Below are positions 1 to 64,000 of a stretch of DNA of 64,000 nucleotides, one piece after another. Where the stretch lies: NCBI GenBank assembly GCA_043826455.1, contig JBDRQD010000036.1, positions 24,795-88,794 on the forward strand, written 5' to 3'. Numbering within the stretch: the first letter of the stretch is position 1; every line of letters begins with the position of its first letter. The DNA is from Candidatus Bathyarchaeota archaeon (lineage in GTDB: Archaea; Thermoproteota; Bathyarchaeia; TCS64). A program made the translations under genes and the position numbers. The notes below the pieces were generated by a model. That model searched no databases. It was not told the DNA's origin and saw nothing but the letters and a program-made list of their open reading frames with translations.

Positions 1-2
1 AA

Positions 3-449
3 CTCAAGTATCTCTCTCTCGGGGAGACGGTCACGGGCCCCCCAGAAGCCGAGGGAGTGCTCGACGCTGTGCCGCTCGATGCCGTCTCGGTGGCAGCACT
101 CGTGGACTCCGTCCAGTAGCCCGCTGACGTTTATCGAGATCCCCAGGTCTGCCTCGATGAGCTCCGCTATCACCTTCTGCAGGGTGTCGAGGTCCGTGAA
201 GACGGCGGCGGAGGTTGCTCCGTCCTTCAGGTTGGCGATGAGGTCGTGGAACTCTACGTCGTCTTGGAGGACGCTGCCCAGCTTGCTGCTCCCGATGTTG
301 ACGGGGTTGTGTTTTTGGCATATGCGTAGGAACTCGTGTATCTTGGGGGCCGAGCCCTCCCGGTTGATCCCCTTGGCCATTGTGACGAAGATGACGTAGT
401 CCCCCTTCAGGTTCTCGACGGTTCCCTGCCTGTGTAGCGTGTTGGTCAC
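3..449 (-). CDS. Conserved hypothetical protein, partial (runs off the window start); partner of the adjacent ferredoxin-domain gene
   Basis: Not in the ORF track. GTG at 449 overlaps the stop of 446..1258 (GTGA). The frame is open to base 3: MTNTLHRQGTVENLKGDYVIF...HSLGFWGARDRLPEREILE. Confidence 0.75.
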   Translation of the reverse strand, partial: MTNTLHRQGTVENLKGDYVIFVTMAKGINREGSAPKIHEFLRICQKHNPVNIGSSKLGSVLQDDVEFHDLIANLKDGATSAAVFTDLDTLQKVIAELIEADLGISINVSGLLDGVHECCHRDGIERHSVEHSLGFWGARDRLPEREILE

Positions 450-1258
450 TGGTGAGCCTCCTGGAACAAGGGCCTGCCTAGCCCAAGGTTCGTTTTACCG
501 TTAGGGCTTAGGGTGTAGCCGGCCTCCTTGACCCACTTTTCGTGGGGGACTGATCCGTCGGGGAGGCACCTGGACGCGACGCCAACAGAGTACACTGCGT
601 CAGTGCCCTGGATTGTTTGCAGGGTGCGTAGATAGTCGGGGATCTTCTCCAACCTGGTTTTGATCTCGATGATGGCTGAGAGGACCTTCTCGTCTAGGAC
701 CTCTTCCTTCATCTTGCCTGTCTTTGGGTCCTCCATCAACTGGGTCACCGGGTTGAACGGCTCGAACACGGGCTGGAGTGGCGCCAATGCCATGGCTACC
801 TTCTCGACGTCGCGTAGATGGGCGCCGGTTCCGGGTCGGCCCAGTTCTACAACGATTCCCGCCTCTCCATGCCTCAGCCTGCCCGTCACGTCGTTGGTCT
901 TGATCTCCTCTGTGCCCCGGCCGCCCACGCCGGTGCCCGGGTGAACCACGGTGGGGTCGCTGAACGCTGCGCGTAGGCTCCTGGGCCAGGTCAACTCGGG
1001 GGGCGTTAGGGCGCCGGTGGGGCAGACGTTCACCGGTGCCAGGTATTGCAGGTGCAGGAGGGATAGGGCCTTTCGTATGGCTCTTATCAGTGGAGGCCAG
1101 TACCCTTCATTTCCCAGCACCCGGTGGCAGGTGGAGCACTCCACGCACTCGTCTTGGTCTACTATGGATTTCCCGTCCACGTCCAAGGTGATGGCACCCA
1201 TCGGGCAGATGGTGTGGCAGTTACCGCACCCGACGCACTTTGTCTTATCTATTTCCAT
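446..1258 (-). CDS. 4Fe-4S dicluster (ferredoxin) domain protein
   Basis: CxxCxxCxxxCP motif plus a second CxxCxxC...CP motif at the N-terminus; GRGTEEIKTNDVTGR segment. Confidence 0.8.
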   Translation of the reverse strand: MEIDKTKCVGCGNCHTICPMGAITLDVDGKSIVDQDECVECSTCHRVLGNEGYWPPLIRAIRKALSLLHLQYLAPVNVCPTGALTPPELTWPRSLRAAFSDPTVVHPGTGVGGRGTEEIKTNDVTGRLRHGEAGIVVELGRPGTGAHLRDVEKVAMALAPLQPVFEPFNPVTQLMEDPKTGKMKEEVLDEKVLSAIIEIKTRLEKIPDYLRTLQTIQGTDAVYSVGVASRCLPDGSVPHEKWVKEAGYTLSPNGKTNLGLGRPLFQEAHQ

Positions 1259-1378
1259 GGTTTACTACTCCAATGCTGTATGATGAGATACACCGTCTCA
1301 ACCCGGTCCATTTAAAATCACAGGGTGGATTAGCCTCGGATGAGGATAAAATTATGGATTAAGTTGTATCGATGAATC

Positions 1379-1570
1379 CTACATTAGAACGAACGTGAAG
1401 ATTATTACGTCCTGCAGGAAGTGGATGAGCCAGGCCTAGGCGAAGCCTCCCGTCTCCTGCATGCTCTTACCCAGGAACCAGCTTAGGAACCCCAGGGTGC
1501 CGGCGCAGAAGATGGCCGCGAAGGTGGCGCCCACCTTGGTCTAAGGCTCAGGCCTCTCAATGACCATGAG
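1379..1570 (-). pseudogene. Remnant of a CPBP (CAAX protease-like) intramembrane protease C-terminus
   Basis: The minus strand reads ...GTLGFLSWFLGKSMQETGGFA*AWLIHFLQDVIIFTFVLM*, with in-frame TAG stops and no intact N-terminus. Confidence 0.55.
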
Positions 1571-1665
1571 CCGGGACGGAGCGGAAACGTCATGAAGGAG
1601 CATGGTCGGAACGAGTCAACCCCATGTGCCAAGTATTAAAACTGACGTGGATGCATCCAAATTAG

Positions 1666-2061
1666 GTGAGTGAAATGCCTGCGAAAGGTAAGGTTGTCAG
1701 ACTTGAGGACATTCCCTGGAGGAGGAACGACGACCCCAGGGACTGGCTTAACTATAAGCGCCTCCTCTGGGAGGAGACGGGGTCCAAGGAGCTCTGCGTG
1801 GGCCTCGGCGAGTTGCCCCCGGGCCGTGCACTCGGCCTCCACCACCATGTGGGGGACGCCGAGTTCTACTACGTGCTCAGCGGCAGGGCTAAGGTGACTG
1901 TGGAGGATATGGAGGTGGACGCCACCCCCGGCACCGCCATCTACATCCCGCCCTCGGCCAAGCACAGCATCGTGAACGACGGCACCGAGAACTTCGTCAT
2001 GGTGTACGGGCTCGATGCCCCCACACGCCGGTTCGTGTGGGACGAGCCCCTCACGGAGTAG
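1666..2061 (+). CDS. Cupin domain protein
   Basis: LHHH...EFYYVLSG...PG..IYIPP...H cupin motifs. Confidence 0.85.
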   Translation: MSEMPAKGKVVRLEDIPWRRNDDPRDWLNYKRLLWEETGSKELCVGLGELPPGRALGLHHHVGDAEFYYVLSGRAKVTVEDMEVDATPGTAIYIPPSAKHSIVNDGTENFVMVYGLDAPTRRFVWDEPLTE

Positions 2062-2143
2062 TTGGCGGCAGAGTCGTCGAGTCTAAGCCATCGGCGCTTG
2101 ATAGTTTATTATCTATGCCGACATCATCAATGTGGTGATAGAT

Positions 2144-2236
2144 ATGGGCATGAGGTCCTCCAAGAAGAAGCCGCTGACCAAGAAGGAGAGAGAGGAGAAA
2201 AGAAAGAAGCATAAAGAGAAAAAAGCGGAGAAGTAA
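2144..2236 (+). CDS. Small Lys-rich protein (30 aa, MGMRSSKKKPLTKKEREEKRKKHKEKKAEK)
   Basis: ATG preceded by a GGTGAT SD and an AT-rich TATA-like box near 2105; T-rich tract downstream. Confidence 0.5.
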   Translation: MGMRSSKKKPLTKKEREEKRKKHKEKKAEK

Positions 2237-2339
2237 TTCTCCCTAACCATTTATCTTATTTTACCTGAAGCGTTCCCCGTGAACGACTATTAATTAATAA
2301 TAATCAATGTTTTAAACGCCGGGCAGCCAAACCATACCC

Positions 2340-3392
2340 ATGCAGGATAAGGTTAAGGCCGCGGTATCCCAGGTGAGCCCCGTTTTCATGGACAAGGAGG
2401 CCACCGTCGAGAAAACCGTCAAAGCCATGGAGGAGGCCGCCCGCAGCAAGGCCCAGATCATAGTGTTCAGCGAGACCCACATCCCCGGGTACCCCTACTG
2501 GAGGGGCGCCAACCCCATCAGCAGGTGGAGCGCCAACCAGGTCGAGTACATGAAGAACGCTGTAAGTATTCCCAGTGATGAAACCGACATCCTCTGCCAG
2601 GCAGCAAGAGACAACGAGATAGTGGCCGTCGTCGGCTGCACCGAGATGAGCGACATCCCCGGCAGCAACACCCTCTACAACACGGTCCTCTTCATAGACG
2701 CCGACGGCACCCTCCTGGGCCGCCACAGGAAGCTCATGCCCACCCACGGAGAGCGCACCGTCTGGGGCATGGGGGACAGCCGCGACCTCAAAGTATTCAA
2801 GACAAGCGTAGGCACGGTGGGCGGCCTCATCTGCTACGAGCACCACATGACCCTCACCAAGGCGGCCATGGCGTACCTGGGCGAGGAGGTCCACTGCGCC
2901 CTCTGGGACGGTTACTGGGTCATGGACTGGCACCCCGGAAAGAAGCGCAGGTTCAGGGACGGCGACAACCCCTACCTCTGCGACATCGACTACGCGGTCC
3001 GGGAGTACGCCATAGAGACCCAGAGCTTCGTCCTCAGCGCCTGCCAGTACATCCCCGACGATGAGATGCCCGAGGACACCAAGGACTTCAACATAGCCAG
3101 CGGAGGCAGCAGCATCGTGAACCCAGCGGGCGTCTACCTGGTTGAGCCCACCTTCAACAAGGAGACCATCCTATACGCTGAGCTGGACCAGGACGACAGG
3201 CGTCACACCAAGGCGTACCTGGACGCCCTGGGCCACTACGCCAGGTGGGACCTCCTCCGCTTGGACATGAGGGGGGAGGCCAGCCAGCCCTTCACAAAAC
3301 ATGAGATACCCTACAGCAGGGTCAAGCAGGTGGCCGAGAGGCACGGCGTGGACCCGGACAAGCTGGAGAAGATGCTGAGGGACCTAGAGTAG
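2340..3392 (+). CDS. Nitrilase / carbon-nitrogen hydrolase
   Basis: E-K-C triad in FSET, HRKLMPT and ICYEH; GHYAR C-terminal motif. Confidence 0.9.
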   Translation: MQDKVKAAVSQVSPVFMDKEATVEKTVKAMEEAARSKAQIIVFSETHIPGYPYWRGANPISRWSANQVEYMKNAVSIPSDETDILCQAARDNEIVAVVGCTEMSDIPGSNTLYNTVLFIDADGTLLGRHRKLMPTHGERTVWGMGDSRDLKVFKTSVGTVGGLICYEHHMTLTKAAMAYLGEEVHCALWDGYWVMDWHPGKKRRFRDGDNPYLCDIDYAVREYAIETQSFVLSACQYIPDDEMPEDTKDFNIASGGSSIVNPAGVYLVEPTFNKETILYAELDQDDRRHTKAYLDALGHYARWDLLRLDMRGEASQPFTKHEIPYSRVKQVAERHGVDPDKLEKMLRDLE

Positions 3393-4631
3393 GCGCTTCT
3401 CAGGAGGCTTGGCCAGGTACGCGGTGACGGTGGCCAGGGCCATGCCTGCGCCCAGGAACATGAGGGTCCCGTAGTAGCCCCCCGTCTGGTCCACCAACCA
3501 GCCACCGATGAGGGGAAACAGACCGCCCCCCAGCCCACCGGCCAGGGTGAGGACACCGAACAGGCTCGTGTTGTACTTCCTACCGAAGTAATCCGTTATT
3601 ACCGCTGCGTACTGCTCGGGGGCGCCACCGTAGGAGATGCCGTAGAGGACGGCCCACCCGTAGAGGAGGGTGAGGTCAGCCGGGATCATCGTGGCCACGA
3701 GGAAGGCGGCAGCCATCCCCAGGGTCGTGGCAAGGATGGTGACCTTCCTCCCGTATCGGTCGGAGACGATGCCGAAGAGGAAGCTCCCAGCGGCGCTCAT
3801 CAGCCCTATGACGCCAAAGGCGCCGCTCGCCTGCACCGGGGGGATGCCTATCCTGATCATGTGGGGCACCACGAAGGTGAGGATGCTGATGATTCCGCCC
3901 ACGGCGAAGAAGTAGGAGACCGCGATCAGCCGAAACGTGGGGGTCTTCACGGCGTCCCCCGGGAGCCAGTTGTCGTCAGAGGAGGCCGAGGCTTCTTCCG
4001 CGGTGGGGTTGCTGTCGCCGTCGGGGTGCAGCCCCAGGCTCTCAGGGTCCTCCCGCATGAACAGGAACCCTATGAGACTGGTCACGGCCAGCACCGTCAG
4101 CCCCAGGGCCTGTATGGTTGCCCTCCAGCCCAGGATGGGAATGATCGAAGCCACCACGGGTATGATGACAGCCTGGCCGACGCTCACCCCTATGCTGCTC
4201 CAGCCCACGGTGATGCCCCGCTTCCTGTGGAAGAACTTGGAAAGCGCCATGGTGGGCACCACGTAGAGGGCCGCCGCCCCGGCGGCGGCCATGACGCCCC
4301 AGAACAGGTACAGCATCCAGAGCTCCTGGACCAGGGAGACCAGGGCGCCGCCTCCTCCCATCAGCAGGCCGCCTATGAGAACCGTCTTCCGGACGCCCAC
4401 CCTCTCGGCTAGGCGCCCCACGAAGGGCGCAGCGAAGGCGTAGACCCAGAAGAAGATGGTGACTCCGCTGGCCGTGGCCGCGGTGCTCCACCCGAACTCC
4501 TCCTGGATGGGGGTGAAGAAGATGCCGACGCTGTACCTGAGGCCGTACATGAACATGTATATGAGGAAGGTGATGGCGAAGATGACCCACCCGTAGTAGA
4601 AGGGCAGCCGCGCCTCCCAGCGGTCGTCCAT
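3384..4631 (-). CDS. MFS transporter (OFA/MCT-like)
   Basis: About 12 TM segments; GRLAERVGVRK and SDRYGRK motifs. Start moved to ATG 4631. Confidence 0.9.
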   Translation of the reverse strand: MDDRWEARLPFYYGWVIFAITFLIYMFMYGLRYSVGIFFTPIQEEFGWSTAATASGVTIFFWVYAFAAPFVGRLAERVGVRKTVLIGGLLMGGGGALVSLVQELWMLYLFWGVMAAAGAAALYVVPTMALSKFFHRKRGITVGWSSIGVSVGQAVIIPVVASIIPILGWRATIQALGLTVLAVTSLIGFLFMREDPESLGLHPDGDSNPTAEEASASSDDNWLPGDAVKTPTFRLIAVSYFFAVGGIISILTFVVPHMIRIGIPPVQASGAFGVIGLMSAAGSFLFGIVSDRYGRKVTILATTLGMAAAFLVATMIPADLTLLYGWAVLYGISYGGAPEQYAAVITDYFGRKYNTSLFGVLTLAGGLGGGLFPLIGGWLVDQTGGYYGTLMFLGAGMALATVTAYLAKPPEKRLL

Positions 4632-4706
4632 GGCACAAGTCACACGGCTTTGACGATAAAAGGTTTCCAGCAGCAACCCTAAACACTGCCGAGCGTCATT
4701 TAGTGT

Positions 4707-5411
4707 ATGCGTAGCTGCGCCCTCTTCGACGTGGACGGCACCCTCCTCAGGGGCTTCATAGTACAGAGCTTCCCCCGATACCTAGCAGACCAGGGTGTGA
4801 TCAGCAAAGGCTTCTCCGACAGGATAGACGAAATCGTCCGCAACTACAGCAGGGGCGCCGCCGACTACAGGCACGCAGCCGAGACGGTGCCAGCCATATA
4901 CGCGGAGGCCATCACTGGGGTCGAGGAGGTCACCGTCAGGAGGCACGCCGAGGACTACATGAGGGGACACGTGCCGGCGTCCATCCACCCCTACGCCAGT
5001 GAGCTGGTCAGGGCGGTCCGGGGGAAGGTGGACCTGGTCATCGCCTTGTCCGGTTCACCCACGGAGCCCATACAATGTGTGAAGGTTCTAGGCTTCGACT
5101 ATGCCTACGGCAGCGTCTTCGAGGCCAGGGACGGCGTCTACACGGGAAAGATAGACTGGAACCTGATACTGGGGGAGAGGAAGGCAGAGTACGCCGGAAT
5201 CATAGCGGAGAAGCACGGCTTCAGCCTCCGCAGGACGGCGGGCTTCGGGGACTCGGACCAGGACGCCCAGACCTTGCAAGCCACAGGTCTGCCCATAGCT
5301 CTGAACCCCAGTGACGCGATGCGGGAGATATGCCGGGGCCGGGGCTGGAGGATGTACACCACGGAGACCGTCAACGTCCCAGAGATAGTGGAGCTGGTCT
5401 CCGGCCTCTGA
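4707..5411 (+). CDS. HAD-superfamily hydrolase (SerB-like, IB)
   Basis: FDVDGT, SGS, K and GDSDQD motifs. Confidence 0.85.
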   Translation: MRSCALFDVDGTLLRGFIVQSFPRYLADQGVISKGFSDRIDEIVRNYSRGAADYRHAAETVPAIYAEAITGVEEVTVRRHAEDYMRGHVPASIHPYASELVRAVRGKVDLVIALSGSPTEPIQCVKVLGFDYAYGSVFEARDGVYTGKIDWNLILGERKAEYAGIIAEKHGFSLRRTAGFGDSDQDAQTLQATGLPIALNPSDAMREICRGRGWRMYTTETVNVPEIVELVSGL

Positions 5412-5435
5412 GAAGCCTCTTAACCCCAAGGAGTC

Positions 5436-6632
5436 ATGGTGGGAGTAATGAAAGGGCTGAGGGGCGTCACCAGGGACGTGGCGCTGGTGAGCGTCGCAAT
5501 ATTCTTCCTAGACGCCAGCCACAGCACCGTGATACCTCTCTTCCCGGGCTTCGCCCGAGGCATAGGCGCATCACTCAGCGTGCTGGGCAGCTACGACTCC
5601 GTCTCGGCCGTCTTCATGTTCCTCCTGGCCATACCCCTGGGGAGGCTGTCCGACAGGCTGGGCAGGAAACGCATGATCATACCCGGCACGCTTCTCTTCA
5701 TCCTGGTGCCCCTCTCCTACATCCTGGCCACGGGGCCCCTCCAACTGTACCCGATAAGGGTGGGCCTCGGCCTCGGGCTGGGCCTCGTCTTCGGCAACGG
5801 GTTCCTCCTCATGTCCGAGGTGGCGGAGCCGGGTTTCAGGAACACGGCCCAGGGGATATATATGACCTCCATGGGCCTGGGCTTCACCCTGGGTCCCCTC
5901 ATAGGTGGGTTCACGGCCAAGCTGTATGGGGCCGAGACCAGCTTCTTCATCAGCAGTGCCCTGGGCGTCGCCGGGCTCCTGGTCCTCAGCCTTGTCAGGG
6001 AGAGGAGAAGAGCGGTGGCTGGGCCTGAGAGGAAGGCGCCCCGGCTCAGAGACCTACTAGCGGATGCGAGGATACTGGCGTCCGGCGTCGCCAACTACGT
6101 GAACAGCCTCATGTACATAGCCGTCACCCTCTTCTTCCCCGTCTACGGCGTCAACATTGGCTTCGATGAGGCCGAGGTGGGCATAGGGCTGACCTCCAGG
6201 GGCCTGGCCAGCACACTGGTCCGGCTCCCGGTGGGCGCCCTCACCAGGCACGTGAGGGCGCTGAACCTGATGCTTCTGGGTCTGGCTTTCAGCGCTGCCA
6301 CCGTCTACGGCGTCTCGGGGGCCACGACCCTGGTCATGGTCACGGTGCTCATGGGGCTCCAGGGGGTGGCCTACGGCATATACCTGACCTCGGGCAACGT
6401 CTACGTGTCGGAGGAGGCGCCGGAGGAGCTGAGGGGCACCGCCATGGCCGTCTACTCCATGTTCGGCAACGTCAGCGGCATGGTTAACCCCCTGCTCCTG
6501 GGTGTCATCGCGGAGAGCTACGGTGGCAGGGGGGCGATGCGGTTCGCCGCGGGCTTCACAATGTTAGGGATAGCCGCGGTCTACGCCCTGGCCGGAATAA
6601 GGACGAGGGTAGCTGAGAAGAGGGACGCCTAA
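5436..6632 (+). CDS. MFS transporter
   Basis: GRLSDRLGRK motif A and about 12 TM segments. Confidence 0.9.
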   Translation: MVGVMKGLRGVTRDVALVSVAIFFLDASHSTVIPLFPGFARGIGASLSVLGSYDSVSAVFMFLLAIPLGRLSDRLGRKRMIIPGTLLFILVPLSYILATGPLQLYPIRVGLGLGLGLVFGNGFLLMSEVAEPGFRNTAQGIYMTSMGLGFTLGPLIGGFTAKLYGAETSFFISSALGVAGLLVLSLVRERRRAVAGPERKAPRLRDLLADARILASGVANYVNSLMYIAVTLFFPVYGVNIGFDEAEVGIGLTSRGLASTLVRLPVGALTRHVRALNLMLLGLAFSAATVYGVSGATTLVMVTVLMGLQGVAYGIYLTSGNVYVSEEAPEELRGTAMAVYSMFGNVSGMVNPLLLGVIAESYGGRGAMRFAAGFTMLGIAAVYALAGIRTRVAEKRDA

Positions 6633-6641
6633 GGCTGTTGG

Positions 6642-7298
6642 TCACCGGGTCTGGCTCCTCAGAGCCTCGAAGGCCTTGGACGCGTCTTCCTCGTGGATGA
6701 CGAGGCTTATCTCGTCGCCGGTGAAGAAGGCGTCCACCATGTGAACACCGTTCCTGAAGAGGAGGTCCGTCAGCAGAGCTATCCTGTCGTACCTGTCGTC
6801 CCCCGGCGCTGTGGTTATGTTCAGCTCAGCGTAGCCCTCGGAGAGGGCCGGCTCGTACTGCCACAGGTCCTGCATGAGCTGGGTCATGGCGTCGCCCGTG
6901 GTCAGCACCTTGAGGCTGCCCGGGAACTGGTGAAACCGGACGGGGAAGCCCTGCTTCTGGTGCTCCATCAACGTCTCGATGATCTCCGTCTGCTCCCTGC
7001 GGCTCACCTTGAGGCTCAGCTCCTTGACGTCCGTCACCAGGTTGAGCCTTGACCCGTGGAGGGCGCCCCTGGTCTCCGAGGGTGCCTCGTCCAAGGCCTC
7101 CCTGCTGAACCTCATGATGGCGGTGACTATGGTGTTGGGGTCCACCTGGTTGCCTGCCAGGTCTTCTACGTCTTCCTGGATGTACCTGGCCGCGGCGCTG
7201 TAGTTGATGACCTGCATCCTGATGCCCCGGTACAGGTAGGGGTTCTGGGTGATGATGACCCGTACCGCTTCCTGGACTGAGCGCCGCCTGATTGACAT
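6642..7298 (-). CDS. Archaeal ACT-domain protein with an N-terminal helical domain; putative regulator
   Basis: INYSAAARYI...NTIVTAIMR N-terminus; C-terminal ACT-like EISLVIHEEDASKAF; divergent from hsp20. Confidence 0.65.
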   Translation of the reverse strand: MSIRRRSVQEAVRVIITQNPYLYRGIRMQVINYSAAARYIQEDVEDLAGNQVDPNTIVTAIMRFSREALDEAPSETRGALHGSRLNLVTDVKELSLKVSRREQTEIIETLMEHQKQGFPVRFHQFPGSLKVLTTGDAMTQLMQDLWQYEPALSEGYAELNITTAPGDDRYDRIALLTDLLFRNGVHMVDAFFTGDEISLVIHEEDASKAFEALRSQTR

Positions 7299-7468
7299 CA
7301 CTTCATGATGAAACCAGCGTAATATAAAAATTTATGACATGTAGTCATGTTTTCTGGGGAATCCGGTGTTGTTGACGGAAACCCACATAATATGTCAGAA
7401 ACATGACATTTTGACATAAGATTTATATTCTGGGCCTCAGCAGACACCCCCAGTGAAATAACATGTCA
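7293..7468. promoter_or_regulatory. Divergent promoter region with six TGACAT/ATGTCA hexamers (candidate operator) and two TATA boxes
   Basis: Hexamers at 7293, 7335, 7392, 7404, 7412 and 7463. TATA boxes at 7321-7330 (-) and 7422-7428 (+). Confidence 0.55.
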
Positions 7469-7978
7469 TGGATAAACGACGACTTCGAGAGGTTCATGGA
7501 AAAAATCTTCAGACAGTGGGGAATAAACCCGGAGCTTAACGCGGGCCCCGGCGACCCCAACGTCAAGACGTGGACCTACGGGTACGCCATGACCATGGGG
7601 CCGGACGGAAAACCCGTCATCAGAGAGTGGGGCACAGGCCTACCCGGCCAGGAGACCCCCCTAGGCACGCCCCAGCCAGCCATACCTCAGGCAGTTGAAC
7701 CCCTCACACAGGTGGACTGCGACGCGGCCCATATGAAGGCCCGGGTCCTAGTGGAGATGCCGGGGGTAACCAAAGAGTCCATTAAGGTGAAGGCTACCGA
7801 GACCGCGGTGCGGGTCACCGCCAGCCACGGCGGCAAAGACTACGACGTGGAAGTGCCCATCAACGCCAAGGTAGACCCCAACTCGGCTAAAGCCACGTAC
7901 AACAACGGGGTGCTGGACCTGTCCTTCGACCTAGTGGAGGCCCCCCGAGAGGACGGAGTGGACGTCCCAGTCAACTAG
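7463..7978 (+). CDS. hsp20: Archaeal small heat shock protein Hsp20
   Basis: YGYAMTMGPDGKPVIREWG and alpha-crystallin EMPGV...AKATYNNGVL motifs. Confidence 0.92.
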   Translation: MSWINDDFERFMEKIFRQWGINPELNAGPGDPNVKTWTYGYAMTMGPDGKPVIREWGTGLPGQETPLGTPQPAIPQAVEPLTQVDCDAAHMKARVLVEMPGVTKESIKVKATETAVRVTASHGGKDYDVEVPINAKVDPNSAKATYNNGVLDLSFDLVEAPREDGVDVPVN

Positions 7979-7999
7979 ACACGATAGGAGATTATCAGA

Positions 8000-10180
8000 A
8001 TGGAAAAGATCACACTCAGAGTAGCGGAGGCCCCGTCGAACCTAGTCGGCAGAGGCATAGCCGTAGTAGACCCCAAGATCATACAGGAGAACGGGTGGCA
8101 GTCCGGCGAGGTGCTGGAGATCACCGGCTCCCAGAAGACCTACGCCAAGGTCTGGCCCGGCCAGACGGCCGAGTACGGCAAAGGCCTCATCAGGGTCGAC
8201 GGCCTCACCAGGAACAACGCCGGCGTAGGCATAGACGACAGGGTCACCGTGAGGCGGGCTGAGGCCCGACCAGCCACACAGCTCACCCTGTACCCCACGG
8301 AGCCCCTGCGCATCGTTGGCGGGGAACGGTACCTGGCCCAGCTCCTGGAAGGCAGGGTCATCAGCCAGGGCACGGTCATCACCATCAACATAATGGGCCG
8401 CAGGGTGGACCTGGTGGTCACCCAGGCCCAGCCGAGGGCCGACGTCGTCATAGTGAACCAGGGCACCCAGATAGTGTTCACAGACAAGGCGCCCCGGCAG
8501 GCCATGGGCAACATACCCAAGGTCAGCTACGAGGACATAGGCGGCCTGGACAGGGAGATAGCCAAGGTCAGGGAGATGATAGAGCTACCCCTGAAGCACC
8601 CGGAGCTCTTCGAGCGCCTCGGCGTTGAGGCCCCCAAGGGCGTGCTGCTGCACGGCCCCCCGGGCACAGGCAAAACCCTGCTGGCCAAGGCGGTGGCCAA
8701 CGAGACCAACGCCAGCTTCTACCACATAGGCGGCCCCGAGATCATGAGCAAGTTCTACGGCGAGTCCGAGGAGAGGCTCAGGGAGATATTCAAGGAGGCC
8801 CAGGAGAACGCCCCCAGCATCATATTCATAGACGAGATCGACAGCATAGCGCCGAAGCGTGAGGAGGTCTCGGGCGACGTGGAGAAGCGCATCGTCTCGC
8901 AGCTCCTCACCATCATGGACGGCCTGGAGAGCCGCGGCAAGATAGTGGTCATAGGAGCCACCAACAGGGTCAACGCCCTGGACCCGGCCCTCAGGAGGCC
9001 CGGCCGCTTCGACAGGGAGATCGAGATCGGGCTGCCCGACAGGACTGGCAGGCTGCAGGTGCTCCACATCCACACCAGGGGCATGCCCCTCTCAGAGGAC
9101 GTGAAGCTGGAGGCCATCGCCGACAGGACCCACGGCTTCGTGGGCGCCGACCTGGAGGCACTGGCCAAGGAGGCCGCCATGGGCGCCCTGCGGCGGGTGC
9201 TCCCGGAGATCAACATGGAGGAGAGCAGCGTCCCCGCCGAGATACTGGACAAGATAGACGTCACCATGAAGGACTTCTGGGACGCCCTCCGCGAGGTGCC
9301 GCCCAGCACCCTGAGGGAGGTCCTGGTGGAGAACCCCAACGTGAAGTGGGAGGACGTGGGAGGCCTGGAGGAGGCTAAGGCTGAGCTCAGGCAGGCCGTG
9401 GAGTGGCCCCTCAAGTACAGGGCCGTCTTCGAGTACGCGGAAGTGAAGCCCCCTAAGGGCATAATGCTCTACGGTCCCCCCGGCACGGGCAAGACGCTGC
9501 TGGCCAAGGCCGTGGCCACGGAGAGTGAGGTGAACTTCATCAGCGTCAAGGGCCCCGAGCTCCTCAGCAAGTGGGTGGGCGAGTCCGAGAGAGGCGTCAG
9601 GGAGGTCTTCAGGAAGGCCAGGCAGGCGGCCCCCTGCATCATCTTCTTCGACGAGATAGACAGCATAGTGCCCCCCCGAGGAAGGGACCTGGGCACCAAC
9701 GTCACCGAGCGGGTGGTCAGCCAGATACTCAGTGAGCTGGACGGCTTGGACGCCCTGAAGGACGTGGTGGTGGTCGCGGCCACCAACAGGCCCGACATGG
9801 TTGACCCGGCTCTCATGCGGCCCGGCAGGATCGACAGGATGCTGTACATCCCTGAGCCGGACCTGGAGGCGCGGAAGGCCATCATCAGGATACACACGCG
9901 GGGCAAGCCCCTCGGCCCGGACCTGGACATTGACAGGCTGGCCGAGCAGATGGAGGGCTACAACGGGGCTGACATAGCTGCGACGTGCAGCGCGGCCAGC
10001 ATGGCGGCCATCAACGAGCATCTGTCCAAGTACGGGGACCCCGAGGAGGCCGCGGAGCACAAGGGTGAGCTGGTAGTCACCATGAGCCACTTTACGAGGG
10101 CCTTCGAGAAGGTGAAGACCAGCAGCTACCAGAGGGCCACCATATACTGGGACGGCCAGAAGAGCAGCAACGTCGTCTAA
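8000..10180 (+). CDS. cdc48: CDC48/VAT AAA+ ATPase
   Basis: N-domain plus two GPPGTGKT and DEID AAA modules with RPGR fingers. Confidence 0.97.
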
Positions 10181-10185
10181 GCCTG

Positions 10186-10217
10186 GGCTGGTTTCCAGCC
10201 TACTTCTTTTTTCGTTT
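10186..10217 (+). terminator. Short hairpin plus T-tract downstream of cdc48
   Basis: GGCTG-GTTTC-CAGCC followed by TACTTCTTTTTTCGTTT. Confidence 0.5.
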
Positions 10218-10961
10218 CTACGCTAAGAGCAGTATCAGCAGAACCGACATCAGCCCAGTTAGGTAGACGCCGTCGAAGGTTCCCGCACCGCCGATGCTAA
10301 CCACGGGACCGATACCGGCGACCCTCCCCAGGTTCAGTATGTCCGCCCCTATTAGGGCCCCCAGGGTTCCCCCGATGTAAGCGACTTGAGTGGCGCAGTG
10401 GATGGGGCTGAAGTAGTTTATGAGCACCATTATGAAGGCCGTCATGGTGGGCGGCCCCCACGCCGGGGTGGCTATGCCCAGGCCCTCCACTATCTGGGCG
10501 CTCTGATATGTGGTCGTGGTGACCACCACCAGCACTATAACGGTCTTCACGTAGGTCATCAGAGGGTCCGGGGAGCAGGAGGGTATGGAGACCAGTAGCA
10601 GGTACAGGGATATGATGGCCGGTATTATGGCTCCCCCCACGTTGATCATGAGTAGGGTCCGCCTCCGGTCCATACCAACGTCGGGCACCATCCACTTGAC
10701 TCCGAAGCTGTCCACCTGTTCCACGTAGGCCACGGGCTCATCGCTCTCAAGCACGGCCAGGGGTAGGTTTATCCAGCTACCCACCAGGCTGAGGAGGATG
10801 ACGGCCCAGAAGTACTCCTGGGGTATCCCCACGGCCTCCACCAGCAGGCCCCTGAAGAAGCCTAGGAACCAGGAGGCCAGGGTGAACAGTAGGAAGAAGA
10901 GGAACCCCATATAGAGGAGGCTGAATGGCTTGTAGATCAGGCTCCGAACATTCTTGATCAT
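10218..10961 (-). CDS. DUF1614 family membrane protein
   Basis: GSWINLP, INVGGAIIP, GALIGADILN and SIGGAGTFDG motifs. Confidence 0.85.
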   Translation of the reverse strand: MIKNVRSLIYKPFSLLYMGFLFFLLFTLASWFLGFFRGLLVEAVGIPQEYFWAVILLSLVGSWINLPLAVLESDEPVAYVEQVDSFGVKWMVPDVGMDRRRTLLMINVGGAIIPAIISLYLLLVSIPSCSPDPLMTYVKTVIVLVVVTTTTYQSAQIVEGLGIATPAWGPPTMTAFIMVLINYFSPIHCATQVAYIGGTLGALIGADILNLGRVAGIGPVVSIGGAGTFDGVYLTGLMSVLLILLLA

Positions 10962-11068
10962 TCAGGGTAATATCCGCTTCAACACAGAAAAATGGTTCCC
11001 TTCGGTCCAAGTCCCCGCTGTGAGATAGGTATATTAGGTGTCTCAGTGTCAAAATAGCCGGTGTCAAC

Positions 11069-12847
11069 ATGCCGATGAGACAGCCCATAGTGTGCATGCT
11101 GGGCCACGTGGACACTGGCAAGACCAGCCTCCTGGACAAGATCAGGGGCACGGCCGTCCAGCTCCGGGAGGCCGGGGGCCTCACCCAGCAGATAGGGGCC
11201 AGCTTCTTCCCCCTCGACACTCTGGTGGCCATAACCCAGCAGCTTGTGAAGAACTTCAAGGTCAACATAAAGGTGCCCGGGCTGCTCGTCGTAGACACCC
11301 CAGGCCACGAGGCCTTCGCCAACCTCAGGAGCAGGGGCGGCAGCGTCGCGGACATAGCCATCCTGGTGGTGGACGTGATGCACGGCTTCGAGAACCAGAC
11401 CTTCGAGAGCCTCAGTATCCTCAAGTCCAGGAAGGTGCCCTTCATTGTGGCCGCCAACAAGATAGACCGGATCGAGGGCTGGCGGTCCACCCAGAACGCG
11501 CCCTTCATGGAGGCCTACAAGGCCCAGAATGAGTGGGTCCAGAGAGACATGGACGACAGGATATACAACATGATGGGCACCCTCAGCAGGGAGGGATTCA
11601 GCAGCGACCGCTTCGACAGGGTCCGGGACTTCACCAAGAACATCGCCATAGTGCCTGTGAGCGCCAAGACCGGTGAGGGACTGGGGGATCTCCTGGCCGT
11701 CCTCATCGGCCTCACCCAGCAGTTCCTGGAGACGAAGCTCCAGGTCACAGAGGGTCCAGCCTTGGGCACCGTCCTGGAGGTCCGGGAGGAGGTGGGTCTC
11801 GGCGTCACCCTGAACGCCATCATCTACGACGGCGTCCTCAGGGCCGACGACACCATAGTCATAGGCGGCAAGGAGGGCCCCATATCCACCAAGATACGTG
11901 CCATCTTGGTCCCGCAGCCCCTGGACGAGATAAGGGACCCCCGGAAGAAGTTCAGCAGCATCACAGAGGCCCACGCGGCCGCGGGCATCAAGATAGCGGC
12001 CCCGGGAATCAACGACGCCATACCCGGCTCACCCCTGATAGCCGTGGGTGGCGAGATGACGGAGGAGAGGGCCCTGGAGGAGGTGGCCTCGGAGATTGAC
12101 CGCCTCAGGATCCAGACCGACCACACGGGCATCATCCTCAAGACGGACACCCTGGGCAGCCTGGAGGCCATCGTGGAGAGCCTGAAGCAGAAGGGCGTGC
12201 CCATCAGGCTCGCCGACATAGGCGATGTCAGCCGCAGGGACATCATGGAGGCGCTGAGCGTCAAGCACGAGGAGCCCCTCTACGGGGCGGTGCTGGCCTT
12301 CAACGTGAAGCCCCTCCCTGACGCGGAGCAGGAGGCCCAGAACAACAAGATACCCATCTTCTGGAACGACATCATCTACAACCTCATGGACGAGTACGTC
12401 CGGTGGATGGAGGCCGAGAGGGAGGCCAAGGCCCGGAAGGAGTTTGACCCCCTGGTGAAGCCGGGCAAGATAGATGTCATGGAGGGCTACGTGTTCCGGC
12501 GGGCCAAGCCCGCAATATTCGGGTCAACGGTCCTGGCAGGCCAGATCACCCCAAACGTTAACATGGTTAATAGCCAGGGGGAGCGACTGGGCAGGATAAG
12601 CCAGATCCAGGACAGCGGGAAGGCCATACCCAGGGCCGACGCTGGCATGGAGGTGGCCGTAGCCATGCCCCAACCCATTTTAGGTAGACATATAAAAGAG
12701 CGTGATGTCCTGTATGTGGACATTCCAGAGCGTGACGCCAAGCTGCTCCGCACCAAGTTCGCGGCCAGGCTCACGGAGACCGAGCTTCAGGCCCTCATGG
12801 AGTTGGTGGAGATGAAGCGCAGGACGGACGTGCTCTGGGCAGTGTAG
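11069..12847 (+). CDS. infB: Translation initiation factor aIF5B (IF-2)
   Basis: RQPIV..LGHVDTGKT, DTPGHEAF and NKID GTPase motifs. Confidence 0.97.
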   Translation: MPMRQPIVCMLGHVDTGKTSLLDKIRGTAVQLREAGGLTQQIGASFFPLDTLVAITQQLVKNFKVNIKVPGLLVVDTPGHEAFANLRSRGGSVADIAILVVDVMHGFENQTFESLSILKSRKVPFIVAANKIDRIEGWRSTQNAPFMEAYKAQNEWVQRDMDDRIYNMMGTLSREGFSSDRFDRVRDFTKNIAIVPVSAKTGEGLGDLLAVLIGLTQQFLETKLQVTEGPALGTVLEVREEVGLGVTLNAIIYDGVLRADDTIVIGGKEGPISTKIRAILVPQPLDEIRDPRKKFSSITEAHAAAGIKIAAPGINDAIPGSPLIAVGGEMTEERALEEVASEIDRLRIQTDHTGIILKTDTLGSLEAIVESLKQKGVPIRLADIGDVSRRDIMEALSVKHEEPLYGAVLAFNVKPLPDAEQEAQNNKIPIFWNDIIYNLMDEYVRWMEAEREAKARKEFDPLVKPGKIDVMEGYVFRRAKPAIFGSTVLAGQITPNVNMVNSQGERLGRISQIQDSGKAIPRADAGMEVAVAMPQPILGRHIKERDVLYVDIPERDAKLLRTKFAARLTETELQALMELVEMKRRTDVLWAV

Positions 12848-12856
12848 GAGAGAAGA

Positions 12857-13273
12857 ATGATGCCGATACTCATCGTCTCGGACCCCGCCGCAGGGACAAG
12901 CCAGAGGGTAGAGATAGACTCAGCTAGGATGGGCCCCCTCGTAGGAACCAGGATAGGTCAGACCATCGACGGCTCACTGGCGGGGATGCAGGGATACAAG
13001 CTCAAGCTAACAGGCGGCACCGACAAGGACGGCATACCCATGCGCCCAGACGTCCACGGAAGCGCCAAGGCCAGGATAGTTCTCAGCGGAGGCGTGGGCT
13101 ACACCCCCAAGAACAGGGGAGAGCAGAAACGCAAGGTAGTCCGCGGCAACACCGTCAGCCAGGAGACTACGTTCCTCAACTTCGTAGTGGCGGAGGCCCC
13201 CAAGGGCCGCAAGAAGAAGGAGGCCAAGGCTGAGGCCGAGGCCCCCGCCGAGGAGAAGCCTGCCCAGGAGTAG
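12857..13273 (+). CDS. rps6e: 30S ribosomal protein S6e
   Basis: LKLTGGTDKDGIPMRPDV and RKVVRGN motifs; follows infB. Confidence 0.95.
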   Translation: MMPILIVSDPAAGTSQRVEIDSARMGPLVGTRIGQTIDGSLAGMQGYKLKLTGGTDKDGIPMRPDVHGSAKARIVLSGGVGYTPKNRGEQKRKVVRGNTVSQETTFLNFVVAEAPKGRKKKEAKAEAEAPAEEKPAQE

Positions 13274-13277
13274 GCCC

Positions 13278-13877
13278 CTACTCTTCTTCCTCTGAATTTT
13301 TACCCGTCAGAAGGCGCTTGAAGTCTTCCTCTCCCTCAGAGTAACCTGAGGCTATCACCACATCCCCGGCCATGAGCACGGTGTCAGGCCTGGGCCTTAT
13401 CCACTTGTTGTCGCGGCGGATCACCAGGACCCACATGCCCGTCTCGTCGGCTATTGCGGCCTCCTTGATGGTCTTGCCCGCCACGGGCGAGTCGCCGCTC
13501 ACGATCACTCTCTCCACGGTCTCCTCGGCGTCCTGGATGACCATCTGGAGGATGGGGTGAGGCTCTATGCCCCTCAGCACCACCTCCGCGATCTCGGCGG
13601 CGGCGTCGGCGATCCTCTCGGTGACGTTACTCATCCTGATGATGCCCAAGAGGTCCCGGGGGTCCACCTCCTCCTCCGTGCGGCTCAGGGCCCTGCACTG
13701 AGCGTCTATGTGGAGCTGGTCCATCTGCTCCTCCAGGAGCTGCACCTCCTCTGCTAGGTACCTGCTGTTGAGTAGCACCGCCGAGTAGGCCAGGTCCATC
13801 ATCATCTCGCTGGTGTTCTTCAGCTTCACCAGGTCCCGGGTGACCCGCTGCCAGTGCTCCATGTCGGCCTTACTCAA
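13278..13877 (-). CDS. PhoU + TrkA-C domain protein
   Basis: LKNTSEMMMDLAYSA PhoU-like helix plus an RCK_C domain. Confidence 0.8.
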   Translation of the reverse strand: MSKADMEHWQRVTRDLVKLKNTSEMMMDLAYSAVLLNSRYLAEEVQLLEEQMDQLHIDAQCRALSRTEEEVDPRDLLGIIRMSNVTERIADAAAEIAEVVLRGIEPHPILQMVIQDAEETVERVIVSGDSPVAGKTIKEAAIADETGMWVLVIRRDNKWIRPRPDTVLMAGDVVIASGYSEGEEDFKRLLTGKNSEEEE

Positions 13878-14472
13878 AGTCTTCCACCTCCCCCTTGGCC
13901 GCGGCCACTAGGCTTTGCAGGCCCTCCTCGGTGCCCCTGGCCACCAGGATGTCTCCAGGCATCACCAGCTCCTTGTCTGGGTTGATGTGCCACACCTGGC
14001 CCCTGCGCACGGCTATGATGTCCACGCCAATCTCCGAGGCCAGGTCCAGGTCGTCCACGGTCTTGCCACATAGGAAGCTGGTGTCGCTGACCACCACCCT
14101 GCCCAGGTGCTCTTCGGCCCTCTGGAAGACCTCCCGGACGGCGGGGTGGACCCCTATGTCGTGGAGGACCAGGCTGGCTATGTCGGCTGCGGCGTCGCTG
14201 ATGGCGTTGGTGAGGGACCCTATCTTGGCTACCCCCGCCAGGGTCTCGGCGTCGTGCCTGTCCCTGGCCGCCAGCATCAGGTTCATGTTGAGCAGGTAGA
14301 CCAGGTCGTCCACCTTGGCCTCCAGCTCCATAACCTCCTCGGCCAGCTCCTTGTTGTGGAAGAGGGCCGCGCTGTAGGCCAGGTCTATCATGAGCTCTGA
14401 GATGTCCTTCATCTGTATGAGGGTCTCCCGCACGGGGGCGGGCCTGTACTCCGTCTTACGTATCTTTATCAT
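13870..14472 (-). CDS. PhoU + TrkA-C domain protein (tandem paralog)
   Basis: MKDISELMIDLAYSA plus RCK_C; overlaps its paralog. Confidence 0.8.
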   Translation of the reverse strand: MIKIRKTEYRPAPVRETLIQMKDISELMIDLAYSAALFHNKELAEEVMELEAKVDDLVYLLNMNLMLAARDRHDAETLAGVAKIGSLTNAISDAAADIASLVLHDIGVHPAVREVFQRAEEHLGRVVVSDTSFLCGKTVDDLDLASEIGVDIIAVRRGQVWHINPDKELVMPGDILVARGTEEGLQSLVAAAKGEVEDFE

Positions 14473-14569
14473 AGAAGTGGGTCAACCTGATCGGAGGAGG
14501 CATCTACAACATGCACCCGGCGAATCACTATAGGAGTGCTGGGTCGGCTCTTAACCTTTACTGAGGGGC

Positions 14570-16573
14570 CTACTGTGGGTAGTGGATCTTGTAGATGAGG
14601 ACGTAGCCGTTGGGAGAAGCGTAGGCTTGGGTGAAGTACTGGGGGTCGGTGGCGTGGTACATGAGCCTGGCTATGGTGGTCTCGTAGAAGAGGGGCTTCT
14701 CGGCGCCGTAGTTGGAGTAGTCCACGTAGTCGGCGATGTTGAAGCCCCCTATGAGCACCATCTGGGGCCACTTGCTGTTGTCGCCCAGGGGCCACTCCTG
14801 GTTGGGGTTGTTGGGGTTGAAGGTGAAGAACACCACTATGTAGTCGGCTCCGTACCTCCTCAGTATCTGTATGGACTCGTTCTGGGGCCTTATCATGATG
14901 TTGGCTATGTTCTTGATCTGGTGCTCGCTCTGGGTGGCTCCGTCCGCCATGGTGGTCTTCTCGGCCATGGCTGCTATCCAGTAACCGTAGTCCCACCAGC
15001 TGCATATCACCTCGTCGTCGCGTACGTTGTTCTTCATCCACTCCAGGGCTAGGGGCCAGTCGTTGGGGTACGCCCCGTTGAACATGTAGGGGATGGCGCT
15101 GCTGGCAAGACTGGTGGGGCCGTCGGCCGACGTGACCCCGCTCCATATGTTAGGGGTGAGGCTCAGGGTCACTAGGACGATGAAGGCTGCCCCCATGGTC
15201 TTGTTGACGCCGAAGACGGTCCTCCTCTTCCTCTTGCCCCTGCTCTCCTCCTCCGGTACGGAGGCGCCTATGAAGGGTCTGGCGATCTCAACGAGGCCGT
15301 AGGCCCCCATGACGCATGCGGGGGCCGCCAGCACCTGGCTGAGCCTGGCCATGACGCCGGCGAAGTAGAGGGCCGTGAGGAAGAACACCGACGCGTAGAT
15401 GTTCTTGTCGCTCTGGCTCTTGACGCTGAAGTATGTGCCCACAACGGCCAGGATGGTGATGGTGCCGAAGTCATTGAACAGGCTGGCCCAGGCTATCACC
15501 TTGTTCTCGGCCACCGACAGGTATAGGGCGTTGTCGGTGGAGGTGAAGGGGTTCAGCACCTTCAGGAACTTGTAGGTCATGGGTATCTCGATGCCCACGG
15601 CGGGTAGCAGGAACAGGGCCACGATGCCCAGGATGACCAGGCCTCCCGCCAGGTTGGCCACCATCTTGACGTCGATCCTGTCCCGGACGAACTGGTAGAC
15701 CAGCATCATGGGCACGAGGCCGAAGGCGGCCAGGTGGTCTATGGTCATCAGGGAGTTGGCGCCCAGCCTAGGCACGAAGATGACAATGAGGTACCCTACG
15801 CCTATGGTGAGGCAGTAGGAGACGAGGTGCCTGAACTGGAACCTCTCCGAGTACAGCATAATGAGCATGTAAAGAGCCAGAAGCCCTGTCATATACCTGG
15901 CCGCGCCCCAGGACGCGTACAGGTAGCCCAGGGAGAGGCCTGAGAGCACCCCGTAGGCGGCTCTGTGTTCCAGGGTTCTTGCCTCGTCCAGGGACCTGAG
16001 GAAGAAGAGGCTAATGGCCACCATGGCGAAGATGCCTATGTTCTCTGTGTCGTAGAACCCAAAGGTGGACCTGGCTATGAAGGCGGGGTTTATGGCCATG
16101 AAGAGGGCCGTGAAGAGGCCCGCGGCTCTGCCGCTCAACTCCTTTCCCAGGTAGTAGCTCAGTATGCATGTGAGGCATGCCATGAGTATGGGGAAGTATA
16201 GTCCGACCGTGAAGACGGAGACGTCCAGGCCCACGGCGTTCGCCAGCATGTATACGAAGGCCCCTGAGAAGGGTATCCCGGGGTACGCTGAGGTGGCCAC
16301 GTTCCTCCCCATGGGGTACCAGCTCATGGCGTCGTGCCACGTCCACCAGGACGCGAACCCGTTCTCGGCCACGTACTTGGTGGCCCTATACTGGAAGTCG
16401 GGGTCGTAGGCCGTGAAGTAGGCTCCGTACTGGAGGGGCTGGACCCTGATGAGGATGGCTATGACTATGATTATGGATAGGACGCCCACCTCCATGGCCC
16501 TGATCCTTGAGAGTCTAACCTTCTCTAGTATGTCCATCTGTGCGCCGCTGGCCGCTGGCTCGTTCTCTGTCAA
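14570..16573 (-). CDS. aglB: Oligosaccharyltransferase AglB (STT3)
   Basis: WWDYG motif, SVAE, YDTE, DNSKW (DK motif) and a multi-TM N-terminus. Confidence 0.95.
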   Translation of the reverse strand: MTENEPAASGAQMDILEKVRLSRIRAMEVGVLSIIIVIAILIRVQPLQYGAYFTAYDPDFQYRATKYVAENGFASWWTWHDAMSWYPMGRNVATSAYPGIPFSGAFVYMLANAVGLDVSVFTVGLYFPILMACLTCILSYYLGKELSGRAAGLFTALFMAINPAFIARSTFGFYDTENIGIFAMVAISLFFLRSLDEARTLEHRAAYGVLSGLSLGYLYASWGAARYMTGLLALYMLIMLYSERFQFRHLVSYCLTIGVGYLIVIFVPRLGANSLMTIDHLAAFGLVPMMLVYQFVRDRIDVKMVANLAGGLVILGIVALFLLPAVGIEIPMTYKFLKVLNPFTSTDNALYLSVAENKVIAWASLFNDFGTITILAVVGTYFSVKSQSDKNIYASVFFLTALYFAGVMARLSQVLAAPACVMGAYGLVEIARPFIGASVPEEESRGKRKRRTVFGVNKTMGAAFIVLVTLSLTPNIWSGVTSADGPTSLASSAIPYMFNGAYPNDWPLALEWMKNNVRDDEVICSWWDYGYWIAAMAEKTTMADGATQSEHQIKNIANIMIRPQNESIQILRRYGADYIVVFFTFNPNNPNQEWPLGDNSKWPQMVLIGGFNIADYVDYSNYGAEKPLFYETTIARLMYHATDPQYFTQAYASPNGYVLIYKIHYPQ

Positions 16574-16645
16574 GTGTCTCGGACTCCGCTAACTAGGATA
16601 TGCGAGGCTTTTATTTAAATTGCGATAACCATTCACCTGCTACAT

Positions 16646-17740
16646 ATGTTGCTGGGATTGATAATCAACCCCATAGCGGGGATGGGTGGCAGAGTGGGCC
16701 TGAAGGGAACGGACGGCGAGGACACCCTGAGGCTGGCAGTGGAGAGAGGGGCCGAGCCCAGGGCCTATGACAGGGCGCTCCAGGCACTGAAGCCTCTCAA
16801 ATCCCTGGACGCGGAGTGGGTTACGTGGGGCGGGGACATGGGGGAAAGCCTCCTGGCTGAGCTGGGCTTCAACTACCAGGTCCTGGGGAACCCAACAGAC
16901 GCCTTGACGTCTGCTGAGGACACCAGGAGGGCGGCGGCCGCCATGGAGGAGGCCGGAGTATCCCTGCTTGTCTTCGTGGGGGGAGACGGCACCGCGGTGG
17001 ACGTGGTGGAGGCCGTGGACATGAGGGTCCCGGTTCTGGGGGTGCCCTCGGGCGTCAAGATGTACAGCGCCGTCTTCGCGGCCACGCCCAGGGCCGCGGC
17101 GGAGCTCATCAAGGCTTATGTGGCGGGGGATGCGCCCCTGGCCGAGAGAGAGGTCATGGACATCGATGAGGAGGCTTACAGGGGTGGCAGGCTGGACGCG
17201 TCCCTCAGGGGCTACGTGAGGACCCCCTTCAAGGCGTCCCTGGTCCTAGGCGAGAAGGTGGCGGCCTCAGGCCTCGACGAGGAGGTGATGAAGGACAGCG
17301 TCGCGGAGAGGGTTATTGAGGACATGCGTCCCGGTGCCCTCTACATCCTGGGGCCTGGGTCCACGGTGAGCCGGGTGGCCGAGAGGCTTGGCCTGGAGAA
17401 GACGCTGCTGGGGGTGGACCTGGTCCTGGACGGAGAGCTGGTGGGGAGGGACGTGGACGAGGCAGCCATCCTGGATGGCCTGGTCGAGGAGAACTGGATC
17501 ATCGTTAGCCCCCTGGGGGGCCAGGGCTCAGTGCTGGGCAGGGGCAACCAGCAGATAAGCCCCGAGGTGGTGAGGCGTGTCGGCCTGGACCACCTGGTCA
17601 TAGTGTCCACGCCGGCGAAGCTGCAGGGCTTGAGGAGTCTGGCTGTGGACACGGGGGACCCGGACCTTGACCAGGAGATGAGGGGCTTCAGGAGGGTGGT
17701 GACCAGCCTCCACGAGTCCAGGCTCATGAGGGTGGCCTAG
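16646..17740 (+). CDS. ATP-NAD kinase family protein (AcoX-like)
   Basis: NPIAGMGG.VGLKGTDG, GGDGT and GRGNQQ motifs. Confidence 0.85.
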   Translation: MLLGLIINPIAGMGGRVGLKGTDGEDTLRLAVERGAEPRAYDRALQALKPLKSLDAEWVTWGGDMGESLLAELGFNYQVLGNPTDALTSAEDTRRAAAAMEEAGVSLLVFVGGDGTAVDVVEAVDMRVPVLGVPSGVKMYSAVFAATPRAAAELIKAYVAGDAPLAEREVMDIDEEAYRGGRLDASLRGYVRTPFKASLVLGEKVAASGLDEEVMKDSVAERVIEDMRPGALYILGPGSTVSRVAERLGLEKTLLGVDLVLDGELVGRDVDEAAILDGLVEENWIIVSPLGGQGSVLGRGNQQISPEVVRRVGLDHLVIVSTPAKLQGLRSLAVDTGDPDLDQEMRGFRRVVTSLHESRLMRVA

Positions 17741-17777
17741 GGATAGGCTTTTCCGTCGCAACGAGTCAGAAACTACG

Positions 17778-18104
17778 ATGAGCGTCCAGTGGTCGAACGA
17801 GTCCCTGGAACACGGGGATAGGGTCATCCACGGCGCCTTGACCGAGATGAGTAACGCCGTGCTGGCCGTCTTCTGGGTCGGGGACAAGCCCAGGCTGGGG
17901 ACCCTGACGGCCACGATGCCGGACGGGACCAGCAGCCCCATCATGGGGGAACGGGACGAGGTTCTATCCAAGATCATTGGGGGGCGGCTGGCCTCCGTGA
18001 GGGGCAAGCTAGCCTTGGTCTCGGTGAACCTTCCCCCGGACATGGAGGACGGCAGGCCGCTGATGGAGCTCACTAAGAGGTTGATGGGTGAAAGCGATGA
18101 GTGA
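17778..18104 (+). CDS. Hypothetical protein
   Basis: 108-aa ORF with host-like codon usage, coupled to the UbiD gene. Confidence 0.65.
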   Translation: MSVQWSNESLEHGDRVIHGALTEMSNAVLAVFWVGDKPRLGTLTATMPDGTSSPIMGERDEVLSKIIGGRLASVRGKLALVSVNLPPDMEDGRPLMELTKRLMGESDE

Positions 18105-19425
18105 CCTTCGAGGTTTCCTCAAGGAGATAGAGGATGATGTGGTTCGGATCAAGGAGCCGCTGTCGACGCGGTACGAGGTGGCCGCGGCCCTCAGCAAATG
18201 GGATGGAAACAAGATCGTGGCCGTGGACAAGGTCAAGGAGACGGGGACCCGGCTCGTGGGCAACGTTTGTGGAACCCGGAGACACATACTCAAGGCGCTG
18301 AATGTGGAGCCAGAGAAGCTTTACCCCCGCCTCATCGAGGCCACCAAGAACCCCCAGAAATGCAGTGGCGGGGACGGACCCGTGAAGGAGGTGGTGGAGA
18401 AGGGCTCACTGAAGGACATCCCGGTGCTGACCCACTTCAAGGGGGACCCAGGGCCCTACATTACCTCAGGCATCGTCTACGTTAGGAGCCACGACGGCTC
18501 AATGGAGAACGTGAGCTTCCACAGGCTGCTGGTGCTGGATGAGAGGCGGATGGCCATAAGGATCGTGCCGCGCCACCTCTACAGATTGACTCAGATGGCA
18601 AAGAAGGCGGGGGTAAATAGTCTAGATGTGAGCGTAAGCATCGGGCTTCACCCCACAGTGATGCTGGCCGGGTCGCTGACAGCCCCCTTCGGCGTCAGCG
18701 AGTTCGACGTAGTCAACAACCTCCTCGGAGGAAAACTGAAGCTAACTGAGTGCGAGCACGTGGAGGCTCTGGCTCCCGCGGACGCCGAGCTGGTGCTGGA
18801 GGGCAAGCTGATGCTTGATAAGCAGGTGACGGAGGGGCCCTTCGTGGATCTGTCAGGCACCTTTGACGTTCAGAGGCAGCAGCCAATAATAGAGTTGGTG
18901 GGGGTCATGCACCGTGAGGACTACATCTACCAGGGGCTGCTCCCCGCCGGCTCGGAGCACAGGCTCATGATGGGGATGCCCCAGGAGCCCCGCATCTGGG
19001 AGTATGTGAGGGGTGTGGTGCCCAACGTCCGGGGCGTCAACATGACCACCGGCGGCATGGGGTGGCTCCACTGCGTGGTGAGCTTCGAGAAGGTGCGGGA
19101 CGGGGACCCCAAGAACGTCTTGATGGCCATGTTCGCGGCTCACCCCAGCCTCAAGCACGCCGTGGTGGTGGACAGCGACATCGACCCCTTCGACATGGAG
19201 CAGGTGGAGTGGGCCATAGCCACCAGGTTCAGGGGAGACGAGGACCTGCTGGTGGTGCCCAACGTGAGGGTGTCGAGCCTGGACCCTGCCAGCGACCAGG
19301 AGAAGGAGCTGGGCTGCAAGGTGGGAGTGGACGCCACCAGGCCCCTGTACAAGGACCCTGAGGGCTTCAAACGGGCTGAGATCGTTGTCTCCGAGGAGCT
19401 CCGGAAGATACTGGACAAGTATTAA
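18097..19425 (+). CDS. UbiD-family decarboxylase, likely anhydromevalonate phosphate decarboxylase
   Basis: EGPF, VVVDSDID..VEWAIATR and SSLDP motifs; adjacent to the aconitase X subunits. Confidence 0.85.
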   Translation: MSDLRGFLKEIEDDVVRIKEPLSTRYEVAAALSKWDGNKIVAVDKVKETGTRLVGNVCGTRRHILKALNVEPEKLYPRLIEATKNPQKCSGGDGPVKEVVEKGSLKDIPVLTHFKGDPGPYITSGIVYVRSHDGSMENVSFHRLLVLDERRMAIRIVPRHLYRLTQMAKKAGVNSLDVSVSIGLHPTVMLAGSLTAPFGVSEFDVVNNLLGGKLKLTECEHVEALAPADAELVLEGKLMLDKQVTEGPFVDLSGTFDVQRQQPIIELVGVMHREDYIYQGLLPAGSEHRLMMGMPQEPRIWEYVRGVVPNVRGVNMTTGGMGWLHCVVSFEKVRDGDPKNVLMAMFAAHPSLKHAVVVDSDIDPFDMEQVEWAIATRFRGDEDLLVVPNVRVSSLDPASDQEKELGCKVGVDATRPLYKDPEGFKRAEIVVSEELRKILDKY

Positions 19426-19526
19426 ATCTTCCACTTGGCCAAGTTTTTCTCCGCAACCTTCTCGAACTATCTCCCAGCGAGGTTCATGTGCTTTATATTC
19501 GCCGGGGAGCCTGTTTCACTGATTTC

Positions 19527-20717
19527 ATGTACCTGACACCCGAGCAGGAACGGATGATGGGCGGAGAGGCCGGCGACGCAGTGAGGAAGTCCATGGAGCT
19601 CCTGGTTGCCCTGGGGGACGTATTCGGGGCCGAGAGGCTGGTGCCGGTGGACTCGGCTCACATCAGCGGCGTCAGCTACGCCAACCTGGGGAACGCCGGC
19701 ACCGAGTGGCTGGAGGAGCAGGCCGATATGGGGGCCAGGTGCAGGGTCAGGGCGACGCTGAACCCGGCGGGCATGGACATGGACCGGTGGAGGGAGATGA
19801 ACGTGCCACCGGAGTTCGCTGAGGGGCAGCGCAGGGTCATCGACGCCTTCACCAGGATGGGCGTGGAGCCCACCTGCACCTGCACCCCCTACCTCATAGG
19901 CCATGTCCCTCGGCGCGGCGCCCAGATCGCGTGGGCAGAGAGCAACGCCATCTGCTACAGCAACAGCGTCCTGGGGGCCCGCACCAACCGCGAGTCGGGG
20001 CCCACCACCCTGGCCTCGGCCGTCACCGGCCTCACATCCCTCTACGGGGTCAGGCTGGACGAGAACAGGGTCCCGGGGAAGGTGGTGGAGGTGGAGGCTG
20101 TGCTGAGGACCCGCCTCGACTACAGCGCTCTGGGCTACGTGACAGGTAAGCTCGTGGGCAGCGGCGTCCCATACTTCAGGGGCCTGGGGAAGCCCGACGT
20201 GGAGAGCATGAAGACCCTGGGGGCCGCGTGCGCTACCAGCGGAGGCGTGGCCCTGTGGCACGGGGAGGGAGTGACCCCCGAGGCCGGTTGGGCCTCCAAA
20301 TACCTGGACGGCGTGGAGACCGTTACCGTGGAGCGCCGAGACCTGGAGGAGGCCAGGGCTAAGCTGAGCTGCGAACCCGACAGCCCCACCTACTGCATAG
20401 GGTGTCCCCACTGCAGCCTCAGGGAGATGGCTGAGGCCGCCAAGCTGTCCAAGAACAGGAAGCTGGGGGGCAGGCTATGGGTGTTCACCAGCCGCGGCGT
20501 CTACGCCCAGGCAGCGGAGGCGGGCTACGTCAAGACCATAGAGGACGCCGGGGGCAAGGTCTACAGGGATACATGCATGGTGGTGGCGCCCCTCCACGAG
20601 ATGGGTTGGCACGGGGTAGCCACCAACAGCTTCAAGGGCGCCCACTACAGCGTCAGCCACGGGTTCCAGACTAAGATAGCCGAGGTGGAGCAGCTGGTGG
20701 AGGAGGCGTCGAGATGA
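19527..20717 (+). CDS. Aconitase X catalytic subunit, likely phosphomevalonate dehydratase large subunit
   Basis: AHISGVSY, TCTPY, WAESNA, GARTNRE, IGCPH and DTCMVV motifs. Confidence 0.88.
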   Translation: MYLTPEQERMMGGEAGDAVRKSMELLVALGDVFGAERLVPVDSAHISGVSYANLGNAGTEWLEEQADMGARCRVRATLNPAGMDMDRWREMNVPPEFAEGQRRVIDAFTRMGVEPTCTCTPYLIGHVPRRGAQIAWAESNAICYSNSVLGARTNRESGPTTLASAVTGLTSLYGVRLDENRVPGKVVEVEAVLRTRLDYSALGYVTGKLVGSGVPYFRGLGKPDVESMKTLGAACATSGGVALWHGEGVTPEAGWASKYLDGVETVTVERRDLEEARAKLSCEPDSPTYCIGCPHCSLREMAEAAKLSKNRKLGGRLWVFTSRGVYAQAAEAGYVKTIEDAGGKVYRDTCMVVAPLHEMGWHGVATNSFKGAHYSVSHGFQTKIAEVEQLVEEASR

Positions 20718-21112
20718 TCCTCAGAGGCAGGAAGGTCATGGGAGGCGTAGCCGAGGCCGAGGCCCTGGTGAGCCCTGAGCCCGTGAGCTTCTACGGCGGC
20801 GTGGACCCCGTCACCGGGTGCATCACAGAGCCAGGCCACTGCTGCTGCGGCGAGAACATCACCGGCAAGGTCTTCGTGTTCCCCCAGGGCAAGGGCAGCA
20901 CCGTTGGCAGCTACGTCATATACCGGATGAAGAAGCTGGGCACGGCCCCCGCAGCCATAGTCAACGCCGAGACCGAGGCCATCATAGCCACAGGCTGCGT
21001 CATCAGCGACATACCCCTGGTGGACAAGCTGGACCGAGACCCGCTGCAAGTCATAGAGACAGGGATGAGGGTCCGCGTAGACGCAGATCAGGGCACAGTC
21101 GAGACCCTGTAA
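20714..21112 (+). CDS. Aconitase X swivel subunit (DUF126), likely phosphomevalonate dehydratase small subunit
   Basis: SFYGGVDP and KGSTVGSY motifs; ATGA overlap with the large subunit. Confidence 0.9.
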   Translation: MILRGRKVMGGVAEAEALVSPEPVSFYGGVDPVTGCITEPGHCCCGENITGKVFVFPQGKGSTVGSYVIYRMKKLGTAPAAIVNAETEAIIATGCVISDIPLVDKLDRDPLQVIETGMRVRVDADQGTVETL

Positions 21113-21212
21113 AAACGGGAATTCCCAGCCACTGGATCGCATAGGGGCATATCCCTAAGGGTACAGACCGGTGAGTCATAAATGATTTAATTGGTGAAGA
21201 GAACTTCATCAC

Positions 21213-22358
21213 ATGGCTGATTACAGGCGCAGACTCAGAGGCCTCCAAGCCAAGATGGAGGAGCGAGGCCTGGACCTCGTGGTCCTGGGGGCCGGCCCCG
21301 ACTTCCAGTACCTCACAGGCACAGACGTGGAGTGGAGACGAGGAAGAGACCTCACAAACCCGGCCGACTCAGTGTTCGTCCCAGCCGACGGCGACCCACT
21401 CATCCTGGCGGGCGCAGGCTCAGCGGGCAAGGCCAAGGGCGGCTGGATCGAGGACATCCGTGGCCTAGGCATGTTCGAGGACCATGCGCCGGCCGTCAAA
21501 CAGATAGTCAGCGAACTGGCCCCTGAGCCCGTGAAGGTGGGCCTAGGAGAGTACACCTGGGGCAGCCTGGTCCTGACCCTGGCCACCGCCTGCAAGGGAG
21601 CCAAGTTCAGCAGCGCCGAGGGCTTCATGGACGAGCTCCGCATGATAAAGGAGAAGGAGGAGATCGGTAGGCTCAGGAAGGCGGCCAAGCTCACAGAGAA
21701 CGTCATGGGCCGCATCATAGACCAGGTGGAGGCGGGGGATACCATGAGGGGCCTAGGCCTCAAGATAGAGATGATGGGCCGCATGATCGGGGCCAGCGAC
21801 GTCAGCTTCCCCAGCACCGCCGGCCTATGCAGGAGCGGGAGCGAGCCCACGGACGCCGTGTTCAACTACGGCCCCGAGGAGCCCCTGGAGCCTGGCAGCA
21901 GCATAGCTTTCGACGTGGGCTTCGTATTGGACGGGTATTGCAGCGACTGGGGCCGCAGCTTCTACTTGGGGGAGCCAGAGGAGCACGTATCCAAGGCCTA
22001 CGCCGCGCTGCAGATGGCGGTGGTGGAGACCCTGGACGCCGTAGGCGACGTGGTCCTCAAGACCAACGAGGTATTCCCCAGCATAGAGAGCGTCCTCGAC
22101 AGGGAGGGCTACGGCGACTACCTGAGGGCGCGGCTGCCCAACGGCATGGTGGGCCACCAGATAGGCGTCGAGGTCCACGAGGACCCCTGGCTTAAACCCG
22201 AGAACCGCGTAGAGCTGGTGGACGGCATGGTTTTCTGCGTCGAGCCCAAGCTATGGCACAGGGGAGAGTACTATCTCCGGGTGGAGGACATGGTCCTCAT
22301 CAAGAACGGTAAGGCTGAGAGCCTCACCACCTACGACCGTGAGAGGTTCACCCTCTAA
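21213..22358 (+). CDS. Xaa-Pro peptidase (M24)
   Basis: YCSD, GHQIGVEVHE, VEP and RVED motifs. Confidence 0.9.
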   Translation: MADYRRRLRGLQAKMEERGLDLVVLGAGPDFQYLTGTDVEWRRGRDLTNPADSVFVPADGDPLILAGAGSAGKAKGGWIEDIRGLGMFEDHAPAVKQIVSELAPEPVKVGLGEYTWGSLVLTLATACKGAKFSSAEGFMDELRMIKEKEEIGRLRKAAKLTENVMGRIIDQVEAGDTMRGLGLKIEMMGRMIGASDVSFPSTAGLCRSGSEPTDAVFNYGPEEPLEPGSSIAFDVGFVLDGYCSDWGRSFYLGEPEEHVSKAYAALQMAVVETLDAVGDVVLKTNEVFPSIESVLDREGYGDYLRARLPNGMVGHQIGVEVHEDPWLKPENRVELVDGMVFCVEPKLWHRGEYYLRVEDMVLIKNGKAESLTTYDRERFTL

Positions 22359-22428
22359 CTTTCCCTGAAGCTGGAGGGCTTATATTACCAGACCCCATAC
22401 ATGACTAGAGCAGCGCACGTGGCCTAGC

Positions 22429-23187
22429 ATGAGTAAGGGTTGCTTCATAGTATTCGAGGGCATAGACGGCTCAGGCAAGTCCGAGCAGTACCGCAGGCTC
22501 ACAAGGAACCTGGAGAAGAAGAAGTACCCCGTGGTCCAGACCAAGGAGCCCACGGTGGACCTCCCCGTCGGCAAACTCATACGCTCCATACTCTACCAGG
22601 AGCAGCAGGTGGCCGAGGAAGCCCTGGCCCTCCTCTTTGCCGCGGACCGCGTGGACCACACCGAGAAGAAGATCAAGCCGGCCCTTGAGCAGGGCAGCGT
22701 AGTGGTGTCGGACAGGTACGTCTACAGCAGCCTGGCCTACCAGAGCGGGGGCATGAAGAAGGAGCTGAGCCTCGAATGGGTTCGAGAAATAAACTCCCAC
22801 GCCCTCATGCCCGACATCGTAGTCTTCTTGGATATAACGCCGGAGGTGGGTCAGAGCAGGCTGGCCAACGGCCAGGTGAGGGTGAAGGACCACACCTACT
22901 TTGAGAGCCTGAGTCAGCAGGAGAGGATCAGGTCGGCCTACTACAAGGTCTTTAACTTCGGCAACGTGAGCCTCACCAAGTTCACAGGCGCCGAGAAAGG
23001 GGAGGACCGAGTGCTGTTAAGCAGAATCGAAGATACCGTCGTCCTGAGGGTGGACGGCACCCTGCCCGTGGAGGAGATCGAGAAGATCGTGCTGAAGCAC
23101 GTGTTGAAGGCTCTGAGGGAAAACTGTGTGAGGACGCGGGACAAGAAGATGGGGGTCACCAAGTCCCTCGAGCAGTTCACCGCGTGA
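22429..23187 (+). CDS. tmk: Thymidylate kinase
   Basis: FEGIDGSGKS, LFAADR and DRYVYSSLAYQ motifs. Confidence 0.95.
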   Translation: MSKGCFIVFEGIDGSGKSEQYRRLTRNLEKKKYPVVQTKEPTVDLPVGKLIRSILYQEQQVAEEALALLFAADRVDHTEKKIKPALEQGSVVVSDRYVYSSLAYQSGGMKKELSLEWVREINSHALMPDIVVFLDITPEVGQSRLANGQVRVKDHTYFESLSQQERIRSAYYKVFNFGNVSLTKFTGAEKGEDRVLLSRIEDTVVLRVDGTLPVEEIEKIVLKHVLKALRENCVRTRDKKMGVTKSLEQFTA

Positions 23188-23216
23188 GGGACTCATTCAG
23201 CCACCGGAACTATTTT

Positions 23217-23555
23217 TCAGGCTCCTAGCTTCTTGACCCTCTCGAGGGCGCCGAGCAGAGCCATGAGAGTGTCGGTGAGTTCCCTGATGGTGGTGTGGTC
23301 CCTCTCCCCCTCGATCATGGTCTGGACCTCTGTGATCTTTTTGCGGAGCGTAGCCTCCAGGCTGCCCTGCTGGGCCAGGGACTCCTGGGTCTCGTCCCCC
23401 TTAACCACCTTAACCGGCCTGTTGCAGCTGGGGCAAACTATCTCCCCTCCTTTCAACTTGAAAAGGGGAGTCCCGCACTCGGGGCAGGCCTCGCTCATCA
23501 TCCTGGCCCCCTTCCTGAGGAGCTCCCCCATCTCCTTCATACTGCCTTCCGACAT
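23217..23555 (-). CDS. UPF0148 / SSSCA1-like Zn-ribbon protein
   Basis: LLRKGARMMSEACPECGTPLF...CPSC. Confidence 0.85.
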   Translation of the reverse strand: MSEGSMKEMGELLRKGARMMSEACPECGTPLFKLKGGEIVCPSCNRPVKVVKGDETQESLAQQGSLEATLRKKITEVQTMIEGERDHTTIRELTDTLMALLGALERVKKLGA

Positions 23556-23611
23556 GTTTCACATGAGTGTGGGCTTCAAAACTTAAAGACTTGATCACAG
23601 TATTGCTCGCC

Positions 23612-24118
23612 ATGGCGCCCAGGTTCATCCACGGGTACGAGCTGGACCGGTTCCAGGATTACTACAGGGGCATCGCGGGGGAGCTGGGGGAAACCGAGTA
23701 CAAGCTGGTAACCGAGGACCCCGACCAGCTCATCGTCTGGCTCGACGGCGACGAAATAGTGGGCCACGCCATATGGCACCCATCCAACACGGCCGCCCAC
23801 CCTGGCGGCGAGCCCAGAGAGGATGAAGACAGGCGCATCCTGGAAGATGACCTAGGGGTGAAGGGAGACTTCGTGGAGCTCCACGAGGTGTGGCTCATGG
23901 AGACCAGCCGCGGCAGAGGCCACGGCTCAGCCTTCTTCGCCTACTTCGAGTCCATGGCCAAGAGCAGGGGCTTCAAGCGGATCGTCTACTACGCTGACCA
24001 CCCCGCGGCCCTGGCCATATGCAAGGACAGGGGCTACAGGGAGGCCTGGGGGGTGGAGCTAGACGGGATCAAGGGTCAGGGTGGAAGGTTCTACGTCCTG
24101 GCCAAGGAACTGATTTAA
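23612..24118 (+). CDS. GNAT family N-acetyltransferase
   Basis: RGRGHG acetyl-CoA binding motif. Confidence 0.75.
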   Translation: MAPRFIHGYELDRFQDYYRGIAGELGETEYKLVTEDPDQLIVWLDGDEIVGHAIWHPSNTAAHPGGEPREDEDRRILEDDLGVKGDFVELHEVWLMETSRGRGHGSAFFAYFESMAKSRGFKRIVYYADHPAALAICKDRGYREAWGVELDGIKGQGGRFYVLAKELI

Positions 24119-24136
24119 GGGGTTAAACATCAATCA

Positions 24137-24328
24137 ATGGTGATGCATCTCATCAGCCGCCTCAACCCTGTGATGGGGCTCATCATAGGGATCACCCTGG
24201 GGGGTGTCACTGGTCTATTGCTTGATAACTTCGCCCTGTGGCTGGTGATCGGCGCCTCCGTGGGGCTCCTCATGGGCCAATATTGCAGAAACAGGGTGAA
24301 GAAAAACAATAGAGAGGTTTCCGATTAA
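24137..24328 (+). CDS. Small two-TM membrane protein
   Basis: Gly-rich hydrophobic helices and a basic tail. Confidence 0.6.
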   Translation: MVMHLISRLNPVMGLIIGITLGGVTGLLLDNFALWLVIGASVGLLMGQYCRNRVKKNNREVSD

Positions 24329-24332
24329 CCGT

Positions 24333-24524
24333 GTTCTCTGGGGCTCCGAAGCCGAGGACGAGGAGAGACCTCATCGCTGTAAAAGCATGAGGAAGGAGAT
24401 GGCTTTTTCCGCCTTATCCCGTGCCGGCTGGGATAAGCCGTCCGCAGCCTCAGCCACGAAGGGGGAGGGGGTAGAGCAAGATGAACCGGAAACGGCCGCC
24501 TCGCGCCAAAAGGAGCCGCAGAAC
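24333..24524 (+). ncRNA. Candidate structured non-coding RNA or structured repeat, family unknown
   Basis: Closing stems GTTCT/AGAAC, GGCTCC/GGAGCC and CGAGG/CCTCG enclose hairpins CCTCAT..ATGAGG, CTTATCCC..GGGATAAG and CCG-GAAA-CGG. Confidence 0.35.
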
Positions 24525-24904
24525 CTGTCCGATGCGACACAATTCTACGCAGAAACGCCGTCCACTCCACACAAAAACACGGCACACTCAACACACAAGA
24601 CAGCGCAGCAGAGGCCCTCACACACAAAACCTCAACGGCGACGACGACCACCACCAACCTCCGCCACCACCAGAGAACCCCTAAAAAGCCTCTAAAACCG
24701 AAAACAAACCCGAAAACAGGGAAAAGTGGTGGCGGTGATGTGACCCCCCCTCCCCCCCACACGCACACACAAAGGATCAAACCAGACGAGGCCAACCACC
24801 GGCCACCAAACAGAAGAAGACAACCAACCCCCCCCAGAAACATGAACCACCCCACACCGGCAACTCCCTTTAAATGAGCCCGAACCCAAGTATCAGCGAG
24901 CACA

Positions 24905-25627
24905 TTGATCCAGCTGGAAGGACGCAACCCGGTTCAAGAAGCCCTCAAAGAAGGCATAGTCACCCTGATTCGGGTGGAGAAGGGAAAAGAAAACGACCCC
25001 AAACTCAAAGAGCTCCTAGACGACGCCAGGAAGAAGAAGGTACCCGTGGAAGCGGTGCCCAAACCCAAGCTAGACGCCATGAGCCACACAGGCCACCACC
25101 AAGGAATCATCGCCATAGCCCAGCCCAAGCCCAACTGGAGCCTAGAGAAGGTGCTGGAGGAGACCGGCCGCGACGTCTGCGTCATCGTCCTCGACCAGGT
25201 CCAGGACCCCCACAACCTGGGCGCCATCCTCAGGACAGCTGAGGCCGCAGGCGTGGACGGCGTCGTGATCCCCAAGAAGGAGACAGCCAGCCTAGGCCCC
25301 ACCGTCCACAGGGTGAGCATGGGCGGAAGCCTCCACGTACCCGTGTGGCAGCAGAGCCTCTACACGGCCCTGAAGACGTTATCCGGTGAAGGCGTGACCG
25401 TGATAGGGGTGGACGCCTCAGGAGCCACAGCCTACTACGAGGAGAACCTCACCGGCCCCGTGGCCTTCGTCATAGGAGGCGAGGACAGGGGGGCTAACCC
25501 CACCCTCACCGCCAAATGCGACAAGGTGGTGCGAATACCCATGAGAGGCCACCTCGAGTCCCTCAACGTGAGCGTGGCCACAGGAATAGTACTCTACGAG
25601 CGCCTCAGGCAGCAGGAAACAAAATAG
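24905..25627 (+). CDS. rlmB: 23S rRNA 2'-O-ribose methyltransferase (RlmB/TrmH SPOUT family)
   Basis: HQG, DPHNLGAILRTA, GGEDRG and ESLNVSVA motifs. Confidence 0.85.
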   Translation: MIQLEGRNPVQEALKEGIVTLIRVEKGKENDPKLKELLDDARKKKVPVEAVPKPKLDAMSHTGHHQGIIAIAQPKPNWSLEKVLEETGRDVCVIVLDQVQDPHNLGAILRTAEAAGVDGVVIPKKETASLGPTVHRVSMGGSLHVPVWQQSLYTALKTLSGEGVTVIGVDASGATAYYEENLTGPVAFVIGGEDRGANPTLTAKCDKVVRIPMRGHLESLNVSVATGIVLYERLRQQETK

Positions 25628-25637
25628 GGTAGGTTAG

Positions 25638-25940
25638 CTAACGCCTCAAGGCGTTGCTGACAACGAGGACGCCAATGGCTATGATTAGCAGAGGCCACAG
25701 GTTATCGAAGCTGGCCCACCAGAAGGTGTCCTCCAGCAGACTAGATAAGCCCAGCAGGATCAGGAAGGCACCTATGATGATGGGCCACGTAGTCCTGCCG
25801 CGGCCGCCGAAGCAGTCGTCCTCAGGGTCCCAGCTCCTCCTCCTGACCCTGTAGGCGGGGGGACTGAGGCTTGCTCCGCAGTTCTTACAGTTCTCGGCGT
25901 TTTCCTCGTTCTCGGTTCCGCACTTGGTGCAGTAAACCAT
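25638..25940 (-). CDS. Zinc-ribbon membrane protein (LiaF/DUF5668-like TM pair)
   Basis: CTKCG...CKNCG followed by two TM segments with WPLLII. Confidence 0.8.
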   Translation of the reverse strand: MVYCTKCGTENEENAENCKNCGASLSPPAYRVRRRSWDPEDDCFGGRGRTTWPIIIGAFLILLGLSSLLEDTFWWASFDNLWPLLIIAIGVLVVSNALRR

Positions 25941-25988
25941 TGTTCACACCTTATGACAGGATACGGGTCCCCTTATAGAAACATTACT

Positions 25989-27224
25989 CTAATTTTGGTT
26001 AAAGCCGTGACCACACCCGAGGCCGCACGACGCGCAAACCAGAACGTGCTCCTCCTGGCTCACCCTGATCCGGGAAGCCACCCAGAAAACCACCAGCCCC
26101 AGGTGGTAGGCCTCAACGTAGAAGCTGACCCCCATGGCGTTCAGGGACGCAGCGAGCATGAAAGACCCGCACACCAGGGCCACGTTGAGGGCTAGGTGAA
26201 GGTGGGGGCTGCCGAGGTCAACGAAGTGCTGGACCAGGCCCAGAGCAACCATGGAGGCCCCGAGCCAGAACGCTACCTCGGGGTCCAGCAGAAACACGCC
26301 GAAGAAAAAGTATAGAACCGAGCCCAGCACCGACAGGGCCGCGCCAAGGGCCAGGCCTGTGCAGCCTGCGCAGTACGGCCTCCCCCTGATCCACACCACG
26401 TGGTTGCTGAACTTTTCACAGTCCGGGTGGTGGCCCCTCATAAGGGAGTTAGACCCTGAGCCGTGTCCGAGCCCGCGCAGGCTGCTGGGGGACAAAGCCG
26501 CGACGAGTCCGAAGAGGCAGACAGCTATGAAGACGGCGCCCGTAAGGCGCATCTGCCCGGAGAAGAAGACCTGGGGTACGTCTATGAAGGCCAGCCTCGT
26601 GAGGATGATGAGCCCCGCCAGCGAGAGGCCGAGATAGAGCAGCTGGGCTCCTCTTCCCTCAACTGAAGACAGCAGCGACCTGTACAAGGCCCCTGGGCGG
26701 GGGACTAGGAAAGGCGTCCTCTCCCTGTAACGGAGGTACTCCTCGCCGAACCTTGCCACCAGGTTAGGCTCCTCCACCAGCTTAACTATCAACACGTTAG
26801 CCACCAGCACAAAGGGGCTGATAGACAACGCCATACCAGGCGACTGAAACATCACCCCCATGCCGAAGGGCAGCAGAGTATAGCCTATGATCATGGGGTT
26901 ACGGGTGTAGACGTAGACCCCGGACGTCACCAGCCTACTCGTCTTAGCCTCCGCCCTGGCCTCCCCCCAGGGTAGGCCACCCCCTAGGCTGTAGAGGAGC
27001 CTTGTGGACTTCAGGCCCAGCCAGAGCCCCCCCAGGAACACCCCCAGCCCCACGACCAGGTTCCATGGTAGCGGAGGGTACCTTGGTAGGCCCAGGTGGC
27101 TGTCCACGGCTCTTCCAATCAGGAAAGTCACCGAGGGCATGACGATGAAAATGGCCAGGTACGGGACGAGCTGGGCGGCTTTAACCTGTACGTGAACCCG
27201 TCTCTCGTCACCCAACCTTGTCAC
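25989..27224 (-). CDS. ICMT/PEMT-type membrane methyltransferase fused to a Cys/His-rich membrane domain
   Basis: LVTSGVY..TRNPM and EE..L..RFGEEY..Y...TP motifs; second half GHHPDC...H...YCAGC. Confidence 0.75.
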   Translation of the reverse strand: MTRLGDERRVHVQVKAAQLVPYLAIFIVMPSVTFLIGRAVDSHLGLPRYPPLPWNLVVGLGVFLGGLWLGLKSTRLLYSLGGGLPWGEARAEAKTSRLVTSGVYVYTRNPMIIGYTLLPFGMGVMFQSPGMALSISPFVLVANVLIVKLVEEPNLVARFGEEYLRYRERTPFLVPRPGALYRSLLSSVEGRGAQLLYLGLSLAGLIILTRLAFIDVPQVFFSGQMRLTGAVFIAVCLFGLVAALSPSSLRGLGHGSGSNSLMRGHHPDCEKFSNHVVWIRGRPYCAGCTGLALGAALSVLGSVLYFFFGVFLLDPEVAFWLGASMVALGLVQHFVDLGSPHLHLALNVALVCGSFMLAASLNAMGVSFYVEAYHLGLVVFWVASRIRVSQEEHVLVCASCGLGCGHGFNQN

Positions 27225-28651
27225 CCTATGAGGTTCTTGAGGCCCATCAGGAGCGCCTGCTTGGCCAGGTAGCCGTAGGTGCGGCGGGTTATGGGGTTGC
27301 CGCTGGTTATCCCCCGGTACCTGCGGGGCCAGGAGCCGAAGAAGCTCTCGTAGCAGTCGTATAGCTCCTGCTGGACCTCCGCCCGGGTCAGGTGCTCCGT
27401 GGGCATTACGGCGTGAACCATGTCGTAATTAGCCCAGTTTTGGTCCTCGATCCAGCCGCCCTGCACGGCCTCCTCGTACACCTCGGTCCCGGGGAAGGGC
27501 GTGAGGACGAAGAAGCTGGCTATGTCCGGGTCCAGCTCGTCGGCGTACCTCCGTACAGCCTCCACGCTCTCATGGCTGTCGCTCCTGTGGCCTATTATGA
27601 ATGTGCCCTGGCTGAAGACGCTGTTCTCCCTCAGCAGCTCCACGGCTCTCCTGCTACGAGGCTCAGTGACTCCGCTCCGCCTGTACGAGTCAAGTATCTC
27701 AACGCTAGGGTTGTCGAAGCCCACCAGCATCCACGTGGCCCCCGCCCTCCGCATCTTGGCCAGGACGTCGGGGTGCTCAACTATGTCGTCCACCCTGACC
27801 TGGCAGAACCACTCTATCTCGTCCCCAAGGCCCCTCTCCATGAGGCCGTCACAGATGGCCTCGGTCCGGGGCCCCATGCCGAAGTTGTCGTCGCTGAACC
27901 AGAAGAACCTGCTACCGTACTCCGTGTAGAGGTGCTCGAACTCGTCCACCACCCTCTGAGGGGACTTGGCCCTGTGGCTGCGCCTCCAGAACCTCCACTG
28001 GCTGCAGTAGCTGCAGTTGTGGCGGCACCCCCTCGAGCCCTCAACTATGGCGAAGGGCTTGCCCTCACCGCCCATCAACGAGAAGTAGTAATCCTTCATG
28101 TGGGGCGCGAGGTGATCGTAGGCGGGGTAGGGCAGCGTGTCCAGATCGCATATGAGGCTCCTGTCCCGGTTGTGGAGTATAGAGCCGCCACGTCTGTAGG
28201 AGACGCCGGCCACATCGCCCAGGTCGCCGTCCGAATCTAGGGCCCTCGCCAGCTCGGCGAGCGTGGCCTCTCCCTCCCCCCTAACAACAAAGTCCACCGA
28301 TTGGTAGCCGGCTAGAGTCTCCTGCGCCAGGGCTGTGAAGTGCTGCCCACCGAGAACCGAGCGTGAATCGGGGGCCACCTTCTTCGCCAACTCAGCTACC
28401 CTGACGGCGTAGTAGGCGTTAGCCGTAGCCATCCCAGATGGGGCCACCAAGTCAGGCGCGTACTCCTCCACCCTACTCTCGAGGCCGTCCCAGTCCAGGC
28501 CCTCCGCCTGGGAGTCCACCACCTCCACCTCGGCCCCTGGGCAAGCCTTCTCCAGGTACCCGGCCAGGCAGAGCAGGCCGAAGGGGGGCGGGACATACTC
28601 TCCCATTATGAACCAAAAGTCCTTAGGGGGCTCAACGAACATCACACGCAT
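27221..28651 (-). CDS. Cobalamin-binding radical SAM enzyme (class B)
   Basis: N-terminal B12 domain (GGQH, GEGE) and SRGCRHNCSYC. Confidence 0.92.
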   Translation of the reverse strand: MRVMFVEPPKDFWFIMGEYVPPPFGLLCLAGYLEKACPGAEVEVVDSQAEGLDWDGLESRVEEYAPDLVAPSGMATANAYYAVRVAELAKKVAPDSRSVLGGQHFTALAQETLAGYQSVDFVVRGEGEATLAELARALDSDGDLGDVAGVSYRRGGSILHNRDRSLICDLDTLPYPAYDHLAPHMKDYYFSLMGGEGKPFAIVEGSRGCRHNCSYCSQWRFWRRSHRAKSPQRVVDEFEHLYTEYGSRFFWFSDDNFGMGPRTEAICDGLMERGLGDEIEWFCQVRVDDIVEHPDVLAKMRRAGATWMLVGFDNPSVEILDSYRRSGVTEPRSRRAVELLRENSVFSQGTFIIGHRSDSHESVEAVRRYADELDPDIASFFVLTPFPGTEVYEEAVQGGWIEDQNWANYDMVHAVMPTEHLTRAEVQQELYDCYESFFGSWPRRYRGITSGNPITRRTYGYLAKQALLMGLKNLIG

Positions 28652-28744
28652 GGCGGCAGCGCCTCAGAGGCAAGCATCCTTTATTCATGTTTCATGAAAC
28701 TTTAAAATGGCTGGTGGAAGCATGAAGAATGGAGGGCGTACACC

Positions 28745-30703
28745 ATAGGCCAACCAGACAACACCACCATTAGGGTACTCTACGTGGACGACGAGGAAGA
28801 CAAGCTACTCAGAATTTTCTTAAAGGATTCCGATCCTGCCTTCCACGTCGACACTGTGAACTCGGCCAAGAAAGCTTTGAGCTTACTGGAGTCAAAAGAA
28901 TACGACTGCATAGTCTGCGACTACCAGATGCCAGAGGTCACGGGTATCCAGTTTGCCCGGCAGCTGAAAAAGAGGAAAGACCTACCGTTCATCATATACA
29001 CGGGTCAGGGAAGCGAGGAGGTGGCCCAGGCGGCCTTCGCCGCAGGAGTGGACGATTACGTCCGCAAGGAGACCTCTCCGAGCCATTACAGTGTGCTTGT
29101 AAACAGTATTCGGCAGGCGGTTGAGAAGAGGCGAGCCGAACACGAGTTAAGGGACTCCTTGGAGACATCGAGCCTGGTGTTCGAGCACATGCCCAGCGGC
29201 GTGTTTCTGTACAGGCACGAGGAGCCTGACAGGCTCGTCCTCACCAACTGCAACCCCGAGGCTCTGAGGCAGACAAAGCTGACCCGAGATGCGATTATCG
29301 GTAAGGAGTTTAACGAGATATGGGGCCCGAAGGGAGATGCTCTCAAGCAGGAGTACCTTAAGGCCATAACGGAGGGGCGCCAGGTCAAATACGAGAGGCT
29401 GTTCTGGGACGACCAGAAAGTATCGGGTTTCTTCAGGTTGTCTGCTCTCCCCATCCCCGGCAAGAGGTTCGCCGTCGCCTTCGAGAACATCAGTGACAAG
29501 GTGGGGTTGAAGGAAAACGCCAAGGCTCAGGAAAGCAGGAAACCGGCTTCCCTTGTCCTCTCCAAGGACGATCCGGAAGAGGCTCACATTGAGAAAGCCT
29601 TGCCAGAGTCGGAGGGCTGGTTCAGCAACATATACCACGAGTCACCTATAGGCATCGAGATATACGACAAGGAGGGCACCCTCATCGAAGCCAACGCCAC
29701 GGCCCTCAGCTACTTCGGCGTAGACAAGGTCGAGGACTTCAGAGGCTGGAACATCTTCAGGGACAGCAGTCTAACGGACGAGCAGAAGGAGAAACTGAGA
29801 AAAGGAACAGAGGTCAGCGTCGAGACTCAGAGAGACTTCGACAGGGTCAAGTACAAGACCAGGAAGAGGGGGGTTCATTACTTTGAGACCACCTTCAAGG
29901 CTGTGTCTACGAACGGCGAGGAGCCTAGAGCCGGATACATGGGGCTAGTTAGAGATGTCACGGACATCAAACGCTCCGAGGCCCAGGTGAGGGAGTACAC
30001 GGAGCAGTTGGAGAAGACCATCTTGGAGAGAAGCAGCGAGCTCCTGGAGGCTGAGAGGATGGCTACGGCGGGCCGGGTTGCCTCCATGGTAGGGCACGAC
30101 CTCCGCAGCCCCCTCCAGTCGGTGAAGAACGCTGTGTACATGATCAGACAGAGGCCCGAGTACACCGGGAGGATGCTTGACGTCATCGAGGGTGCCGTTG
30201 ACAGGTCTCTCAAGATGCTGGACGAGCTGCGGCAGAGGACCCGGGAGGAGCCCCTCGTCTTGGAGCCTACCGACATGAAGGCTCTGGTGGAGGAGGTGGC
30301 CAGAGAGACGCCTCACCCGCCCAAGATCATCATAATGGTTGAGGCGGAGGAGGTCGCCACCATACACGCCGACCCTCTGAGAGTGAGGAGAGCCTTGGAG
30401 AATCTTATCAACAACGCCATAGAGTCCATACATGTGGAGGGGGAGGTCAAAGTGACCCTCCGCAGAGAAGAGGACGCCATTGTGCTTAGGGTGAGCGACC
30501 AGGGGCGGGGCATGTCCCCCGAAGTGATGAGCCAGCTCTTCAAACCCTTCTTCACCACCAAGCCCGGGGGCATGGGCCTCGGGCTGGCCTTCTGCAAGAG
30601 AACTGTTGAGGCCCACGGCGGCACCATAAAGGTGGAGTCTGAGGAGGGGAAGGGGACCACGGTGACCATCGCCCTCCCTGTCATTGAGCATATTCAGTCT
30701 TAG
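28745..30703 (+). CDS. Hybrid sensor histidine kinase (REC-PAS-PAS-HisKA-HATPase)
   Basis: IRVLYVDD, DYQMP, HDLRSPL, N box and G boxes. The frame extends upstream of GTG 28784; the probable start is ATA 28745 after GGAGG. Confidence 0.88.
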   Translation: MGQPDNTTIRVLYVDDEEDKLLRIFLKDSDPAFHVDTVNSAKKALSLLESKEYDCIVCDYQMPEVTGIQFARQLKKRKDLPFIIYTGQGSEEVAQAAFAAGVDDYVRKETSPSHYSVLVNSIRQAVEKRRAEHELRDSLETSSLVFEHMPSGVFLYRHEEPDRLVLTNCNPEALRQTKLTRDAIIGKEFNEIWGPKGDALKQEYLKAITEGRQVKYERLFWDDQKVSGFFRLSALPIPGKRFAVAFENISDKVGLKENAKAQESRKPASLVLSKDDPEEAHIEKALPESEGWFSNIYHESPIGIEIYDKEGTLIEANATALSYFGVDKVEDFRGWNIFRDSSLTDEQKEKLRKGTEVSVETQRDFDRVKYKTRKRGVHYFETTFKAVSTNGEEPRAGYMGLVRDVTDIKRSEAQVREYTEQLEKTILERSSELLEAERMATAGRVASMVGHDLRSPLQSVKNAVYMIRQRPEYTGRMLDVIEGAVDRSLKMLDELRQRTREEPLVLEPTDMKALVEEVARETPHPPKIIIMVEAEEVATIHADPLRVRRALENLINNAIESIHVEGEVKVTLRREEDAIVLRVSDQGRGMSPEVMSQLFKPFFTTKPGGMGLGLAFCKRTVEAHGGTIKVESEEGKGTTVTIALPVIEHIQS

Positions 30704-30764
30704 GCTACTCATTTTCGTTACCATCAATATTAATTGCATGGGGCGCATCTTGTCCCGCCCCACC

Positions 30765-31808
30765 ATGAAGATAGCGTTAATCGGGTTCGGCACAGTAGGC
30801 CAGAGCCTCGTCAGGGTCTTACACGAGAAAAAGGGTCATCTGAAGGCAAGGTACGGCTTCGACGCCCAGCTTGTGGCCATCAGCGACATCCTGAAGGGCA
30901 GCGTCATGGACCCGGAGGGCCTTGACCTGGTCCAGCTACTCAGACTGGTGAAGGAAACGGGGAAGATCGATGACTACTCGGGTGGCGTCAAGGGCCTCGA
31001 CAGTCTGGAGACCATCAAGCGTTGCGGCGCAGACACGATGGTCGAAGCGGCTTGGACCAACCTGGAGACGGGGGAGCCCGGCATCACTCACATAAGGGAG
31101 GCTTTGAGGGCCGGGAGACACGTGGTGACCAGCAACAAGGGCCCCATAGCCTTGGAGTGTCACAAGCTCAGGCAGTTGGCCGAGGAGAGAGGCGTGGAGC
31201 TCAGGTTCGAGTGCACCGTCATGAGTGGCACCCCCGTCATCGCCTTAGGATTGGAAAATCTGGCGGGCCACAGAGTATCCGAGATCAGGGGGATTGTGAA
31301 CGGCACCACCAACTATATCCTCACTAGGATGGAGAAGGGGATCGATTACTCTGACGCCCTTAGAGAGGCTCAGAGGCTTGGCATCGCTGAGGTGGACCCC
31401 GCTACGGATGTGGAGGGCTGGGACGCCGTCGGCAAGATAGTCATTTTAGCCAACACGGTGATGGGCGCCCACATTAAACCCTGCGATGTGAGGCGCGAAG
31501 GCGTCACAGAGATATCTTCCAGGGATATGAAGGACGCGCTTAGGGAGGGTAAACGCATCAAGCTCATCGCCCGCGCCTGGGGCGATGAGGGCGAGGTTCA
31601 AGCAAGTGTTGGCCCCGAGAAGATCAGTCTCAATGATCCTTTAGCCCACGTGGCTGGAAGCTTGAACGCCCTAACCTATGTTACCGATGGCCTCAAGGAA
31701 GTCACCCTCATGGGCCCAGGAGCAGGAGGAGTAGAGACCGGCCACGGTGTGCTAAGTGATCTGCTGGCCATCCACAGAGAAATGAGCAGAGGATTAGGCG
31801 GACAGTAA
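30765..31808 (+). CDS. hom: Homoserine dehydrogenase
   Basis: GFGTVG, VVTSNKGP, NGTTNYIL and GPGAG motifs. Confidence 0.93.
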   Translation: MKIALIGFGTVGQSLVRVLHEKKGHLKARYGFDAQLVAISDILKGSVMDPEGLDLVQLLRLVKETGKIDDYSGGVKGLDSLETIKRCGADTMVEAAWTNLETGEPGITHIREALRAGRHVVTSNKGPIALECHKLRQLAEERGVELRFECTVMSGTPVIALGLENLAGHRVSEIRGIVNGTTNYILTRMEKGIDYSDALREAQRLGIAEVDPATDVEGWDAVGKIVILANTVMGAHIKPCDVRREGVTEISSRDMKDALREGKRIKLIARAWGDEGEVQASVGPEKISLNDPLAHVAGSLNALTYVTDGLKEVTLMGPGAGGVETGHGVLSDLLAIHREMSRGLGGQ

Positions 31809-31853
31809 ACCTGGTTCACGTCTCAGCGCTCAACTCTCAGCCAATGTATCCGT

Positions 31854-33479
31854 CTAGTAGCCGAGAGCGACTCCCAGTCGGCGTGGATCGGCTGTTCCGC
31901 TGAGGACGTCCCCCTTCCGCCAGACGCATTGCATGCTGCCCATGGGCCAGTGGTAGTCCCCCAGGGGCCTGGTCATGAAGCCCATTCTCTTCAGGTCCTT
32001 CACCACCTTCAAGGGCAATCTGCTCTCCACCTCGATGGTCCAGTCGTCCCTCAGGGGCCAGAATCTCGGGGCGTCTATTGCCTGGTAGGGGTCCCAACTG
32101 TACTCCAGGATGCTTAGTAGAACCTGGGGCACAGTGAATATACAGTCCCCCGGGCTGCCTATGGTCATCCAGGGCTCACCGCCCCTGGCCACGATGGTGT
32201 TGGCGATGGCGTGCTGGGTACGGCCCCCTGGCTCCACCATGGCGTACCTCTCCCACTCTATGCCGCTCCCCGGGACGCCGTCCACCACGACTCCGGGTAT
32301 GCCGCCGCCCCCCGTTTCCATCATCTGGACCCAGTTGCCGTGCTCGTCTAGGATGCTGAGCTCGCAGCTGTCATGGGGCGTGTGGCCTGTGGAGGGTAGG
32401 CTGCCTTGGTGAGCGGATTTGCTGTGAGTCAGGTCAAGATACTCCGATAGGTCCCCCCTGGGGCGGCTCCTCTTCCAGAGCTCCGACGTTACCCGGTGAT
32501 AGTCCTCGGACAGGAGGATATCCAGCGGGTCGTGGTAGTACTCGGCGTCGTGGATGAGGCTTCTGTCGTTGTGGGCCCTGCTCAGGGTCCAGGCCGTCAG
32601 GGCGAGGGTCTCAGCGGACTCGGTGTATTGGCCCATGGACTCTAGGTCAAAGTTGCCGAGCACCCCCAGCAGGAACCCCGTGTAGAAGCCTCCCCTCTGG
32701 GGCGGAGGGATGCCTATGACAGTGTCCTCCTTGTAGCTGATCTCCACCGGGTCTACCCAGACTGGCTCGTAGCCGGCCACGTGCTCAAGGGTGATGCCCC
32801 ACCCCATGGCGTTGGCTTCCTCTACCAGGCGCTTGGCCCAGCGGCCCGACGTGAAGTAGTCTGGGCCCTCCTCTGCCGAGCGCATCAGGGTGTCAGCTAG
32901 GTCGGGGCGCCTCCAAACCCTTCCAGCGGGGACCTGGAATCCGCCTGGGGCGAAGTGTCTCCTTCCGCTGGGAAAATACGTTCTGCCCTCCAGGGTGCTG
33001 CTTCTGCCTCCTGCTCCGCCGTACAGGAGTGCATACTCCCAGCTGGTAACGAGGTGGCCGTCCCTGGCGGCCTTCACCGCCGGCTCCACTAGGTCTCTCC
33101 ACTCCATGGAGCCGAACCTGTGAAGCATGGCCCTGAGGCCAGCAACTGAACCGGGGATAGCTGCCGCCGTCTCCTTGGCGAAGGGGTGAGGGCAGAAGGG
33201 GGCCTGGCCCTCCGGTAGGATTGGGGACGCGTCCATGAAGTGGCTGCGCTCTGTGTCGGCGTCCCAGTAGAGGAAGCTGACTGTGCCGCTGTGGGTGGTC
33301 ATATGGGGCTCGTACACCGGCCCCGCAAGGCTACCCGCCACAGCCGCGTCCACGGCGTTGCCCCCCCTCCTCAGGACCTCCACCATAATCCTGCTGACCT
33401 CAGGGTGGCTGCTGCTCACCACCCCGTGCTTGGCTGTCACCACCTCCTTGGGTCCCTGCCTCGGCTCCATGTGCATCAT
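31854..33479 (-). CDS. Gamma-glutamyltransferase family protein (divergent)
   Basis: GGNAVDAAVA, IPG, GSPG, DAPRF and ADPRR motifs; the nucleophile region reads SCELS. Confidence 0.85.
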   Translation of the reverse strand: MMHMEPRQGPKEVVTAKHGVVSSSHPEVSRIMVEVLRRGGNAVDAAVAGSLAGPVYEPHMTTHSGTVSFLYWDADTERSHFMDASPILPEGQAPFCPHPFAKETAAAIPGSVAGLRAMLHRFGSMEWRDLVEPAVKAARDGHLVTSWEYALLYGGAGGRSSTLEGRTYFPSGRRHFAPGGFQVPAGRVWRRPDLADTLMRSAEEGPDYFTSGRWAKRLVEEANAMGWGITLEHVAGYEPVWVDPVEISYKEDTVIGIPPPQRGGFYTGFLLGVLGNFDLESMGQYTESAETLALTAWTLSRAHNDRSLIHDAEYYHDPLDILLSEDYHRVTSELWKRSRPRGDLSEYLDLTHSKSAHQGSLPSTGHTPHDSCELSILDEHGNWVQMMETGGGGIPGVVVDGVPGSGIEWERYAMVEPGGRTQHAIANTIVARGGEPWMTIGSPGDCIFTVPQVLLSILEYSWDPYQAIDAPRFWPLRDDWTIEVESRLPLKVVKDLKRMGFMTRPLGDYHWPMGSMQCVWRKGDVLSGTADPRRLGVALGY

Positions 33480-33557
33480 CCCTACGTGGGTTAACCCCCT
33501 ATATGAAAACGAGGAGCCGCCCAAATCTTCAATACTGTCTCCACCCAAGGCATACCC

Positions 33558-34046
33558 ATGCCGGACGAGCGGACTCCCCCCAAGTGGGTGTACAAGGGAA
33601 GAAGGCCGCCGTCAGACGACGCATACTTCGAGAACATGAGCCGCTGCGTCTTCCAGGCGGGCCTCAGTTGGAGGCTCATGGCAGACAAGTGGCCCAACTT
33701 CCAGAGGACCTTCGACGGGTTCGAGGTACGGAAGGTGGCTGGGTACGGGGCGGACGACATCAGGAGGCTGAGCGAGGACTCGGGTATCATCCGGAACAGG
33801 TCCAAGATCGTGGCCACCATCGAGAACGCTAGGGAGTTCGAGAGGGTGGCGGCTGAGGCCGGGAGCTTCCAGAGGTGGCTTGATGGGATAGACAAGGCCA
33901 ACAACTATGATCTGGTGGTGAAGCGGCTGAAGGCCAGGTTCCGGAGGGTGGGCCCCAGCACCGCCCACATCTTCCTGTGGAGCGTGGGTGAGCCCATAGA
34001 GTACGAGCCCGAAGTATTCACCAGACGACCCAAGAAGATGGTCTGA
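33558..34046 (+). CDS. tag: DNA-3-methyladenine glycosylase I family
   Basis: FQAGLSW, IIRNRSKI.A.IENA and VGPST motifs. Confidence 0.85.
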   Translation: MPDERTPPKWVYKGRRPPSDDAYFENMSRCVFQAGLSWRLMADKWPNFQRTFDGFEVRKVAGYGADDIRRLSEDSGIIRNRSKIVATIENAREFERVAAEAGSFQRWLDGIDKANNYDLVVKRLKARFRRVGPSTAHIFLWSVGEPIEYEPEVFTRRPKKMV

Positions 34047-34238
34047 CCCGAACACTGTTCTCTTTCACGGTTCTCTCATATCTTTTCTTATCACGGAACC
34101 CTATCCAGTTTCCAGTGCAGGCCTAGGTAATATGTCTCCGGAAACCCCTTTATATCAGCCAGCTTGCTCTACCTGAGCCCGGGAGCGGCGGAGCTGTTTA
34201 AAGAAGGGGAAGGAGACGCCGCTCCACGGCTACCTCCT

Positions 34239-35477
34239 TCACCCCGTGAGGGGTGACTTGAGGGAGAGGTAGTCCTCCACGACTGCCTCTCCTAGGTTCT
34301 CGGGGTTCACGTAGGCTACCCTGCCTAGGTTCTCCCTAGCCACCCTCTGGGCCATCTCCCTGAGTTGGGGGTCGTCGTCCAGCATTATGACGTTAAGGAC
34401 TATGCCGTGCATCCTATAGAGGCGGGCCTCGTCGATAACGGCCGCCATGGCCCTGGTGAAGCCCACGAACTCGCCGTCCAGGAAGTTGGGGGCCGTGTCG
34501 GTGACGAGGTGGCACTGCTTATTCCCTGGCTCGTAGATGACGCGGCTCCTGAAGGCCCTGAGGGCGGCCCTGATGTCGGTGAACTTCATGGGGACCGTGG
34601 CGGCTGTCAGCATCCAGGGCTCCACCTCCCGGACCTCCTCGCTGAAGGCTATCACCCTGAGCCTGTCCTCCGGGTACAGGGTCATCATGAGCTCGGAGAG
34701 GGCCAGCGCCGTCTCCACGGCCGCCTCCAGTTTTCTCTTCTTCCTCATGCTGGCGCTCTGGTCCACCAGCACCCCGAAGTGGAGCTCGGTGCTGTGGAGG
34801 GGTTCCCAGACCCTGAAGTCGCCCGCGGTGAAGCTGCTCATGGGTGCGCCGCGCTCTAGGGCGGCTAGGAGCGTCCTCTCGATGTTGATCCTGTGGTAGG
34901 GGTCTCCGGGCTCGTAGGGGCGCACCGTGGCCCCGGTCCAGGCTCCGGCTCCAATGTCTTCTATCTTGTGGGGGCCCAGGCCTCTTCGCTCCAAGTTGAG
35001 CAGTATTCTTGTGAGGAAGCCTTGGCCCATGACTCTGGCGCCTCTGGATGTGAGCCTGACGGTGTGGGGGCCCTTCTCCACGAGTCCCTTCTCCTCCAGG
35101 TCCCGGAGGGTCTCGTTGTAGTCTCTCTTGGAGACGCCTTGAGGCTCCTTCCTGAGCTCCTCTATCTCGTCCTCCAGGCCCTGCATCTCGGCTGTTAGCC
35201 CGGCGTCACCCAAGACCTTCTCCAGATCGCCGGAGTCCAGGAGGCTCTCCACGCTTCTCTGCATCTGTTCCGCCTTCAGCCGCTTCAGCTCCTCGGTGAG
35301 CTGGCTGATCCTCTCCTGGGCCTCCCTGAACCTTTCCTCGGCCCTCTCCCTGGCCCTCTCCATGAACTCGCTGTCATGGTCCAGCCCCTGCCCCATCTGC
35401 ATCCTGGCGGCGTCCCTGAGCAGCTCCAGCAGGCTGTCCTGGAAGTCGCTGCACGGGTGGCTCCTGGGGCTCATCAA
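34239..35477 (-). CDS. vWA domain protein with N-terminal coiled coil
   Basis: DQSASM MIDAS-like motif; coupled to the AAA+ gene. Confidence 0.85.
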   Translation of the reverse strand: MMSPRSHPCSDFQDSLLELLRDAARMQMGQGLDHDSEFMERARERAEERFREAQERISQLTEELKRLKAEQMQRSVESLLDSGDLEKVLGDAGLTAEMQGLEDEIEELRKEPQGVSKRDYNETLRDLEEKGLVEKGPHTVRLTSRGARVMGQGFLTRILLNLERRGLGPHKIEDIGAGAWTGATVRPYEPGDPYHRINIERTLLAALERGAPMSSFTAGDFRVWEPLHSTELHFGVLVDQSASMRKKRKLEAAVETALALSELMMTLYPEDRLRVIAFSEEVREVEPWMLTAATVPMKFTDIRAALRAFRSRVIYEPGNKQCHLVTDTAPNFLDGEFVGFTRAMAAVIDEARLYRMHGIVLNVIMLDDDPQLREMAQRVARENLGRVAYVNPENLGEAVVEDYLSLKSPLTG

Positions 35478-35479
35478 GG

Positions 35480-36982
35480 CTACGTCATCCTTCTGGGCAC
35501 GTACAGCCTGTCCTGGGCTGCGAATCCCTGGGTCACCTTCTCGGCCAGCATGGCGTTGGCCAGGAGCTCCACGGCTGAGGCCTGGTACTCGGCCACGGCC
35601 TCGGGCTCGGCGGCCGCGGGGTTCTCCCTGAGCACCTGCTCCAGGCCGTTCACCAGTGCTGGGCTCTCCCAGGTCTTCAGCTCCCTCATGAGGTTGACGG
35701 CGGTGTCGAGGAGCGGGTACTCCTCCAGGCTCACAGGGGCGGGCGTCGCTGAGAGGAACCTGTCCACCTCCTCAGCCATGTCTCTGACGTTGATGTCGCC
35801 GGAGAGGACGGCCAGCACATGCTTACCCACGTCCCTGGCAGCGTACCAGATGATGTCTTCCACCACCTCGTTGTTCCTGGCCATGAAGGCGCTGGGGCTG
35901 TCGTCGAAGCCCACCAGGTCGGCCCTGAGCCTGATCCTGCCCCTAAGACCCAGCATGAGGCCGTCGGCGGCGTCCCGGAGGCAGGCTACCTTGGCGCCCC
36001 GTAGCTCGGCGCTGCTGTAGGTGTGGTCTAGGCTCTTGATGCTGCCCCTGATGCTGCTGCCCCTGTCGATGTTGGGGCAGTCCCTGGTGTAGCGGGCGGC
36101 CTTGGTTACCACGTCCACGATCCACCAGGGCACCGCGGCCTGCCGCTTCAGGTCCGTGGGTTTGGCGGAGATGGGTTCCTGGGGCCTGTCTTGGGCAGGG
36201 TCGGTGAAGAAGTCGTCCATGACCTTGAACCCCTCCTTGAACATGATCTCCCTCTCCACGGCCTCCTCGGGCAGCCCCATGGGTATCAGCTCCAGGCGGT
36301 CAAGGAGGGGCTCGGGCACCCGGTTCACGTGGCTGAACCCCGCGGGGTTGCCGGTGGCTACGAAGAATATGTCTATGGGTCGGACCCAGTTATACTCCTC
36401 GAGCACTATCCGCCGCTCCTGGAGCATGGGGTGGAAAAGCACCTGCACCTTGGTGGGTATTGCCGGCAGCTCGTCCACGCAGACGACGCCCCTGTTGCCC
36501 CGGAGCACGCCGGTGCCTATGAAGGCCCGGGGGTCGGTGGGGCTGTCCCCCTGGACGATGGCCTGGAGGTCCTTGACGCCCAGTATCTTGGCCTCGTTGG
36601 TGTACTCGTTGCCTTGGATGCGGCTGTACCGCTGCCTGCCGCTGATGAACTCGATCTCTGGGTTCTCCTCGCCCTGGCAGACGGGGCACTTCCACTCCTC
36701 GGGCCACTTGGGGTCGCAGTTGTAGGGACAGCCCTTGATCTTGGGTACTGGTGGCAGGAGCTTGGCGAGGCTCTCGGCTAGGCGGGTCTTGCCGGTGCCC
36801 TCCCGGCTCACCAGGTATGGGTAGCCGCCGCTGAGTACCGCCCTTATAACATCGTTTTTAGTCTCGTCGCGTCCCTCTATGTCCGGGAGGGGATCCTCCC
36901 CCGCCCGGAGTTTCCTGAGCATCATGTACCTGAGCTCGTAGGCGACGGGCATGGGCTGGTAGGTGTCTATGTTGAACTCCAT
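35480..36982 (-). CDS. Mg-chelatase/MoxR-like AAA+ ATPase
   Basis: GTGKT, CPYNCDP, NRGVVCVDEL, ATGNP and LLDRL motifs. Confidence 0.85.
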   Translation of the reverse strand: MEFNIDTYQPMPVAYELRYMMLRKLRAGEDPLPDIEGRDETKNDVIRAVLSGGYPYLVSREGTGKTRLAESLAKLLPPVPKIKGCPYNCDPKWPEEWKCPVCQGEENPEIEFISGRQRYSRIQGNEYTNEAKILGVKDLQAIVQGDSPTDPRAFIGTGVLRGNRGVVCVDELPAIPTKVQVLFHPMLQERRIVLEEYNWVRPIDIFFVATGNPAGFSHVNRVPEPLLDRLELIPMGLPEEAVEREIMFKEGFKVMDDFFTDPAQDRPQEPISAKPTDLKRQAAVPWWIVDVVTKAARYTRDCPNIDRGSSIRGSIKSLDHTYSSAELRGAKVACLRDAADGLMLGLRGRIRLRADLVGFDDSPSAFMARNNEVVEDIIWYAARDVGKHVLAVLSGDINVRDMAEEVDRFLSATPAPVSLEEYPLLDTAVNLMRELKTWESPALVNGLEQVLRENPAAAEPEAVAEYQASAVELLANAMLAEKVTQGFAAQDRLYVPRRMT

Positions 36983-37084
36983 GGTGGGCTCCTCCTTTTA
37001 TCTGCTGATACAGCCATGCCCGGGGAATTAAACAATATCTTCCTGTGGCTGGAATGTTTTTTTGTTGATCTACGGATCACAACC

Positions 37085-37120
37085 TTTATAAGGTAAATCT
37101 TTACCAAAAGAATGTAAAGA
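37085..37120 (+). promoter_or_regulatory. TATA box with overlapping palindromes (candidate autorepressor site)
   Basis: TTTATA at 37085; GGTAAA-TC-TTTACC at 37092-37105; TCTTTAC-N9-GTAAAGA. Confidence 0.45.
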
Positions 37121-37163
37121 TATACCGGTGTCTGTATGGCGCCGGGTATCCCGAGGAATCAAC

Positions 37164-37658
37164 ATGGGGCTACTGTCAAACCACGAAGCCGTTGTCTGGG
37201 GCGAGTTCCAGGAGGGGAAGAGCACCAGTGAGATCGCTGACGGTCACCGGGCTGAGGGGTGGACCCCCAGCTACGCCAGCAGGGTCCTGAATAGGGCCCG
37301 GGAGAAGATCGCGGGGGCTCTGCGGGGTCACGCAGACAGCCATAGGTTGGACGTGGAGAGTCTGCAGGACTATAAGGGGCTGCTGATGGGGTTTGACTAC
37401 CAGGCTAACAGCCAGGTCTACATGGTGTACACTGAGTCGCTGGGGGTGGTGGTGTGGTACATGCACAGCAGCTACGCGGGTAAGCTGTGCCCCGAGTGCC
37501 CCAAGGAGGAGGAGTGTAGGGAGGCTCTGGACGCCGTGCTTGAGGAGTACGGCTTGGAGCTGCGGCCCGACGAGGAGGCTCTGCCGATGACGAGGCAGAG
37601 CACGGCCGTCTTCCATAAGCTGGCGGCCAAGGAGGTTCCACGGTACAGGAGGAAATGA
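37164..37658 (+). CDS. HTH protein with a Cys-rich (CPECP...C) C-terminal part
   Basis: STSEIAD...YASRVLNRAREKI helix-turn-helix. Confidence 0.65.
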   Translation: MGLLSNHEAVVWGEFQEGKSTSEIADGHRAEGWTPSYASRVLNRAREKIAGALRGHADSHRLDVESLQDYKGLLMGFDYQANSQVYMVYTESLGVVVWYMHSSYAGKLCPECPKEEECREALDAVLEEYGLELRPDEEALPMTRQSTAVFHKLAAKEVPRYRRK

Positions 37659-38401
37659 GAATGGGTAAAGAGGTTGAGTCTAAGGTGATTAAGCCGCCGG
37701 TCCAGAAGGTGGTCAGCGGCAAGATTTTCAGGCCTGCGAGGGCCTACGTGTACAAGCTGTGGGTGAAGAACACGGCGATAGCGGTCTGCATCTGGCTGGG
37801 CACGATTCTTTTCATCGTGGCCTCGCTGTACTTCATCAACGCGGTGGACCCGGGGGAGATGGAGAACGCCATGCGGACCATGGGGACGTGGCTGTGGACG
37901 CTGAGCAACTGGTTGATACTGGGTAACCTGCTGTGGCTTGTGCCGGCCCTGGCCCTCATCCCCTACTACGTGAACAGGATCGAGTACAGTGTCATCTCCG
38001 AGTCCGGTGAGAGCATGCCGGAGGTGTACGTCAAGAAGGGCATCTTCACCATCACTAGGAAGCATGTGCCTTTCAGAACCATCACTAACATCGCCAGTAA
38101 CGCGGGGCCCTTCGACAGGATCTTCAGCTTGGGTAACGTGAGCATAGAGACGGCGGGGTTCAGCGGCCAGCAGACGGGGCCGGAGGAGAGGCTGGAAGGC
38201 ATCGTCTTCTACGAGGAGGTCCGGGACTTCATCCTCAATGAGCTGCGGAAGTTCAGGGCGCCCTACGCCACCATGACGGAGGTGGTTTCGCCCCTGGAGG
38301 AGCCTGTGCCCAGGGGGCCGGGCCTGGACGACGAGATACTGATTACTCTCAGGGAGATCAGGGACCATCTGAGGGCCCAGAGGAAGGCTCCGGGTGCCTA
38401 G
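37655..38401 (+). CDS. Membrane protein with a bacterial PH (bPH_2) domain
   Basis: Two TM segments followed by KKGIF..TRKHVPF..ITNI...GPFDRIF.LG...IETAG. Confidence 0.8.
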   Translation: MRMGKEVESKVIKPPVQKVVSGKIFRPARAYVYKLWVKNTAIAVCIWLGTILFIVASLYFINAVDPGEMENAMRTMGTWLWTLSNWLILGNLLWLVPALALIPYYVNRIEYSVISESGESMPEVYVKKGIFTITRKHVPFRTITNIASNAGPFDRIFSLGNVSIETAGFSGQQTGPEERLEGIVFYEEVRDFILNELRKFRAPYATMTEVVSPLEEPVPRGPGLDDEILITLREIRDHLRAQRKAPGA

Positions 38402-38414
38402 GGGCGCCCTTTTC

Positions 38415-39569
38415 TCATTTTTTGGGTTGCTCGGGTTGGGGGAACATGCGGCGGGTCTCTCCCATGAACTTCCTTATGGGGAGCTGCTGGGGGCACTGTT
38501 CCTCGCACTTGGCGCAGGAGACGCAGTTGGTTGAGTGGGTCTCGGGGGTGACCAGCTGCCAGTACCTGTTCTTGACCTCGTCGCTTTGGCCGCTCATGTA
38601 GTACTCGTTGTAGAGGCCGAGGATGGTGGGGATGTCTACGCCTTGGGGGCAGGGCATGCAGTACCTGCAGGCGGTGCAGCCGATGAAGCCTAGGCTGTTG
38701 TAGGCCTTCTTTGCTTCGTCGTAGAGGGCCAGCTCGTATCTGGTTAGTGAGCCCACACCGGACCTGTTCGCGTACTCCAGGTTCTCCTCAACGTGCCTCA
38801 TCTCGCTCATACCGCTGAGGACGACGCTCACCTCCGGCAGGTTCCAGACCCACTGGAGAGCCCACTCGGCTGGTGTCCGTTTCCTCTTGGACTTGGCCCA
38901 GACCTCCTGGACGTCCTTGGGGGGCGTGACTGCCAGCTTGCCTCCTTTGATGGGCTCCATTACTACTACGGCGAGGCCTTTGCCTGCGGCGTATCTGAGG
39001 CCTTCGAGGCCGGCCTGGTACTCTGTGTCCATGTAGTTGAGCTGTATCTGGCAGAAGGTCCAGCTGTAGGTGTCAACGATCTCCTTGAATAGGGTAAGGT
39101 CGTCGTGGAAGCTGAAGCCCAGGTGCCCTATCTTGCCTTCCTTCTTCTTTTCCTCGGCCCATGTGAAGACGTCCAGCTGTTTGATGGTGGGCCACCGCTC
39201 CTTGCGTAGGCCATGGAGGAGGTAAAAGTCGATGCGGTCTGTCTGGAGCTTCTCTAGCTGCTCGTCCAGGTACTTGTCGAAGTCGCTGTGCTGGTTGACT
39301 AGCCAGGTGGGCATCTTGGTGGCTAGTTTGACTTTCTCCCTGTAGCCGTCCCGGAGTGCTTTGCCTACGAGTTTCTCGCTTTCGCCGCCGTGGTAGGGGT
39401 AGGCGGTGTCCACGTAGTTGACGCCTTGGTCGATGGCGTGTCTGATCATCTTGATGGCGTGGGGTTCGTCGATCTTGGATGGGTCTCCGCCTATGGTGGG
39501 TAGCCTCATGGCTCCGAAGCCGAGGGCTGAGGCCTTCCAGTCGAGTTCTCCAAATTTGCGGTACTTCAT
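38415..39569 (-). CDS. Aldo/keto reductase with C-terminal 4Fe-4S dicluster
   Basis: LGFGAMRLP, DTAYPY, CTACRYCMPCP and CVSCAKCEEQCP motifs. Confidence 0.92.
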   Translation of the reverse strand: MKYRKFGELDWKASALGFGAMRLPTIGGDPSKIDEPHAIKMIRHAIDQGVNYVDTAYPYHGGESEKLVGKALRDGYREKVKLATKMPTWLVNQHSDFDKYLDEQLEKLQTDRIDFYLLHGLRKERWPTIKQLDVFTWAEEKKKEGKIGHLGFSFHDDLTLFKEIVDTYSWTFCQIQLNYMDTEYQAGLEGLRYAAGKGLAVVVMEPIKGGKLAVTPPKDVQEVWAKSKRKRTPAEWALQWVWNLPEVSVVLSGMSEMRHVEENLEYANRSGVGSLTRYELALYDEAKKAYNSLGFIGCTACRYCMPCPQGVDIPTILGLYNEYYMSGQSDEVKNRYWQLVTPETHSTNCVSCAKCEEQCPQQLPIRKFMGETRRMFPQPEQPKK

Positions 39570-39664
39570 GTCTCTTCACTTAAAATGGATGTGATTGGAA
39601 CGGAAGCATCACATATAGAAGTTACTGCGTCCTTGGGCAACCATTTTCTACTCTGAGAGCTATA

Positions 39665-40750
39665 ATGAGGGCGATGATTATGGATTCTGATAGGTTCGAG
39701 CGCGTCATGGCGGTCATGCGCCGCGAGGTGCCTGATAGGGTGCCTTGGAGTATCTGGGGCCACTTTCCGGCGGTGGACTGGCTGGAGTATTATAGCTGGG
39801 AGTTGGCCACTCGGAGCGGTGAGGAGTCGGCGAGGGCGCACATGGCGTTGCTGCGTGAGCTGGACTATGCCATGGACTTGTTGAAAGTGACGCCCTACTA
39901 CAGGTTCATGGCTATGAAGTGGGGTAGCCGTTTCGAGTTCAAGGATAATGAGGAGGAGGCGCCCACGGTTAGTACCGTCGTGGAGGAGGCGGAGGACTGG
40001 GGTAGGCTGTGGGTGCTGGATCCCAGGAAGGAGCTGCAGGAGTATGTGCGGTGCAACGAGATATTGGCTAGGGACGTGCGTACGATGCCCTTCATCTACA
40101 CGATCCCGAGTCCGCTGATCCAGGCCATGAATGGTGTGGGTACGCCGGAGCGGGTGATGGAGGACATGAAGAAGAACCCTGATGCCTTAAAGCAGGGACT
40201 GGAGACCATCACGGAGACCACCATAGACTTCGCCAAGGCATGTGTTGACGCGGGTGCCTCTGGTATATTCTTCGGTATCGGTGGCGGTGGCCGGGTGTGG
40301 CGTGAGCTTTCGAAGGATCAGCTGGAGAGGTACGCGCTGGGCTACGACAGGCGGGTGCTTGAGGCGGTGGATTGTCCGATTAAGTTGATGCACATCTGCA
40401 GCACGCCTCAGGGGAACCCCCAGGACAAGAACCTCATGGTGTCGGGCTGGTTCAAGAAGTACCCTGTGGACTGCATCAACTGGGACGCCCACGAGTACAC
40501 GTGGCTGGACGAGGCTAAGAGGTTGTACGGGGACAGGTTCGCCATCTGTGGGGGCTTGAACAGGGTGACGACTCTGAGGACGGGTACGCCTGATGATGTG
40601 GAGGCGGAGGTGAGGAAAGCTATCGTGGACGCTGGTGAGGGTGGGGGCTTCATGCTGGGGCCGGGGTGTACGGTGTACCAGGATATGCCTCGGGCGAACT
40701 TTAACGCTGTTGGGCGGGCGGTCTCTAAGTTTGGGTGGTACAGGAGGTAG
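39665..40750 (+). CDS. Uroporphyrinogen decarboxylase / MtaA-CmuA-like methyltransferase family protein
   Basis: PDRVP, the HxC motif (MHICS), GTPDDV and C-terminal PGC. Confidence 0.8.
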   Translation: MRAMIMDSDRFERVMAVMRREVPDRVPWSIWGHFPAVDWLEYYSWELATRSGEESARAHMALLRELDYAMDLLKVTPYYRFMAMKWGSRFEFKDNEEEAPTVSTVVEEAEDWGRLWVLDPRKELQEYVRCNEILARDVRTMPFIYTIPSPLIQAMNGVGTPERVMEDMKKNPDALKQGLETITETTIDFAKACVDAGASGIFFGIGGGGRVWRELSKDQLERYALGYDRRVLEAVDCPIKLMHICSTPQGNPQDKNLMVSGWFKKYPVDCINWDAHEYTWLDEAKRLYGDRFAICGGLNRVTTLRTGTPDDVEAEVRKAIVDAGEGGGFMLGPGCTVYQDMPRANFNAVGRAVSKFGWYRR

Positions 40751-40956
40751 CCTTCTCCTTTTTTTGTTACAAACTACTTGTAATTTGGCGTTTTAGGGGG
40801 GTTGTACCTGTGGCTGGGTATTCACGTTTTTTAGGATGGATGACAGTTGCGTGGAAGAATGTGATATTTTTGAGTTGCATTTAGCTAAATTTTATGTGTT
40901 TGCTTGAACGTGAAAACTGTTCCAGGAGGAGTGAACTGTGTGGTGTGTGTCTCCGT

Positions 40957-41538
40957 CTAACCTCCTTCGGCTTTAAGTATTTTCCACGCGTAGACCCTGA
41001 TCTGGGAGTACAGGGCGTCGTCGCTCATGCGCTTTACATGTATGTACGGCCCATAATTCTTCCACGTCACACCCTCCTCGCGCATGTCTCCCGTCTGGTT
41101 GTACTTCTCGGAGCCCATATAGATCTGATGCGTGAAGGGGGTAGGGTACTTCCCCAGAATGTACACGAACACGTCCAGTCCCAGACCGTGCTGCAGGCGC
41201 ACTGTGTCCCCCTTGTTCACAGTAATCCATCCGCTGTCATAGTCAGGAGCCCCCCAGCCCCCGGCGGGACCCACCTCCCCCTGAGGCCCCACCACCCCCT
41301 GTGGCCCCTCCGGCCCCTCAGGCCCCACGGGCCCCTCCGGCCCAGGTACCCCCATGATCCCTTGGACACCCGGCGACCCCTTCAACCCCCTCGGCCCCTC
41401 CGGCCCCTCGGGCCCAGGTGGCCCCTTCAACTGGTCTCGGAGGGAAGGCACAAACATGATGGACCCTAAGGTCAACGACACGGATAGCACAACGGTTACC
41501 GCTGCGACCATGATCAACTCTCTTGATTCATAAGACAT
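40957..41538 (-). CDS. Membrane-anchored collagen-like protein
   Basis: N-terminal TM segment, 20 consecutive G-X-Y triplets, then a PDYDSGW globular domain. Confidence 0.85.
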
Positions 41539-41663
41539 TGAACATCTGTTTATTGGCTAGAGCAAGATAACTATAAAAACAGGTTCCAGCGTGACGCCCC
41601 GGGCTTCCCGCTGAAGCCTCGTACAAGCCGCTGAATAGCCCCTAAAGTGAAAAGTTTGGGGGG

Positions 41664-43145
41664 CTACCAGTTGCGCAGGACGTCCAGTATGAGCCTCACG
41701 GCCGGCCCTTTGCTCCCCTTAGGGTTGTAGCCCTTGTTGCTCTTCTGCTCCATGAGGCCCGCTATGTCGAAGTGAGCCCACGGGGTCTCACCCACGAACT
41801 TGCTGAGGAACCTGGCAGCCGTGATAGCCCCACCCGGCCTGCCGCCCGTGTGCTTCCAGTCGGCCACGTCGCTCTTCAGCTGCTCGTCGTAGACGTCCCA
41901 GAGGGGCATCCTCCAAACCATCTCTCCGCTGGTGTGGCTCGCATCCTCTATCCGCTTAGCCACCCCGTCGTCGTTGGCGAAGTAGCCTATCGCATGCTCC
42001 CCTAGAGCTATCTGCATGGCCCCCGTGAGGGTGGCGAAGTCGAACATGGCCTTCGGCTTATAGTTCTTAGAGGCATAAGCCAGGGCGTCGTTGAGGATCA
42101 TCCTGCCCTCCGCGTCGGTGCTGATCACCTCCACCGTCAGCCCCGCGTAGGTGTCCACCACGTCCCCCGGGTGGTAGGCGCTCCCCGAGGGCATGTTGTC
42201 CGTCGCAGGCACCAAGCCAACCACATGCAAGGGCAGCTTCAGCTGGGCTACGGCCCTCATGGCGGAGATGACTATGGCTCCGCCGGTCATATCCGTCTTC
42301 ATGAGCTCCATCCCGTCCCTGCCCTTCATGCTGATGCCCCCAGTGTCGAAGGTAATCGCCTTACCGACCAGCGCCACCGTGTCCTTCTTCTTGTCCCCCC
42401 ACTCCATAATGATGAACTTGGGGGGCTCCAGGGTGCCCCGGGCCACGGCCAGGAAGCTCTTAAGCCCCAGCCTCTCAGCGTCATCCCGGTCCAGCACCTT
42501 CACCTTGACGCCCAGCTCTTGGAGCCTCAGCGCCTCCTCCGCCAACTTGCTCGGCGTCACGTGGTTAGCTGGACCCCAGCTGAGCCTCCTACACATGTTC
42601 ACGGCCTCCCCCAGGACCCTGCCCTGGAAGGCGCCGTTCGCCGGCTCCTCGTCCGCGTAGGGGCTGTAGAGGTGGAGCTCCTTCACCTGCTTGAACTTGT
42701 CCAGACCCTGGGTCTTATGGAAGGGGTCGTGGAAGCTCCCCATCAGGAAGGACTCCACCGCCGCCTCGGCCGCGTCGTCGGGGCTCAGCCCCCCAAGGGT
42801 CAACTGGGTGAGGCTCACCCCCACGGCCTCCACCCCCAGCTCCCTGGCCCTCCTGGCGGCCTCGCCCAGGCTCTCCCTCACCCTCTCCGCCGTCAACTCG
42901 GCCTTCTTACCGAAGCCCACGAACATGACGCGCTCAGCGTACACTCTCCCCAGGCTGTAGATGAGCGCCACCTCGTCCTTGGCTCCCTTGAAGTCCCCCA
43001 GCTCCATGACGCTCTCAGCCATATCCGCGAGAGGCCCCGTGAGCCTCATGTTACTGAGGTTACCCTTCGCCTCCTCTACGAGGCCGATGACCATGAGGGG
43101 CAGCCGCGCCTCCATGGGCGTCGTCTTGTGTAACATTATTTCCAT
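41664..43145 (-). CDS. pepA: Leucyl aminopeptidase (M17)
   Basis: VGKAITFDTGG, MKTDM, TDAEGR and ATLTGA motifs. Confidence 0.95.
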   Translation of the reverse strand: MEIMLHKTTPMEARLPLMVIGLVEEAKGNLSNMRLTGPLADMAESVMELGDFKGAKDEVALIYSLGRVYAERVMFVGFGKKAELTAERVRESLGEAARRARELGVEAVGVSLTQLTLGGLSPDDAAEAAVESFLMGSFHDPFHKTQGLDKFKQVKELHLYSPYADEEPANGAFQGRVLGEAVNMCRRLSWGPANHVTPSKLAEEALRLQELGVKVKVLDRDDAERLGLKSFLAVARGTLEPPKFIIMEWGDKKKDTVALVGKAITFDTGGISMKGRDGMELMKTDMTGGAIVISAMRAVAQLKLPLHVVGLVPATDNMPSGSAYHPGDVVDTYAGLTVEVISTDAEGRMILNDALAYASKNYKPKAMFDFATLTGAMQIALGEHAIGYFANDDGVAKRIEDASHTSGEMVWRMPLWDVYDEQLKSDVADWKHTGGRPGGAITAARFLSKFVGETPWAHFDIAGLMEQKSNKGYNPKGSKGPAVRLILDVLRNW

Positions 43146-43386
43146 GGCTGAAGCTTTGGTGCGGACGTATATAAAAGAGGCTGAGGCACCCAGAGTTGTG
43201 CACACTTTCCTCTAATTATTCACCCATACGATTAACTTCAGGGGCCAGCAGCCCACCATATTCAAACCTTGAGACAATCCTAGTGGTTGTGTCGCCGGAA
43301 ACGTATCCCCGAATGATTCCAATGCAGAGATACGATTTTATAATATTATACCCCCATTATTGGTGAAACCCCCGCACGGTGCAGAA

Positions 43387-43773
43387 ATGGCCATAGAAGA
43401 CAAGTTCCAAGGCGTAGTCAGCCACGTGGGCCTGGAAAGGGACGAGGCCGAGTTCCTCAACTTCAACCTCACCCTGGGCATACTGGTAAAGACAGAGAAG
43501 AAGCTCACCTACAACGAGGGGGAGCGCCTCATCAAGCGGCTTCAGAAGGAGCTCCTGGGCAAGAACATAGAGCTGGAGGCCGTGGCCGTGCCCTGCCCCG
43601 TCTGCGGCAAGACCTTCAACACCGAGACGGGCATGAGGCAGCACCTCAGGAAGCAGCACGAGGGCGAGGAGGAGAAGCCCAAGAAGAGGACGAGGAAGGC
43701 ACCCGAGAAGAAGGCTCAGCCCAAGAAGACTGGCTCCAAGAAGGGCTCCTCGAAGAAGAAGACCACCAGGTAA
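43387..43773 (+). CDS. C2H2 zinc-finger protein with a Lys-rich tail
   Basis: CPVCGKTF......RQHLRKQH followed by a K-rich C-terminus. Confidence 0.8.
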   Translation: MAIEDKFQGVVSHVGLERDEAEFLNFNLTLGILVKTEKKLTYNEGERLIKRLQKELLGKNIELEAVAVPCPVCGKTFNTETGMRQHLRKQHEGEEEKPKKRTRKAPEKKAQPKKTGSKKGSSKKKTTR

Positions 43774-43856
43774 ATTGTTTGAATCATATAACAATCGTAT
43801 ACTACTATAAACGCTTATATTTTCCACGCCCACACCACAAATAAGGCGGACACACA

Positions 43857-45033
43857 ATGGGGCAGAAGAACGACAGGCTAGTCCTCCCAACCCTGATTCT
43901 GGCCGTCTCATCCATCGACCAGCCGTCCCTCATCGTCAACATAAGCCTCATAGAGATAGCCCTCTTCCACGGCGTCACCCTTAGTGTAGCCGGGCAGATA
44001 CAGAGCATCACCTCCAACCGTCGGCCTCCTCACAGCTCTGGCCGCCGGCGCCCTCAGCGTCCGGTACAGCTACAAGTCCCTGCTCCTAGCCGGGCTGAGC
44101 ATATGCGTAGCCTCCGCCGCCCTCTGCTCCCTGGCCCCCAGCTTCCCGACGCTGGCCGCCGTCTACGCCGCCATGGGCCTGGTGACGGGGCTGGTGACCC
44201 CCATGGTGTTCGCCATCCTGGGCGAGTGCTACCCCTCGGAGCGGCGCCCACGCATGGTGGGCATCCTGCCCTCGTCCCGGACCACCGTGTACCTTGTCAT
44301 GGTTCAGCTCATAGGGCTGGTGGTGGGTACACTGGGCTGGCGCACCGCGTTCCTGTTGCTCGTCACGCCGCTTGCCAGCCTTGGGCTCATCTCCTCAAGG
44401 CTGGCTCTACCGGACGTCAAAGGCTCATCCAACGCGAGCCGGGGCGGCGTCCTGGACGGATATAGGAGCGTCCTGGGCTCACGCCAAACCCAGGCCTGCC
44501 TAGCGGGCATCACCCTGGCCGCAGGGTCCTGGCTGGGCGTAGTCATCTACTCCGTCTCCTACCTGAGGGACAGGTTCACCCTGACCAGACAAGATGCGTC
44601 TCTCATCTTCAGCGGCCTCGTCGTAGGCGTCCTGGTGGGCAACTACGTGGGCGGCCTCCTGGCCTCCAGGTACGGCCGGAGGAGGGTGCTGATGCTCAGC
44701 AGCATGGCCACGGGCATGCTCATCGCATGCTACATGAACACCCCCAGCGTGGCACTTACCATCGCCGCCGTGCCCATCATGAGCGTCATGGGCGGGGTCG
44801 TCCTAACCTCTGCCAACAGCCTGGCCCTGGAGCAGAGCTCAACCTACAGGGGAACCATAATGTCCTTGGCCTCGGCTGCGGGCCAGCTCGGCGGGGCCCT
44901 GGGGGCCGCTGCCGGGGGCCTCGCCCTCAGCGTAAGTGGATGGAGCCTAGTCGGCCTCACACTTGCCTCCTTCAGCCTTGTCGCCTCAGCCATAATCCGC
45001 CTATGGACCCGCGAGCCCGGTCAGGGCACGTGA
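43857..45033 (+). pseudogene. MFS transporter interrupted by a single-base insertion (pseudogene or sequencing error)
   Basis: Removing one A at 44016-44017 joins the 43857 N-terminus to the 44173..45033 frame (TSTVGLLTALAAGALSVRYSYK). Confidence 0.75.
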
Positions 45034-45045
45034 CCGGTATAGAAA

Positions 45046-45120
45046 TGGAGCCTCGGGCGGGATTCGAACCCGCGGCCAACAGCTTACAAGGCTGCCGCTC
45101 TACCCCTGAGCTACCAAGGC
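45046..45120 (-). tRNA. tRNA-Thr(TGT), CCA encoded
   Basis: Reverse complement GCCTTGGTAGCTCAGGGGTAGAGCGGCAGCCT-TGT-AAGCTGTTGGCCGCGGGTTCGAATCCCGCCCGAGGCTCCA folds as a cloverleaf. Confidence 0.95.
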
Positions 45121-45226
45121 ACGCGCACCACAATAGACAGGAAACGCCAAATAAACTTTTATCTATCCCCCGCCGCGCCGGTGATACAGGTTTATTATTC
45201 CCCGGTAAAATGTTTAACGGGGGAAG

Positions 45227-45874
45227 ATGGGGGAGAAACACTTCAACGCGAGGAGCATGGCGCCGCCGCTAGGCATCGCCCTGGCCAACATAGTGCTCAC
45301 CGCCGCGGCCTACGGCTCGCTCCCAGACCGCATCATCATCCACTGGAACGCGGCTGGGGCCCCGGACGGCTACTCGGGGAAGCTCGGAGTGATGATAATG
45401 CCCGTAGCCTCTCTGATATTCCTCGGCCTGTTCCTAGTCATTCCCCGGATCGACCCCAGCGGCAACATAGGCCGGTTCGGAGGCGCATACGTTGGCCTCA
45501 TGAGCATGATGCAGCTCTACATGCTCTTCTTCAACGGCGTCTTCATCGCCCAAAACCTGGGATACACCTTCAACATGGGCGCGGCGCTGGCCCTGGCAAT
45601 GGGCGCCATGTTCTACTACTTGGGCACGGTTCTCGAGAAGGCTAAGCAGAACTGGTTCGTGGGGATTCGCACCCCTTGGACGCTGAGCGACGAGGAGGTC
45701 TGGGACAGGACCCACCGTGTCGGTGGACAGCTCTTCAGAGCCAGCGGAGCGGTGACCGTGCTCGGGGCCCTCATTCCAGACATCAGCATCTGGCTCATCA
45801 TCGTACCCGTGGTCTTCTCCAGCCTGTACCTCGTGTGGTACTCCTACTCTGAGTACCAGAAGAAGAGACGGTGA
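45227..45874 (+). CDS. SdpI/YfhL family membrane protein with DUF1648
   Basis: LPDRI.IHWNAAG.PDGY and NWFVGIRTPWTL....W..TH motifs. Confidence 0.9.
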   Translation: MGEKHFNARSMAPPLGIALANIVLTAAAYGSLPDRIIIHWNAAGAPDGYSGKLGVMIMPVASLIFLGLFLVIPRIDPSGNIGRFGGAYVGLMSMMQLYMLFFNGVFIAQNLGYTFNMGAALALAMGAMFYYLGTVLEKAKQNWFVGIRTPWTLSDEEVWDRTHRVGGQLFRASGAVTVLGALIPDISIWLIIVPVVFSSLYLVWYSYSEYQKKRR

Positions 45875-45978
45875 AGGGACTAAGGACGCTCAGTGCCTCA
45901 ACCGCGTCGCTGAACCGCCTAGGCCCGGGCGCCGAGTTCAAATAAATTTTTGTCTAACCACGCGCCCACCTATAATGC

Positions 45979-47013
45979 ATGAGGTTGAAAGCGGCGGCCG
46001 CGTACCTGCTCATCTATCTAGCCCTGGCAGCCGCTCACCCCCACGCCCAGGGCCTCACCCCCAGCGCAGGGGACGCGGTCCTCATCGACAGCAACGGCAG
46101 CGTCACGGCCCGCATCTACAACGCCACCAGGGTCACCGAGGACATCCTCACCGAGGTGAACGCTACACTCAGGGACGGGCTCCCCGTGGTCTTCATCGGC
46201 GAGGGCGCGGAGAGGCTGCTGGAGGTCGCAGGCGCCCCTATAACCCTTGAGGATTTAGATGGCGTGGCGGCGGCGGGCGTGTGGCTGCACCCCGGCCAGC
46301 CGGGGGCCCCCATAAGCGTCCTGCTGGTGCGGGACTCCTTCTACTCCCCGGAGTGCCTGGAGGCCGCCTACAGGTGGCTGGAAGAACCCGTCGAGGCCCC
46401 CTCCGGGAACCTGTCAGACCTTTACAGGCTCGTCGCCGTCCTGACCGAGGTGGACCGCCAACTGCCCCTAGGCGTCCTGGAGACCAGGACCGAGGTACTG
46501 AGGGTGCTGGACGCGTCCGGGTTTAACCTCATCGACTTAACGGTGAACCAGATGCTGACCCCCGGCTCAGCCGCCGGCGTCTCCGGGTGGATGTGGAGCA
46601 GCCTGGAGTACGCCGTGGATGGCTCCGCTGCCGGCGCCAACGTAACCCTGTCCAGCTACGACGAGCCACCCAGGGAGCCCCCAGTGGGCATCTTCACCCT
46701 CCTCTGGAGGATCGTGACCCTCAGGTGGGCTGACATCATCCCCTGGCTGTGGGGCCAGGGCCAGGGCGTAGCCTGGACCGACATGAGCGACTACGGCAGA
46801 CAACTGTACCAGGTGAGGATCGAGGCGCCGGACGGCTCCGCGGAGGCCGGTGAGCCCCTGGAGGCCCGCCACCACGTGGTGTTGAAGGCGGCGGAGGGGG
46901 CGGACCCCGTTTACCTCCGCTGGACTCAGGTGAGGTACGTGAAGGGCGGAGCCCTCAGCGCCGAGAGGTACACCGCGCCCGCCACGGGCGGCCTCATACG
47001 GGTTCACACGTAA
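45979..47013 (+). CDS. Hypothetical secreted protein
   Basis: Signal-peptide-like N-terminus and N-X-T sequons. Confidence 0.65.
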   Translation: MRLKAAAAYLLIYLALAAAHPHAQGLTPSAGDAVLIDSNGSVTARIYNATRVTEDILTEVNATLRDGLPVVFIGEGAERLLEVAGAPITLEDLDGVAAAGVWLHPGQPGAPISVLLVRDSFYSPECLEAAYRWLEEPVEAPSGNLSDLYRLVAVLTEVDRQLPLGVLETRTEVLRVLDASGFNLIDLTVNQMLTPGSAAGVSGWMWSSLEYAVDGSAAGANVTLSSYDEPPREPPVGIFTLLWRIVTLRWADIIPWLWGQGQGVAWTDMSDYGRQLYQVRIEAPDGSAEAGEPLEARHHVVLKAAEGADPVYLRWTQVRYVKGGALSAERYTAPATGGLIRVHT

Positions 47014-47046
47014 CCCATTTAACCTGCGGGGCCGGTGGATACTGAA

Positions 47047-47442
47047 ATGTCAGTCAAGGTCACCCAGATCGAAGGAATGAAGCTGAAGGCCGAGTACGAG
47101 GGCCTAGAGGTCGTCAGCGGCCGTGTAGACGAGAACACGCAGACCGAGGGCATGAGCCCGGGCAAGCTCATGGCTGCCGCCCTCGGCCTTTGCAACGGGA
47201 TGCACGTCGCAGGCTACCTGAAGCGAAACAGCATACCCAACGAAGGCTTCGAGGTCACCGTGGAGCAGGCTAACGCCGAGAACCCCCGCAGGAGCGGCGG
47301 CTTCACCACCACCATCCATGTGAAGGCGGAGCTCACCGAAGCGCAGAGGGAAGCACTACTGGCGGACGCCAACAAGTGCTACGTGGGCAACACCCTGCGC
47401 AGCAGCGCCACGGTCAGCGTAACCCTGAAGACTGAGCCCTAG
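47047..47442 (+). CDS. OsmC family protein
   Basis: SPGKLMAAALGLC...CYVGNTL two-Cys pattern. Confidence 0.85.
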   Translation: MSVKVTQIEGMKLKAEYEGLEVVSGRVDENTQTEGMSPGKLMAAALGLCNGMHVAGYLKRNSIPNEGFEVTVEQANAENPRRSGGFTTTIHVKAELTEAQREALLADANKCYVGNTLRSSATVSVTLKTEP

Positions 47443-47984
47443 AGGCTTCTGCCCAGCTCCCGGGCTTTCTTCAGCAGCTCCTTGTTCTCTGCCACCGGCA
47501 GGTTCCCAGTGCCGTAGGCCCTCAACCCGCCGACTATCTTCATCTTCCAGTAGTTCCTCATGCGGCCGTCCATCCACTCCAGGACCTCGTCGTAGGCGTT
47601 GGGGTTGTCCCAGCCGCAGGTTATCAGGTTGATGCACTTGACGCCGTCTGGGAACTTTTTCCTGTACTCGTCGCCGTGGCTCTTGCTGTAGTAGTAGAGG
47701 CGGTCTATGAAGAGCTTGGTGCGGCTGCTCACGTGGTCGTAGTATATGGGGGTGCCTATGACGATGCCGCCCATGGTCTCCAGGTGGGGCATGATGGATT
47801 TGAAGTCGTCCTCGGGATACACGTACTTCTCGCCGTCGTGGTCCAGGGGTCTTATCTCCATCTCCCCCAGGTAGAATATGTGGGTCTCGTGGCCCGCTTC
47901 CCGGGCCCCCGCCAGGGCCTCCTCCACGAGCCTGGCCGTGTTCCCGGTCTTCCTCGGGCCGCCGACTACGCCTATAATCTTCAT
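47439..47984 (-). CDS. Flavodoxin-like NADPH-dependent FMN reductase family protein
   Basis: GGPRKTGNT, GTPIY and KLFIDR motifs; lacks the Isf Cys cluster. Confidence 0.82.
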   Translation of the reverse strand: MKIIGVVGGPRKTGNTARLVEEALAGAREAGHETHIFYLGEMEIRPLDHDGEKYVYPEDDFKSIMPHLETMGGIVIGTPIYYDHVSSRTKLFIDRLYYYSKSHGDEYRKKFPDGVKCINLITCGWDNPNAYDEVLEWMDGRMRNYWKMKIVGGLRAYGTGNLPVAENKELLKKARELGRSL

Positions 47985-48066
47985 ACCGTTGGAGGGTGGA
48001 CGGTGGATTATGAAGGTAACTGGGCGGTCAGCCCGGCTTCAAGCTGGTACATAAAAAATTGGGGGG

Positions 48067-48351
48067 TTACTTGAGGGACTTGATGAGCTTGTCTATGGTC
48101 ACCGCGGGCATGCTGAGAATCTTTATGGTGCCTCTGCTGCCCAGCTCTACGCTCATCCTGAAGACCGCGTCGTTGTCCGGCGCCTCCACGATGTTGACGA
48201 AGTCGTAGGGGCCCAGGACGGCGTACTGCTCCAGCACCTTGACGCCGTAGGCCTCTATCTCCTTGTTGACCTCCTTGATACGCTCAGGTTTCTCCTTCAG
48301 GGTCCTCTGGCCCTCGGGTGTCAGCGTTGATAGCAGGATGTACTTGGCCAC
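48067..48351 (-). CDS. GYD domain protein
   Basis: LGPYDFVNIVEAPD motif. Confidence 0.88.
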   Translation of the reverse strand: MAKYILLSTLTPEGQRTLKEKPERIKEVNKEIEAYGVKVLEQYAVLGPYDFVNIVEAPDNDAVFRMSVELGSRGTIKILSMPAVTIDKLIKSLK

Positions 48352-48410
48352 TGTTTCACCAAGGTGAAGTTAAAATCAGCCTTAAAATGAGTATCGGTCA
48401 TGGTTAAGGT

Positions 48411-48460
48411 GAGGCCTCGGACCCGCGGCCTACAACTTACGAGGCTGCGGCACTACCCCT
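48411..48460 (-). pseudogene. Degenerate tRNA-Thr copy
   Basis: GCCTCGG/ACCCGCGGCC/TACAACTTACGAGGCTGC/CTACCCCT matches both neighbouring tRNA-Thr genes, with an 11-nt T-arm deletion. Confidence 0.7.
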
Positions 48461-48506
48461 TAGTAGAGATGCGGGGGGCTGTGCCCCCTGAACGCTCTCA
48501 CGCCTC

Positions 48507-49205
48507 CTATGTCGATCTCTTGTAGTTGTAGTACAGGTCGATGAAGGCCAGGCCGATTACCACGTTGAGGGCCGAGTTGAGAAGCCCCGACACCAGGGGA
48601 ACGAAGCTGATGACGAAGGAGCCGAGGATACTCACGAGCAGGATGAGCAGGACGTCGGACAGGTCGGACCCCAGGACGCTGAAGGCTTTGGAGATGGCGT
48701 TGGTTAACCCCGTCTCGTCGATGACCATGATGCTGAACATGAGGACGACCACCGGGATCAGTATTATGGTTATGGACATTATTCCCCCCACTATGGCGGC
48801 CACGATGAACGTCAGGAGCCTGCCTGAGACGTAGCTCATGCTCTCACCGAGGTCCAGGGGCTGCCGGTTATAGGCGTCCCTGGACATGTCAAGAGAAGCG
48901 AAGGAGAGCATGAAGGATATTATCGCTGCGGCTATGGATAACAGGAGGCCTATTTGTTCAGGGTTTCCTTGGCTCAGCCAGTTTATGCCGGATGAGATTA
49001 TTCCAGCTAGTATCGCTGGCACGAACACCGTGGGGTTCTGGTTCGCGACGTTGTACCCGATCCTGAGGTGCTCTGTGAAGCCTCTCCTTGTCTCTACGGG
49101 TGCCTCTGCGCCACTCACTTCACCCTGCTTCATGTTGTACCCACAGTGTGGGCAATAGGCGGCGTCTTCTCTGACCTCGCCTTCACAATGAGGACACTTG
49201 ACCAT
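48507..49205 (-). CDS. Zinc-ribbon domain membrane protein
   Basis: CPHC...YCPHCG followed by several TM segments. Confidence 0.8.
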   Translation of the reverse strand: MVKCPHCEGEVREDAAYCPHCGYNMKQGEVSGAEAPVETRRGFTEHLRIGYNVANQNPTVFVPAILAGIISSGINWLSQGNPEQIGLLLSIAAAIISFMLSFASLDMSRDAYNRQPLDLGESMSYVSGRLLTFIVAAIVGGIMSITIILIPVVVLMFSIMVIDETGLTNAISKAFSVLGSDLSDVLLILLVSILGSFVISFVPLVSGLLNSALNVVIGLAFIDLYYNYKRST

Positions 49206-49287
49206 AAGCTGACTATAGATTGGGGATATTAAAAGGAGTCCTAAAACCCCTTCAGGAAAGGGGGATCATGGAAAAATTAAACCTGGG

Positions 49288-49363
49288 TGGAGCCCCGAGC
49301 GGGATTCGAACCCGCGACCTACAACTTACGAGGCTGCCGCTCTGACCGCTGAGCTACCGGGGC
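49288..49363 (-). tRNA. tRNA-Thr(CGT), CCA encoded
   Basis: Reverse complement GCCCCGGTAGCTCAGCGGTCAGAGCGGCAGCCT-CGT-AAGTTGTAGGTCGCGGGTTCGAATCCCGCTCGGGGCTCCA. Confidence 0.93.
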
Positions 49364-49409
49364 GCTATGAACCATAGATAAGAATAGGGATTTAAGAGAT
49401 GCTGTCAGG

Positions 49410-50573
49410 CTACCCGGGGTAGCTGATGACTCCCTTGGAGACCAGCTCCTTGATCTTCTCATCGCTGAACCCCATGAGCCTGCCCAGTATCTCGTTGTTG
49501 TTCTGCCCCAGGACGGGTGCAGGCGTCTTCATCTGGGCCGGCGTCTCCGAGAACTTGACGGGGAAAGTGATGAGCTTGATCCGCCCCGCCTTGGGGTGAT
49601 CCATCTCTATGAACATGTCCCTAGCGTTGATGTGTGGGTCAGCCACCGTCTCGTCCACGTGGAGGATGGGGGCGCAGGGAAGCTCCATGCCCGTATAGTA
49701 GGCCACGGCCTCGTCTCGCGTCATGGTGGCCGTCTTCTCCCTCAGCATCTCCTCTGTGACCTGGTCGTGCTCGACTCCCATGTGCTTCACTATCCTGTCC
49801 ATAGCCCTGGGCCCGAAGGCCGTCATCCTTATCCACTTCTCGTCCTTGGTCTTGAATATCCCTCCGGCTCCCCTACCCCGCGGGTACTTCTCCCGGAGCT
49901 CCAGGGGCTTCAGGCCGGAGAGGAGGTACCCGGTGATGGCTGTGTTGTAGGCCACCATGCAGTCCAGCTGGGCCACGTCGATCATCTGGCCTATGCCTGT
50001 CTTGTCCCTGTACCTCAACGCCATTAGGATGGCCATGACGGCCATGGTGCCCGGACCCAGGTCCCCGTAGGCCTGAGCCATCTCTATAGGCGGTCCCTTG
50101 GGGTCATGGTTCTCTCCTGTCAGCATGGTGTGGCCGCTCATGGCCTCAGCGATCATGGCGTAGCTCCTCCACTCCCTGTAGGGCCCGTACTGGCCGAAGC
50201 CGCTGAGGGCCGCGTAGATGATACCCGGGTTCAGCTCCTTCAGCACCTCGTAGCCCAGGCCCAGGTCCTCCATGGTGCCGGGGCTGAAGTTCTGGACCAC
50301 CACGTCGCTCTTCTTCACCAGCTCCTTGAATATGGCCAGGCCCTCAGGGTCCTTCAGGTTGAGAGTCAGGTCCTTCTTGTTCAGGTTCAGGTGGTGGAAC
50401 GTGTAGCTGGCTCCGCCGAAGAGGGCGCCCTCGGCGAGCCTGTCTATGGCGCCCCAGGGGGGCTCGACTCTTATGACTTCAGCGCCCATGTCGGCCATCA
50501 TCATGGTACACCAGGGGCCAAACCATACGTGGGTCAGGTCCAGGACCCTGATGTCTTCAAGCGGCATCTTCAT
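49410..50573 (-). CDS. Family III CoA-transferase (CaiB/BaiF)
   Basis: RVLDLT...GP, DMGAEVIRVE, NFSPG, SGFGQYGP and GQMIDV motifs. Confidence 0.92.
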   Translation of the reverse strand: MKMPLEDIRVLDLTHVWFGPWCTMMMADMGAEVIRVEPPWGAIDRLAEGALFGGASYTFHHLNLNKKDLTLNLKDPEGLAIFKELVKKSDVVVQNFSPGTMEDLGLGYEVLKELNPGIIYAALSGFGQYGPYREWRSYAMIAEAMSGHTMLTGENHDPKGPPIEMAQAYGDLGPGTMAVMAILMALRYRDKTGIGQMIDVAQLDCMVAYNTAITGYLLSGLKPLELREKYPRGRGAGGIFKTKDEKWIRMTAFGPRAMDRIVKHMGVEHDQVTEEMLREKTATMTRDEAVAYYTGMELPCAPILHVDETVADPHINARDMFIEMDHPKAGRIKLITFPVKFSETPAQMKTPAPVLGQNNNEILGRLMGFSDEKIKELVSKGVISYPG

Positions 50574-50675
50574 TTCAGGCAAAGCAATCACAGTACATGT
50601 CCAACCCACATATATGACGTTTACCAAACGGCTGAAAGCTTAAACCCGGGGCAACGGAAACCTATCTGGATGCGG

Positions 50676-51668
50676 ATGGCCACTGTAAGGGACATAGGGG
50701 AGCGGGAGCTCATCACCCGGATTATGCGGCACCTCACCAGGATGCCCGGGATGCCCATACCCTTCTGGGACGACGCCAGCGCCCTCAGCTTGGGCGACGG
50801 AAGGGCCCTGGTCATCAACACGGACATGCTGGTGTGGAGCACCGATGTCCCCGCCGGTATGACCCCCTTCCAGGCGGCCCGGAAGGCGGTGGTCATGAAC
50901 GTGAGCGACCTGGGCGCTAAGGGGGTTCCGCCCCTGGCATTCATGGCTGACCTAGCCGTCCCCGGTGACACCCCGGTTGAGACGGTGGAGGAGCTGGCCA
51001 GGGGCTTCGAGGCCGGGGCCAGGCTCTACGGGGCCCACGTGGTGGGGGGCGACACCAACGAGGCCTGCGACATAATCGTCTCAGGAATAGCCCTCGGCCT
51101 GGTGGTGGAGAAGAGGATCATGAGGAGGGCGGGAGGCGCACAGCCCGGTGACCTCCTGGCCACCACGGGTCTCTTCGGCCTCACATCCGCCGGCTTCAAA
51201 CACCTATTGGATGGGTACGAGCTGCCGGAGGACATCAGGAAGCCCATCCTGGACTCCATATACATGCCCGTGGCTCGGGTCTGGGAAGGCGTGGCCCTAT
51301 CCATGACGGGGGCCGTCACGGGGTGCATGGACAGCAGCGACGGCCTGGGGGTGAGCCTCCACGACCTGTCCCGGAGCACAGGCCTCGGGTACAGGGTCAC
51401 CGATCCCCCGGTCCACCCGGCCGCCGAGAGGTTCGCGGAGCATAACAGGCTGGACCCCTTGGAGCTGGCCCTCTACGGGGGCGAGGAGTACGAGCTGGTC
51501 TTCTCATTCAAGCGGGAGGAGCGGGGCAAGGTCCTGTCGGCCCTCGCCGGGGTGGGCTGCGGCCTTTACGTCATCGGCGAGGTCACCGAGGGGAAGGAGA
51601 TAACGCTTGAGCACGGCGGAGAGACCAAGCCTATAAGGCCCGGCGGCTGGATCCACTTCACCAAGTAG
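50676..51668 (+). CDS. thiL: Thiamine-monophosphate kinase
   Basis: DIGERELI, DDA, NVSDLGAKG, VGGDT, MDSSDGL and GGEEYEL motifs. The ORF-track start at 50106 is spurious. Confidence 0.93.
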   Translation: MATVRDIGERELITRIMRHLTRMPGMPIPFWDDASALSLGDGRALVINTDMLVWSTDVPAGMTPFQAARKAVVMNVSDLGAKGVPPLAFMADLAVPGDTPVETVEELARGFEAGARLYGAHVVGGDTNEACDIIVSGIALGLVVEKRIMRRAGGAQPGDLLATTGLFGLTSAGFKHLLDGYELPEDIRKPILDSIYMPVARVWEGVALSMTGAVTGCMDSSDGLGVSLHDLSRSTGLGYRVTDPPVHPAAERFAEHNRLDPLELALYGGEEYELVFSFKREERGKVLSALAGVGCGLYVIGEVTEGKEITLEHGGETKPIRPGGWIHFTK

Positions 51669-51705
51669 TGTCAAAGCTTTATTACGGCGAGCCCAAAATA
51701 CACTC

Positions 51706-52605
51706 ATGCAGGCTTCCACGTCATCCAAACCCCTAGCACTTGTACTCATCGGCCTCGTCCTGGGCGCCAGCCTGGGGCTGGGCTCAGGCTACGCCGTTTT
51801 CTACCCCCAGATGGTAAGGGACAGCAACAAGAGCATAGAGGACCGCCTCCAGGAGATGGAGGAGGGGCTAGACCAGATGAACGCCCAGATGACCCGCCTC
51901 AACACCAGCATCGGGGACATCCAGAGAAGCCTAGGCTCCATCATGGGCCTCACCGATTCCATGACCACCCTGGGGAACAGGATACTGGCCCTGGAGGTTA
52001 GCCTGAGCCAGGTGAACGGGAAGATCAGCGGCATCGAGGGCAGGGTGAACGCCCTCACGGGCGACTACTCTGACCTAGAAGCGGATCTAGGCGATCTCCA
52101 GGAGGACATTGATGCGCTTCAAGCAGACTGGGCCCAGGCCCTAGCAGGCTTCGGCAGTGTCCAGGAGCAGTTCCAGGCCGTGGACGCCAAGGTGGTGGAT
52201 GTCCAGGAGAAGGTTTCCCAGTCCACAGCCTTCGAGAGGTTCAGGGCGTGGATGGGTAACCCCAGCCAGGCTAACGTGGCCAGCCTCACGGACATGGTTC
52301 ACAGCGTCCTCATGGCTGAGAACACCGCCTACTCTGGCTGGGCTAAGGCCTACGGGGAGACCACAGCCAAGATACTGTTGACGCCTTTTCTGGACGGCAA
52401 GATGGGTAAGATGATCTGGAACAAGGTCTCCGTGGCCAAGGTGAGCGGCAGCGTCTACCAGGTCCGGCTGGAGACCTACACGAACCTGGAGTTCACGGCC
52501 GCCTCGGTGACGGTGCCCAAGCTGAAGCTGGAGGCCAGGGCCAACGTGAACGCCGTGACGGGCGAGGTCACGTCCTTCAGCTGGACCATAGTGGACATAA
52601 TTTAG
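51706..52605 (+). CDS. Membrane-anchored coiled-coil protein
   Basis: N-terminal TM segment followed by long heptad repeats. Confidence 0.75.
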   Translation: MQASTSSKPLALVLIGLVLGASLGLGSGYAVFYPQMVRDSNKSIEDRLQEMEEGLDQMNAQMTRLNTSIGDIQRSLGSIMGLTDSMTTLGNRILALEVSLSQVNGKISGIEGRVNALTGDYSDLEADLGDLQEDIDALQADWAQALAGFGSVQEQFQAVDAKVVDVQEKVSQSTAFERFRAWMGNPSQANVASLTDMVHSVLMAENTAYSGWAKAYGETTAKILLTPFLDGKMGKMIWNKVSVAKVSGSVYQVRLETYTNLEFTAASVTVPKLKLEARANVNAVTGEVTSFSWTIVDII

Positions 52606-52610
52606 AAGGG

Positions 52611-52645
52611 TGGCGCCGCCATTCGGCGGTTGAACTCAGGTTAAC
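52611..52645 (-). other. Candidate att site: degenerate 3' half of a tRNA-Asn(GTT)-like gene
   Basis: The minus strand reads GTTAACC-TGA-GTTCAA-CCGCCGAA-TGGCGGCG-CCA, exactly at the host/element boundary. Confidence 0.45.
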
Positions 52646-52738
52646 TACACTCATTTTGATACGCTCCTGTGAAAGGTATACAGTATCGATACTTCCTTCC
52701 CTTCTAATAGGTTTACTTATTTGCACTATAATCATCCT

Positions 52739-53113
52739 CTACGTCGGTTTTGACATAACTCGTCCATCCCTTATGACCCACCCCTTCGCACGGAGAGGTT
52801 CCACCACCTTGGGAAGGCTCAATGCGAATCTGATATGTTCGCAGTCGGCCTCCTCGCATGCCTCGCAGTAGGGGCCTTCTCTGAAGTAGACGTCCACGAT
52901 CCGCTTCCTCAGGTTATCGTAGATGGTGGCGTGGTCGTCGTATACGTTGTAGTGGGTGAACCGGGGGTACTCGTCCTGGTACACCTTCATGAGGCAGTAG
53001 TCTACCGCGTGCTGGTAGTTGTGGAAGACCCGTTCACCTATCTTCTGGTCAATCCACTCCAGGACCTCGCCCTGGACGGTGATAGTTACCCTCTTCTTAT
53101 CCTCCTCGGCCAC
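52739..53113 (-). CDS. Ribbon-helix-helix regulator with a C-terminal CxxC-x4-CxH Zn site (repressor-like)
   Basis: RVTITV..EVLEWID...YQHAVDY (RHH) and YCEACEEADCEH. Confidence 0.7.
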   Translation of the reverse strand: MAEEDKKRVTITVQGEVLEWIDQKIGERVFHNYQHAVDYCLMKVYQDEYPRFTHYNVYDDHATIYDNLRKRIVDVYFREGPYCEACEEADCEHIRFALSLPKVVEPLRAKGWVIRDGRVMSKPT

Positions 53114-53128
53114 TTACACTCACCTCTC

Positions 53129-53194
53129 TGCATCAATTTTAATCAGTACACAGATATATGTTTTATGCCTCACGTTGATGCATTTAGCATCACG
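53129..53194. promoter_or_regulatory. Operator repeats between the divergent RHH genes
   Basis: TGCATCAA (53129) and TTGATGCA (53175) form an inverted pair; TGATGC-N5-GCATCA at 53176-53192; GCCTCACG/GCATCACG direct repeat 20 bp apart. Confidence 0.55.
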
Positions 53195-53239
53195 AATATA
53201 TTTAAATAGATTCTTAGGGTCTAGATCTGATGAGGATTG

Positions 53240-53428
53240 ATGATTTTGGTGAGGGTTACGGTGAGCGTGGATGACACCCTCATGGCCCAGATCCAGCGGC
53301 TGGCGGAGGCCGAGATGCGCAGCAAGGCCAACATGATGAAGATTCTCATCATGGAGGCCGTGGAGGCCAGAGACGGCCAGAAGACTGGAGCACACCGGGA
53401 GGGAGCGAAGCGTGGAAAGCAATGTTAG
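53240..53428 (+). CDS. CopG/Arc-type ribbon-helix-helix protein (Cro-like position)
   Basis: VRVTVSVDDTL...IQRLAEAEMRSKANMMKILI.EA. Confidence 0.85.
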   Translation: MILVRVTVSVDDTLMAQIQRLAEAEMRSKANMMKILIMEAVEARDGQKTGAHREGAKRGKQC

Positions 53429-53624
53429 AAGCGATAAAAACATGGGCGGCGCCGAGTCGCCGAGTGGCCGCGAGGAGGCCCTGACGCGGCTAACAGGATG
53501 GGAGAGAGCCTTCTGGGAGATGCTTCAAGAACGGAAGACGGTGCGCAGCGCCCAAGAGAACCAGGCTGAGAGCCTGGGCGGGGAGCCTGAGCCAGGGCAA
53601 GCGGTGGAGTGGTCTACGAGGTGA
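53412..53624 (+). CDS. Small viral hypothetical protein
   Basis: Overlaps the RHH gene within the early operon. Confidence 0.45.
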   Translation: MESNVRSDKNMGGAESPSGREEALTRLTGWERAFWEMLQERKTVRSAQENQAESLGGEPEPGQAVEWSTR

Positions 53625-53765
53625 CTGGAGTGAGAGACGGCTGATAAAAGCATGGGAGGGCGTGGAGCCTCGGGGGGTTGAAGCGTTTTGAAGGACCCCT
53701 CAGCCACCCGGGAGCTCCGCCATGAAGAGCGTCCTACGAGATTTAGAGGTATCGAAAAAGCGGGG

Positions 53766-54053
53766 ATGAGGCGTTTCATACTCACAGCCCTGGCCCCGCT
53801 CGGGGACAGCTTGGCTACTGCATGCACCCTATTAATGTTGAATGGGCTGGCCTGGATCGGCGCAGGAGTCTACTTGAACGCACCTTTCGGCCTGGTGGTG
53901 ACCTACGCCGCCATGGCCATCCTAGCGGTCCCCACCCTCGCCACCTACGCCCTGATACTGCTGACCTTATCGCTGGCATACAGGGTGCCCCTGAGCCTCG
54001 CGTTCCTCTACCCTGACAGGAGGGCCGAGTACCTTGAGGAGGCGTTGCCGTGA
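53766..54053 (+). CDS. Small viral membrane protein
   Basis: Hydrophobic segments; GTGA coupling to the next gene. Confidence 0.65.
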   Translation: MRRFILTALAPLGDSLATACTLLMLNGLAWIGAGVYLNAPFGLVVTYAAMAILAVPTLATYALILLTLSLAYRVPLSLAFLYPDRRAEYLEEALP

Positions 54054-54364
54054 GGACCCCAAACCCCATGATTCTGCGCTACAGGGTGCACATCAACATC
54101 GCCGCCATGGCTCTCATCGCCCTAGGCCTCCTGACCGCTTTTGACACCCGATACCAGAATGCGGGGGCAGTGCTCCTCTTCGGCACCTTCCTAGCGTGGA
54201 TACACCTGCGCGGCAGGATCAGGCCCCAGGTATCCGACTACACAGAATACCTAGAAGCCCTAGCCAAGGAGGAGGGACACGATAACTGGCTGCATAGCGC
54301 AAACCAGCGGTTCATGACGCTATGGGACATCGAGGACCTGAAGGAGGTTGACCAGGGTGTCTGA
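54050..54364 (+). CDS. Small viral two-TM protein
   Basis: GGAGG SD, GTGA overlap and two TM segments. Confidence 0.7.
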   Translation: MRTPNPMILRYRVHINIAAMALIALGLLTAFDTRYQNAGAVLLFGTFLAWIHLRGRIRPQVSDYTEYLEALAKEEGHDNWLHSANQRFMTLWDIEDLKEVDQGV

Positions 54365-54479
54365 ACAGACTCCAAGCCTGAGGTGGCTGGCCACCCTGAT
54401 CGACGAGAAGAGTGGGTCTACGGCTCCTGCCAAGGCGGCAGCTACGGCTGGGCTCTTCACAGGAATTGGAGGGAGCTAG
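54357..54479 (+). CDS. 40-aa viral ORF (MSEQTPSLRWLATLIDEK...)
   Basis: GGAGGT SD; fills the gap in the operon; below the ORF-track cutoff. Confidence 0.45.
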   Translation: MSEQTPSLRWLATLIDEKSGSTAPAKAAATAGLFTGIGGS

Positions 54480-54480
54480 C

Positions 54481-54972
54481 CTGACCCGACGGATAACCCT
54501 CACAGCCAAGCAGCTGAAGCAGGTCCCCGGCTACAAGACCACCCTCACCGTGGACCGGCTCAAGGGCATGGTGGCTGGGCTGCTAACGGAGGCGGGCCTG
54601 GACTACGCCATGGTGAAGCGGGACGGATCCGACATGGTGCTCATCGAGATGGTCCTGGACACCGGGGACACGGGCACCAAGCGGGTGGTCCATTTCAAGC
54701 TGGAGGTGCCCCAGGTCTATCAGGAGATGAGGCGGGGACCGGTTAAGCCATTGCCTGAGGCGGGGTGGCGGTTCTTCTACGACTACCTGGAGCGCCGCAT
54801 ACAGGCCGTGAAGCTCGGCATCACAGACCTCGTGGAGGAGTTCACCGCTAACATCGTCATGCAGCTCCCCGACGGCAGGCAGGGCACCCTGGGCGACTCC
54901 ATCAAGCTGAGCATAGTGGACCCGAGCCAGGCCATGCTACCCTTCATCCAGCAACGGGAGGCCCAAGCATGA
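54481..54972 (+). CDS. Viral hypothetical protein (possible CTG start)
   Basis: Open frame from 54412; the GGAGG SD lies upstream of CTG 54481; WRFFYDYLERRIQAVKLG motif. Confidence 0.7.
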   Translation: MTRRITLTAKQLKQVPGYKTTLTVDRLKGMVAGLLTEAGLDYAMVKRDGSDMVLIEMVLDTGDTGTKRVVHFKLEVPQVYQEMRRGPVKPLPEAGWRFFYDYLERRIQAVKLGITDLVEEFTANIVMQLPDGRQGTLGDSIKLSIVDPSQAMLPFIQQREAQA

Positions 54973-55313
54973 CGCCGCTACCAAGCTATTACTCAATGAC
55001 TGTGAAAGAGCTTTACCAGCGCATCCGAGACCTCTACCCCGGCATAGACTCACGGCCCCTCGTCATCAGTGTGCCCCCGAACAGCTACCGTAAGGCTGAC
55101 TACATCTACATAGACCACCACGGGAGCCCCCCCAAGGGAGGAGCGATCTACGACAAGGCCCGCCGACACCTGTACTTGCTGAGTGTGGGGCTGGACCGTA
55201 AGTACCGCGTCGGATCAAACGTGCAGCTACCGGAGCTTGACGCCCTAGAGGTAGGATTCTATCTCTGGACAATTGAGGACAGCGTGACACCCTATAGGGA
55301 GGCCGAGGTATGA
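54969..55313 (+). CDS. Viral hypothetical protein
   Basis: ATGA coupling on both sides. Confidence 0.7.
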   Translation: MTPLPSYYSMTVKELYQRIRDLYPGIDSRPLVISVPPNSYRKADYIYIDHHGSPPKGGAIYDKARRHLYLLSVGLDRKYRVGSNVQLPELDALEVGFYLWTIEDSVTPYREAEV

Positions 55314-55600
55314 GTGAGCAGCCAATCGTTGTCGAGGCTAGGTGTCGGGTGTGCGGGCGCCGACTCACCAAGCTTGAGAGCGTGAAGATTGAGATCGGCC
55401 CCGTCTGCAAGAGGAGGCTGGAAAGCATCCAGCTTCTCGACCAGTTCACGGAGGATGCCATGAAGAGCCAGGAAACGCCTGTCTTCGAGGATGAGGCTCC
55501 GCCCACCTGTCCCCGGTGCGGCCAGGTTAGCCCTAACCCCAACCGCTGCCCATCATGTGGCTCACCAATCAAGGCCAGGCCCCGGGAGGTGGCGGCGTGA
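55310..55600 (+). CDS. DUF6011-like Zn-finger protein with a second Zn ribbon
   Basis: CRVCGRRLT..ES....IGPVC and CPRC...CPSC. Confidence 0.75.
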   Translation: MSEQPIVVEARCRVCGRRLTKLESVKIEIGPVCKRRLESIQLLDQFTEDAMKSQETPVFEDEAPPTCPRCGQVSPNPNRCPSCGSPIKARPREVAA

Positions 55601-55788
55601 ACCTGTGGAGGCGCATCAGGATGAGGCTAAACGGCCACATCTACGTCGGCGACAGGCAGAAGCCCGGGTGGAGAGGCCCACTGCCCCACTACGCGTTCCG
55701 GTGTCCCATCCACGGCCCCGTGGAGAGCTATCCTCACGGCTACGAGGGGAGACTGGAGTGCCCCATCTGCATGGAGGAAACGGTGTGA
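55597..55788 (+). CDS. Small Zn-finger protein
   Basis: CPIHG...YPHG...LECPIC; GGAGGT SD; GTGA overlap. Confidence 0.7.
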   Translation: MNLWRRIRMRLNGHIYVGDRQKPGWRGPLPHYAFRCPIHGPVESYPHGYEGRLECPICMEETV

Positions 55789-56006
55789 GCCAGATACGTA
55801 GACAGATACGGGACGCGGTGGCGGGGCTCCGAGGAGACTTCAAGAGCCTCACCAAGGCCGTGTTCTGGACCACCCTCGGCAGCCTAGCCACACTATACGC
55901 GGCTGCCCCCGAGGCCCAGCTAACCAGGCAGGTGCTGCCCCTAGAGGTTGGCCTGCTCATCGGCATGGCCCTGGGTTACCTCAGCTTCGGGAGAGAAGAA
56001 CCATGA
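55785..56006 (+). CDS. Small viral membrane protein
   Basis: GTGA overlap, GGAGG SD and two hydrophobic segments. Confidence 0.65.
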   Translation: MSQIRRQIRDAVAGLRGDFKSLTKAVFWTTLGSLATLYAAAPEAQLTRQVLPLEVGLLIGMALGYLSFGREEP

Positions 56007-56143
56007 CGCAGGAGAAGATCAACAGCGAGGACAGGTGCCCCCCAGCCTTCACCGAAGCATGCGTGCTGGAGGACGGGACCCGGTGCCCCTACTACCACGA
56101 CGGCGAGTGCGTCAAAGCCCCAGAGGAGGCTGATGGGCAGTGA
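56003..56143 (+). CDS. 46-aa Cys-rich viral ORF (MTQEKINSEDRCPPAF...)
   Basis: ATGA and GTGA overlaps with both neighbours; four Cys. Confidence 0.55.
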   Translation: MTQEKINSEDRCPPAFTEACVLEDGTRCPYYHDGECVKAPEEADGQ

Positions 56144-57255
56144 CGCAGGAAACCAGCATAGTTGAGGCTTCCAAGGCCCCGGCGGGTGACCTTCTGCCCA
56201 TCCTGGACCCGAAGGCCGCCAAGGCGGCGTACCAGGCGTACCTGGAGCTGTGCCAGGCCATCCTTGTGCCCTACGACAAGCGCATCGTCAGAGACGGCGT
56301 GGTGATCCAGGAGAGCGACTACGCCCGTATACCCGTCAGGCGCCAGGTGGGCGGCAGGTGGATCACGGAGTACGTGGACGCCCCCAAGAAGTCGGCTTGG
56401 CGTAAGCTGGCCAGGTTCTACGGCGTCAGCACCGAGATCGTGGAGAAGAGCAAGGAGGTCCACAAGGACGGCAGCTTCACGTACCACTACTCGGTGCGGG
56501 CCTCTGCCTGCGGGGTGAACATGGAGGGTGAGGGCAGCTGCACCAGCACCGAGAAGGGAGGCAGGAGCGAACACGAGACCCGAGCCACCGCCCACACCCG
56601 GGCCAAGAGCCGGGCCATCAGCGACCTGATAGGCTTCGGCCAGGTGAGCGCCGAGGAGTACAGCACATACGAGGATGATCCGCCGCCCAAGCCGGTGGAG
56701 GCAGAGACCCACGTCGTGGAGCCCACACCCAGGGCAAAGGCGGAAACCAGTGCCGAGAAGCCCGTCGTTGACACTGCTGAGAAGACGGTTAGAGACACCC
56801 TCACGGTTAACGGCCTGGGGGCTGATTACGTTCTCATCTACAGGTACGGGGACATTGTGCGTGTCGAGCCTCAGCCGGGGTTCCCTGATAGGTGGGGGGA
56901 CTTCAACAGGGTTCTGAGGCTCCTGAAGGCAGTGTGGATCGACGAGTCTTTATGGTGGGAGGTGCCCGCAGGCGACCTTGAACACCTCACCGACAGCGAG
57001 GACGAGGAGTTGGTGTACGGTATCTGGGGTGTGGACTGGAAGCTTAAGGGAGGTGAACCCGCCTTACGGGACTCTTCGTGGGCGTGGGCTTTCGCCTACA
57101 CCCAAGACGGAGATTACGTGCAGGAGCTCAAGCCCCTCGTACAGTACCTGGAGCAGTACGGCAGCCTGGAGACCCAGGGCTACACCGTCACCCTGGGAGG
57201 CCGAGACAAGAGCCTCCTGCAGCTGAAGAAGAACAAGGAGGCGAAGACCGGGTGA
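56140..57255 (+). CDS. Putative single-strand annealing (Rad52/RecT-superfamily-like) recombination protein
   Basis: KKSAWRKLA...EGEGSC...ATAHTRAKSRAISDLIG..VSAEE core, then a P/E/T-rich linker and C-terminal domains; located in the replication module. Confidence 0.5.
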   Translation: MTQETSIVEASKAPAGDLLPILDPKAAKAAYQAYLELCQAILVPYDKRIVRDGVVIQESDYARIPVRRQVGGRWITEYVDAPKKSAWRKLARFYGVSTEIVEKSKEVHKDGSFTYHYSVRASACGVNMEGEGSCTSTEKGGRSEHETRATAHTRAKSRAISDLIGFGQVSAEEYSTYEDDPPPKPVEAETHVVEPTPRAKAETSAEKPVVDTAEKTVRDTLTVNGLGADYVLIYRYGDIVRVEPQPGFPDRWGDFNRVLRLLKAVWIDESLWWEVPAGDLEHLTDSEDEELVYGIWGVDWKLKGGEPALRDSSWAWAFAYTQDGDYVQELKPLVQYLEQYGSLETQGYTVTLGGRDKSLLQLKKNKEAKTG

Positions 57256-58190
57256 CAGAGCCCGAGACTAGGACAGCTGACCTCTGCCCCGAGTGCGGCG
57301 CCTCCCTCCTCCAGGACGATGTCGCCGGCGAGGCGGTGTGCCCGGTGTGCGGCCTAGTGGCCTCAACCCTTATGCTCAGCAGGGGGGCCGAGTGGAGCCT
57401 ACACGAGCCCAGCGACCATGACAGCCTGCCCAGGGCCTCGCCCCTCCTAGTCCCAGCGCTGGCAGCCGACACCACCACCATAAGCAGGTTCTGGAGCCAC
57501 CCCGACCCCGAGACCCGAGCCACCATGCACCGCATCACCCGGATCCAACGCAAGCTCATGGACTCCCAGGACCGCAACTATCACGAGGCCCGAAACATCC
57601 TCATGGCCCTGGCGGACAGGGCAGACACCCCATGGAGGCTGCGCCAACACGCCGCAGCCCTCTACCGCAGAGCACACGTACGCGGCCTGGCTAAGGGCCG
57701 CGCCATCCACAGCATGGTGGCGGGCTGCATATACGCGGCATACCGCCTAGGCGCCCACACACGAACCCTCACCGAGCTGGCGGAAGCCATGGACGTGGAC
57801 CCCAAGGACCTGGCCCTCACTTACCGCCTCCTGTGCACCGGTTTAGGACTCCGCCCGGGTAAGCAGCTGGCCGAGGACCACGCAGCCAGGCTGGCCGAGG
57901 CCCTGCACCTGACGCCTGAGGAGACGCGGGCAGCCCAGGATATGCTGGTGGAGGCCCGCCGCCTGAAGCTCACCGCAGGTCAGCACCCCAGGGGGCTGGC
58001 CGCAGCAGCCGTCTACCTGGCCACGGTGAACACCAGGCCGCATGGGAAGAGGATCAGCCAGAAGATGATAGCCGAGGCAGCCGGTGTCACCGAGGTCACC
58101 GTCAGGAACCAGTACAAGAAGCTCGAAAAAGTCCTCCCCTGTTTTACCAGTTTTACCATCCTTACCGTTTACCAACAAATCGAAGGATGA
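57252..58190 (+). CDS. tfb: Element-encoded transcription initiation factor IIB (TFB) homolog
   Basis: Zn ribbon CPEC...CPVCGLV, GAEW B-reader, two cyclin folds (KGR...AGCIYAA; G..P.GLAAAAVY) and HTH ISQKMIAEAAGVTEVTVRNQYK. GTG 57252 overlaps the upstream stop. Confidence 0.92.
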   Translation: MTEPETRTADLCPECGASLLQDDVAGEAVCPVCGLVASTLMLSRGAEWSLHEPSDHDSLPRASPLLVPALAADTTTISRFWSHPDPETRATMHRITRIQRKLMDSQDRNYHEARNILMALADRADTPWRLRQHAAALYRRAHVRGLAKGRAIHSMVAGCIYAAYRLGAHTRTLTELAEAMDVDPKDLALTYRLLCTGLGLRPGKQLAEDHAARLAEALHLTPEETRAAQDMLVEARRLKLTAGQHPRGLAAAAVYLATVNTRPHGKRISQKMIAEAAGVTEVTVRNQYKKLEKVLPCFTSFTILTVYQQIEG

Positions 58191-58335
58191 TCTCTTGACA
58201 CCGCACCCCTGGGCTCTACCCGTCTCCCCCACGGATTTTTTTCCCGAGGAAAAAGCGGTAAACAGTAAAAACGGTAAAACCAGTAAAAATCCGAGTCGTC
58301 TTTTACCAATTTTACCAGCCTTACCGTTTACCAGT
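58142..58335. repeat. Iteron array: three blocks of four TTTACC-like repeats (+,-,+); candidate replication origin
   Basis: Blocks at 58142-58174 and 58301-58333 are 31/33 identical; block 58255-58289 is an inverted, more diverged copy; 8-9 bp period. Confidence 0.75.
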
Positions 58336-58375
58336 CATCCGGGAGGCTACCGGGCTGGGTGAGTGGAGCCGCTAC

Positions 58376-60286
58376 ATGAACCCGGTGCTAAGGTTCTACG
58401 TCGTTGAGCACCTGTTCACCAAGGTCCAGGCCACCCACAGCAACCGCCTACAGGGCATAGAGCCCCTGTGGAGCATCTACGCGGCCAAGATGGAGAACGA
58501 GTACCCGCCCATCCTGATATTCGACAAGGAGCGCCGGCTGCGTCCTCAGAGCAGGGAGCTGTGCCTTGCGCCCATAGACGAGTCCGACGGCCTCCTGGAG
58601 TACGTAGGCGGGCTCTCGCCGGCAGCCTACAAGCAGCTAGTCTCGGCCATCAAGGAGAACGGCGTCTACGTTGAGACGGGTGAGGACGCCCCCACCCTGG
58701 ACCAGCTTCTAGCCCGCAGCGGCATATGCTACCGGCCCGTATCACGCATCAGGGACATCTACGAGATTGAGACCCTGGAGTGGGAGCCCTTCGTGGACAG
58801 GCTGATCCGGTGGGACGCCGAGGAGAAGGACCCCCGCCTCTGCCTGGCCCACAAGGCCCAGCTACTCAGGGGCATCGAGCCCAGGCTTAACGCCCACGCC
58901 CTCATAGTCACCAACGCCGGCACCGGGAAGAGCATCCACTACCAGGTGAACGGCATCCCCATAGACAAGGCCACCAAGAACGCCTTCCTGGGCTACGCTA
59001 AGAGCCCCCGCGAGGTTTACAAGGGCACCGTGGACGGCGAGGAGCTTCCCATCGGGGTGGACCAGATCGAGATCGGGGCCTGGGGTATCATGGACTATAT
59101 GTTCAACATCATGGAGTATGGGGAGGCCACGGTGAGCAGCGGGGCCACAAAGTTCCCCGTGAAGAGCTGGTCGCCTTATGCCTTCATGGCGAACCCGCTG
59201 ACGGACGTCGTGAACGTGGAGAAGAGCTTCGGCATCCTCATGGACCACATAAGCAGGAACCCCGCCATAGGTCGACGCTTCGGCGTCCTCATCTACGGCA
59301 CCGACTACGCCATCATCAAGACTAGGAGCACCCCTGAGAGCCTGGATCAGTGGAGGCGTCAGACGGCCTTCTTCCGGGCCATAGAGGAGGCCGCCAGGCC
59401 GGAGCTCCAGAGGATCATGTGGAGCCAGGAGGTGTGGGACTGGATCAATCGTGAGATTCAGGGTTATGCGGAGCGCATGGATCGCATCGCCAAGGGCTGC
59501 AACGACGACACTATACGGGTCTTTTTCATGGAGCATGGGCGGGCTGGGCAGTCGAGGGTAAGGGCGGCGGCCCTTCAGGTGAGCCTAGTGGATTATCTTC
59601 AGGACATAGCCCTTGGCCGGTATAGCTTAGAGGCTATCCTTGACCACGCCGAAGAGGTTCTGCCGGGCTTCACCAGGCTCAACTTGGAGTCGGCTATCAA
59701 CATCGTCCGGAACATCGGGGACGAGAGGCGGTTCATGGCGGAGCACTGGCTGGAGATGTGCCCAGAGTACATGAAGGAGATCGTGTACGCCGTCGAATAC
59801 GCACGGCGAAGCAGTGTGTTGGGCAGCTTCTTCAACCTGGGTGACATAGATTACAGGCCTGCCGCTGAGGGTTACAGCCACCTGAGCGTCTGCATAAGCA
59901 AGCTGGTCAAGCGCAAGCGGGGCCTGGTGGAGTGGAACCAGAGGTGCCGGGAGTACTTCGGGTTCAGCTTTCAGCCCCAGGGCAGCCAGCTACAAGTCAT
60001 CCTGGAGAGCCGCACCCCCGTCGAGTGGTTAAGCCTACCCGGCTACGACAAGCCTAAGGTAGAAGAAGGGGAGGCCGAGACGCCCCACGCGTCCAACATC
60101 CAGGACCTCTACCGTAAGGCGGAGGAGGCGCTAGGGGAGAAAGGCTGGATGTGGGCCGGAGAGTTCTGGGACACCCTGGAGAAGCTAGGCCATCCGCGGA
60201 AGTACGCGGAGTACCCGCTGAAGAACCCTGATAGCCCCGTTGAGTTCGTTGGGTTCAAGGTTCGGCTCAAGGAGGTGAGGCAGTGA
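58376..60286 (+). CDS. Divergent MCM-like AAA+ helicase
   Basis: HALIVTNAGTGKS (Walker A), VDQIE (Walker B), IMEYGEATVSSGA (pre-sensor-1), MANP (sensor 1) and RRF (Arg finger) appear in MCM order. Confidence 0.7.
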   Translation: MNPVLRFYVVEHLFTKVQATHSNRLQGIEPLWSIYAAKMENEYPPILIFDKERRLRPQSRELCLAPIDESDGLLEYVGGLSPAAYKQLVSAIKENGVYVETGEDAPTLDQLLARSGICYRPVSRIRDIYEIETLEWEPFVDRLIRWDAEEKDPRLCLAHKAQLLRGIEPRLNAHALIVTNAGTGKSIHYQVNGIPIDKATKNAFLGYAKSPREVYKGTVDGEELPIGVDQIEIGAWGIMDYMFNIMEYGEATVSSGATKFPVKSWSPYAFMANPLTDVVNVEKSFGILMDHISRNPAIGRRFGVLIYGTDYAIIKTRSTPESLDQWRRQTAFFRAIEEAARPELQRIMWSQEVWDWINREIQGYAERMDRIAKGCNDDTIRVFFMEHGRAGQSRVRAAALQVSLVDYLQDIALGRYSLEAILDHAEEVLPGFTRLNLESAINIVRNIGDERRFMAEHWLEMCPEYMKEIVYAVEYARRSSVLGSFFNLGDIDYRPAAEGYSHLSVCISKLVKRKRGLVEWNQRCREYFGFSFQPQGSQLQVILESRTPVEWLSLPGYDKPKVEEGEAETPHASNIQDLYRKAEEALGEKGWMWAGEFWDTLEKLGHPRKYAEYPLKNPDSPVEFVGFKVRLKEVRQ

Positions 60287-60741
60287 GCTTTCCCAGGACC
60301 CTGTGGAGCAGCGAAAAGTCTGATTGGGGCACACCACTGGAGCTTTACCATGCTCTGGACAGCCACTTCAGGTTCACTCTTGACCCCTGCACCACGCCTG
60401 ACAACCCTCTGGGGACGCCGAAGTACTACACAGTGGAGGACGACGGGCTGGCCAGGAGCTGGGCTGGGGAGCGGGTGTTCGTTAACCCGCCTTACAGTAG
60501 GCGCAGAGACGAGCCGGCCGCATGGGTTAGAAAAGCCTATCTTGAGGCACTTAACGGCGGAGCGGTGTGTGTACTGCTGCTGGCGGCCCGCACCGACACC
60601 GCCTGGTTCCACGACTACTGCAGCCACGGGCTCATCGGCTTCATCCGGGGCCGCCTCAGGTTCCGTGGGGCCAGGAGCAGCGCGCCCTTCCCCAGCATGA
60701 TCGTTGTCTTCGGGGAGGGCTACTGGAGGCTGGAAAGGTGA
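60283..60741 (+). CDS. Phage-type DNA N6-adenine methyltransferase (Dam family)
   Basis: DWGTP, FTLDPC, VFVNPPYS, ARTDT.WF, GRLRF and APFPS motifs. Confidence 0.9.
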   Translation: MSFPRTLWSSEKSDWGTPLELYHALDSHFRFTLDPCTTPDNPLGTPKYYTVEDDGLARSWAGERVFVNPPYSRRRDEPAAWVRKAYLEALNGGAVCVLLLAARTDTAWFHDYCSHGLIGFIRGRLRFRGARSSAPFPSMIVVFGEGYWRLER

Positions 60742-60917
60742 TCCGCAGCTTCGAGGCAGCCGTTGGATGGATCCCTGAGAGGATATGCGGAGAGTGTAGT
60801 TGGATACGTGACTATTGTGGTCGGCAAGTGTGTTATCACGGAGGCCAGGTGGGTAGAACCGTCCGGGGAGACGAGGACGCTACTTTCTGCGAGGGCTTCG
60901 AGGAGGCGGATCTGTGA
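60738..60917 (+). CDS. Small Cys-rich viral protein
   Basis: CGEC...C...C.H...C; GTGA coupling. Confidence 0.6.
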   Translation: MIRSFEAAVGWIPERICGECSWIRDYCGRQVCYHGGQVGRTVRGDEDATFCEGFEEADL

Positions 60918-61153
60918 GAGACTTGGACATGGAGCTGGTTGAGGTCTACCGGGAGCAGCTTCTCAGGGTGGCCGAGTCCAGAGACCTTTCAGCCTTAGGC
61001 AAGGAGGACATGGCCATACTGAGGGAAGCCGGAATCCTCGTCGATTACCTTGACTGGAGGAGTGGCGCCACCTACACTGGGCTAAGCCCATGGGCCCGCC
61101 GCCAGGTGCTAGGGCTCCCCAAGGCTAGGATCATGAAGTGGAGGGCGGGATGA
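60914..61153 (+). CDS. Small viral protein (winged-helix-like)
   Basis: LREAGIL...LSPWARRQVL; coupled overlaps. Confidence 0.6.
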   Translation: MRDLDMELVEVYREQLLRVAESRDLSALGKEDMAILREAGILVDYLDWRSGATYTGLSPWARRQVLGLPKARIMKWRAG

Positions 61154-61431
61154 TTAGCAGGCTGTCGGGCAGGGTGTTCATGGAGATCAGGGTCGAGCTG
61201 CCTGACGGGAAGCGTGACCTGTACAGTCTCATTAGTAGCTTGGAACGTTACGATGTGGAGATATGGGATGAGATCTATCGGAGGAGGCCGGATAGCCGGG
61301 GCCGTATGGCTTACCGGGAAGCGGAGATCACACTGTGGGTGGACTCCGAAGACTACAAGGCCTTATGCATCACGCTGGGCAAGTTGGCTGGAAACGTAGA
61401 GTACACAACAGTCAAACCAAGAAACAGGTGA
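61150..61431 (+). CDS. Small viral hypothetical protein; last gene of the early operon
   Basis: ATGA overlap and GGAGG SD. Confidence 0.6.
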   Translation: MISRLSGRVFMEIRVELPDGKRDLYSLISSLERYDVEIWDEIYRRRPDSRGRMAYREAEITLWVDSEDYKALCITLGKLAGNVEYTTVKPRNR

Positions 61432-61605
61432 TCTGTGGGTAAAATTAGAGTCTTTACGGTTTGAAAAAAGACATATGTAAACGCATGTGTTCTATCAGGC
61501 TTCATAAATCAATATGAGAACTGTTAATGCTTTATCCGAAACGAATTGTGCGAAGTACATTATTTAGTTAATTAGATATTAACTTGTCTATTTTGAAACT
61601 TTATT

Positions 61606-62571
61606 TTATCTCATTGAGTCGCGAGGAATGTATGGAGAAATTGTTAGAGGTTCAAGTTTCTTCTTTTTAGTTATCATGTCTTCTCGTAAAATCTCAACAC
61701 CAAAGTAATTATCCAATTTACGCTGAATTGCACCTACCTTCTCCAATCTTCTGAGGATCTGGTTTAAACGCATTGGGTTAATATTTCTGCCATAATATTT
61801 TTTATATGAATCAGCTATTGAGGGTTTATTCCTGTAAACAGGCTCCTCCATCTCTAATTCTGGAAGATATATAACACTATCAACCCCAACTGTTTTTTCC
61901 AATATAGTAAGGCCAAATTCATCTCTAAGGGTTGGATACCTAATCTTAATTATATGTGAAAGAAGACTTTTCAGTAACTCCTCATCGGATTTAGATGCTT
62001 TTTCAGTAGAAATGTAAACGTTAGCTGGTACAAAATATGGTTCTTCATATCTAACAATGCCTAGGCTTTCCATTAAATTTACATATCGTCTGATTTTCAG
62101 TTTTTGTTCTTGGGGCTCATACCTTGTCAGATCAGCCTCATGAATTTTATTGTTCTCCATTAAATATTCGAGAATCAACTCAATTTTGTTGAAATGGTTT
62201 CTAAATGACTCAATTTGAATTAATTGATCTGACGAGGCGGAAACCACTATGTTCTCAGCTTGTTGTTTCCAATACTCAAGCATCATTTTAAGATTTTTCA
62301 AACATTCAGTTCCGTAGGTCGTTCGTGTCGGAATTATCTGGAATTGATCATTAAGTGTAATTTGTCCTAGATGCTCTATTTTTAAAACTCGAACTTTATA
62401 ATCAGCTGGTTCTCGATCATCAAAGATGTAGACAGGGTAGTTAGCTCTGATATTTGACAAGTAATAGTTGCCTTTATTGATATACATGGGTGGATCTACC
62501 TTTATGACCTGGCCATATTCTTTAAAGGCAAACCTTTCAACGACTGATTGAGCATCCAATATACTTGTCAT
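61606..62571 (-). CDS. AT-rich hypothetical protein with two winged-helix-like segments
   Basis: IRRYVNLMESLGIV and RLNQILRRLEKVGAI; GGAGG SD lies within the upstream gene's end. Confidence 0.75.
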   Translation of the reverse strand: MTSILDAQSVVERFAFKEYGQVIKVDPPMYINKGNYYLSNIRANYPVYIFDDREPADYKVRVLKIEHLGQITLNDQFQIIPTRTTYGTECLKNLKMMLEYWKQQAENIVVSASSDQLIQIESFRNHFNKIELILEYLMENNKIHEADLTRYEPQEQKLKIRRYVNLMESLGIVRYEEPYFVPANVYISTEKASKSDEELLKSLLSHIIKIRYPTLRDEFGLTILEKTVGVDSVIYLPELEMEEPVYRNKPSIADSYKKYYGRNINPMRLNQILRRLEKVGAIQRKLDNYFGVEILREDMITKKKKLEPLTISPYIPRDSMR

Positions 62572-62574
62572 GTC

Positions 62575-63120
62575 TCATTCCTCCCCCAAGTTAATCAATG
62601 TTTGTTGACCGGTACCACCTATTATTAACTTTATCAACATACCTTTAGGCCCCAACCGTTCTTCCATAAAATGACTTGACTCAGCTTCTCTTTGCCAATA
62701 CTCTTCTTTTTTATAAAGTGGATCTACAAAAAAAATTTTTCTTAGATCTGGGTCATACCCATTAATTACAACCACATGCCAGACATCATCATTGACGATT
62801 TTCTGGGGATCAATCCAAGCTATAATAGGTCTTTCGTCATCAATTTCAGCAGTGATTTCCGTATATCTCCCTGATATTTGTCTCTGAAATTGCATTTTAG
62901 GCCTGGATTTATCTAATAAATTATTGATGAATTCTACATTCCCCGGAACAGTGCCCCAATCTCTTTCTGTACCAATGGTTTTAGCAATTTTACGCATCGA
63001 TAATTTTTTTTGTTTAATATGAAATTTGTCAATTGTATAATTTGTTACAATTTTATAACATGTTGGTTGGCAATACATTTCTTCTGGTTGATGAAAATAG
63101 GGTAGTTTTATCAGCGGCAA
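62575..63120 (-). CDS. C39-like (papain-fold) cysteine peptidase, no signal peptide
   Basis: LPYFHQ.....C (Q-x5-C), RPII, HVVVINGYD and DP motifs. Confidence 0.8.
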   Translation of the reverse strand: MPLIKLPYFHQPEEMYCQPTCYKIVTNYTIDKFHIKQKKLSMRKIAKTIGTERDWGTVPGNVEFINNLLDKSRPKMQFQRQISGRYTEITAEIDDERPIIAWIDPQKIVNDDVWHVVVINGYDPDLRKIFFVDPLYKKEEYWQREAESSHFMEERLGPKGMLIKLIIGGTGQQTLINLGEE

Positions 63121-63460
63121 AGACCTGAATCACATCTTAATAATTTATAATGCATGTTTTTACTATTAATTTATTTTGTCATTGAAACGTATGTGGAAAG
63201 CTAGCTGATCCTGGTTCCAACCTAGGCCTTTTGGCGGGTGGTGCTGAGAAACTGGCCTGTGTGTTGGGTAGTGGCTACACGGGGGGGTACGGTTTGGTAT
63301 GGTATGTGGGGTCGGGAAGCTGGGGGTCTTGTGACTACTTTTTCTTTTAGCTTTTCTCAGTTGAACTAAGATAGTTAACGTGTTTTCAATAAGTTGTCCA
63401 TTTTTTTATTTATCTCTGATTTTTGTTCTTTCGCGATTTTGAGGTAACTTCGTTTAAATC

Positions 63461-63591
63461 TTTATAAGGTGTGCAGGGCAGCCGCCCTCGATTCGGTTGA
63501 CCGCGGCGAGCCGTACAAGAGTAGCTTCTTCCTACCCAACATCTTCGCTGTTAGCAGCTCATCGCGGCCAGCTTGAACACAAGGAGGAAAA
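63461..63591 (+). promoter_or_regulatory. TATA promoter, structured ~100-nt leader and strong SD
   Basis: TTTATAA at 63461; stem CCGCGGCGAGC (63501) / GCTCATCGCGG (63557); AGGAGG at 63582. Confidence 0.5.
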
Positions 63592-64000
63592 ATGGAATTG
63601 AATGAAACACGCCAAGCCCATGTAAAGCGCATACTCACAGTTGCATTCATACTCGGCCTAGTGTTCGCATCCCTAGGCTTCAGCGGAGTCATAACGATAC
63701 CCCTTGCCGAGGGTGCAGCAGCCAGGGTCTTCTTCTCGGCGGTGAGCCCCGACGCAAGCGGCTACCCCGTAGACGGGGCGGTGGGCATCAACGTCAAGTT
63801 CAAGTGGGAGGGCCTATCCGCCAACACCACAGTGAACATACAGCTCTGGAACGCCACCAACATGATGGAGGACCTGGGCAACTACACCGCCAACGGAGAC
63901 GCCTCAGCCAGCGGCACCGAGACCGTCCAGTACACGCCCACCGTGGAACTCACAGAGGAGACCGGCACCACAAGCTACACCCTGAAGATGCTCAGCGGCG
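63592..64000 (+). CDS. Secreted or membrane glycoprotein-like protein, partial; candidate virion protein
   Basis: Not in the ORF track. MELNETRQAHVKRILTVAFILGLVFASLG... has a hydrophobic N-terminus, then a Thr-rich beta-like region with NTT, NAT and NYT sequons; open to the window end. Confidence 0.75.
   Translation, partial: MELNETRQAHVKRILTVAFILGLVFASLGFSGVITIPLAEGAAARVFFSAVSPDASGYPVDGAVGINVKFKWEGLSANTTVNIQLWNATNMMEDLGNYTANGDASASGTETVQYTPTVELTEETGTTSYTLKMLSG

What the first reader, a model, noticed from the sequence alone, without database searches (positions are those of the whole stretch)
52611..64000. Integrated archaeal virus-like element with a temperate-phage-style layout
Seen: gene organisation changes abruptly at about 52.6 kb. 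A divergent regulator pair is followed by about 17 co-oriented ORFs joined mostly by [A/G]TGA overlaps, then recombination and replication genes, a methylase, antisense AT-rich cargo and a new promoter driving a secreted protein. Known: switch, early genes, replication, cargo and late genes is the usual order in temperate viruses. Inferred: this is a provirus of a probably uncultured archaeon, and may belong to an undescribed lineage.
Basis: partly seen in the sequence, partly recalled or inferred. Interest (0 to 1): 0.8.

Follow-up and report, generated by a model that had tools for sequence, protein, structure and literature searches.

The report
Capsid-less virus-like element in Bathyarchaeia
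A mobile DNA element sits in a tRNA gene of an uncultured sediment archaeon and belongs to an apparently undescribed family that carries a conserved set of membrane proteins but no recognisable capsid, so it most likely spreads as a membrane-wrapped virus-like particle, although no particle has been shown.

Summary
Integration is confirmed. Window 52610-52626 duplicates the 3' end of tRNA-Asn, whose intact copy lies beside an integrase on contig C67. In 21 of 24 same-genus loci the flanking gene directly abuts the intact tRNA. The window holds the left arm: an RHH regulator, small overlapping ORFs, a TFB homolog, a repeat-rich origin candidate, a divergent MCM-like ATPase, Dam and AT-rich cargo. 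The window ends at the contig end. Overlapping contigs continue into an operon of membrane-anchored proteins (one modelled as Ig-like), an Rce1-type protease, a giant protein, and an FtsK-HerA ATPase homologous to ORF375 of virus PAV1. No capsid, portal or spike family was found. The MAG holds at least four related copies with swapped replication genes. The module is syntenic in many metagenome loci and was not found in IMG/VR. Best reading (0.55): a temperate, non-lytic, enveloped virus-like element of an undescribed family. Main rival (0.27): a pT26-2-like DNA-transfer plasmid. No particle, circle or expression was shown. The scan noted a similar layout in another genome (e1-5614577), with no sequence match found.

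The parts
52610..52626 (-). attL core: duplicated 3' end of tRNA-Asn(GTT)
   Evidence: 17-bp exact match to C67:2147-2163, the end of tRNA-Asn c2148-2225, next to a 400-aa tyrosine integrase; empty site in relatives
52739..53113 (-). Divergent 124-aa ORF, putative repressor (inferred from position)
   Evidence: No Pfam hit; 90% identical copy at the left end of sister element C12
53237..53428 (+). Ribbon-helix-helix regulator
   Evidence: PF07878 E 2.5e-9; PHROG Arc-like repressor E 1.7e-6
53412..56143 (+). Run of small early ORFs (membrane, Zn-ribbon/DUF6011, unknown); most shared with sister elements
54358..54484 (+). Broken small gene: internal deletion with frameshift relative to the 75-77-aa copies in C37 and C56
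56140..57255 (+). 371-aa conserved mobile-element protein; single-strand annealing role is only a recalled resemblance
   Evidence: 498 homologs at E<=1e-6 among 653 candidates; 48 of 55 aligned members hit phrog_22961, function unknown; no PDB match
57252..58190 (+). Element-encoded TFB (TFIIB) homolog: Zn ribbon and cyclin repeats kept, B-reader/linker region diverged
   Evidence: PF00382 E 3e-24; 31-37% identity to 10 host TFBs, which are 40-86% identical to each other
58130..58345 (.). Candidate replication origin: direct-inverted-direct array of short repeats upstream of the MCM-like gene
   Evidence: 10 motif copies in 216 bp vs 0.12 expected (motif read from this region); same layout with a different unit upstream of the 65%-identical homolog in L045
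58376..60286 (+). 636-aa P-loop ATPase, probably a divergent MCM-type helicase
   Evidence: Motif order aligns with host MCM but weakly (hhalign probability 0.6%; MCM3 E 0.32); no Pfam MCM hit; occupies the slot held by PrimPol + D5 helicase in sister C20
60283..60741 (+). Dam-family adenine methyltransferase
   Evidence: PF05869 E 6e-23; orphan MTase model
60738..61431 (+). Three small ORFs closing the early operon
   Evidence: the last has a weak homolog just before the late operon in L105
61606..63120 (-). AT-rich cargo pair: C39-like peptidase (62575-63120) and a 321-aa unknown (61606-62571)
   Evidence: PF13529 E 4.5e-12; homologous pair on C31; no PADLOC hit
63453..63591 (+). Late promoter and 5' leader with a possible long-range stem (63492-63505 with 63563-63577)
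63592..64000 (+). First gene (S1) of the late membrane-protein operon, cut by the contig end; continues on C1
   Evidence: 141-bp exact overlap with C1; S1 lies directly upstream of S2 in 28 of 28 metagenome loci with enough upstream DNA

Best explanation
This is the left arm of a temperate, non-lytic, membrane-enveloped virus-like element of Bathyarchaeia, roughly 30 kb if complete (not assembled). Shown: a tyrosine integrase lies beside the intact tRNA-Asn and the tRNA 3' end is duplicated at the other boundary; a conserved late operon encodes mostly membrane proteins, an Rce1-type protease and an FtsK-HerA ATPase; replication modules differ among sister copies. Inferred mechanism: the divergent regulator pair holds the element silent. 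On induction the integrase excises a circle and the MCM-like ATPase starts replication at the repeat array upstream of its gene. The element's own TFB shifts host RNA polymerase towards the late promoter. Doubly anchored Ig-like proteins form an envelope patch, the Rce1-type protease frees one anchor, and the ATPase loads DNA into a particle that buds without lysis. Basic-leader proteins, including a giant protein ending in a sliding-clamp-like domain, would travel with the DNA.
For: att core and empty site. A complete relative in G154 spans 13.8 kb between 32-bp direct repeats with the same layout and an opposite-strand integrase at the far end. Late gene order is conserved in most of 17 long loci examined. 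The ATPase family matches PAV1 ORF375 over its length (E 1.4e-30 among 101 proteins). In relatives the same slot holds ATPases whose only hits among 50,697 phage records are pleolipoviruses, PAV1 or spindle-shaped APSV1. A domain of the giant protein matches APSV1 orf32-325 (E 3.5e-6 among 3972 ORFs). TFB homologs occur in archaeal viruses (PMC13700489 passages). No relaxase or VirB4 family hit appeared among the late-module proteins scanned.
Against: No known virion protein was identified. The S2 model is a generic Ig-like sandwich (best Z 9.9, MspA rim domain) and the 88-aa two-helix protein matched nothing. ORF375-type ATPases also occur in plasmids pTN2, pP12-1 and pIRI48 (PMC3543421 passage). 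The pT26-2 plasmid family has the same architecture and is not known to make virions (PMC6972569 passages). No relative was found in IMG/VR. Contig depth in run X1, possibly the source sample, is similar for element and host (about 10-17 vs 15-18), so no replication is seen. One early gene is broken. The MCM call is weak. Which late module and which right end belong to this copy is unresolved.
Confidence: 0.55

Rival explanations
1. An integrative plasmid like pT26-2 or pR1SE: the membrane module and HerA-type ATPase form a DNA-transfer channel or load ordinary membrane vesicles, with no defined virion.
For: pT26-2 elements are 17-38 kb, have a core of 12 genes with 9 membrane proteins and a HerA/B204-like ATPase, and vary in replication genes (PMC6972569 passages). 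The ATPase profile hits t26-14p (E 2.4e-8), and the 88-aa protein weakly resembles t26-9p (E 0.0035; hhalign probability 10%). Best PDB hits of the ATPase profile are HerA translocases.
Against: The ATPase is far closer to virus PAV1 ORF375 than to t26-14p (E 1.4e-30 vs 2.4e-8). No other pT26-2 core gene matched at E<0.01. The long early operon with regulators, Dam and TFB is virus-like (inference).
Confidence: 0.27
2. A defective or domesticated element whose membrane operon now serves the host, for example as surface proteins or superinfection exclusion, and which no longer moves.
For: One broken early gene; flat depth; sister C37 and the G154 element show no recognisable replication gene. 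A similar retention of core genes is reported for pT26-2 (PMC6972569 summary).
Against: The att core is an exact match, the integrase and large ORFs are open, at least four copies have different flanks, and nearly all same-genus loci examined show the empty site.
Confidence: 0.12
3. A conventional head-tailed or icosahedral provirus whose capsid genes lie in an unassembled gap.
For: The element is split over contigs at collapsed repeats. Some ATPase family members hit a PHROG labelled terminase large subunit (32 of 93, best E 4e-11), probably through the shared P-loop.
Against: Four late modules were read gene by gene without capsid, portal or tail hits. The att-bounded G154 relative leaves no room for such a module.
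Confidence: 0.04

Closest known systems
Pyrococcus abyssi virus 1 (PAV1, NC_009597)
   Same: Homologous ATPase over its full length (ORF375). A long co-oriented block of membrane proteins ends in the ATPase beside a large soluble protein.
   Different: No membrane protein matched, including ORF121. The record is 18 kb, circular and annotates no integrase. No TFB, Dam or Rce1 gene is annotated.
pT26-2 plasmid family (Thermococcales, Methanococcales)
   Same: tRNA-linked integration, conserved membrane-protein core with HerA-type ATPase, variable replication region (PMC6972569 and PMC2926602 passages).
   Different: Only the ATPase matches among the seven core genes. Reported only from those two orders. 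SSV-type split integrase there, intact integrase beside the tRNA here.
Pleolipoviridae (e.g. HHPV3, SNJ2)
   Same: Non-lytic, often integrated (PMC13107129 passages). One relative (L183) carries a pleolipovirus-type NTPase.
   Different: No match to the HHPV3 structural proteins. About ten membrane proteins here; genomes there are about 7-16 kb.
'Huangdiviridae' and other spindle-shaped viruses (Fuselloviridae, APSV1)
   Same: A Bathyarchaeia provirus with integrase next to an ATPase (PMC10848311 passages). The G154 relative has an APSV1-type ATPase. A giant-protein domain is shared with APSV1.
   Different: No VP1/VP3 or VP2 homolog was detected by PHROG scan or fold search.

Membership tests
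Integrated mobile element (tyrosine-integrase type) | att duplication of a tRNA 3' end, with integrase beside the intact tRNA | tested here: met
Integrated mobile element (tyrosine-integrase type) | Empty site in relatives | tested here: met
   tRNA-Asn in 22 of 24 same-genus loci (2 end at the gene), directly abutting in 21
Caudoviricetes (incl. 'Fuxiviridae', 'Kunpengviridae') | HK97 capsid, portal and terminase genes | tested here: not met
   No capsid or portal hit in Pfam/PHROG scans of the late-module proteins; the ATPase is HerA-type. Caveat: this copy is not closed.
pT26-2 plasmid family | Seven core genes t26-5p, 6p, 7p, 11p, 13p, 14p, 15p | tested here: not met
   Only t26-14p matched clearly; t26-7p gave one marginal hydrophobic hit (E 0.01-0.03) and the rest none
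pT26-2 plasmid family | Membrane-protein core plus HerA-type ATPase with variable replication region (works-like) | tested here: met
Pleolipoviridae | Spike/fusion protein of about 500-600 aa (size recalled) | tested here: inconclusive
   No HMM match to HHPV3 VP3 (best E 0.11) and no PHROG hit; only S2 and S3 were folded
Pleolipoviridae | Conserved NTPase | tested here: inconclusive
   Met in relative L183; the G000 ATPase is PAV1-type
Spindle-shaped viruses (Fuselloviridae, 'Huangdiviridae', PAV1) | Two-helix hydrophobic major capsid protein | tested here: inconclusive
   88-aa protein has two hydrophobic helices but no sequence or fold match
Spindle-shaped viruses (Fuselloviridae, 'Huangdiviridae', PAV1) | ORF375- or B251-type ATPase | tested here: met
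   not diagnostic, since plasmids carry it too
Conjugative element (T4SS) | VirB4 and relaxase genes | tested here: inconclusive
   No such family hit among proteins scanned; the single ATPase has weak TrwB/DUF87 hits
Any virus | DNA-containing infectious particle | not testable with these tools
   No culture, virome or raw reads; only assembled contigs were laid

The most novel reading that the evidence does not exclude
These elements are a new family of enveloped archaeal viruses with a virion type not seen before. About ten doubly anchored Ig-like and multipass proteins, matured by the virus's own Rce1-type protease, would replace any capsid or known fusogen. Cargo proteins would be selected by a shared basic N-terminal leader, among them a giant protein that delivers a sliding-clamp-like domain. 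Capsid-marker pipelines miss the family.
Probability: 0.35. Interest if true: 0.85.

Novelty: new variant of a known kind. Interest (0 to 1): 0.62.

Why it matters
Bathyarchaeia are abundant sediment archaea, and the four virus families proposed for them are tailed, filamentous or spindle-shaped (PMC10848311 passages). This family matches none of them by the markers tested and was not found in IMG/VR. It sits between enveloped viruses (PAV1, pleolipoviruses, APSV1) and capsid-less membrane-protein plasmids (pT26-2). It offers a defined gene set, att sites and promoter for testing how such membrane modules move DNA, which is still open for pT26-2. Single features such as a viral TFB are already known.

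Tried and rejected
Standard tRNA scan found no tRNA at 52.6 kb; the att was found by exact-match search. A relaxed intron-tRNA scan gave only noise. IMG/VR scans with the ATPase and the S2 alignment found nothing. tblastn of the G000 ATPase gave only weak hits in the phage set (E 0.2-0.4) and none in plasmids; the 636-aa ATPase gave none in phages. Fold searches of S2 and S3 listed no capsid or fusogen, which does not exclude them. A three-copy complex prediction of S2 returned no verdict. A suspected likeness of the S8 C-terminal domain to t26-15p was not supported. Fylgjavirus was rejected as a relative because it encodes a double jelly-roll capsid (bioRxiv 10.64898/2026.02.13.705702, section 8). 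RNAalifold found no consensus fold for the late leader. No CRISPR array was found in G000 by a simple script, so no spacer test was possible. No RNA holder was listed. Laid contigs showed no attP or attB junction among the rows displayed (tables truncated). PADLOC gave no hit for the cargo pair. The single-strand-annealing label for 56140-57255 could not be confirmed. Literature searches found no description of this family. No supplementary tables were read, so unclassified members could be listed among the 56 genomes of PMC10848311 or the proviruses of PMC13573593.
Full report
Setting. The window is G000:C36:24795-88794 and ends at the contig end. The genome is a 2.95-Mb MAG, 97.7% complete and 7.2% contaminated. 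All 11 named genome records holding the element's ATPase are Bathyarchaeia, and earlier notes call this genome Bathyarchaeia, so I take that as the host class.

Observation. 18 co-oriented ORFs run from 53237 to 61431; 12 of 17 junctions are 4-bp overlaps, against 243 of 2015 genome-wide by a simple gene caller. Database-supported genes are an RHH regulator, a TFB homolog, Dam and a C39 peptidase. The two antisense cargo genes have GC3 near 0.3 against 0.80-0.84 for the four other genes measured. The 371-aa ORF belongs to a large family tied to phage clusters of unknown function; calling it an annealing protein is a recalled resemblance only. The 636-aa ATPase aligns with the MCM core motifs but only weakly.

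Integration. Window 52610-52626 is identical to the 3' end of tRNA-Asn(GTT) on C67, where a 400-aa tyrosine integrase abuts the tRNA. The gene upstream of the element has homologs in 27 of 31 same-genus genomes. Of 24 loci fetched, 22 contain tRNA-Asn and 2 end at the gene. In 21 of the 22 the tRNA follows directly; one has a 0.9-kb insert. In 13 of the 22 the downstream DNA matches the gene that follows the tRNA on C67. The element therefore splits a conserved host locus. An independent assembly contig bridges the left junction, but that run may be the source sample.

Beyond the window. C36 and sister C37 both overlap C1 by 141 bp; C52 and C20 join C8 or C49. The MAG thus holds at least four related elements with different left flanks (C36, C37, C12, C56). 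Sister contigs have depth similar to the host in run X1 (14.9 and 16.1 vs 15.5-17.8), which fits co-residence but does not prove it. The replication slot holds TFB plus the MCM-like ATPase in C36, PrimPol plus D5 helicase in C20, a 752-aa protein in C52 and nothing recognisable in C37. A direct-inverted-direct repeat array lies upstream of the MCM-like gene, and a relative has the same layout with another unit; I read it as the origin.

Late module. It encodes S1, S2, S5, S6 and S7 (about 270-470 aa, hydrophobic anchor at both ends), an 88-aa two-helix protein, a four-pass protein, an Rce1-like protease (PF02517, E 2e-7), a 394-aa membrane protein, a 138-aa protein, a 1668-1704-aa giant protein, an ATPase and a short tyrosine recombinase. 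Membrane helices were called by a simple hydropathy window. The giant protein ends in a domain 25% identical to host gene C31:6482-7240 (E 3e-10), which I recognise as PCNA from recall. A basic leader followed by a G-x-G-..-P motif was found in 6 rows (5 distinct proteins) and in 0 of 2512 host proteins; the pattern was derived from those proteins, so this is a lead only.

Family. S2 has 63 homologs and 66 metagenome loci. S1 lies directly upstream in 28 of 28 loci with enough DNA, and the order S1-S2-(88-aa)-(four-pass)-S5-protease-S6-S8 recurs, with some losses, in 15 of the 17 loci of at least 8 kb examined; the other two end after S1/S2. The ATPase was found in 10 of 401 class genomes, one of them a weak partial hit. 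The S2 profile was found in 2 of 401 phylum genomes, both in this class. IMG/VR gave nothing. G154 carries a complete 13.8-kb member between 32-bp direct repeats; seven of its proteins were scanned and gave only ATPase and integrase hits.

What the module resembles. The S2 model (pLDDT 75) is an anchored Ig-like sandwich with no capsid match. The 88-aa model is helical and unmatched. The ATPase is FtsK-HerA type and homologous over its length to PAV1 ORF375. In relatives the slot holds pleolipovirus-, PAV1- or APSV1-type ATPases. Against a virus: such ATPases also occur in plasmids (PMC3543421, passages), and pT26-2 plasmids share the architecture (PMC6972569 and PMC2926602, passages), though only their ATPase matches clearly.

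TFB. The protein keeps the Zn ribbon, cyclin repeats and C-terminal helix but diverges in the B-reader region (domain names recalled). Virus-encoded TFBs are known (PMC13700489, passages), so this is not novel. It is present in one of the four copies, so it is accessory.

Mechanism and odds. Enveloped, non-lytic temperate virus-like element 0.55; plasmid-like transfer system 0.27; defective or domesticated 0.12; conventional provirus 0.04. Integration, gene content and conservation are shown. Induction, replication, protease maturation, packaging and budding are inferred.

Literature seen. Passages only: PMC10848311, PMC5569661, PMC13700489, PMC6972569, PMC2926602, PMC13107129, PMC3543421, PMC13573593. 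Abstract and section 8: bioRxiv 10.64898/2026.02.13.705702. Searches found no description of this family. No supplements were read, and most subscription papers are outside the library.

Verdict. A real tRNA-integrated element and an apparently undescribed family, filed as a new variant of the archaeal membrane-module mobile elements. Interest 0.62.

Noticed in passing
window 63492-63505 with 63563-63577: Possible long-range stem in the late-operon leader. For a 13-pair stem read from the window sequence, 8 pairs change on both sides and 78% of cells pair (0 of 500 shuffles as high), but RNAalifold predicted no structure. Could gate translation of S1.
   Followed up: partly
window 54358-54484: Gene broken by a deletion between short repeats with a frameshift; the next ORF lacks the GTG start of its sister copies.
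   Followed up: yes
G000 contigs C57, C69, C46 (three), C19, C72, C15 (two), C9: The host MAG encodes at least 10 TFB homologs besides the element's copy.
   Followed up: partly
G000:C67:29371-44085: A second, smaller integrative element (integrase-like gene, 515-aa ATPase-like ORF, short recombinase 79% identical to the one in C11) followed by RHS/YD-repeat-like ORFs, named from recall.
   Followed up: no
G000:C31:9654-16237: A homolog of the peptidase cargo pair lies next to weakly PglZ-like and other defence-type genes, suggesting the cargo is a defence or toxin-antitoxin unit.
   Followed up: partly
L004:900-1040 and G000:C2 near 86463; L006:4458-4532: Sister copies sit at other tRNAs: an intron-containing tRNA-like gene on C37 with an 18-bp repeat on C2, and tRNA-Ala on C56. 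In both the integrase is at the left end, unlike this copy.
   Followed up: partly
G000:C59:20378-20599 and C54:9478-9714: Solitary homologs of early ORF 55597-55788 in ordinary host context.
   Followed up: no
L183:5833-8703: A distant member carries a 956-aa late protein with a glycoside hydrolase family 76-like domain, a possible receptor-binding or surface-degrading part.
   Followed up: no
window 48400-48470: A diverged partial copy of the tRNA-Thr 3' half lies about 850 bp from tRNA-Thr at 49288, around a small membrane gene; possibly an old integration scar (seen output).
   Followed up: no
G000:C42: A 5151-bp contig whose ends overlap, so possibly a small circular element.
   Followed up: no

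Follow-up and report, generated by a model that had tools for sequence, protein, structure and literature searches.

The 64,000-nt stretch of Candidatus Bathyarchaeota archaeon DNA analysed here (the window; GCA_043826455.1 JBDRQD010000036.1:24795-88794, with positions counted from its start) is the end of contig C36 of the host genome, G000, whose other contigs are named C1-C67. Loci are labelled L, database protein clusters and relatives P, and sequencing runs X. The window contains an early operon in which a TFB gene lies directly before an iteron array and a helicase, as the sequence-only reading had described (Table 1); the helicase is MCM-like in its modelled fold. The stop of the upstream gene overlaps the TFB start by 4 nt (GTGA), with a GGAGG 15 nt 5' of the start, and the same type of coupling occurs at 12/16 junctions of the operon, bearing out the claim that TFB is translationally coupled. 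The TFB gene and its junctions are covered by contigs from other studies (runs X2, X3 and X11). In run X1 the TFB contig has a depth of 14.1 and the flank one of 15.5, a measure that does not equal copy number.

Table 1. Features of the TFB-bearing element in the window.
Feature	Position	Strand	Details
att core, 17-bp copy of the tRNA-Asn(GTT) 3' end; left element boundary	52610..52626	-	exact match to G000:C67:2147-2163
124-aa gene, divergently transcribed	52739..53113	-	91% identity to a gene of sibling element C12
Predicted early promoter (BRE+TATA), host-type	53193..53208	+	12.5 bits, host tRNA-promoter matrix; C12 counterpart 11.8
RHH regulator, first early-operon gene	53237..53428	+	Pfam RHH_5, E 2.5e-9
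371-aa gene coupled to TFB	56140..57255	+	68-74% identical in siblings C52 and C20
Element-encoded TFB, 312 aa	57252..58190	+	GTG start
Zn ribbon (C12, C15, C30, C33), intact	57285..57350	+	8/8 conserved positions
B-reader and B-linker, residues 44-103, eroded	57381..57560	+	conservation scoring
Two cyclin folds and HTH, residues 104-292	57561..58127	+	Q270, V282, R285 kept; K/R244Q, R287Q
Iteron array, TTTACC/GGTAAA units, direct and inverted	58142..58333	.	33-nt direct repeat (94%) and inverted arms
MCM-like AAA+ helicase, 636 aa	58376..60286	+	model pLDDT 86.5; Foldseek top matches all MCM, E 1e-9
Dam-family adenine methyltransferase	60283..60741	+	Pfam Dam, E 6e-23
Predicted late promoter, host-type	63453..63468	+	BRE 63453-63460, TATA from 63461; 11.4 bits
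First gene of late membrane-protein module	63592..64000	+	cut by contig end, continues in C1; 64-82% identical in C37, C52 and C20

Several features place the TFB gene in a mobile element: the att core, an integrase, a replication module, genes in common with sibling elements, and a neighbourhood that recurs around the related TFB at locus L057. An intact tRNA-Asn lies on C67, followed by a 400-aa tyrosine integrase, and a contig from run X8 matches the window up to 52626 and then departs. Given the att copy and the intact tRNA-Asn with its integrase, we read the element as integrated at tRNA-Asn, and we infer that C67 and C36 are two ends of one element. The divergent 124-aa gene, which has no Pfam or PHROG family, is likely a regulator, judging by its position. 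The 371-aa gene is possibly a Sak/Rad52-type annealing protein; it has no Pfam match, SSAP_Sak appears only at 0.85 in Atlas, which makes it a lead, and its Atlas neighbours are viral hypothetical proteins. The late module encodes membrane-anchored proteins and one CAAX-type protease. Capsid, terminase and packaging families gave no match among 12 late-module proteins scanned (from C1 and C8, continuing this or sibling elements). Its att site, integrase, replication module and membrane-protein module, which are spread over several contigs, suggest that the element may be a virus.

G000 contains at least four related integrated elements (on C36, C52, C20, C37, C12, C56, C26, C1, C7, C8, C45, C49 and C67). 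The siblings of the present element are C52 with C12 or C56, C20, and C37, with late modules on C1, C7, C8, C45 and C49. Replication genes are swapped between them: the MCM-like helicase on C36, a D5-type primase-helicase on C20, an unclassified 752-aa protein on C52, and none on C37. Together they may constitute a family, not yet described, of enveloped viruses or of integrative elements, with a late module that lacks a Pfam or PHROG capsid match. Between the early and late modules lies a low-GC insert on the minus strand (61431-63450), with genes for a C39-like peptidase (62575-63120; Pfam E 4.5e-12) and for a 321-aa protein with no assigned function (61606-62571). This pair recurs at 25-31% identity in an island on C31, and the insert is possibly a defence or toxin-antitoxin-like cassette. 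Dispersed repeats of 60-300 nt (at 49250-49570 and on many contigs) occur in tens of copies genome-wide, often at contig ends, and are possibly MITE-like elements. Rfam gave no matches in the window between 52400 and 64000.

Judged by its sequence, the element protein belongs to the TFB family, yet it is no canonical TFB1. It contains two TFIIB repeats (Pfam PF00382, E 3e-24) and matches PHROG 20431 (E 5e-26). Its ribbon matches Zn_Ribbon_TF (PF08271, E 8e-7) at 28.9 bits, 0.1 bit below the 29-bit cut-off, and against NCBIfam NF001658 it scores 191 bits, where the cut-off is 384 bits. An AlphaFold model built from a 13-sequence alignment has a pLDDT of 75, with residues 39-65 below 50. The model matches TFIIB/TFB structures, its two cyclin repeats having the TFIIB core fold, and it superposes on the P. 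woesei TFB core (1d3u_B) with an rmsd of 2.7 A over 195 columns and a TM of 0.82 by target. The C-terminal tail is not conserved; we ruled it out as a functional domain, as it is encoded by the first iteron copy, has low pLDDT and is absent from the 94% identical TFB of L014.

We scored each domain at the positions whose conservation reaches 85% or more among 158 cellular TFBs (10 from the host and 148 from databases, many of them close kin). The element TFB keeps the whole ribbon (8/8 in the host paralogues as well), 23/31 positions of cyclin 1 (host 24-31), 10/13 of cyclin 2 (host 10-13) and 15/17 of the HTH (host 13-16), each within the host range or one position below it. Its B-reader and its B-linker keep 4/11 and 5/10, against 8-11 and 8-10 in the host paralogues, and lack the canonical TFB1 motifs. 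The claim that all TFB parts are intact was thus right for the ribbon, the GAEW motif of the B-reader, the cyclins and the HTH, but not for the rest of the reader or for the linker. Within this region E47, W48, R61, T75 and R94 are kept, R49S, F51H and G63S are changed, and the DKGLST motif and 5+2 residues are lost. In the six other full-length members of the clade described below, the linker is eroded throughout (4-6/10) and the reader spans 5-10 of 11 positions. Clade members resemble one another more closely in cyclin 2 (58%) than the host paralogues do (46%).

Q270, V282 and R285, which we take to be the BRE-reading residues (after the P. woesei structure, with positions mapped onto the element TFB), are present in 158/158 cellular TFBs; Q270 and R285 are invariant in 10/10 clade sequences and V282 in 9/10. 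Two basic residues kept in 157/158 cellular TFBs are lost (K/R244Q and R287Q), R287Q being found in 6/10 clade sequences. These losses, together with a pI of 8.8 (9.3-9.9 for the host TFBs), may mean weaker or altered DNA binding. The element TFB also keeps R165 and R171-T172, presumably the TBP-contacting Arg and Thr. Contacts of a TFB Arg and Thr with TBP are described, with no residue numbers, in the accessible text of PMC7221094. In M. jannaschii TFB, stimulation is driven by the E78-W79-R80 and R90-G94 clusters, and recruitment by E78, W79, F82, R92, V93 and G94 (PMC3025549). Mapped by equal 18-residue spacing, E47, W48 and R61 of the element TFB correspond to E78, W79 and R92, and the rest are changed. 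On this spacing-based map, 6/9 stimulation-sensitive and 3/6 recruitment-sensitive positions are changed, and the element TFB could therefore be inactive in initiation.

A protein that bound TBP-DNA and the RNAP dock and opened promoters poorly would act as a competitor or dominant negative, dampening host transcription after induction of the element. This explanation keeps some probability because the promoter-opening parts are the eroded ones: the losses fall mainly in the reader and linker and leave the binding modules in place, and the linker motif GL[STG][TS] is absent from all 8 clade members covering the region but present in 137/158 cellular TFBs. We nevertheless consider it unlikely. 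E47, R61, T75 and R94 are fixed in every clade member covering them, the TFB of L015 retains 10/11 reader positions, and the host-type promoters of the element itself would suffer as well from a general blocker. Erosion of this kind is also compatible with activity in P. furiosus TFB2, which the accessible text of its description portrays as having a divergent reader and linker, weak initiation and poor promoter opening, helped by TFE or pre-melted DNA (PMC13502027). TFB2 differs in being chromosomal and tested, and is likened to the element TFB by description, not by sequence.

Besides the element copy, G000 encodes 10 TFBs (11 matches in total) in apparently chromosomal neighbourhoods. The element TFB is 30-35% identical to all 10, and is thus nearly identical to none of them; among themselves the host TFBs share 38-85% identity. 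The host set forms three subgroups and is accompanied by three TBPs (G000 L002-L011, L060-L065). This expansion is comparable to that of haloarchaea. A TBP gene was not found on the element's own contig.

The closest relatives of the element TFB are six database clusters at 45-87% identity, after which identity drops to at most 39%. To these are added three metagenome loci (L014-L016) among the four found, and, out of 400 other genomes of the class, a single one (G026, L057), giving 2/401 with the source genome; L015 is close to P0004, and L057 equals P0007. A profile search found no further clade member among 8000 candidates scored, and a search of viral contigs returned two distant TFBs (27% and 34%) and no clade members among 268 candidate stretches. 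In a careful tree of 30 hand-chosen rows, the relatives included form a clade with 100/99 support on a long stem (1.28 changes per column). That tree left out P0002, L014-L016, the host paralogues L006 and L009, L013, the ARV3 and YNP1 TFBs and most database matches. The clade lies within a 99/99 group with five of the eight included host paralogues and thaumarchaeal-type TFBs, and apart from L012 and from HRTV-DL1, which is itself a long branch. A quick 72-row tree agrees on the clade (stem of 2.19 changes per column). The phylogeny that had been suggested against the host paralogues thus yields a separate, element-borne clade.

Purifying selection, which had been named as a check, is apparent throughout (dN/dS 0.09-0.42). 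Against L014, dN/dS is 0.127 by NG86 (95% CI 0.055-0.225) and 0.094 by YN00, over 163 codons, of which 23 are synonymous and 9 non-synonymous differences. It is 0.24-0.42 by NG86 in four other pairs, and the bootstrap intervals of all pairs lie below 0.64; YN00 converged in 2/7 pairs, and dS was saturated in 2/8 per-domain tests. A neighbouring gene gives similar values (0.27-0.31). These substitution patterns and the tree indicate that the element TFB is under purifying selection, in a lineage distinct from the host TFBs.

The same data bear on whether the gene is a mere passenger, taken from a host tfb and now in decay or evolving neutrally. Its patchy distribution across the class and its loss of conserved residues would fit such an origin. 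Against it, dN/dS is well below 1 in 5/5 pairs, the frame is intact and coupled across the clade at 45-94% identity, and the clade is old and monophyletic. The genes upstream of TFB are common to the window and L057 even at 45% TFB identity, and the TFBs of L015 and L016 adjoin genes of the same element family. We regard the passenger explanation as largely refuted and hardly credible. With a clade of its own, purifying selection and 30-35% identity to the host TFBs, the gene is therefore no fresh host copy, and identity and tree together rule out a recent capture from this host.

The position of TFB before the iterons raises a possible link to replication. The array is likely a replication origin, and among 29,352 genome windows the two richest in the iteron motif both fall within it. 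It lies directly 5' of the helicase, with a repeat unit that differs between relatives. The helicase itself belongs to a highly diverged family; sequence searches against Pfam, PHROGs, NCBIfam and PDB gave no match and the fold search alone succeeded, with a TM to MCM by Foldseek of only ~0.3 over the full length. In this setting TFB could activate the adjacent origin, through transcription across it or by helping to load the helicase. Its gene is followed at once by origin and helicase, tails resembling iterons are found again in the TFBs of P0002, P0003, P0006 and P0007, contigs from run X11 join TFB to iterons and helicase, and the TFB of HRTV-DL1 also lies in a replication module, between PCNA and primase-helicase. 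The linkage is broken in both directions, however. Similar arrays precede the same helicase in L019 (with a different repeat unit) and L058, both without TFB, and in L014, L015 and L016 TFB is followed by three other genes without iterons. The helicase family is also the larger, with 38 relatives against 6 for TFB. The iterons thus travel with the MCM-like helicase and not with TFB. The gene order indicates that the TFB-iteron association recurs in some relatives but is not obligate, and these swaps rule out TFB as an obligate iteron-binding initiator. We find any replication role very improbable.

The sequence-only reading had proposed that the element TFB acts like a phage sigma factor, redirecting host RNAP to late promoters such as the one with its TATA at 63461; such promoters would then form a class apart from those of the host. 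To compare promoters, we used a hand-seeded matrix of 16 positions from 42 host tRNA upstream regions. Host promoters scored in leave-one-out fashion have a median of 11.4 bits (quartiles 9.1-14.2), and the 99th percentile of background is 9.4. A sigma-like switch would lead one to expect late promoters that differ from the host consensus, and this is not so at 63453-63468: the site scores exactly the host median, with the caveat that it adjoins the low-GC insert, which raises matrix scores. The early site scores slightly above it, in a comparison that covers one element and a tRNA-only matrix. The matching late regions of the TFB-less siblings C52, C20 and C37 score only 3.6, 7.5 and 4.1 bits, so that the late promoter closest to the host type belongs to the TFB-bearing element; a private promoter class would predict the reverse.

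The distribution of the gene points the same way. TFB follows the annealing-like gene in 2/7 readable loci (the window and L057), and not in C52, C20, C26, L075 or L076; L068 and L071 end inside that gene and were left out of the seven. A tblastn search of 13 contigs of the host genome and 9 loci found TFB only in L057, and the sibling elements in G000 carry the same late module without any TFB. From this gene content, TFB is an accessory gene, not core to the element family and dispensable across the siblings. Some evidence does favour a sigma-like switch: TFB is in the early operon, the clade stem is long in both trees, R287Q is clade-specific, cyclin 2 is conserved within the clade, and the late TATA and BRE are unlike those of the three TFB-less sibling contigs. 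Given cellular recognition residues, a late site no different in score from the host median and siblings that do without TFB, the proposal gains no support, and we now think it quite improbable.

The late promoters of the TFB-less siblings (C52 11213-11240, C20 9532-9547 and C37 7576-7591) share the sequence GGG-TATAT(T/A)AA; since their scores lie below the host lower quartile, a separate activator may be required for them. A leader of about 100 nt separates the late TATA from the first late gene (window 63490-63591, L080:11261-11371, L081:9570-9680 and C37 from 7614), with both ends conserved in four sibling elements. When three were folded, the ends paired in a stem of 22 bp that stops close to the ribosome site (consensus -22.9 kcal/mol), with only one pair changed on both sides and no Rfam match. 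The leader may control translation of the late genes or serve as a processing site.

The best explanation, to which we would give an even chance, is a weakened but working accessory TFB that serves host-type promoters together with the TBP and RNAP of the host. The element TFB would be made with the early operon upon induction, join host TBP on ordinary BRE-TATA promoters and recruit host RNA polymerase as a weakened initiation factor that leans on TFE. A replicating element would gain its own TFB supply and shift the balance among the host's 10 paralogues, and any preference for element genes would come from timing, dose or an element-encoded partner rather than from a new BRE. This explanation is consistent with the retention of all three apparent binding modules (ribbon, cyclins and HTH), of the cellular recognition residues and of E47, R61, T75 and R94, with purifying selection, with early and late element promoters predicted to be at host level and no TBP found on the element's contig, and, by analogy, with TFB2, which still initiates despite its divergent reader and linker. 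Against it, the clade-conserved cyclin 2 could reflect a new partner, and there is no obvious shortage of TFB in a host that has 10, leaving the benefit unexplained. A bolder reading makes the clade an element-built alternative factor, whose rewritten B-linker and cyclin 2 surface initiate selectively on element DNA while jamming host promoters, with selectivity arising from an element partner or from replicating, pre-melted templates. We consider this decidedly improbable, more so than a sigma-like switch alone; if true, it would give archaea their first equivalent of the sigma switch of phages, one that in addition shuts the host down.

How does the element TFB compare with known systems? 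With cellular archaeal TFBs (PRK00423/NF001658; 1d3u/1ais; the 10 host paralogues) it shares domain order, length, fold, Zn ligands, the GR motif and the recognition helix. It differs from them in its 30-39% identity, its low NF001658 score, its eroded reader and linker, the K/R244Q and R287Q changes, its location on a mobile element and its iteron-encoded tail. Phage late sigma factors include T4 gp55 and SPO1 gp28/gp34. Like them, the element TFB is an early gene for a promoter-recognition factor using host RNAP, but those factors are essential and read a promoter class closed to the host factor, whereas the element TFB has a host-type recognition helix and predicted host-type promoters and appears dispensable across siblings. 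Sulfolobus TFB3 is truncated. In the accessible text on it, TFB3 is likewise a non-canonical TFB paralogue with a regulatory role, but one that cannot replace TFB and acts in trans (PMC7289017); the element TFB has both cyclins and the HTH.

Full-length, divergent TFBs are also encoded by viruses (the Italian rudiviruses ARV3, MRV1 and SSRV1; HRTV-DL1 ORF43; Sulfolobales virus YNP1; PHROG 20431). Full-length homologues occur in 7/50,697 phage records (three Halorubrum tailed virus, two YNP1 and two ARV3), at 21-27% identity; the YNP1 gene is known from GenBank, and the role proposed for viral TFBs is the one considered here (PMC9501531, PMC10544981). The element TFB differs from these in belonging to a separate lineage, grouped at 99/99 with Bathyarchaeia/Thaumarchaeota-type cellular TFBs and apart from HRTV-DL1, in its host group, and in lying on an element without a recognised capsid gene. 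HRTV-DL1 ORF43 has been proposed to recruit host RNAP and was found in particles, according to the accessible text (PMC10544981), and TFB is listed among the genes exclusive to Italian rudiviruses in the available part of a rudivirus preprint (10.1101/2020.01.16.907410). As far as the accessible parts of two reviews, of 2017 and 2022, go, archaeal viruses rely on host TBP and TFB (PMC5569661), and a preference of viral TFBs for viral promoters is not established (PMC9501531). The main texts of a Bathyarchaeia virus paper (PMC10848311) and a provirus survey (PMC11705971) do not mention TFB or TFIIB, although their supplements may list such genes. In the literature searched, which left most subscription papers outside, we found neither a viral TFB whose function had been tested nor any account of the element clade.

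Virus-encoded TFBs and, as a question, the idea of redirected transcription are thus already in print, as the accessible part of the 2022 review attests (PMC9501531); what the present clade adds is a separate lineage with a remodelled reader and linker. Since the host is apparently uncultured, the question is no easier to test here than in rudiviruses and haloviruses that are in culture. Archaeal viruses need the RNA polymerase of their host, and the clade represents a separate capture of TFB. It also offers a natural comparison, between sibling elements with and without TFB in one genome, and between variants that keep from 4 to 10 of the 11 B-reader positions.
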